A DNA stretch of 64,000 bases. Origin: Octopus vulgaris. Taxonomy: Eukaryota. Positions within the stretch are counted from its first letter, which is position 1, and every line of letters starts with the position of its first letter. Made by a program: the position numbers and the translations under genes. The stretch covers positions 114,948,001 through 115,012,000 of the forward strand of contig OX597823.1 in assembly GCA_951406725.2 (NCBI GenBank), given 5' to 3'. Of the stretch, positions 1-64,000 are shown in pieces. Under the pieces are notes generated by a model. It was not told where the DNA came from and searched no databases. It saw only the letters and a list, made by a program, of their open reading frames with translations.

Positions 1-20010: not shown

Positions 20011-20734
20011 TCCTCCCATACAAAAATGGTAATTTACCCATATTCATCATCGCCAAACTAACATCTTTGGTTTTTCACTGATATACTGGATAAAACTGGG
20101 CCCGTAAAACTCTCAGTTCACCCCTTCAGTGCACTGATTTGCTTGCGGGTATTTCTTGCTGCCGAGACGATCTTCACATGCACACATCAAACCAAACACA
20201 CACATACCGTACTCACAGACCAAATATTCTACCAAACAAAAATGCTGCCATACAGTTTGCTGTTACAGCAAGTTTTAGCCCTCACAGGGCTTTGCATGAT
20301 ATGAAAACTTATCTAAGATACAGGTATACACAACAGTCCTGATTCTTACTACACCACAATCCTAAAAATACTACCTCTCCAACTCAGTATAGAGAAATAT
20401 AAGAAAACTATGTCTATAGAAATACTTACATCATCACTGGCTGGGAAACAATTCATCAAAATGTAAACTTTGAGAAATAGTAACTGTTGTGTTCCACGGA
20501 AGATCACCTTGCTCGCCTGTAATTATGGGAACTCCCAGAATTTAAGAGTACAGTAATAGTTTGTCATTGAAGGGAGAGCAACATGCCCAGTACGTCCGAT
20601 GCAGCCCACACGATTCATCACCGTGTACAGTATGGTCCTCGGCTGGACATACACACAGTCTAAATCAATTATGGACCAACTGGGCCTGCGGGATTTTCTG
20701 AATATCTCACTTAGGGAAAACTTAACTATAAATT

Positions 20735-20940
20735 TTAGTAGTGCGGTCGGCCTGATGATGAGCAATGCCTTACGCGGCCCGCTTCTAGAAAAAGGTTGTC
20801 CGTGTCTAGACTAACTGAAAAGATGATCCTGTAGGCCATGGTTTGTCGTTCGGCCTTCTTTAAATCTTAGTAGTGCTGCCGGCCCGATGACGAGCCGAGT
20901 CTCATATGGCCCGCTTCTCGAAAAAGGTTCCCGCGTCGTT
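20735..20940. mobile_element. Two direct copies of a hAT-MITE-like terminus
   Basis: tagtagtgc..cggcc.gatga.gagc...ggcccgcttct.gaaaaaggtt at ~20737 and ~20868. Confidence 0.45.
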
Positions 20941-21245
20941 CGGTTATCTACCTGCTACCAGCATACCATATGATTGCTGGATCAGGTCTGAACAGGGTCA
21001 ATACAAAAGCAACTCGTTGTGTCTCAAGACTACAGGCTCCAAGTTGAGCAGAGCGTTACATAACAGCAACAACAACAGCCAAAGTCTCATAGAACGCAAC
21101 TTTTACCACCATCCACCATATGGTTATATATCTAATGGTTGCTGAGTCAGGCTGCCCAGCAGCCATGCAACAACGCCTAGTTGTCTCTCATGGGACTGCT
21201 CGATCAGAGTTAAACTACTGGGAAGCTACATACTTCAACCTCAAA

Positions 21246-21481
21246 AGGCGGCGAGCTGGGAGAAGCGTTAGCACGCCGGGCGAAATGCGTAGCTGTATTT
21301 TGTCTGTCGTTACATTATGAGTTCAAATTCCGCCGAGGTTGACTTTGCCTTTCATCCTTTCGGGGTCGATTAAATAAGTACCAGTTACGCACTGGGGGTT
21401 GATATAATCGACTTAATTCCTTTGTCTGTCTTTGTTTGTCCTCTCTGTGTTTAACCCCTTGTGGGTAGTAAAGAAATAGGT
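21246..21481 (+). mobile_element. SINE family A, full length with 15-bp TSD
   Basis: tRNA-like head with B box GAGTTCAAATTCC, central gactttgcctttcatcctttcggggtcgat domain, TSD atacttcaacctcaa at 21230-21244 and 21482-21496. Confidence 0.93.
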
Positions 21482-21854
21482 ATACTTCAACCTCAACACC
21501 ACCACCACCTCAACTACAACTGTTATTGCTCACCCTGGCACAATCAACATTACCTCCAGTAGCAAGATCACAAACTCTGTCCTCACCTGCATCCCCGACA
21601 TCATCATCCCCAGTACCTCACAGCCACCTCCTTATCACCATTATCATCGCCAACAAAGTAATACACAACCGTCACACAACCGTCATCACTATATGTGTGT
21701 GTGTGTGGCGGAAGGAGGAGTGTGTGTGTGTGTGTGTGGCGGAAGGAGGAGTGTGTGTGTGCTTGTATATATTTTTGTGAGTGAGTGTATTTGCGTGTAT
21801 GAGTGTGAGTGTGTGCTTGTGCGTGTGTATTCGAGTGAGCGTATTTGCGTGTAT

Positions 21855-21892
<38 letters not shown>

Positions 21893-22009
21893 CTGTATAT
21901 GTTCTCGAATGGCGACAGAACAAAGCAAGTGTGACAATGAACTTGTTGCTACTTCATTTCCTTTACATATTGTTGTCTTGGCAACACAGGTGATGACGAA
22001 TGACATCAT

Positions 22010-22081
<72 letters not shown>

Positions 22082-22178
22082 TGTGTCTAACCGAACACAA
22101 GCTCAGACACTCACGCTTATGAACATTTGCATGCAAGTATGTATGTATGTATCTATCTATCTATGCATGTATATTTAC

Positions 22179-22223
<45 letters not shown>

Positions 22224-22230
22224 TGTATAT

Positions 22231-22294
<64 letters not shown>

Positions 22295-22390
22295 GCTAAA
22301 ATGTAGTAACTAAAGAATGAGACCTCGATATTTGATAAATAGACGATTATTTATATATGTTATAATTTAGAGCAAACAGTAAAAGCTTGT

Positions 22391-22458
22391 CATTATAGTA
22401 CTCGGAGTTTCAAACAACGGAGCGAAGAGCTACGATACATTCTCGTCGGCTATTAATT
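22391..22458 (-). ncRNA. Degenerate hammerhead motif (U4>C) in a PLE-like remnant
   Basis: Minus strand: attaatag-CCGACGA-...-GAAAC-tc-c-ga-GTA-ctataatg; flanking sequence related to 35440-35625. Confidence 0.55.
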
Positions 22459-22481
22459 CCGAGTACTAGAGTACTATATGT

Positions 22482-22592
<111 letters not shown>

Positions 22593-22631
22593 TCTAAGTC
22601 TCTCTAAAGGAGATTACGGCAGCGGTACTGG

Positions 22632-23043
22632 ATATTGATAGTTATCGCCAAACTAATATGGCAGTCCATAAATATAGAACGAAAGCTGCCGTTGATTAGC
22701 TCCAAGAGGCCATCGCCTCTAGCTAGCTATGTGACACACGAATCTGTGTCCACTAACCTGTGTCCACTAAATTTAGGTAAATAATCCTTCGAACAGACGG
22801 TCAGTAGCGACGCCTGCTGGGTTCGGCTATTCTGCATTGATAAAGGGCAAATATCCTGAAACTAGTCTGCAGATGCCTGACCAGCAAGGGGAGCGGCTGA
22901 CCTCCCCTGTTCGAAGGTTATAATGGACATAGGTTTGTATGTCACATAACTAGCTAGAGGCGATAACCACTTGGAGCTATTCTACGGCAGCTTTCGTCCT
23001 ATATTTATGGACTGCCATATTAGCTTGCCGATAACTATTAATA
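22632..23043. mobile_element. ~410-bp foldback (MITE-like) element with ~200-bp inverted arms
   Basis: Arm pairs include atagttatcg..aatatggcagtccataaatatag..cgaaagctgccg / cggcagctttcg..ctatatttatggactgccatatt..cgataactat, ccttcgaacag/ctgttcgaagg, ggtcag/ctgacc and tgctgg/ccagca; ends in (AT)n. Confidence 0.9.
22831..22873 (+). ncRNA. Type-I hammerhead ribozyme, U3-A8 core variant, at the apex of the foldback
   Basis: tctgca-TTGATAA-agg[gcaaatat]cct-GAAAC-ta-GTC-tgcaga: perfect 6-bp stem I, 3-bp stem II, palindromic ACTAGT stem III, GUC triplet. Confidence 0.72.
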
Positions 23044-23256
23044 TATATATATATGTAATTCTGTAGTGGGTATATAATATGTGGAAATTGACGATTTAAA
23101 AGTCTGTTATCAGCATATTGGCATGGAAATAATTTTCTTTTTGCCCTTGTTTATAAGTTGTTTATAATTTTAGCCTTTAAAGGTATTTTAATATGCTGCC
23201 AATTTTTTGATGAAATTTTTTCTGTAAAATAACTTCATCCTATATTAGTAGTAGTA

Positions 23257-23318
<62 letters not shown>

Positions 23319-23324
23319 TTACAT

Positions 23325-23357
<33 letters not shown>

Positions 23358-23371
23358 TATACATACATATA

Positions 23372-23402
<31 letters not shown>

Positions 23403-23854
23403 TCACACATATTCATACAGATATGTGTATATATATATGTATATGCAGATGTCTGTGTCGCCTGTCGATTTCGTCATATGACCGTTCAGTCGACTGATGA
23501 GGTAAGCGACCTCTTCATAGAACTAGCCTCCGACATGCATGAGTATTCCGCAGACACATCTACCAATTAACGTAATTTGCATGCCGAATCAGCGTCACAC
23601 ACTGTGACAAGGTATGATGCTGGGGTCTTTGAATTATAGGCGCAGTCTCACTGACGAGATTCTACACAGTTTCCGACTACCAAACCTCGCTCGTTTGGCT
23701 TGGAACAACATATGTTTATGGTAATGGTACTTACTCAACATGCTTATATGTACAACATGATACTCAGTAGTATCGAACGCAGGACCTTGCAGTGGTGAAC
23801 TAAACTTCTTAAACTTACTGTCATGCATGCGTCTAGTCATACGTATTTGTGTGT

Positions 23855-23896
<42 letters not shown>

Positions 23897-23904
23897 TATG
23901 TATG

Positions 23905-24204
23905 AGCGACTGTGTGGTAAGAAGCTTGTTTCGAAATCACATAGTCCCGGGTTCAGTCTCACTGCGTGACACCTTGGGCAATTGTCTTCTACTATAGCCA
24001 CGGGCCGACCAAAGCTTGTGAGTGGATGTATATAAAATTAACAGAACGAGATAAAAATCCAATGCTGTGAAAGATTTCAGAACAATTATAAAGCCAAGAT
24101 CTTATTGCTGTTTCCGGGATATTATATATATTCCTTCATCGGAAACGGTGAGAAAATGGTTAAGCAATAGTTATTCTAGAGAAGAGTGAAATAGAGTATA
24201 TATA

Positions 24205-24237
<33 letters not shown>

Positions 24238-24512
24238 GTATATGTGTGTATGTGTGTGTGTATGTATGTATGTATGTATGTATGTATGTATGTGTTTCGT
24301 GTCTGTGTTTGTCTGCCCACCATTGCTTGACAACCGATGTTGGTGTCCGTATGTCCCCGTAACTTAGCGGTTCGGCATATGAGACCGTTAGAATAAGTTC
24401 TAGCCTTACAAAGAATAAGTCCTCAGAGTCGATTTCTTCGACTAAAAAACCCTTTAAGTCAGTGTTCCAACATGGCCGCAGTCAAATGACTGAAACAATT
24501 AAAAGAACAAAA
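23905..24512 (+). mobile_element. SINE family B interrupted by a PLE-like fragment (~24030-24196)
   Basis: Head 23905-24028, tail 24295-24512. The insert carries a decayed minus-strand hammerhead (CCGATGA..atcccgGAAACagc, 24099-24147). Confidence 0.8.
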
Positions 24513-24555
24513 GAATATATATATATAAGTGTGTGTGTGTGTGTGTGTCTGTGTG

Positions 24556-24610
<55 letters not shown>

Positions 24611-24773
24611 CTTTACCAGGAGGTGACTGTCTCATTGTCACACGGTTGTTCTTTTACTCTCCAATTTTTTCTGTTCGATTCGTAAAAGACTTTTCATTCT
24701 ATTTTCCGGAAGCGTAAACTTATTACGCTTTGTTCACTCTTTTATCTCATCTTTGTGTTCTTTACTTTTGCTT

Positions 24774-24903
<130 letters not shown>

Positions 24904-25179
24904 TCATAATCGTAATCGTAGTATATCTGTTCTCTTATGCGTCGTTGATGATAGGTAAAGGTGTGGTAGTACGCTCATAGATTGTGTGCAGGGCACGTGA
25001 ACGGAGATTGCATTCGGTAAAATGGATCAAACTGATAGAAAACATAGGAGCGCCATATATATGAGTGCATGTGCTTTTATGAATGCGTGTGCCTGTATGT
25101 GTATACCTGATCATGTATGTATGTACATATATATATAGTTATTGATATATGTTCATGTAGATGTAGATATTGATATATT

Positions 25180-25328
<149 letters not shown>

Positions 25329-26285
25329 GTGAGTGCATATACTTTATGCATGTATATGTAAGTAATTATTTATGAATGTACGTGCGTATGCATAATAACT
25401 TGTTTTTATGACTACATTAGGTCTGAGTATATAATACTGTAAGTGACTAACTGTTTATTCGCTAGTCTTTTCATGTCTTGCCATATCGGAACTATACTTC
25501 TATTGAAATTTATATACAGTATTACACACATGCATGCACGCATACACACACACACACGCAAACATACACACACACACACACACAAACACAGATGTACATG
25601 CACACATAGACATGTATGTATGTATGTATATATATATATAGTCAAAATAAGCAACAGTATATCAAAAGGTGATGCAGTACGACCGTTTCAAGCGGCTCCA
25701 TTTAACTGAAGAATGCAATCATTACATCAAAGATAAAATTTAAGATTATTAAAAATGTTATTATAACCAGAATAGATAAAATGTATATATATACCAATTT
25801 TCAATATTAGAAAGGAAAGATTACTTAATTACTCTTTAAGTGGTTTCTGTAAAGACTGCCCTAGGTATTTACTTATGGAATAATGGGGAGATAAATCATG
25901 CTATCTATATATTAATTATAAGCTAAGAATCTGAGAAAAAGAATCGGAAAAAGAAAAATAATAAAATAAGTTGTGCACAGATACATACTTATATTTAACT
26001 ATGTGCACCCATGCAAATATACACAAATATTTGTACTTATGGGTATTTTATAATCAACTCTCATAGACTTAAGTAACTAGAAAGTTTGGGACTCTATTTA
26101 AGAATATTAACAACTTATAGGGAATAAGAGGTTAATAGGTAAAGGTATAGCTTGTAATTAATATATAGATAGTATGTTTTATCAGCCCAGTGTTTCATAA
26201 GTAAATACCCAGAAAATTGGTATATATACACATTTTATGTATTCTGGTTATAATATCATTTTTAATAACCTTAAATTTTATCTTT

Positions 26286-26451
26286 AGGCGCAGGAGTGGC
26301 TGTGTGGTAAGTAGCTTGCTAACCAACCACATGGTTCCGGGTTCAGTCCCACTGCGTGGCACCTTGGGCAAGTGTCTTCTACTATAGCCTCGGGCCGACC
26401 AATGCCTTGTGAGTGGATTTGGTAGATGGAAACTGAAAGAAACCCGTCGTA

Positions 26452-26515
<64 letters not shown>

Positions 26516-26734
26516 TGTGTGTGTTTGTGTGTCTGCGTTTGTCCCCCTAGCATTGCTTGACAACCGATGCTGGTGTGTTTATGTCCCCGTTACTTAGCGG
26601 TTCGGCAAAAAGAGACCGATAGAATAAGTACTGGACTTACAAAAGAATAAGTCCCGGGGTCGAGTTGCTCGATTAAAAGCAGTGCTCCAGAATGGCCGCA
26701 GTCATATGACTGAAACAAGTAAAAGAGTAAAGAG
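26286..26734 (+). mobile_element. SINE family B, full length
   Basis: A box TGGCTGTGTGGT, B box GGTTCAGTCCC, ccttgggcaagt, internal (TA)n(TG)n, tail agtaaaagagtaaagag. Confidence 0.93.
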
Positions 26735-27224
26735 TTTATACAACATAACAATATTGTTTATATACAATCACCCATAGTATCCCATGATAATTTTCTCTGT
26801 ATTAATAACATATGTTTTATTAGCGTCTTGCCCCTTTAACTGGTAATTAAGATCTTGGTTTGGGGTCTCCCCCCACCCAGCCTCCTTTATAGACAGTTAC
26901 TTTATACTAATACTAAAATCCCGACAATATTTATGACCATACCCAGCTATAAACTGTCAACTCACTCCTGCTCTCCATTCTAAACGGACACAGTCCTTTT
27001 GTCTTAGATTTGGTAGTTGATAATAAGACTAATAAATTAAAAATTAACCACAATCCTTTACAAGCTATGACCCCAACAAACTCCATACAGATCTTAGAAG
27101 TGTAGTATATTCTTAGCTACATTAGTGGCAACATGGACTCTTTCCTTATTCTTGCTCTATTAGAGCATTTGAGTAAAATTATATTAATGTGTCCAACTGA
27201 TGAAAAAATTATATTTATTTATTT

Positions 27225-27312
27225 ATACAGCTGAGGATAGCCCTGCATTTAAACTGATGTAATGATTGCATTGTTCAATTAAATGGACTTGCTTGAAACG
27301 GTCGTACTGCAT
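27225..27312 (+). ncRNA. Hammerhead ribozyme motif (PLE-type)
   Basis: atacag-CTGAGGA-tagc...gctt-GAAAC-ggtc-GTA-ctgcat; stem I 5/6 paired, near-palindromic stem III. Confidence 0.65.
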
Positions 27313-27427
27313 CACCTCTTGATATCCTGTTGCTTATTTTGATCTTATTCAACTTATTTTTGAGTTGTATGGATAATACCATACTGATCTAGTACTTCAG
27401 TGTAAGTACGTAATTCAACTGAATCTC

Positions 27428-27655
<228 letters not shown>

Positions 27656-27822
27656 GTATCGCAATACATGGATTCCCAGAATCATGTGGTTTTCACAGAA
27701 ACCTCTTTCACTGGTCCCAGCTATCATACCACATAGTTATCTGATACGGATGAGTGTAATGCAGAGTTCGATACAGCTGAAATTCAAATCCAATCGTTGA
27801 AACAACTTCATGAGAAGTATGT

Positions 27823-28318
27823 AAACCATAAAAAAATCAAGGGATATGAGATATGAACGCATTTATTTAGCCACTTTTTATCTTTAGTTTCGTAGCTCAA
27901 CACGTAATAACGATTACAGTGTATGATCAATTATTTTACATGTCTGTACTAATATGCTTGATATATATTGTACAATACAATTGAACATTTTCAAATCAAT
28001 GCAGATAAAGCAAACTAGCTCATCACATCACGAGCGTATCATGGCTAAGCCAATACTTCAAGCATCGGTTGAACCATGAGGTTCTGGTAAAGTGATCAGC
28101 TAGCTTTCTTTATCTGCATTGATTTGTATATACAGTTGTGTTATATAGTCGTATTGTATAATGTGTTGCATGCCTATTTGGACAGATATGTAAAATGATT
28201 TACTATTCACTGAAATTAATATTACATGATGAAAGTTGCGAAGTGGCCATAAGCGTGAGGATAACAAGTGATTAAATAAATATATTCGTCTCTCATATCT
28301 CCTGACGTTTTATGGTTT
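27823..28318. repeat. Diverged ~500-bp foldback element
   Basis: aaaccataaaa/ttttatggttt, gatatgaga/tctcatatc, caaatcaatgcagataaag/ctttatctgcattgatttg and ctagct.atcac/gtgat.agctag, with a ~65-bp loop. Confidence 0.7.
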
Positions 28319-28348
28319 ATGTGTGTGCGTGTGTGTCAGAGAGAGATG

Positions 28349-28384
<36 letters not shown>

Positions 28385-29049
28385 GAGAGGTCGAGAAAAA
28401 GAGGGGACGATACGGGGACAGACAAAACAAACGTTGGGATCAGGCTATCGAATGAGACGAAACGTATGAATAAACAAAGAATGAAAATATATACAATTAA
28501 ATGAGAATGAGTAATTAACAAAAAATGAAGCGGAGGACGCGGTCGACCCCAGATACGGTTGTGTGTGTCTGTGCTTATTTTTATCTGTTAAGTTAAGAGC
28601 GAAAGCAGTGTCCGTAACTTGTTCCAGTTGAAAGGCATCCTCAAGCCAGAAGCCTGGTTCAAATCCATGCAATAGAGAGGGATCCACTAAACGCATGTAA
28701 GGTGTCTAATGGTGGCTTTTCACCGAGCGACTAAGTATACAGCTAAAGTAGGCCCAGGCGGAATTTGAACTCAGCACAATTGCATTCGGTCTAACATCCC
28801 TACCAATTCACCAGTCCATTTCTTGGAATTGCTACAAATTTATCGACCCCAGATGAGGTTAACTTCGTTGTATTTTAAACTCAGGAGGCTGAGATTCAGA
28901 ACAAATGCATGAAGCTTTCGGTCCAACATTCTATGTATGTCAATTCACCCCTGTGCCCTTGTGACTCATAATGGCACAAGACATGTTTTACATGGAGCTA
29001 TAACTCACCTTAATTCTGCCCTTTTTTTAAATGTGCATGGAGCGGAAAT

Positions 29050-29830
29050 ACATTACAACGCCCTTCTTTTGTTTTACAACAAAATTATATAATACATTCT
29101 ATCATATGATATTTCTAAGTATTTTTAGGATGGTTGTTAGATGTTACTGGTGAGCATTTTATTTCCCTGTTTGTATTAGTAACGGGAAAGTATTTCTCTG
29201 TAGTCCTCTGTTCATGGTACTTTCGTCGAAGGCGAGCTTGCAGAAACGTTAGCACGCCGGGCGAAATGCTTAGCGGTATTTCTCCTGCCGCTACGTTCTC
29301 AGTTCAAATACCACCGAGGTCGACTTTGCCTTTCATCCTTTCGGGGTCGATTAAATAAGTACCAGTTACGCACTGGGGTTGATATAATCAATTAAACCGT
29401 TTGTCTATCCTTGTTTGTCCCCTCTGTGTTTAGCCCCTTGTGGGTAGTAAAGAAATAGGTACTTTCGTCGAAGGATAACACATTCAGCCTATTGTTGATG
29501 GTTATTGACCTATGTTTGATGACGGTGAGGGGTTGGATTGGATGTAAATCTTCAATGGGTCCTGGTAGGTTTCTTGAAAAAAATATCATATAGTTTGTAG
29601 CTCGGTTTCATCCCAACATCCAGAACGTTTACCATGGTGAATTTCGCTAAGTCAGTTAACTTTTCGGGGAATATTGTTCTTTTTTAAGTACTTCAAAGAC
29701 CTGCTGAAGACGAACATTTGAAGAATGAGTAACGTCGTTCCTTCAGTAGTTATTAGAAGTCATTGCCACCCGCTGTTCACTAAAGCCGCTTCCTTATTGT
29801 TTGAGGAGTGAAGATGTAGAGGAGAATATA
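29050..29830 (-). pseudogene. Decayed Penelope-like RT C-terminal/thumb region, interrupted by a SINE
   Basis: Minus frames give NFTMVNVLDV..DPLKIYIQSNP and VIKHRSITINNRLNVLSFDEST, resembling the PLE motifs FLDV..PLYI..SNHPP..I..RL..LS. Confidence 0.6.
29230..29460 (+). mobile_element. SINE family A with TSD
   Basis: ggtactttcgtcgaagg duplicated at 29216 and 29458. Confidence 0.92.
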
Positions 29831-29839
29831 TTCAATATC

Positions 29840-30071
29840 TATTTCTTTACTACCCACAAGGGGCTAAACACAGAAAGGACAAAGAAGGACGGACAAACGG
29901 ATTAAGTCGATTATATCGACTCCAGTGCATAACTGGTATTTATTTAATCGACCCCGAAAGGATGAAAGGCAAAGTCGGCCTCGGCGGAATTTGAACTCAG
30001 AACGTAGCGGCAGACGAAATACCGCTAAGCATTTCGCCCGGCGTGCTAACGTTTCTGCCAGCTCGCCACCT
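29840..30071 (-). mobile_element. SINE family A, full length
   Basis: Reverse complement of 21246-21481. Confidence 0.92.
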
Positions 30072-30222
30072 TCAAATAAATTCAATACCACCAACACTAA
30101 TGTCACTAATACTAATATAAAATCGCTACTAATGTCACGACCACCATTATTTCCACAACTACCATCACCATTGTCATCACCACCACTACCATTGTCACCA
30201 CAATCACCACCAACAACAACCG

Positions 30223-30412
30223 TGGAGGAGCAATGGCCCAGTGGTTAGGGAAGCGGCCTCGCGGTCGTAAGAACGCAGTTTCGATTCCCAGACCGGGCGT
30301 TGTGAGTGTTTATTGAGCAGAAATACCTAAGCTCCACGAGGCTCCGTCGGGGAGGGGTGGTGAACCCTGCTGTACTCTTTCACCACAACTTTCTCTCACT
30401 CTTTCTTCCTAC
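30223..30412 (+). mobile_element. tRNA-derived SINE family D (single partial copy)
   Basis: A box TGGCCCAGTGGTTAG and B box GTTTCGATTCCC, followed by a non-tRNA body. Confidence 0.65.
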
Positions 30413-30700
30413 TTCTGCCACAAAGCAAAGGAACCATGGTGTAACCCACTATGGTGTGGTAAACTTTCAGACCCTAGTCTAGATTGCGAATCCTCTGTAT
30501 CTTAGGATGGTTCAGCTCTCCACCCATTAAAAAGCCACCGTTTATGGAATGAAGATAACAACGTAGCTTTCGCGCCTGTGCAACCGCCAGTTTATCGCGT
30601 TTGGTGGGTGGATGTTCAAGTTGCCACACACATTCTCAGTAGCTTAGATTAGGCTCAAATTAGAGATTAATCTTTGTGGCTCATGGCGTGAGTCCTTATT

Positions 30701-30973
30701 GGAAGAAGAAGAAGAAGAAGAAGAAGAAGAAGAAGAAGAAGAAAGAAGAAAAGAAGAAGGAGGAGGAGGAGGAGGAGGAGGAGGAGGAGGAGAAGGAGGA
30801 GACGAAGAAGAAGAAGAAGAAGAAGAAGAAGAAGAAGAAGAAGAAGAAAGAAGAAGAAGAAGAAGAAGAAGAAGAAGAAGAAGAAGAAGAAGAAGAAGAA
30901 GAAGAAGAAGAAGAAGAAGAAGAAGAAGAAGAAGAAGAAGAAGAAGAAGAAGAAGAAGGAGAAGACGAAGAAG
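30701..30973. repeat. (GAA)n/(GAG)n polypurine tract
   Basis: Direct reading. Confidence 0.97.
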
Positions 30974-32640
30974 ACAACAACCTCACTGACAGCATCGTAC
31001 ATACAGAATTACGATGTTAGAATCATTTAGTAGCTGTACTATATACTGTAAGATGTGTGGGTGCAAAAGCTAATCGTATTTAACAAAATAAATAGCTGAG
31101 GTTAATTGCACGGATGTATCATCTCTAAATTAAACAATAGTCAAATTAATATTAGTATATTTAATGAAGTGAACATTAAAATTCAAATTAAATATTGAAC
31201 ATGCGGTGGGGAAAAGACAGTATTACTTCAGTTTAATACATACTGAAGATCTGGTGAAACTTCCCGTAATGGATGCTGATTTATCAAAAGAAGTTGGTTG
31301 TATGATGCACATTGATGTGTCTAACCACACACATTGTTACTGAATGAACCTCACCACATCACAAGGATGTGTGTGTCATTCAGGTTAGTGAAACTGTCAT
31401 CATAGTGGCCAACAACAACAGATTTCACTAATTTTATTCACTATTTGTGCAGTTAACAAAAAGAAATCGAAAGTCTAATCTAATAATTCTTTTTCTTGAA
31501 ACAAATTCGGAGTAAGGAATGGTGTGAACAGGGGTTGTTTTGTCGGTTTCTGCTGGAAGAATTCGGAGCAATGGTAATAACGTGCAAAAAGAAAAATGGT
31601 GAACAATAAACCAATATTTTGAAACGAATGTGCAGCAGATAAAATGAGCTGCAAGTGATTGATGAAAGAAAAGTTGCTTTCTTTCCGTCTCGTCTAAGCA
31701 AATATTTATTAACAGACCCAGGATTGTATGAATTTCTCAGTAGTCGGTATTTGACGAGAGATTCGCCATCTTTGCAAACTTGTCGGCTTGTTTACTTTCG
31801 CTGTTAAACAGGCAGGGTTACGCTATGATAATAATAAAAATAACGATTCTAAAAATAGTCATTATTATTAACATCGCTGTTGTTGATGTTATTACGAGTT
31901 TCCCATTCAACTTTTCTTTCTACTTTTTAAAAAAAATTTCTATTATTGATTTATGTCTTGTCTCCTTTGTGTTTGTTTTGGATTTGGTTTCCCTGAATTT
32001 TCTTTCTCGTTTTCGTTTATTTTCTCCTATTTTGAGATTCATTTTATTCTTTCCTTTCCCATCCATAACTCGCTAGGATTGTTTTCACTTCAGCCGATGA
32101 CAACTTTGATATTTCCAACTAAATGCCAATGTTTGCCGCTTCCAATTATGTCAACTGCCACTTCCATCGTTCCATTGACATCCTTTCTCTTTACATATCT
32201 GTTAACAATGCAAAGTTTCGCCAACAAAGTCAGTAGCTTCATAGAAACCTAAGCTGACCAATGAAAGACGATCAATATAAACGACAATGACGATGACGAC
32301 GACGACTTCATATAAACTGTAATAACATTTCCTACATTAGTCATACATAACTTAAACAGGAGTTCCAGGAATGCTACCGTCAAGGGAAACGACGCTGGAT
32401 AAAATGTGCAACTTCAGAAGGAGACTCCTTCGAAGGAGTTTGATTGCCGAATTTATATATATTGTGGTATTCTTTATATAAAATCATTTCCGATACTTTT
32501 TGATCAGACTACGTATATACATATATACATGTATGTGTATGTATGTATGTATGTATGTATGTATGTATGTATGTATGTATGTATGTATGTATGTATGTAT
32601 GTATGTATGTATGTATGTATTTATATATAAAAACTTAGAT

Positions 32641-32675
<35 letters not shown>

Positions 32676-32841
32676 GGGGGGGGGAGAATTGGATGAAAAT
32701 GGCTATGACCGGTTTATAGGGTTACCCTGTGTTTCACGTCCTAGGGTTACTCCATAGAATAACGATAGCCATCTCTATCTAATTACTTCATTGCTCTTTA
32801 ACTTAGAATCTTCTTCTCTTTCAGAATTTTTGATTTACTGA

Positions 32842-32871
<30 letters not shown>

Positions 32872-32873
<2 letters not shown>

Positions 32874-34170
32874 CTTAGATAACTTAGATATGTTTCGAGC
32901 AAAGATTGGTCCAAGCCATGTCTTATGTAATAGCACCACCTGATAGGATTTGCTAAATATTTTTAAGTCACGTTTTGTGGTATCATGGCCCGTTCGAGTA
33001 GGTCGCTCTTATTGAGTGAGTTGTATCCAGGTATAGGTGTCATATCCGGTATCCCTCTGGTATCCCTTGAAGAAATTTGTCCAGATTCCGTTTAAAGGTG
33101 ATGGAATGCGTTTCCTCTTTGATCTGTTTTGGGACAATGTTAAATAGGGCAGGGCCTGTTGAGGAAAAGAAATTGTGTTGCAATGTATTTAAGTTTTGTG
33201 ATCCTGAATTAATTAGGAGACTTTGGCCCGTGGTCCTAGCCTTGGATGAATTCTGAAGTAATGCTGGCGGTAGATTCTCCACATCGTGCAAATAATGTAT
33301 CACTCACGGCGGCGCTGGAGAGAATAGTGTTTCAATGTTTTTAGGCGGTCCCAATAATCGAGATCAGTGATACCTTAATTCTTTTCGTGAATGCCATCTG
33401 GGGAGGTTCAGTTTTAGGAATGTTGTGTTTTGTGTTAAGAGACCACGGGGGAAAGCAGTATTCGATGTGTGGCCGTACAAAGGAGGAGAAAAGAAGAAAG
33501 ATGATACCTTGTTCTCTGGACCGGAAAGTTCTTAGGACCCAGGAGCTAATCCTATCAGCTATACCGATGTTATTGTTGATGTGGGCACTCCAGCTGAGAT
33601 TGTTGTCTACAATTAGTCTTAGGTCTCTGATATTACTTATGTTGTGAGTGGTTCTCCTGAAGGAAGAGAATATAATTGCTTTAGTATAGTCTTTTTTCCA
33701 AAATGCATCACTTCAAATTTTCCCTCGTTTAGTCGCATTTTGTTTTTGTCTGCCCATCGACTTACAGCATGTAGATCACACTGGAGTTCAGTTAGGTCTT
33801 CTACGTTGATACTTTTCTGGAGCTTAGAATCATCGGCGAATATTTTCACATTACTATGTTTGATGACGCTTGAAATGTCGTTTATATAGACTATGAACAG
33901 AAAAGGACCCAAAACAGCCTTCTGAAGGACACCACTGGTGACTTTTGTTGGGTTTGAGTGGATTCCACCGATCACATGTTGTGTTTTGTTTTCCAGGAAA
34001 TCCTCAATCCAGTGTGGTAGTTTTCCACGGATATCAATATTTGATAATTTTTACAGTAGAATATTGTGGTCGACTCTGTCGAACGCTTTACTAAAGTCCA
34101 AATATATGACATCAGAGTTCGAACTTGATCCCAAAGCTGTAAGGACATCATCGACGTGATGTAAGAGCTG
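32872..34170 (-). mobile_element. 5'-truncated CR1-group LINE (RT C-terminal half), frameshifted
   Basis: Minus strand: DVIYLDFSKAFDRVDHNIL, VTSGVLQKAVLGPFLFIVYINDI..KIFADDSKL..MRLNEGKFEVMHFG, RPHIEYC, SLQRRRE, GPALFNIVP; tail atctaagtttatctaag. Confidence 0.9.
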
Positions 34171-34278
34171 TGTTAGATAGCCTCAGCCGCAGCGAAAACC
34201 ATAATGGTTTAAATTTAGAAGTTTGTGGCTCTCCAAGAAGCCAGCTATCCTATATATATATATGTATGTATATACTTG

Positions 34279-34340
<62 letters not shown>

Positions 34341-34387
34341 TGTGCGACTATATATATGATAGCTTGGAATTATCCGTATAACTATTG

Positions 34388-34430
<43 letters not shown>

Positions 34431-35345
34431 GCACACATATTCAGACACTCACACACACATACACATACACACACATACATACACAAACGCGCGTGCGCTC
34501 ACATTCTTAGCTACTCCTACATTTTACTCTTTAAAACAAACTCACTATATCTGAACGATTCGCTTTCATTATATATGAACATATATTCCTCAACGAAAGA
34601 AAGTTTAATTAACACAAATTTAATTTATGCATATAATTAATTTAACATCATTATATTTCATTATATGTAGACTTTACTATAGTAACAATAAATTAACATG
34701 GATATTATCTTGGCTTGGTTAAGCAGAAATATTTGTGTGTGGCCTCCATTGCTTTCACACTGATATAGGATTTGGTTTAATTCCAAGTTCGTATTTATGT
34801 TGTACGTATGTAATGTTAATATCTCATTAGTTAATATCATTAGTTAATATTAAGATAATTTAATTAAACAGAAATTCTTGAAGATAATTTTCTTAGCAGG
34901 CAGACATACCGATATTCATGGAAAACAACTTTTATAACCATAATGGTTTCCAGCATAGGCACGAGGCCAGGTATGGTTAAGACGATCGCTTGGTAAACTA
35001 TTGGGATTTTAGTTCAATACCCAAGAAAGGAAAGTTATGCTTCCTCCATATTAGAACTTATTCTTTTTCTTCCCTTGCTCGTTATTTTCACAACCAATTC
35101 TTCTTCTTCCTCTTCCTCCTCCACCTCATCCTCCTCTTCTTCTTGTTTCGTCCATTAATGTTATTTCATTAAATCCTTATTTCTGCTTTTATCCATAAAG
35201 ATATTTTATGTTACACGAACACACTTCCATACCTACGTTGCAACCACTAACCTCCACCCACTTGATGAACCAAAAATATGCAACAGGCTCCAACAATAAA
35301 AAAAAAATATGATCTGATCAACAACTTTTTCCTCCTCTCTCCTTT

Positions 35346-35400
<55 letters not shown>

Positions 35401-35531
35401 ATGACTTTATATATATATATATATATATTAATAATAATAATATGACAACAAAAGAAGGAATGAGGCCTCGATATTATGTAAATAGAGGAATTTATCTATA
35501 AATATATCATGCTACAATTAGTTGGTTGTCA

Positions 35532-35594
35532 TAATAAAACTCAGACTTTCGGATGCCTGGGCCGAAGTCTGCTCCGGCATCTCATCAGTTATTA
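35532..35594 (-). ncRNA. Hammerhead ribozyme motif in a PLE-like remnant
   Basis: Minus strand: taataa-CTGATGA-gatgcc...ggcatc-c-GAAA-gtc-t-ga-GTT-ttatta. Perfect stem I and 6-bp stem II; one stem III mismatch. Confidence 0.65.
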
Positions 35595-36297
35595 AACTTG
35601 ATTTTATTATGACAGCCAAATATAAAAATCACGTATTATATTTATATACACCAGTTATACCTCAGTGTGATTATTTTAACTACTCATCACTGAGATATTT
35701 CGTTATATGCCTTACGAAAATCAATTTTAGATTCTATTTTCAGATGATGTCTATGTAAAGTTTAAACTCAAGTAATGAGATGATGTCTTGGTGCCAGAAA
35801 TCAAGGCTTGAATCCTTAGTAGACTATCTTAAGTAAAGAATTCTGAAGTAAACTATTCCATTTTTTTTAGCAAAACTGCAGGAACACTTATCGCCCACTT
35901 TTCTGGCATAAGAATCACTCGTAAATGTTTCATAATGGCTGTCACATATAATCCTGGATTACTCCACTTTCATCCACCATGATAACTCTTTGCAGCCAAG
36001 TAAAATGGCGGATTACTACATTCTCATTAACTAATGATACCTGTTTACATCCATAAGAAACGGTAGATTATTCTGCTCTTATGTACAATAATAACTGTTT
36101 ACAGCCAAGTAATATGCCGGATTACTCTGCTCTTGTCCACCGAGACATTTGTTTAGAACCAAGGAATGAGCTTCTTTAATAAGAAAGCTTATTCTCCATT
36201 CATTATAATGCATTGTTGGAGATATTGGTGATACTGAGTCCAATGTGCTACCTGCTACGGTGTCGGTTTGCCCACCTGTAATTCTCATACTCTCTCT

Positions 36298-36657
36298 CTT
36301 TTACTCTTTTACTCTTTTACTTGTTTCAGTCATTTGACTACGGCCATGCTGGAGCACCGCCTTTAGTCGGGCAAATCGACCCCGGGACTTATTCTTTGTA
36401 AGGCCAGTACTTATTCTATCGGTCTCTTTTGCCGAACCGCTAAGAGAACACATATATATATACACATACATATATATATATATACATATATACGACAGGC
36501 TTCTTTCAGTTTCCGTCTACCAAATCCACTCACAAGACATTGGTCGGCCCGGGGCTATAGCAGAAGACACTTGCCCAAGATGCCACGCAGTGGGACTGAA
36601 CCCGGAACCATGTGGTTGGTTAGCAAGCTACTTACCACACAGCCACTCCTGCGCCTA
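36298..36657 (-). mobile_element. SINE family B with internal deletion
   Basis: Matches 26286-26734 at both ends. Confidence 0.92.
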
Positions 36658-37203
36658 TCTGTAATTTTTTTTTTTTTGCTTGTTGTCACCTCTAGGTTAG
36701 TTCTGATGGAGTAAACCTATAAAGAGTTGCATTCTAGCTGTGAACATTTATCTTTCACCTTTCCGTACCAAACGTACCACTTCATTATCCATCGGATCTC
36801 TTTGTAAAGACATTGAAATTCGATTCCAGGCAGATTCGGCAGCCACTTTTAGTAGTAGACAAGTAGACTGAGAAACTGTGAAAAGTTCCCATTGTTTTCA
36901 GCTGGCATGCATTATAAATAACGCTAAGCATGCATTTACGGCCATTAAAGTGTTAAATAGATGGCAGCATTTGATTTGTTTTAAAAGGAGAAATAATTTC
37001 TAAATGCGTGACCGATCGGTCTTGATTGTTTTTAGAAAAAGAAAATGATGGTGGCGACCTTCATTACACGTTCCCAAGGTTAATCTCTGTGTAAGTGAAG
37101 TGGAAGAGTTGAAAATGATATATCGAAACCGGATGCCAGTACTTGCCGCACCGGAAACGTAGTAGCTGCTTTATTGTTCAGGCAACTAGAAAGATGTGAG
37201 CGT

Positions 37204-37235
<32 letters not shown>

Positions 37236-37371
37236 CATATATATTATATATATATATATATTTCTTTTTCAAACGTAAAACCCAGTGGGAAACTTTCTTT
37301 TCAAATATATGAATTGAAATAAAATCTAACTGCACCTTTGTGAAAATCATTATATTCTTCTAAAATAATAC

Positions 37372-37423
<52 letters not shown>

Positions 37424-37437
37424 GCACACACAAAGGC

Positions 37438-37469
<32 letters not shown>

Positions 37470-37509
37470 ATACATATGTGTGTGTATGCACACTCAGAGA
37501 CACACACAT

Positions 37510-37553
<44 letters not shown>

Positions 37554-37841
37554 AATATTGACTTATCTATTTATATAATTATTCACAACAGCGATGCCAG
37601 CAAATTTGCATATCTCCCTCTGACGTCAATATATCTGTTATTATGGAGGGATGATTGTTGCATATGTCGAATAGAAGAAGCAAAAAAAAAACAGTAATAA
37701 AACAAAATAATAAAGCAAAATCAGGTCGTGAACATATTCAACAAGTTGCTTCTATTGTAATCAATAAGTTGGCTTCCTTCCCTAGCGACAGAATGGAATT
37801 ACATTCAAGTAATAGTGAAAGTGAAAGTAGAAGAATAAAAC

Positions 37842-37887
37842 CAGCAGCAGCAGCAGCAGCACCAGCAACAACAACGACAACGACAGC

Positions 37888-37934
<47 letters not shown>

Positions 37935-37965
37935 TAATAATGATAATAATAATAGTAACAATGAC

Positions 37966-37999
<34 letters not shown>

Positions 38000-38003
38000 G
38001 TGG

Positions 38004-38035
<32 letters not shown>
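37842..38035. repeat. Compound (CAG)n/(AAC)n/(AAT)n/(GAT)n microsatellite
   Basis: Direct reading. Confidence 0.95.
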
Positions 38036-38037
<2 letters not shown>

Positions 38038-38209
38038 GCGATGTAAACACTGTATAGCAAGCAGCTGCACCAACAAGGCAGCCGAACAGCCGGCCAAATA
38101 AATTCAGAGAGCGCAATATATCAAAGAACTATAATCAATTTAGCGCTGATTAGGTAATTATTCGCAAAAAGATCAATATTGCTTTCATAAAAGATTGAGC
38201 AGTAAAATT

Positions 38210-39052
<843 letters not shown>

Positions 39053-39385
39053 TGCATTTGCGCGTATCTTACGCTGCACGTAAAGAGATTGATTACATCA
39101 TAAAAAACCTGTAAATAGAGATGAAGAAAGTCTATTGTAGAGAAGAGTGCATTGGATCTGAATGTAATGTTCTATGAACACCTAAATACTCCATACACAT
39201 TGCTATAATTGTATTTACTACGTTTACTGTTCAGATTTTCCTTGGTTTTTGTTGAAGCCATTTTTGTTTTAAATTTTTACTATCGAAATATCGGTTCGAT
39301 TCTCTCTTATCGACACACCATCAGCCATGTTGAACGGTAACGGACGTACGATGCTATATTATCCATGAAGTTTAGTATGTGGATG

Positions 39386-39447
<62 letters not shown>

Positions 39448-39619
39448 GAATTGCAGTGTTTGTATGTGTGTACGTTAATGCTAAATGCAATGTTAGAGTT
39501 AGTAGGAAGAATGAAGTTGAAGTAGATATACGCTGTTGCCGTGGGGGGGTGGGGCGAGGGAATGTTCGAGCATTATTGCACGTGTGAGTTCGGAGGTGTC
39601 TAAAATTGCAATAACCCAT

Positions 39620-39669
<50 letters not shown>

Positions 39670-39685
39670 ATCTTTTATTTTTTAC

Positions 39686-39910
39686 TTTTTTTTCAGTCAT
39701 TGGATTGCGGCCATGGTGTCGCACCACCTTGAAGAATTCACTCGATAAAATCCCCTTCATATGCCCTGCCCAACCCAGTACTTAGAGTTTAAGCCTGATA
39801 TTCATTTTATTATTTTCTGTTGCCGAACCGTTAACTTAAAGGGACGTAAAGAAACCAGTCCCGGTTGCCAAGTGGAGACTGGGAGACAAACACAAGCACA
39901 AAGACGCACA
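39686..39910 (-). mobile_element. Diverged SINE family B 3' half
   Basis: tttcagtcattggattgcggccatg...gccgaaccgttaa...gggacgtaaa. Confidence 0.7.
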
Positions 39911-39956
39911 CACATAGATCTCTCTCACACCCGCTCTCTCTTTGTTTATCTCTACG

Positions 39957-39987
<31 letters not shown>

Positions 39988-40039
39988 ATCTCTCTGTCTC
40001 TCTGTTTCTACCCCTCTCCCTCTCTCTCTCTCTCATGCA

Positions 40040-41240
40040 AGTGGTCCGCCCTTAGGCAGGTTCCGTGCAAGTAAACCCTCTTCAGCACTCTTTAATCTCT
40101 GCTCTCCTCTTCGTTGAGTGGTTCCCCTATCAAAATATCATCCAACATTATCACTCACCTTTTTCCTCACCTAGATCTTCTCCCTTGTATTCTTCCCTCT
40201 ATCATTGTGAGCAGAAGCCCCTCTGACCCTATAATATGTCCTATCCATTTTGCTTTCTTTCTCTACATGGTATCCATCAGACATCGCCCCTCTCTCCAAC
40301 TCTCCTAAGCACTTCCTCATTGCTCACATAGTCCGTCCAGCAGTTCGTTTCTGTTCCACTCTAGAATCACATCTCATATTCAATCGCCTAGCAACGGCCT
40401 TCTTAAAGATCCATGTTTCTCAGCCATAGAGTACTTAACTTCATACTAGAGTTTTCTCCAGCTTCTTCTTCAGATCATGCTTCAGGCGTTTGGTGTGCAG
40501 TGGTTTATATAAGTGAAGGCGCATGTCTCAGTGGTTAGAGCATCGAGCTTACGATCGTGATGTTGTGAGCTCGAAACTCGGACCAGGCTGCATGTTGTGT
40601 TCTTGAGCAAGGCACTTTATTTCACGTTGCTCCAGTTCACTCAGCTGCAGAAATGAGTTGCGACGTCACAGGCGCCAAGCTGTATCGGCCCCTTTCCCTT
40701 TGATAACACTGGTGGCGTTGAGAGGAGAGGCCGGTATGCATGGGCTGACTGCTGGTCTTCCATAAACAACCTTGCGCGGACTTGTGCTTGGTGGGAGGTA
40801 ACTTTCTAGGTGTAATCCCATGATCTGTGTCGTGACCGAAAGGGGCTTCAGGCTTATATGTGTTGAATCCATTTTTGGTCATGATAATTCTTGCGCTGAT
40901 TTCCCTCTCCCTTCTCTCATCCTCCTTTAATAGGCTTCCAAGATATTTAAATTATTGAATCTGCTCCTAATGATTTTCTTTGGTGCTGATTTGCAAATTC
41001 TCTCCTCTGTTCTTTCCAGTTTTCAATACTTTAGTCTTCTGGTTCATTCTCATCTTGTATACCTCATTCACTTCAATCAGACTTCTCATGATCGTCAGCG
41101 AGCCCTCTACAGTGTTCTCTGTCAGGGCCCAGCCATTCCATGATCTGTCTGGCCCATGCAAAGAGCTGCGATTAGGTGCCTATCTCTCCATCTCCATACA
41201 ACCCGAACATGGGGCTATAGATCCAATTCTGTTTTCTTTA
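40040..41240 (-). mobile_element. Decayed RTE-clade LINE 3' portion, interrupted by SINE C
   Basis: Minus frames give KTKVL..FKYLGSLL..EISARI, VLYG*ETW, WTDYVSNEEVLRRVG and KAKWIGHII..IEGRIQGRRSR, typical of the RTE C-terminus. Confidence 0.8.
40515..40850 (+). mobile_element. tRNA-derived SINE family C (CORE-like central domain)
   Basis: ctcagtggttagagc head, then ttgtgttcttgagcaaggcactttatttcacgttgctccagttcactcagctg..aaatg. Confidence 0.85.
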
Positions 41241-41249
41241 TGTTGTAAT

Positions 41250-41495
41250 GGAGGCGTGTGGCTTAGTGGTCAGGGTGTTGGATTCATGATCGCATGATTG
41301 GGGTTTCGATTCCTGGACCTGGCGACACGTTGTGTTCTTGAGCAAAACACTTCATTTCACGTTTCTCCAGTCCACTCAGCTGGCAAAACCGAGTAATCTT
41401 GCGACGGACCGTTGTCCGGTCCAGATGGGGAATTTCTACCCCATAGAAATCGGGAAACTGACCCTTATGCGTCAGCATGATTCAAAGAAGGTAAC
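41250..41495 (+). mobile_element. SINE family C variant with a different 3' part
   Basis: TGGCTTAGTGGT A box, GTTTCGATTCC B box, ttgtgttcttgagcaaaacactt..ccactcagctg. Confidence 0.8.
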
Positions 41496-42225
41496 TTTAC
41501 TTATTTCAATTCTTTATGATGTAGCTTACTGTCAATTAATAAATACGATAGGGCCCAGGGCACTGATTCGTTCGTTGGCTTCACAGGTCTAGGGGCCCAA
41601 TTCTGAATTTTGAATGTTGTAGCTTGCTGTCAATGAATGTATACTATAGGGCCCAGAGCATTGATTTTCCCTAGGGGTTGGGGTTCTATAATATTGCTTG
41701 GACATCCCTGGGTACAAGAAGACATTTAAAGGATCGAGGTATCACGGGAATGTTTGAATGATTTTTATCTTATGTTCAAGATATAAGCAATATAGAATTA
41801 AGATCTTGCGGTTTCCAATCATACGCACGTGATAGCGAGAACCACGCATTTGTACGCCTTAACCATTGCGAAACGCGCATGTGCAGCACGCATCTATCAA
41901 TTGACCAGTTTTATGCTTACAAAGGTCTTCGGAAACATATAAATAATCCTGTATATAAAAGTGCAACTTACAATTTAGACAACGGAGTCTATGTTTAGGT
42001 TGATATTAGTTGGCCTAACATTCTCACATTTCAATAATTTTATGGAAAGTTTTGTAAAGTAAAATTAAATGCAAAAGAATTTCAATATTCCTCTGTGATG
42101 GATGAATTTACTCACTGTCAGAGAAAATCTCTGGTAATATTTCGGTACGAGAGTTGATATTCTTTGTTCAAATCTCGGTTATGTTGATAGATTTCATTCT
42201 TCGAGAAAACAGAGCTACAGAAATT

Positions 42226-42793
42226 TTCGGTTGTCCGGAAAGTTCATGCCGATATTTAAAGGGGAAACAAAGGTCAATAAATACTTGCCATTACATTTTT
42301 AATCAACCAAATATGAACCATTTTGTTGCAGAATGCGTCTCCATCTTTCCTTTAACTTGAAAATACCCTCTTCCCAGAATTGTGGTTGTTTCATGACAAA
42401 GAATTCATCAAGGTATCTTTTTACGTCACCCACGGAATTGAAATTTTTACCATTAAGACTATTCTGCATAGACCTGAATAAGTGGAAATCCAAAGGAACA
42501 ATATCTTGTGAATATGAAGGGTGGGGGTAACACATCCCAGCCGAGCTGCAGCAATTTTCGTCTGGTTCCCAAAGCATCAAGTGCCGAAAATGAACTTTCT
42601 TATTTTCCATTTTAAAGGGTTACAGAATTAACACAGGTTATAGGAACATAAACCTTCTTCCACGAAAAGATAGCTTAAACTGTGCTCTAAATGGGGATGT
42701 AGTCGAATCCTATTTTATGGACTCAACCATGTTCTAAAATAAGTCGAAAGGTAAGCTACTATAAATCGGCACGAACTTTCCGGACAACCAGAT
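42226..42793 (-). mobile_element. Internally deleted mariner element with both TIRs
   Basis: TIRs ggttgtccggaaagttcatgccgat / atcggcacgaactttccggacaacc. ORF 42299-42610 fuses the N-terminus MENKKVHFRHLMLWE to the C-terminus HPSYSQDIVPLDFHLFRSMQNSL..FWEEGIFKLKERW..NGSYLVD. Confidence 0.92.
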
Positions 42794-43062
42794 AGTAAAG
42801 TATCTGGTATTAACCCATATATGCCCATAAGAAAATTTCTCTGTATTTAGATTAAGTGTTATGGTAAGCTTTCGCAATGTGGAAGAGAAGGACGGTGTAC
42901 AACTGTTAGCTACGGGTATCGACTCCCTACTGGACATTTCATACGCTCAGTGAGATGCTTCCCGGTGAGTTCATGTCCAAACAAGTAGGGGCAGGTTTTG
43001 TGTTGCGGAAACACAACTAGAGGTATATGTGATACATATTTCATTCAATATTTGCCTTCATT

Positions 43063-43690
43063 AAGGTGGTGCTTTGGCAGAATCGTTAGGTCATCGGACA
43101 AAATGCTTACAGTATTTCTTCTAACTCGTTATGTTCTGAGTTCGAATTCCGCCGAGGGTGACTTTGATTTTCTTCCTTTTTGGATCTCTTTTACTCTTTT
43201 ACTTGTTTCAGTCATTTGACTGTGGCCATGCTGGAGCACCACCTTTAGTCGAGCAAATCGACCCCAGGATTTATTCTTTGTAAGCCCAGTACTTATTCTA
43301 TCGGTCTCTTTTGCCGAACCGCGCTAAGTTACAGTGACGTAAACACACCAGCATCGGTTATCAAGCGATGCTGGGGGGGGGGGATAAACACAGACACACA
43401 AACATATACACACACACACACATATATATACACATACATATATACGACGGGCTTCTTTCAGTTTCCGTCTACCAAATCCACTCACAAGGCTTTGGTCAAC
43501 CCGAGGCTATAGAAGAAGACACAAGGTGCCACGCAGTGGGACTGAACTCGGAACCATGTGGTTGGTAAATAAGGTTCTCACCACACAGCCACTCCTGCGC
43601 CTATAGTAGGCGATAAATTAAGCACAGGGATCGATATTATCGAGCAGCCTCTTCCCCACACCATTTCAGGCCTTGTGACTACAGTAAAGA
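43063..43690 (+). mobile_element. Old SINE family A split by a SINE B insertion
   Basis: Head 43063-43183; remainder (gataaattaagcac..gatcgat..ggccttgtg) at 43610-43690. Confidence 0.65.
43186..43603 (-). mobile_element. SINE family B, full length
   Basis: Reverse complement of 26286-26734. Confidence 0.92.
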
Positions 43691-43861
43691 GGAAACATTT
43701 ACCGCCATTGCTGATTGCATAACCGACGTCTGATCTTGATCGCTCCCGTCTTCTTCGTTAAGAACCTTAAGTGACTTCGGCTGAACCCAGTTGTTAGTTG
43801 GTTTATATTAATGCTGAACTTACGCCTGCATTACCGATATGTGTGTGTGTGTGTGTGTGTG

Positions 43862-43895
<34 letters not shown>

Positions 43896-43983
43896 GATAG
43901 ATATACATACATTATATATGCATCATATATATATTGTATTATATATGTATTTATTATTATTGTTATATTTATTATTATTATCA

Positions 43984-44048
<65 letters not shown>

Positions 44049-44069
44049 GTTATTATTATTATTAATATT

Positions 44070-44868
44070 AAACTTAGATAAACTTAGATATGTTTCGACC
44101 AAAGATTGGTCCAGGCCATGTCTAACTTAATAGCACCACCTGATAGGATTATTCGAATCCTGTTTAAGTCAAGTTTTGTTTAAGTCAAGTTTTGTTCAAG
44201 TAGTGAGTTCTTGTTGGGTGAGCTGTATCCAATTATGGGTGGCTTATCTGGTATTCTTTGAAGGAATCTATCCAGACTCCGTTTAAAGTGGATGGGATCC
44301 TTTTCCTCTTTGATCTCCATCGGGACAATGTTAAATAGGGCAGGGCCTGTTGAGGAAAAGAAATTATGTTGCAGTGTACATGTATGTTGTGATCTTGAAT
44401 TGGGCAGGGGACGTACGGCCCGTGGTCCCAGTCTTGGATGAACCTTTGAAGCTAATGTTAAGGTCGTTTGGGCAAAGTTGGCGGTATATTCTCCACATCG
44501 TACAAATGATGTACCGCAAACGGTGACGCTGGAGGGAGTAAAGTTTCAAGGCTTTAAGGCGATCCCAATAATCGAGAGCAGCCATGCCTTCAATTCGTTT
44601 AGTGAGTGCCCTCTGGGGTGACTCAATTCTGGAGATGTTTTGTCTTGTATGGGGAGACCACAGTGGGCAGCAGTATTCAAGGTGTGGCCGTACAAAGGAG
44701 GAAAAAAGGTATGATGACACCTTGTTCTCTGGACCGGAAAGTTCTTAAGATCCAGGAACTCATCCTACGAGCTATATCGACCTTCTTGTTGATGTGTGCA
44801 CTCCACCTGATATCGTCATCAACAATTACACCCAGGTCTCTGATATTGTTAGAGGCTGTGAGCGGTTC
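44070..44868 (-). mobile_element. CR1-group LINE 3' fragment, same family as 32872-34170
   Basis: IRDLGVIVDDDIRWSAHI..SSWILRTFRSR, FVRPHLEYCCPLWSPH..YWDRLKALKLYSLQR; same 3' end (ttggaccaatcttt..tcgaaacatatctaagtttatctaag-like). Confidence 0.9.
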
Positions 44869-45066
<198 letters not shown>

Positions 45067-45597
45067 GAGTGAGAGAGCAGTGCATGCCATCAAAGTGACA
45101 CTGGGGTAAAATTTACGAAGCCCACTATACCCATCATGACTACCCGTCTGATAAGGGTACACCAGGCACATGCATCACAACCATATGTGCGCGACATGGT
45201 GATCTCATATCAAGATAAACAGCCCTAGTTAGAGGCCTAGTTAGAATTTTCTTCTGGTCGAATAACCCATCCCATTCAAAAGGTCCCTGAATAAGGATTG
45301 TGTAAGGATGTTGAACGAACCACCCATGTTTCCAAAGGTGAATTATCCAAACCTCTAAGAATTCCTTTCAACACACGGCTATGATGCTTCCCCTCTACTT
45401 CTGCTCGTGATCAGAGATTCACATATCGTCAGCCACTAAGGGACATGCTCAACTGGTTAAGGTTAAACAACTGACAAGCAAATCTGTGGTATTGAGCAGA
45501 ATATTTGCTGTAGTCCATCTTTTATACCAAGACAAAACAGTTCTAATCAGTTAAGATCAAAAGCTATGAGAGCCACTGCCTGGTACTGCATCAGGGC

Positions 45598-45600
<3 letters not shown>
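45067..45600 (-). mobile_element. Non-coding element embedded in (TAA)n on both sides; longer copy of 11591-11936
   Basis: Homology to 11632-11936, sharp junctions with (TAT)n at both ends. Orientation is assumed from the (AAT)n-tail convention. Confidence 0.78.
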
Positions 45601-45684
<84 letters not shown>

Positions 45685-45687
45685 TAC

Positions 45688-45744
<57 letters not shown>

Positions 45745-45782
45745 CATTATTATTATTATTAATAATATTATTGTTATTGTTG

Positions 45783-45820
<38 letters not shown>

Positions 45821-45845
45821 ATTGTTATTATTATTATTATTATTA

Positions 45846-45917
<72 letters not shown>
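45601..45917. repeat. (TAT)n microsatellite
   Basis: Direct reading. Confidence 0.97.
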
Positions 45918-45918
<1 letters not shown>

Positions 45919-46191
45919 ATACATATATGTATGCTGCCTAGTTTTAGCCATTTACAAAACATCAATCATTTTTTGTATATTAATTATTGTAAATAAAAAA
46001 TAATAATTAATAAAATAACAGTTGAGTTGTGTTAATAATTAATTTCTAATTAGTCGGTCCACTTTTATATTTTCCGTGACCTCTTGTAAACAATGGGTCA
46101 TGGAATCAATTAGAGTGTTGAAGTTGTTTACAGGAATTTCTTCCCTTTCTGCCTTCTTATCCTGCTCCTCCTCCTCCTCCTCCTCCTCCTC

Positions 46192-46222
<31 letters not shown>

Positions 46223-46318
46223 TACTATTTTTGCTCATCATTATAATCATTATCATCATTGCAATAGCCATCGCTATTAACACCATCATCATTATTATCA
46301 TCATTACCATAGTCATCG

Positions 46319-46349
<31 letters not shown>

Positions 46350-46668
46350 TGTCATCGTCATCATTTTATGATTTTCCCTTGCTTTCGATGACTGAAGAAT
46401 TGATCCCAGAACACCAGGTTCACTCACTTGAAAGTAAATCGATGCATCGTATATGATGTGTACGAATGAACCTTATGTTTGCGTAATATCTGACTACGTG
46501 TAACAAGTTGATGAAATCGCAATAACAGACATTCCAGTAAGCTCTCATCCCACCCTCCGGTCAGCCAACGAGTGTGTCTCTACATCCTACCAGCAAGAAA
46601 CAGCAGCCAAGCCACCTATAGCTGTACCATCTTACAAAAAAAATGGAAAAAATACATTGAATAATGTA

Positions 46669-46883
46669 GGAATGGCTGTGTGATAAGTAGCTTGCTTACC
46701 AACCACATGGTTCTGGGTTCAGTCCCACTGCGTGGCACCTTGGGCAAGTGTCTTCTACTATAGCCTCGGGCCGACCAAAGCCTTGTGAGTGGATTTGGCA
46801 GACGGAAACTGAAAGAAGCCCGTCGTATATATGTGTGTGTATATATATGTATGTATATATATATATATATATATATATTATAT

Positions 46884-46920
<37 letters not shown>

Positions 46921-47172
46921 GCATATACATATATGTGTGTGTATGTGTGTGTATGCGTGTGTATACGTTTGTGTGTCTGTGTTTGTCCCCCCAATATCTC
47001 TTGGGTGTGTTACGATACTGGTGTGTTACGTCCCCGTAACATAACGCTACGACAAAAGAGATCAATAGAATAAGTACTAGGCTTACAAAGAATAAGTCCT
47101 TGGGTCGATTTACTCGACTAAAGGCGCTGCTCCAGCATGGCCACAGTCAAATGACTGGAACAAGTAAAGTAA
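46669..47172 (+). mobile_element. SINE family B
   Basis: Matches 26286-26734; expanded internal (TA)n. Confidence 0.92.
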
Positions 47173-47729
47173 AAATGTGATCCATAGAGAAGAAAGAACC
47201 TGAAACCTTGTTTATGAAGAAGAAGGTTTAAGATCTCCTTGGTGGCATATGCACCAGGCTTTTCATTAGGGCTGATTACAGCTCATGGTGTGAACACACG
47301 ACTAAAGAGGAGATTTGTGGATATATTCTGGCCGTCTCATCTATTATTGTTTTAATAGGAGTTGCTATGGTGCTGAACAGCAACAGATTATATCAGACGT
47401 TGTGATGTGGAGGCTTCTGCGCCCAAATACAGGAAGAAAACCGTTCACCTACATTGGTGCTTTTGGCTGGAATACACAACGGCAAGCTAAAGATCCAGTA
47501 AAGCTAACGGGAAACCGAGATGCTTGTTGAAGGGATTGTGAGGTGGATCTTGGTTGTGAATGCTTGAAGCATGTTGCCCAGGGTATACTCTTCTTTGAAA
47601 ACAAAGCCGGGAATCATGGTTTGGAATTATTTTTGAAAATAGGTTTGATCTCTCGGTGGTTACGTTGGACGTAGAGTGTGGGGCTATATAGCATCACCAC
47701 CACCACTAACAACAACAACAACAACAGCC

Positions 47730-48260
47730 GTTCAAGAATTTGGACCTGGAGATCTCCATTTCCAGCGACTTCGAGGGCCACCTTGCAGTGCTGTCAGGCG
47801 TCAACGAAGAGCCCTCGACTACAACAAGACGACCAAAGTTTTTTTTCCAAGGTCTGGGGTCTCACGCTCCTAAGCCCTAAACCATCACCTAATCACCCTT
47901 ACCTGTCTTGTTGCTTAACAACAACAACAGCAACAACAACAAAAGAAAAACAACAGCAAAAAATCCACCTCCTTCACTCTACAATGTTCCTTCCAGAGTA
48001 TATACACCATTTCTCTTCTTGCACCAACATAATTTTGAGATTCTAAGAAACAGCAGCACATGATGTCGTTTCGATAATTGACACAATGAAACTGAAAGTT
48101 CTTTAAATAAAAATAAGCCATGCTGCTCCAGACTGATGACGAGCAAGACTCAGAAACTAGTCTCTGGATGCAGGCTTAGCTGGGTGGGGGTGCTTGTCTC
48201 CCCTTGTAAACATAAGGACACTGGAAATGTGTCAAGACCGACAGGAAGCGTTGATGCCTC
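47730..48260 (+). mobile_element. Penelope-like 3' end and pseudo-LTR remnant
   Basis: KFFFQGLGSHAPKP* resembles the PLE GIY-YIG C-terminus (LIF.LGT.AP.GLN), followed by a canonical hammerhead. Confidence 0.5.
48123..48173 (+). ncRNA. Canonical-core minimal type-I hammerhead ribozyme
   Basis: ctgc-tccaga-CTGATGA-cgag[caaga]ctca-GAAAC-ta-GTC-tctgga-t-gcag; intact core, GUC triplet, C.A at the first stem II pair. Confidence 0.8.
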
Positions 48261-48859
48261 CTAGGGCTAAATAGCGGTGGGGTGGGGTGGGGTGGTTCCC
48301 TTCGTGGAACTGTCACGTTAAGTTGACAGTATACAACAGCTCTATCGTACCACTACTGCTTATATCTCTCTGAGATATTGAGAAATGCAATATTTCTTTT
48401 TTTTTTACTATCACATTCCCAAAACCATCACATTCGCAAAACTTCAGTTTTCATACAAGTTGACTTCTCTATCGCTATTCCAATTCCAAGAAACAGCAAC
48501 GAAACCTCCTGCAAATCACATCCGACGGCCATAAATCTGTATTCCTTGACTCGCTGAAAAAAAAAAAGATGACAGTATAGTTACAAAAAGAATTGTTTAG
48601 AATCTAATGTTTTCTCAATTCAAGATTGCCTCGGGCTAACTATCAGCAGCAGCATCATCACTATCACTACCAACCACGGATCAAGGGTCAGTGTCCTCGT
48701 CTCATTAAATGCAGAATCCTTATTTGTCTTCTCCAACGTCATGGACTTATCTAACTTCAACCATTTAACCACAATTAATAGCTTTTAATTAATAGCTTCT
48801 AATTAATAGCTTTCATATTGCGATATTTATGATTTTAAACTGCTGGGTCCAAATTACTG

Positions 48860-48911
48860 AACCCGTATCATAGTTCTGTATTAATTGTGTCTCTGACTCA
48901 CTCATGATAGT

Positions 48912-48944
<33 letters not shown>

Positions 48945-49080
48945 CTCTCTCTCTTCAGCACGGAAACACACATACATACACACACACGCACACACATGCA
49001 CACACACGCGCACACACACACACTCTCAGACATATGTATGCGTGTGTGTGTGCATGTATATGTGTGTGTGCGCGGAGACA

Positions 49081-49113
<33 letters not shown>

Positions 49114-49119
49114 AGAGAA

Positions 49120-49154
<35 letters not shown>

Positions 49155-49200
49155 ACTGTCATGAGTAAGTCAAAGACAATACAGAACTATGGAAACGGTT
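48860..49200. repeat. ~340-bp imperfect palindrome with mirrored microsatellites
   Basis: catagttctgtatt..tgact.actcatga.agttc(TC)n..(CA)n | (TG)n..(GA)n gaact.tcatgagt.agtca..aatacagaactatg. Confidence 0.8.
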
Positions 49201-49214
49201 AGCTAGCTAACGAA

Positions 49215-49237
49215 ATAGATAGATAGACAGATCGATC

Positions 49238-49305
<68 letters not shown>

Positions 49306-49442
49306 GTCAGTCAGACAGACAGACAGACAGACAGACAGACTGACTGACTGACTGACTGACTGACTGACTGACAGACAAACTGACTGACTGACAGACAGAC
49401 TGATAGATATGACTGTATGTATGTATGTATGTATATATGTAT
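49215..49442. repeat. (GATA)n/(GACA)n/(GACT)n compound microsatellite
   Basis: Direct reading. Confidence 0.95.
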
Positions 49443-49899
49443 GATTTTTCTTAGGTTCTTAAGAGAGTTCCAGCTGGCCGCTTGTGTTGGTGTGAACCAT
49501 CGATGCATACACGTAAGTGTTTGCATATTCTCACATAAGAATCTCACATGGAGAATTTTTGGAATGTCTTACAAATGTTCTCTGTGTTGCTAATAGATCG
49601 GATTTAGAAAATTCGCTTCAGTTTTTTTTACTCTATTGTCGTGAAACCGAGTATTTCTAGGTTTTTGTGCAAATTTGCTGCTACATAAATTAATGCATCT
49701 ATGATGATAGGAACAAATGAAATTTATAGTCAGGGTACAAGAGCTGCAAGTTTTGCATTAATTCAGCATTAACATTCTATGTATGCATGCATGCATGTAT
49801 GTATGTATCTATCTATGTATGTTCTCGCTCTCCTTTTAATTAAGAGTAAAGTTTAACCGATCACCTATTTGGTGTCAGGGTTGTGAAAGAGAGCATCTT

Positions 49900-50220
49900 G
49901 TTTTGGCCGTCAGCCTTTAAACCTTAACAACGTCTTGCAGATCTTTATAGTCCCAGATATCGAGATCGTTTGTAACCTATGAATTAAGGATTTGCGTGCC
50001 ACACCAAAGACATCAGGTTCAGTCTTACTTTACCCCAGACGGATTGGTATGTGTCCTCTTGTTCTAATAATAATGGGTGTGAAGCTGATAGTGTATCTTG
50101 GGGACTGGATTTTCAAACTCCTTATCAATGGTCCATCGATGTCCTCTTTCTCTCTTGTATTTTTGTAATCACATTCGTGTCCAGAGGGCATCTGGCTTCT
50201 ACAACAGAACATTTTTTGTG
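49900..50220 (-). pseudogene. Decayed 3' end of another REL-type non-LTR retrotransposon
   Basis: KEDIDGPLIRSLKIQSPRYTISFTPIIIRTRGHIP..KSLIHRLQTISISGTIKICKTLLRF resembles REL C-termini (K..Y..L..PIIIGA.G..GT.KI.K). Confidence 0.6.
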
Positions 50221-50489
50221 GTATGTTATGCATGTATGCATGCATGTATGTATGTCCTTATTCAGGTTATTTCAGGATTTCTGCCAACAGAGAAAGAACT
50301 GGCAGAAATTAATCTAAGGATCCTTCATGTGTGCGCGCATGTATGTATCTATGAATGTATGTACGTACGTATGTATGTATCTATATATCGATGTATCTAT
50401 GTATCGATGTATGTATGTATGCACTTATGTATATAAGTATGTATGTATGCATGTATGTATGTATATATGTTTGTATGTTTGAATGTATC

Positions 50490-50562
<73 letters not shown>

Positions 50563-50612
50563 ATGAATGCATGTATGTATGTATGTATGTTTGTTTGTAT
50601 GTTTGAATGTTT

Positions 50613-50681
<69 letters not shown>

Positions 50682-51102
50682 AATGCATGTATGTATGTAT
50701 GCATGTATGTATGTCCTTATTCAGTTTATTTCAAGATTTCTTGCCAACAAAGAACCACTTTCTAAGCTAGATCTAAGGTTCCTTCATGTATGCATGCATA
50801 TATGTATGTATGTATGCATGCAAGTATGCATGTATGGATGTATGTACGTACATGTGTATGTATCTATGCATCGATGTATCTATGTATAGATGTATGTGTA
50901 TGTATGTACTTATGTATATAAGTACGTATGTATGTATACATGTATGTATGTATGTATATATGTTTGTATGTATGTTTGTATCTATGTATATATATATATA
51001 TGTGTGTATGATTGCATGTACGCATGTATGCTTGTATGTATGCATGCTTGTATGTATGTATGTATGTATGTATATATGTATGTATGTTTGTATGTATGTA
51101 TA
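50221..51102. repeat. (TATG)n-rich block with two copies of a ~75-bp interspersed unit (50251, 50711); third copy at ~52125
   Basis: atgtccttattcag.ttatttca.gatt..tgccaa..aaagaac..atctaagg.tccttcat recurs. Confidence 0.8.
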
Positions 51103-52535
51103 CTGCTCGACTGGGTTAAACGTTAAACAGTTTCCATGGTAACAAAAAATTTACTAATGACTGAAACGCCAAATACAGACATTCATAACCACATCGCCAT
51201 TCCACTACCATTCCCATGATAACCATGACCATCACCATCACCATCAATACTGATATCTCCTCCACCACCACGACCACCAGTATCATCGCCATTACTTGTA
51301 CTAACACTACAACCATTACCACCGCCATGGACACTGCTTCGAGCAACAATAGTATCCCTCCCACCACTACCGTCACCACCACAACCACCATCACCAATAA
51401 TACCATCGTTACTGGCATCATTACGGCCACCAACACCATAATTTCAAAACTACCACCGGCTCTATCACTGTCATCATCATCATCATCATCATCACACTAC
51501 TATCACAACACAACGACCACCAACCACCACAACTACTATCACCAACACCACCACTACAAATAGGTGTACTACTACTACTACTACTTCTTCTACTACAACT
51601 GATACTAGAAGTACAACTAAACTTCGGTGGAAAATCAATAATGATTAAATCTTCTGTCCAGTATTGGTAAACCAATCCAATACGGAGTGACCAACACGAA
51701 CTGACCAACTGTAAAATCCGACCAAGATTCCACAAACGGACAGAGAAGGATTAACGCTCAGACTTGTCTCTCGGTTGCCATATCTGAGTTGGTTCGTTAA
51801 TAATCTCTAACTGTCCATGAACCGAGGATTTGGGATGTGCCGAGAATGGAGGTTAACCAGTGCAGAATCACAGAAGTAAGAACATCAAAACTCCAAGGTA
51901 CTGCAGTTCTTTGATTTAGAAAAAATAGAAGAAAAAAGAAAAGAAAAACAGAGAAATAAAGCCATGTCATTCGCAAGAAGTGGTTAACAAACATGAACAC
52001 GCGCACGCACACACAAACACACACTCACATATATACATGCATTTATTTATGCATGTATGTATGAATGAATGCACCCAAACCTGTATGTATGTATGTATTT
52101 ATGTAGTTATGTATTCATGTATGTATGTCATTATACAGGTTTATTTGAAGATGTCTTGCCAATAAAGAAAGAACCGGTTTCTAACCTAGATCCAAGGCTC
52201 CGTCATTGGAATTTCAACATCAACAACAGGGTATTTTTGTATATATGTATATATGTATATATGTATGTATGTACGTACGTTTGGTGTGTGTGTGTGTGTA
52301 TACGTGCAGATTTGTACGTTTTCTTTTACGTATGTCTTCGTATGCATAGAGTTGCATATCTAGACATGCTCATTCATACTTAAATGATAAACTTCTGGAA
52401 AGTTTTACAGATTTTTACAGTTCCAGTGATAGCTTGAATTTGTAGTGTTCAAATCAGCTTTCTCCTTTCTGGCTTTGAGAAACCTAATTTATCAAGATTG
52501 GTATTTAGGCAGTGTGTTACATATTCCAGGGCCCC

Positions 52536-52536
<1 letters not shown>

Positions 52537-52566
<30 letters not shown>

Positions 52567-52684
52567 TGTATGTATGTATGTATGTATGTATGTATGTATG
52601 TATGTATGTATGTATGTATGTATGTATGTATGTATGTATGTATGTATGTATGTATGTATGTATGTATGTATGTATGTATGTATG
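52537..52684. repeat. (TATG)n microsatellite
   Basis: Direct reading. Confidence 0.98.
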
Positions 52685-52788
52685 TCTTTATGTATGTACG
52701 CATGTATTTATGCATGCATATATGTATGCACGTACCTACGTACATACATATGTATGTATGTATGTACGTATGCATGCATGCATGTATG

Positions 52789-52824
<36 letters not shown>

Positions 52825-52839
52825 CGTGTGTGTGTATGT

Positions 52840-53105
52840 GAAGGTGCATGGCTCAGCGTCGAGCTTACGATCGTGAGGTTGTAAGCTCGAATCCCGGACC
52901 GGAGTGCGTGTTTTGTTCTTGAGCAAGACACTTTATTTCACGTTGCACCAACTGTAGAAATAAGTTGCGACGTATCGGCCTTTGCCTTTCCCTTGGATAA
53001 CACTGGTGGTGTGGAGAGGGTAGGCCGATATGCATGGCCGACTGCTGGTCTTCCATAAACAACCTTGCCCGGAATTGTGCCTGCGAGGGTAACTCTCTAG
53101 GTTCA
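52840..53105 (+). mobile_element. SINE family C
   Basis: Homologous to 40515-40850. Confidence 0.85.
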
Positions 53106-53319
53106 GTCCTACATATATATGTGTGTATATATATATGTATTAGAAATAGTTTTAAAAAGTTTTTTTAGCTACTATTTCTAATGAGTTCAGTATGTGGCAA
53201 AGTAATTTATTTTACTAAGCCCTTTTATATAATGTAATAATTTGAATTCGCCTTAAATGGTCCCTTTACATACTGAATACTTGGTGAAATTGATTAATAA
53301 TTAATTAATTTTTACCCTC

Positions 53320-53355
<36 letters not shown>

Positions 53356-54183
53356 TTTTATTAAACTCTGAGTAACAGTTTTTATGATAATTTTGCAGCT
53401 TTAATGAAAGCATATTGCTCTACTTTTGGTATTCAAGATTCGAGTACTATTTTTCCTACTTTGTTTTGCACTTATGGTCTCACCTGTGTGTGTGTGTGTG
53501 TAAATAGACAGTTGCATGCATACATACATACTTACATATATACATGCATACATACATACATATGCACACATGTATATGTTTGTTCCTGTGTGTGAAAAGT
53601 GTTGGGCGGGGGGGGGGGGTCTGTAGCGATATCTACATGAATATACACGTGTGTATGTCTCCGTGTATGCACGAATGTATGTTTGTGCATCCGCTAAAAA
53701 TAAAGCAGAAGTAAGCCGGGAGGCAAATATCAGACGTAGAAGGTGTCTCCATTCGACACAATTACCGATTCTTTTGGGGTTTTTTTTTATTGTTCTTGTT
53801 GTTGCCGTTGTTTTCTGTTAGGGAAAGATTGTGTTGTTCTTATTTGTTTGTTTTAGCTTTTTTTTTTTGTTGCTTTGTCTTGTCATATACTTATGTATAA
53901 ATCATCTGCAATAACAGTCTATATTAATTTCCATTTCAACGTAAAACACGAATTTATCAGACAGAGAAAATCATTCGGTAAACAATGTGGTAGTAAATAG
54001 CAGTTTGTTAAGACTATCTTCTGCCGTGACATTATTAATTGCTCTCCAGATAAATAAGAACGGGAAAGAGAAAAAAAACTGTTAGTGAAATGAAAGAAGG
54101 AGCGAGTTAAAAAGTGTTTCGCTTTCTTAATGTGCGTGCGTGTGTGCGTATGTGCGTGTGTGTGTGTGTGTTTGTGTGTGCGC

Positions 54184-54214
<31 letters not shown>

Positions 54215-54353
54215 CGTGGTTTCTTTCTTTCTTTTTTTGCCACTTGCAATTGAAACTATGCCAAACTGAACATAATGACATGATTTTTCTCGTATCCAAT
54301 TGAACATTCAGACACCATCCCTAGTTTGATAAAAAAAAAACTACAAACGAAAC

Positions 54354-54381
54354 GAGTAGTAGTAACAGTAGTAGTAGTAAC

Positions 54382-54458
<77 letters not shown>
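54354..54458. repeat. (AGT)n microsatellite
   Basis: Direct reading. Confidence 0.97.
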
Positions 54459-54645
54459 CGACAACAACAGCATCACTATGGATGACATTTTATCTTCGTT
54501 TTTTTTCATACTTCTGTACTTTTCTCTTTCTCTTCTTTCTCTTCTTTTTCTTTTCCTTTCTTTCTTCTTTCATTTTTTTCCTATATACACACACAAACAT
54601 ATACATATATACATACACACCAACACACACATATATATATACACA

Positions 54646-54692
<47 letters not shown>

Positions 54693-55177
54693 TTGCTACC
54701 TTCTACACACACATACTCACACACATATATATATACACTTTTTTTTAATTCAGTGGAACAAACGAGACTAATACAGTTTCCAGTAAGGCCTTTGTGATAT
54801 TTTTGTTTGCTTTAACAACATTATCATAATGACTGACTCTTAGCCATTGTTTTTTTTTTTTGTTTTGTTGTTTTCCTGTCTGTATTTTTTAGTGTATTTT
54901 GCGATTTATCCGAGAAAGTGAGAGAGACAAGATTAAAAAACGCAGAAAGCCATTGACTCGCTTTCTTCTTTTCAATGTGTTGTTCTTGAAGCGACGAGAG
55001 ATTCTAGTTTTAATTTCCTCTCTCTTATCTCTTGCATTTCTTTTATATTCACTTGCTATTTCACTGTAGCTTTTGCTGAGATATTACTAATTCTAAAGTG
55101 AAGCATAAAGCGGGATCATGTTATCGTGGTCATGTCGTCACTCTTAATAGATAAAATTAATATTAAAGTAAGCGTAA

Positions 55178-56258
55178 AGCGGCGAGCTGGCAGAATCGTT
55201 TGCACCCTTGGCGAAAATGCTCTTCGGCATTTCGTCAGTTTTTACGTTCTGATTTCAAATTCCGCCGAAGTCGACTCTGCTTTTTATCCATCGAAGTCGA
55301 TAAAATAAGTACCAGTTCAGTATTGGGTTCGATGAAAGCGGCTCATCCTCACCACTAAATTGCTGTCCTTGTATTAAGATATGAAACCAATATGCTTTTC
55401 TACTCTAGGCACAAGTCCCGAAATTTGGAGGGAGGAGAGCCAGTCGATTAGTCAACCCCAATACGCAACTGGTGCTTAATTTGTCGACGTCGAAAGGATG
55501 AAAGGCAAAGTCAACCTCAGCGGAATTTGAACTCAGAACGTAGCATCAGACGAAATATCGCTAAGCATTTCGCCCGGCGTGCTAACGTTTCTTATTTCCT
55601 TACTGCCCACAAGGGGCTACACTCAGAGGGGACAAACAAGGACAGACAAACGGATTAAGTTGATTATATAGACCACGTTGCGTAACTGATACTTGTTTAA
55701 TCAACCCCGAAATGATAAATGGCAAAGTCGAACTCGACGGAATTTGAACTCAGAACGTAGTGTCAGACGAAATACCTATTTCTTTACTACCCACAAGGGG
55801 CTAAACACAGAGGGGACAAACAACGACAGACAAACGGATTAAGTCGATTATATCGACCCCAGTGCGTAACTAGTACTTATTTAATCGACCCTGAAAGGAT
55901 GAAAGGCAAAGTCGACCTCGGCGGAATTTGAACTCAGAACGTAGCATCAGACGAAATACCGCTAAGCATTACGCCCGGCGTGCTAACGTTTCTGCCAGCT
56001 CGCCGCCTTAATATGAAACCAATATCAAAGCAATCGTAAGCTGGCAGTGAGCTGGCAGAAACGTTAGCACGCCGGGCAAAATGCTTAGTGGCATTTCGTC
56101 CGCCTTCACGTTCTGAGTTCAAATTTCGCTGTGGTCGACTTTGGCTTTCATCGTTTCGGGGTCAATAAAATAAGTGCCCGTTGAACACTGGAGTCGATGT
56201 AATCGACTTATCTTTTCCCACGAAATTGCTGTCCTTGTGCCAAAATTTGAAACCAATA
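55178..56258. mobile_element. Nested cluster of ~5 SINE family A copies in both orientations
   Basis: Plus copies at ~55178-55390 and ~56043-56258; minus copies at ~55397-55590, ~55592-55775 and ~55776-56010. Confidence 0.88.
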
Positions 56259-56728
56259 TTGAAATAATCGTATATCCAGTATAATCTTATTAGGGTTATC
56301 CAAAAATAAAGGAGTCTAGGTCTGTGCCAGAGTGATAAAAATAAATCTAGAGGAACAGTCTTAGGAGCAAAACAATGAGAATACAAACTATGTAATATTA
56401 TACAAAAGTTTGCATTATAGAATTTTAAGTTTCTATTAAATTATCAGAAGTTTGTTATATTATCCCTGTATCGACCAGAACTAACGGATGTTGCTAGACG
56501 CCAGCGGCCATAACGTGCTTTTTCGTATTTGTTGTAACTTTTATTGGGTGGCCATTCCTCTGGCTGGACGGACAGTCAACAGACCCTTCGAACGGGACTT
56601 CCAAATAAAATTGCAACGGCGTGACGTAAGCAGGAACTAACAATTTATATGTGCGTCTATCTTAATTTGCCACTATATATATATGAATTCAATTCGTCTC
56701 CAGTCGAAAGACGCCTGTTGTTATGTCC

Positions 56729-56805
<77 letters not shown>

Positions 56806-57251
56806 TTTTGTATTATTTTTGTATTTATATTCGTGTAACAACGTCCGTTTTACCGTCCTTCGTATACATTCGATGCTTTTTTCCAAGGAATCTAATGCTC
56901 TTAACTTAGTTTTTCCATGGGGCTGGCCAGATTGGAGCAATTTCAAGATTAATCAGCCGAAATTGCGAGGATGATCCGGTTCTTGACTGGAGATTAAAGG
57001 CTTCAAATGACCTGTCCGTGTATTTTGTATCGTCTATCTGGATGTTTTGCGTTCTTGTACCATTTTGTATTATGTATATATATATACATATGGAGAGACT
57101 GTGTTTGTGTGTGACAGAGTAAGAGAGTGAGTGAGAGAGAGAGAGAGAAGGAGAGACAGAGAGAGGGAGAAAGGGCGATATAGTTAAGTGAGCAGACTAA
57201 TACTGAAATAATACAGAAACAAATTAGCGGCACTTTGTGACTTGGGAAATA

Positions 57252-57673
57252 CTCTTTACTCTTTACTCTCTTTTACTTGTTTCAGTCATTTGACTGCGGC
57301 CATGCTGGAACACCGCCTTTAATCGAGCAAATCGACCCCGGGACTTATTATTTTGTAAGCCCAGTACTTATTCTATCGGTCTCTTTTTTTTACCGAAATG
57401 CTAAGTAACGGGGACATAAACACACCAGCATCGGTTGTCAAGCAATGCTAGGGGCACAAACACAGACACACAAACACACACACGCATACATATATATATA
57501 CATAAATACGACGGGCTTCTTTCAGTTTCCGTCTACCAAATCCACTCACAAGGCTTTGGTCGGCCCGAGGCTATAGTAGAAGACACTTGCCCAAGGTGCC
57601 ACACAGTGGGACTGAACCCGGAATCATGTGGTTGGTAAACAAGCTACTTACCACACAGCCACTCCTGCGCCTA
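57252..57673 (-). mobile_element. SINE family B, full length
   Basis: Reverse complement of 26286-26734. Confidence 0.93.
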
Positions 57674-57682
57674 TTTCAAAAA

Positions 57683-57897
57683 TCTTTTCTACTCTAGGCA
57701 CAAGGCCCGAAATTTGGTGGGAGGGTATCAGTCTATTAGATCGACCGCAGTACGCAACTGGTACTTAATTTATCGACCCCGAAAGGATGAAAGGCAAAGT
57801 CGACCTCGGCGGAATTTGAACTCAGAACGTAGCGGCAGACGAAATACCGCTAAGCATATCGCCCGGCGTGCTAACGTTTCTGCCAGTTCGCCGCCTT
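57683..57897 (-). mobile_element. SINE family A (alternative tail ..ccttgtgcctagagtagaaaag)
   Basis: Head and central domain near-identical to the other family A copies. Confidence 0.9.
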
Positions 57898-58001
57898 AAT
57901 TTATATTTCAAAATTGCGAGAAATACACAGTTACACAAACACACAGGCAAATACACACACACACACACACACACACGGGCACACGAAACACTTTATATAC
58001 A

Positions 58002-58041
<40 letters not shown>

Positions 58042-58194
58042 TTCTCACACACCCATATGTGCAGTTGATTTATGTTGTTATAAGAAAGTATTTTATCAAA
58101 TTCACTGCCTTTTATGTATTTTGTGCTGATCTATTTGATAACAACAAATATTCTCATCTTGTTCCAGAATTATCTAGCTACATTTGTATCCTAC

Positions 58195-58745
58195 CCCTTT
58201 GATGTCTTGTTTCTACGTTCTAACAACCGGATATCCACTCACCTTGATATTCTGAAACCCTGATATCCTAGTAGTCTGATATCCAGTCAAATTGATATCT
58301 TGTCTCCTTAATATTCTGCTACACTAATATCCTGTCACATTGATATTCTTCTATACTAATATCCTGCCACACTGATATTCTGTCATCCTGATATTCTGAA
58401 ACCTTGGTATCCTGGAAGTCTGATAACCTGTCACATTGATAACCTACCACCCCGATATCCAGTCATCCTGATATTTTTAAACCCTGATATCCTGTAAATT
58501 TGGTATCCAGTCACATTGATATCTTGTCATCTTGTTATTGTGCTACACCGATATCCTATCACCCTGATATCCTGAAAATCTGATACCCGGTCACATAGAC
58601 ATCCTGCCACATTGATATCCTCTCATCCTGATATCTGTCACATTGACATTATATCACACTGATATCCTGTCTGACTACTATCCTCCCAGTGATATCCTAC
58701 ATACTGATATCTGTACGCCTACTACCCTACCACTCTAATATCTTG
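58195..58745. repeat. Degenerate ~17-bp minisatellite (consensus ~ctgatatcctgtcacac), ~30 units
   Basis: tgatatc recurs about every 17 bp. Confidence 0.85.
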
Positions 58746-61189
58746 TTACGCAATTATACTGACCTTTGCTTTTCCATTCTTCCTTAATTGTCCAGTAGTC
58801 GACATTTTCAGTGTCGCTCAGCTGACTGTGACCAAGGTGAGTAATCAACCAGCTGTGACCAGCTTAAAATGTCCATTAGTTACATATAAGCTGTGTGAAA
58901 AGAGAACATTCTGGACAAAGTTGATGTTTTCCTCCCTGACACAGATCGATTACTTTCTTCAATATACTCGGATATTGGAACAAATTAATGTCTTCTGCGT
59001 CTTGTTCAGACCAGCATCAATAGCATTTTATTAAATTTAATTTCTCCCTTGTAACAAACTTATGTTTTTGTTTGTTTCTGTTGTAGTTTTTTTTCTGTCC
59101 TTGCAAATATATAAGTGCTTCAGTTAAGGGACTTAATATATATTTTTTTCCATGTAGAATCTTAATTAAAAACTGTTCGACAAATTTAATGATACATTTT
59201 ATATTTGCTTAATATTAAATCTGATGCTTGTCTTATAATGTTATTAACATTATGATTTTCCGTTTATATTTCAAATATCCATGTAAACCTAAATTTACTT
59301 CTAACAAAATTTGACCTTGTACGACGTTAAATCTGAGGTAGTCAATCTTTATTGGTCTATAAGCCTTTCCTTTAAACTACAGAAAGCACTTGACGCCCTT
59401 TGGTGTGACTTCTAATGTAAAATTTTATCAAGCTATAAAATGTTTACTGGTCTACAGATCAATACCAGTTTGATTTTTTTTCTGCTCTAATTATCAGATT
59501 TATAACCTCTAGCCACAGTTTAACATTATTTTATCAAAAATAACGGCAACCAAGGATTAACTTTTCAGATTCTAATCTAAAAATCATATCGATCTTTCCT
59601 TATCAATCTTGTAATGCATCAGTTTTTTTTTTTAATCGAAGGACCTGTGTAGACATATTTATTGATGCGTGAAAACCTATGATCTAGACAATTTGAATCA
59701 TTAATTGGTGTTGATATATCGAACTATTTTCAACGTTCAAATAACAATTTTGAGTAAGTTCTTTAACATCGTTTACTTATATTTCTCTACTGAAAATAAA
59801 TGGCTAGTAGCCTGGGGTTTTCGAACTCAACTACATTTCCTGCCGTGTATTTGCCACTGCACTAATAAAACTAAGAGAAGCAACTATAAATTTTATCATA
59901 CTATTAATGATATTAGAAAGATAAAATGGTGACATAACTCAGAGACGTACGTAGCGGTGACATAGTTCATGAAGTGGTTTACATAAAACGCTATACTGGT
60001 AAACGTTTGTACAATTGTCCATTAATAGATGCGCTTAAACCTGTGATCAGAGCTAATAGGAAAAGGCAGACAATACAAAAGCACGATATTTGAAATTGCT
60101 CTTCTTTAAAGTTCATCTTTGCGCTATTCCTTCTTTCACTTTTTTTCCTTTTTATTTCCCAACTAAATATTTTTCTTCCAGAACTTAATTTCTATTTACC
60201 TATCCACCCCTATCCTTCGCTCCACTTGTTTCTTATTCTCATTCACTTTCTTGCATAAGTTTCACTTAATTTCCATACACCATATCTGTCCTATCTTAGT
60301 TTTCAGCAAAATAAAAAAAAAGGAAAAATATTCAAGCCAGCATCTCCATACATAATATCTGACTCAGCTATGGAAAACAGGTTTCTTATATCAATCGGTT
60401 ATTTGCGGAAACGGAAGAGTTTAAATAGATTTTATTGTTGTTCTTTATTATGTATATTTACCTTAATATCATATCACCAAACACGAGGAGACATACGGCC
60501 TGGATGAACATCAAGTATGTAACCACGAGAACGTATTGGCATCTTTATTTTTACTTTTTTATACATACAAATGTTTGAGTGTTGTGAATGTCTGTGTGTA
60601 TGTACAAATATACACACAGACTCAGACACGCACACACACACACACATCAGTTATACATAGACAAATATACAGAGAACGAGAGGAAGGAAGAAAGTGAGGA
60701 AGAGAGCGAGATGATAGGATAAACCCAGACTATCAGTGCTTGCAACCTTTTCCTTGAACTGAAACGGGAAGCATTTTTGTGTGAGTCTGCTCGGTCAGTA
60801 CACAGGATCACACTCATCAAGGCTTTTACCAAACATTCTTACGGCCCCATATAGGAACTGGCTGCTTTTCAGACCCAAATTATTTTGCTAGAGAATTTTG
60901 AATGGATAATAGGTTCCAGATATAGAATATACAGACACTTATTAATCACTGAATCACTACAATACTGCCTTTGTGGATGAATCGAGGAGGTCGGATGCTA
61001 GGGGAAAGCCCTGTGGGAGAAAATAATATTTTACCTGTTTTATGTACAAACTGGTCAGATTAGGCCCCTCACACCCACCTTACTCTGTCATTTTAAAAAT
61101 AAACAGTCACTTCATCAAAATCTCAGAGACTTACCGGATAATGCGTGACTAATTAGAAATAATGTGAATAAATATACCTTACATTTGAC

Positions 61190-61505
61190 AGGTACATGGC
61201 TCAGTGTTTAGAGGGTCGGGCTCACAATCATTAAGTAGTGAGTTCGATTCACAGACCGGGCTGTGTGTTGTATTATTGAGTAAGACACTTTATTTCACGT
61301 TACCCCAATTCACTCAGCTGTAGAAATGGGTTGCGGTGTCACTGGTGCCAAACTGTATCGGCTTTTGCCCTTCCTTTGGATTACATCGGTGGTGTGGAGA
61401 GGAGAGGCTGGTATGCATGGGCGACTGATTATCTTCCATAAACAACTTTACCTGGACTTGCAATACTATGGTCATTCATGAACGAAGTGGGGTTTTACCC
61501 TTTAC
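61190..61505 (+). mobile_element. SINE family C with ~13-bp TSD
   Basis: TGGCTCAGTGTTTAG and GTTCGATTC boxes; TSD ttacattt(g/c)acag at ~61179 and ~61509. Confidence 0.85.
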
Positions 61506-62039
61506 CCTTTACATTTCACAGAGTAATCTGAAAGCAAAGAGGCTAAAGTTGTTTCCGATAGACAGAATATTCAGCAACCTGTGCACTGAAACGATGGGCT
61601 TGTCTTCTTGAGTTTACCTCAGCCACGGTATCTACCACCTTCACAACACTGATAAGAACACTGAGAAATGTGCAATCTTCAACGTCACTGAAAAACCCTC
61701 ATTGTAAAGATATCTCGAAATGTAGAAGCTCTATCTTAGATCCCTAATAAGCCTGTACGTGAGGGAGAATCTACAAACCGAAGCTGGTATGAATGCGTTG
61801 GAAGCTTCTAGTCAGAACTTCACACGTCATCAGTAACGGTGACTCAACTGAGACCTGATGGTACACAGCAGATGGCAGATGGCAGAAAGCAGGCGTTTGT
61901 ATAACTGAGCAACGCATTGAAAAGTTTGTGTTGTTCGCACTAACCAAGGAAGGTTCTTGAAAATATGGCCTAGAAATCGGCCACTCAATTCAGTACCTGG
62001 GCAGCACTTGACAAATAGCGACAAACAAAAATAATATTG

Positions 62040-62268
<229 letters not shown>

Positions 62269-62274
62269 TACTTA

Positions 62275-62720
62275 AACATCATAGTATATATATTGAGAGC
62301 GACTGGTATCGCCGACTCGTTCAGCCAATCAGAACGTCCAACAGCTGTCTTACTTGAGGTTTTTGAGCACAGATATTATTGCAGCCAATGGGACCAAACT
62401 ATTAGAAAGGTTTCTCTCTACAAAATTTGTGAGAGTTATTCCTTTTTCTGGAACAGTTACAAAGTGTGAACATAGCCACCATCAAACACACCAGCTCTGC
62501 TGTGAGAAAGGGGCTGCTGTCAAAACTTTCTGCAGTAAAGACTGACATTAAGGTCTTACTAACGCCATTGTTTCAGATGCAGTGAGCTGCCATGTAACGT
62601 TAGAAATCGTCTGTAACCCGACTGACTACTTCTGTCCGATAGAAAGAAGACCAGACATGGAGTTAAGTACCAAAAAGATGACATTGGTACCAAACATTAT
62701 TTTCAAATTCCCAAACTACC
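62275..62720 (+). pseudogene. Highly decayed RTE-type AP-endonuclease N-terminus
   Basis: ERPTAV.., [10 protein letters not shown] and YSFFWN resemble RTE ERRTA..DIAAL.ETRL..YTFFW. Confidence 0.5.
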
Positions 62721-63075
62721 GGGTCTTGGGTAAATGATCTGGCTTATCTTCCTTTAACTTTAGTTTTTATATAATCTGCATTATCTCAGATATCTGCGCA
62801 CACAGATATGCACACTCCACACGTATACAACAACCGCACATACTGACGCTTACACACATACACATATACACATATGCATAGTCATACTCACACAAATACA
62901 CTGATACATATATATATATATATATATACATAAATATAAGAGGGAATGTTTTACCACTATGTAGAAACCCTTATGCTAGAAGAAGATCCGCTATGGTCTC
63001 AACCACTAAGAATTGTTCTCTAGAAAATTTAGCAAACTCCAGAAAGACAAATGAAAAGTAACAAAACTATAGATT

Positions 63076-63154
63076 AATCATGAACAATTGTTTCACTATC
63101 AACAAATTACGTAATTTTACTTCCATAATTTATCTGTAGATCTTCAGTATGATC
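63076..63154 (-). ncRNA. Hammerhead ribozyme motif (PLE-type)
   Basis: Minus strand: gatcata-CTGAAGA-tctacagataaatta...taatttgttgatagt-GAAAC-aatt-GTT-catgatt; palindromic ACAATTGT stem III; innermost stem I pair is A.C. Confidence 0.62.
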
Positions 63155-63586
63155 GTCTATAACAAATATAATTTGCAGAGCTACACGCCAGACATCAACA
63201 CGAGGTCGAAAATGCATGCAGTTCTACCTATTACATTTGTGGCTATTTTTCAAAGGTCAGGTTTTTTTATATGCTAGACTACTGGTGTTAAAATTGATGT
63301 TATCAAATTGATATCCAATTTTTCACCCTCATTTTAATTTTAATTTATATATATATATGCACACTTACATTCGCAAAACTACACACATGCATTCAAACCC
63401 CCTTAGACATATACATTGTCACACACACGCACACGTACACGCACACACACACATGCAACATTTATATCTACATACATGCAGACATACTCACGGATACTCG
63501 TATGTATACACACTTGTTTCATTCTCGATAAAACCGTCTCACCAGTCCATGCTATAATATATCGGAAATTATCTGAAGCAACCACC

Positions 63587-63992
<406 letters not shown>

Positions 63993-64000
63993 GGGTAAAG

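Follow-up and report, generated by a model that had tools for sequence, protein, structure and literature searches.

Hammerhead ribozymes have been described both in Penelope-like elements (PLEs) and in the non-LTR retrozymes of metazoans. In the PLEs of Schistosoma, the U3-A8 variant of the hammerhead core was reported earlier by Cervera and de la Pena (2014; PMC4209133), who also defined the canonical helix sizes of type I hammerheads and noted pairs of motifs that lie 100–700 bp apart on opposite strands. Natural U3-A8 variants were also published by Perreault et al. (2011; PMC3088659). An inverted copy plus a tail is a described feature of PLE insertions, the origin of which was called unresolved, and the motifs RWK, DKT, CxxC, and CRH were listed for the (TA)n-targeting Hydra clade of PLEs (Craig et al., 2021; PMC8557442). 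For the retrozymes, cleavage was found in only one of nine dimers from Xenopus (Li, Clavereau and Pollet, 2026; 10.64898/2026.07.22.740005). The retrozyme papers name PLEs only as likely carriers, based on co-occurrence and pLTR similarity, whereas the copies described here bear the insertion footprint of PLEs.

The window analyzed in this study is a stretch of 64,000 nt from the genome of Octopus vulgaris. Pattern scans revealed only one convincing hammerhead in the window; the further inverted PLE remnants mentioned in the first-pass annotation, in which a ribozyme is located in an arm, were not seen there. The hammerhead is part of what this annotation described as a foldback element of ~410 nt. 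RNA folding confirmed a long hairpin at 22632–23044 (-251.7 kcal/mol, z -19.9), and none of 100 shuffled sequences was equally stable. The element, however, begins near 22583 and not at 22632, because a ~49-nt unpaired tail to the left of the rod had been missed. It is a decayed copy of an abundant retrozyme repeat of ~361 bases.

The unit of this repeat is numbered such that u1 is the base just after the cut. Mapped onto loci with natural dimers, the whole insertion (22583..23044, + strand) consists of two partial copies of the ~361-nt unit, the first of which is inverted and the second forward. The inverted part runs from ~u227 back to u55 (22583–22756). Its first portion is the unpaired tail (22583..22631, - strand; ~u179–u227), which lies between two end sites of the unit, site A (u178) and site B (u234). 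The rest is the left outer arm (22632..22756, - strand), an inverted and 5′-truncated second copy that extends from u178 back to ~u55 and lacks the hammerhead. The forward partial copy (22763..23044, + strand) runs from ~u255 through the cleavage site to u178 at site A and has (TA)n at its end; its last portion is the right outer arm (22919..23044, + strand; u~53–u178). The two outer arms are copies of one sequence and are identical at 113 of 128 aligned positions. The junction of the arms (22744..22770) contains a 13-nt direct duplication with a period of 14 and a 4-nt microhomology, TCCA; among the junctions printed, this duplication was found in the window only. Since a side hairpin is located at the junction (~22757–22779), the rod of the window is not strictly unbranched. 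At the left end, an (ATT)n run (22542..22590) extends into the AT-rich sequence in which the element itself ends at site B and from which the run may have grown; a (TAA)n run likewise follows site B in two other loci (L002 and L025).

The window also contains other repeats. Two AT-rich foldback elements of ~500 nt are located at 19515–20012 (79% self-complementary) and 27822–28319 (68%), and scans found no hammerhead in them. Inverted pairs and clusters of one abundant, SINE-like repeat of ~230 nt are found at 17206–18205, 29231–30067, and 55176–57895. In addition, a frame of 498 amino acid residues (9821–11317, + strand), whose match to zf-RVT is weak, represents the 3′ part of a non-LTR retrotransposon and is directly preceded by a ~7-kb tract derived from (ATT)n, at about 2000–9400.

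Within the forward copy, the two strands of an extended stem I (22786..22836 and 22868..22917, both + strand) enclose a type I hammerhead core (22837..22867, + strand). The 5′ strand is ~50 nt long, and its last 6 nt form helix I proper (TCTGCA, 22831–22836), which pairs with TGCAGA at 22868–22873. The core consists of UUGAUAA (TTGATAA in the DNA, 22837–22843) with its U3-A8 pair, stem II with a CAAAUA loop, GAAAC, and stem III of ACUAGU; GAAAC-TA-GTC ends at 22867, and cleavage is predicted after this GUC. Thus, the hammerhead and its U3-A8 core are located where they had been annotated (22831–22873). The helices are those of a canonical type I hammerhead, with a helix I of 6 bp, a helix II of 4 bp that includes one G-U pair, a short palindromic helix III, and the 3-8 pair. 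The window copy departs from most copies at 22830 and 22854 (C to T). An Rfam search, a check proposed in the first-pass annotation, did not recognize the motif: no hammerhead match was found on 22600–23050, even at E≤10, and for the whole window the 150 of 285 matches listed were microsatellite-driven only.

A loose hammerhead pattern was searched for in the whole genome (2.8 Gb, 227 contigs). It had 803 exact matches, which include those of sister families, and none in the control. Among the first 100 matches listed, 94 cores were U3-A8, 4 were C3-A8, and 2 were C3-G8. Hence, as had been proposed, U3-A8 is a maintained compensatory pair and is not private to the window. The center of stem III in the first 100 matches listed was AT in 41, TA in 30, GC in 17, CG in 6, and non-palindromic in 6. 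All four self-complementary forms of stem III are therefore in use (94 of 100), as would be expected if two ribozymes pair there; such a set of four palindromic variants in nature is a clear indication that dimer ribozymes are selected for. In the predicted dimer fold of L062, both stem III palindromes are paired with each other, and in the predicted monomer folds the core is mispaired with the GUC site, which would argue against activity of the monomer. The earlier reading of the palindrome as that of a minimal, dimer-forming hammerhead thus holds for the dimer, but the helices have canonical type I sizes and are not minimal.

At least three sister families carry related cores. One of them (L084–L089 and L195) has a 357-nt unit, a U3-A8 or C3-A8 core, and ACCGGT as stem III. 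A third family (L100) has the core UUGACAA. Two loci (L081 and L082) hold a C3-G8 sister family that is 63–68% identical to the window family, and one more divergent C3-G8 copy is found at L083. The sister families may record a change from C3-G8 to U3-A8, with C3-A8 as a possible intermediate or as a product of decay.

The extended stem I was aligned for 63 of 82 extracted cores; nearly all of the 19 omitted ones were cut off or rearranged in the aligned stretch. In the 63 copies, 95.7% of the cells were paired, compared with 31–44% in slid controls. Covarying pairs were found at the end of helix I (UA in 33 and GC in 19 copies) and further out (AU in 27, GU in 9, and GC in 25). As many pairs with changes on both sides were, however, also reached in 90 of 500 shuffles, and relatedness within subfamilies inflates the covariation counts, which reflect few subfamily events. 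Stronger support than these counts comes from two sister families of largely different sequence that retain a stem I of similar length. Given the pairing in 63 copies and the similar stem I of the sister families, the ~50 bp in the inner part of the rod are, as judged by alignment, a conserved feature of the family. In the window, this inner stem is imperfect, with 36 Watson-Crick pairs over ~50 nt plus wobbles. The two arms of ~200 bp annotated previously are indeed paired, but they are made of two distinct parts, a pair of outer copies and the imperfect inner stem. Similarly, the proposal that the whole element is an extended stem I is correct for the conserved inner ~50 bp and not for the outer arms of ~125 bp, which result from the inverted 5′-truncated second copy.

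The mobile unit is a head-to-tail repeat of 357–365 nt that is present in hundreds to thousands of copies; a first-look search of the genome found 2787 candidates, 40 of which were scored. From cleavage site to cleavage site, the natural dimers measure 361 nt (L061) and 365 nt (L062), which, like the 357 nt of the sister family, are within the 150–450 bp of tandem units of retrozymes. The GC contents of the L061 and L062 units are 41–43%, below the 50% that bounds retrozymes. In predicted circular folds, both units have a long stem I that ends in a branched loop (z -4.6 and -6.0). Intact motifs occur in consecutive units at L053, L062, and L210, compared with one motif in the window copy, and the longest array seen spans 836 nt, about 2.3 units. 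No reverse transcriptase (RT) or endonuclease frame was found in the unit, and no LTR layout was found among the mapped insertions. By the features tested, which are unit size, type I hammerhead, non-coding sequence, and low GC content, the family would be classified as a non-LTR retrozyme.

Parts of the repeat unit were also found in deposited sequences (19 rows, 7 studies, four organisms), and none of the holders listed is recorded as RNA. Contigs from four runs that are only guessed to be RNA cover 27–30 of 30 bins of the unit, and contigs running into unlike sequence made up 2% in X1 and 23–43% in the others; these values do not bear on transcription or on circles. An exogenous, viroid-like origin was considered and rejected; viral contigs gave no match, and the two matches in metagenomes were both unrelated.

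In 80 loci, which are the family's matches among the first 100 listed after 10 sister-family loci were left out, 81 insertions were mapped. Forty-four of them were simple and 37 had an inverted copy, all 37 being divergent and none convergent. An adjacent, inverted, and 5′-truncated copy, which is typical of PLEs, is thus present in 37 of 81 insertions. The 118 arm ends were concentrated at site A (u168–192; 48 ends) and site B (u222–245; 47 ends), although these windows account for only 14% of the unit. The 95 ends at either site and the distance of ~56 nt between A (u178) and B (u234) correspond to the one-sided tail of PLEs, with its two RT start sites. Moreover, in 23 of the 24 inverted insertions with both ends in these windows, one end was at A and the other at B (p 3e-6); one insertion was A+A, and none was B+B. 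An end outside A or B was found in 13 of 37 inverted insertions, and when borderline ends were counted by eye, about 24 of 28 were A+B. Thirty-seven of the 118 arms were longer than one unit, and arms without a ribozyme began at scattered sites, none of them at u1–u10, with no pile-up at the cleavage site. The arms exceeding one unit and the lack of a pile-up at the cut exclude a cut linear monomer as the template.

One intact ribozyme was found in 26 of the inverted insertions. Rods like that of the window were found in 6 of the 81 insertions (L032, L039b, L099, L166, L193, and L194, by reading of the map). The central place of the ribozyme in such a rod is a matter of geometry, since the two arms have their ends downstream of the ribozyme and only one of them reaches it. 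The first-pass annotation had instead taken the 410-nt rod itself as the mobile unit, in the form of a viroid-like rod RNA or a MITE-ribozyme hybrid that nicks itself at its tip. The great stability of the hairpin fits this proposal, as does the recurrence of window-like rods, three of which are seamless through an arm overlap of 16–33 nt at stem I, and such a copy, if transcribed, would form a rod transcript. The 44 insertions without any inverted arm are not expected from a mobile rod, however, and all 20 junctions differ among the 20 rod-like copies printed. The junction pattern of the window had only 4 matches in the genome: two true junctions (the window and L008/L216), one unrelated sequence, and one different palindrome. 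Furthermore, the two outer arms have diverged at 15 of 128 positions, as decay predicts. A long-hairpin appearance is common to the window rod, MITEs, foldback elements, and rod-like viroid or delta-like circles. Different from MITEs and foldback elements, the insertions have two different end sequences (A and B) in place of terminal inverted repeats, and neither arm length nor junction is constant from copy to copy. We therefore regard a mobile rod as highly improbable. Of the earlier proposal, a non-autonomous element of the PLE/retrozyme kind is retained, and a MITE hybrid is not.

The targets of the insertions are AT-rich or (TA)n, similar to those of PLEs. A microsatellite flank was present in 54 of 81 insertions and was mostly (TA)n, a raw share in a genome that is itself rich in microsatellites. 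In non-LTR retrozymes, target-site duplications, when present, are longer than 4 bp. Flanking repeats of at least 9 nt were found in 5 of the 27 insertions without a microsatellite flank, compared with 2 of 176 random control pairs; in the other 54 of 81 insertions they would be obscured by microsatellites. Three pairs of copies on one contig each share their flanks (L066/L067, L014/L015, and L017/L027) and are local duplications, and L066 and L067 adjoin C2H2 zinc-finger frames.

Taken together, the window element very probably is a decayed copy of a non-LTR retrozyme of ~361 nt that owes its rod shape to a second, partial copy in inverted orientation, which was likely made during insertion by a Penelope-like RT. 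Based on steps described by Cervera and de la Pena (2020; PMC7229834) and Frangieh et al. (2024; PMC11167929), tandem transcripts would cut themselves as dimers via the palindromic stem III, and the monomers would be ligated into circles. A PLE protein would then nick both strands of an AT-rich target, and cDNA synthesis would be primed at site A by one nicked strand and at site B by the other. As each cDNA would cross the cleavage junction, the RNA copied would be circular or an uncut multimer. Microhomology or stem I complementarity could then join the two cDNAs; where only one of them reaches the ribozyme, the ribozyme would come to lie between the arms, with stem I filling the gap to give a rod.

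The same inversion, tail, and targets of PLE type might be expected if the unit were the pLTR of an autonomous PLE and its copies merely short, 5′-truncated PLE remnants. Retrozymes of Xenopus do resemble pLTRs (Li, Clavereau and Pollet, 2026), and PLE coding remnants adjoin two sister-family copies (L084 and L100). However, the sequence upstream of the ribozyme in the copies is that of the unit itself, over up to 2.3 units, and no RT/GIY-YIG frame joined in register was recognized, by eye and among frames of at least 130 amino acid residues, in the flanks of L001–L080. In addition, the PLE beside L100 has a different, minimal hammerhead, and only the (TA)n tract is common to both. Nor was similarity found between the unit and either of two PLE families sampled from this genome. 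An origin of the unit as a pLTR is thus unlikely, and a retrozyme inserted by PLE machinery remains the preferred reading.

The first of these two families is a very young and abundant autonomous PLE (L101–L135, with L131 at G000:C4:134760500-134770400), which was found beside the sister-family copy L100. Its 150 scored copies are 97–100% identical over 198 amino acid residues, and many have an intact frame of 727 amino acid residues. The frame contains RT motifs, a GIY-YIG-like end, RWK, DKT, CxxC, CRH, and a linker with F at the position of the second C; by this motif match, the young PLE would belong with the Hydra-clade PLEs. Pfam and PDB sequence searches did not recognize the 727-aa frame, and in Atlas it is near clusters with partial HTH_animal and GIY-YIG labels, which is a lead only. 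The young PLE carries its own minimal C3-G8 hammerhead motif. Its insertions are large divergent palindromes in (TA)n with two end sites ~70 nt apart, and all three palindromic insertions seen whole had one short and one tailed end. The second family (L136–L165) is 84–94% identical over ~86 amino acid residues of the endonuclease region and has a long, microsatellite-like 3′ region; the loci compared with the unit may not reach its 3′ end. At L100:1120-1830, the sister-family retrozyme and the young PLE meet tail to tail in one (TA)n tract, which suggests a shared target preference.

A retrozyme might also acquire its inversions by LINE twin priming, by fold-back copying of cDNA, or by later DNA rearrangement. 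Other non-LTR elements abound in the genome, and no partner is picked out by sequence. However, fold-back copying would need one arm to contain the other, which is not the case for the window arms, and those arms overlap in unit sequence, while twin priming of L1 yields non-overlapping pieces. The A+B rule and the lack of convergent cases also match the PLE of the same genome, and the A+B rule matches the two RT start sites reported for a PLE of Anolis (Frangieh et al., 2024; PMC11167929). We consider these other routes very unlikely. With insertion by a Penelope-like RT as the preferred explanation, the likeliest candidate for the partner is a Hydra-clade PLE that targets (TA)n, the evidence indicating the kind of machinery and not the individual partner.

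A broader proposal, which we put forward tentatively and at somewhat less than even chance, is that circles of retrozyme RNA are mobilized in trans by a Hydra-clade PLE of unrelated sequence, and that the priming of two nicked strands at A and B is a general rule of PLEs that explains both inverted copy and tail. If this were true, a non-coding circle of 361 nt would provide a minimal RNA substrate with which to reconstitute the retrotransposition of PLEs. The A+B rule (23 of 24) leads to a sharp prediction on the origin of the inverted copy and tail of PLEs, which is testable with the intact young PLE. With its intact frames and ~70-nt tail, this Hydra-type PLE is a good candidate for in vitro work.

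The window rod had been presented as a layout without a described counterpart. It is not a new class; U3-A8 (PMC4209133) and the PLE inverted copy with its tail (PMC8557442) are both published. At the level of the family, inverted or tailed insertions are not mentioned in the main text of Cervera and de la Pena (2020; PMC7229834), and none were found in the main text of Li et al. (2026) or in a 2020 review in Cells. Literature searches found no inverted or twin-primed retrozymes and no palindromic non-autonomous Penelope of octopus, although supplements, Repbase, and Dfam may list related families. For cephalopod retrozymes they found only Craig et al. (2021; PMC8557442) and, as judged by listing, nothing on such an octopus hammerhead family. 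Set against the published main texts, the family is a new one of the non-LTR retrozyme kind, for which an entry in Repbase or Dfam is possible.

Similar to the PLE hammerheads of Schistosoma (PMC4209133), the octopus family has the U3-A8 covariation of the core and a palindromic helix III. Different from their minimal motif, however, it has a type I hammerhead with a helix I of 6 bp, a helix II of 4 bp, a CAAAUA loop, and an extended stem I of ~50 bp. Like the insertions of EN+ PLEs (PMC8557442; PMC11167929), its copies are partial tandems with an adjacent inverted 5′-truncated copy, a tail at one end, AT-rich or (TA)n targets, and two 3′ end sites. The tail of ~56 nt compares with 30–40 nt published for PLEs (PMC8557442), and, different from EN+ PLEs, the retrozyme lacks an RT or GIY-YIG frame and the whole element is the repeat unit. 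A proposed dependence on PLEs and dispersed monomers are shared with the non-LTR retrozymes of Xenopus (Li, Clavereau and Pollet, 2026), whose link to PLEs consists of pLTR similarity and co-occurrence; in the octopus, where the two PLE families sampled are dissimilar to the unit, the link is the insertion footprint. The closest resemblance in unit structure is to the metazoan non-LTR retrozymes (PMC7229834), notably the 350–390-bp repeats of Mytilus, with which the family shares a non-coding tandem unit of 150–450 bp, a type I hammerhead, a GC content under 50%, the lack of a visible LTR layout, a predicted circle that is highly self-paired, and coexisting PLEs. Different from the retrozymes described there, the U3-A8 core is fixed family-wide, most copies are dispersed and 1–2 units long, and nearly half of them carry an inverted copy and a tail of PLE type.
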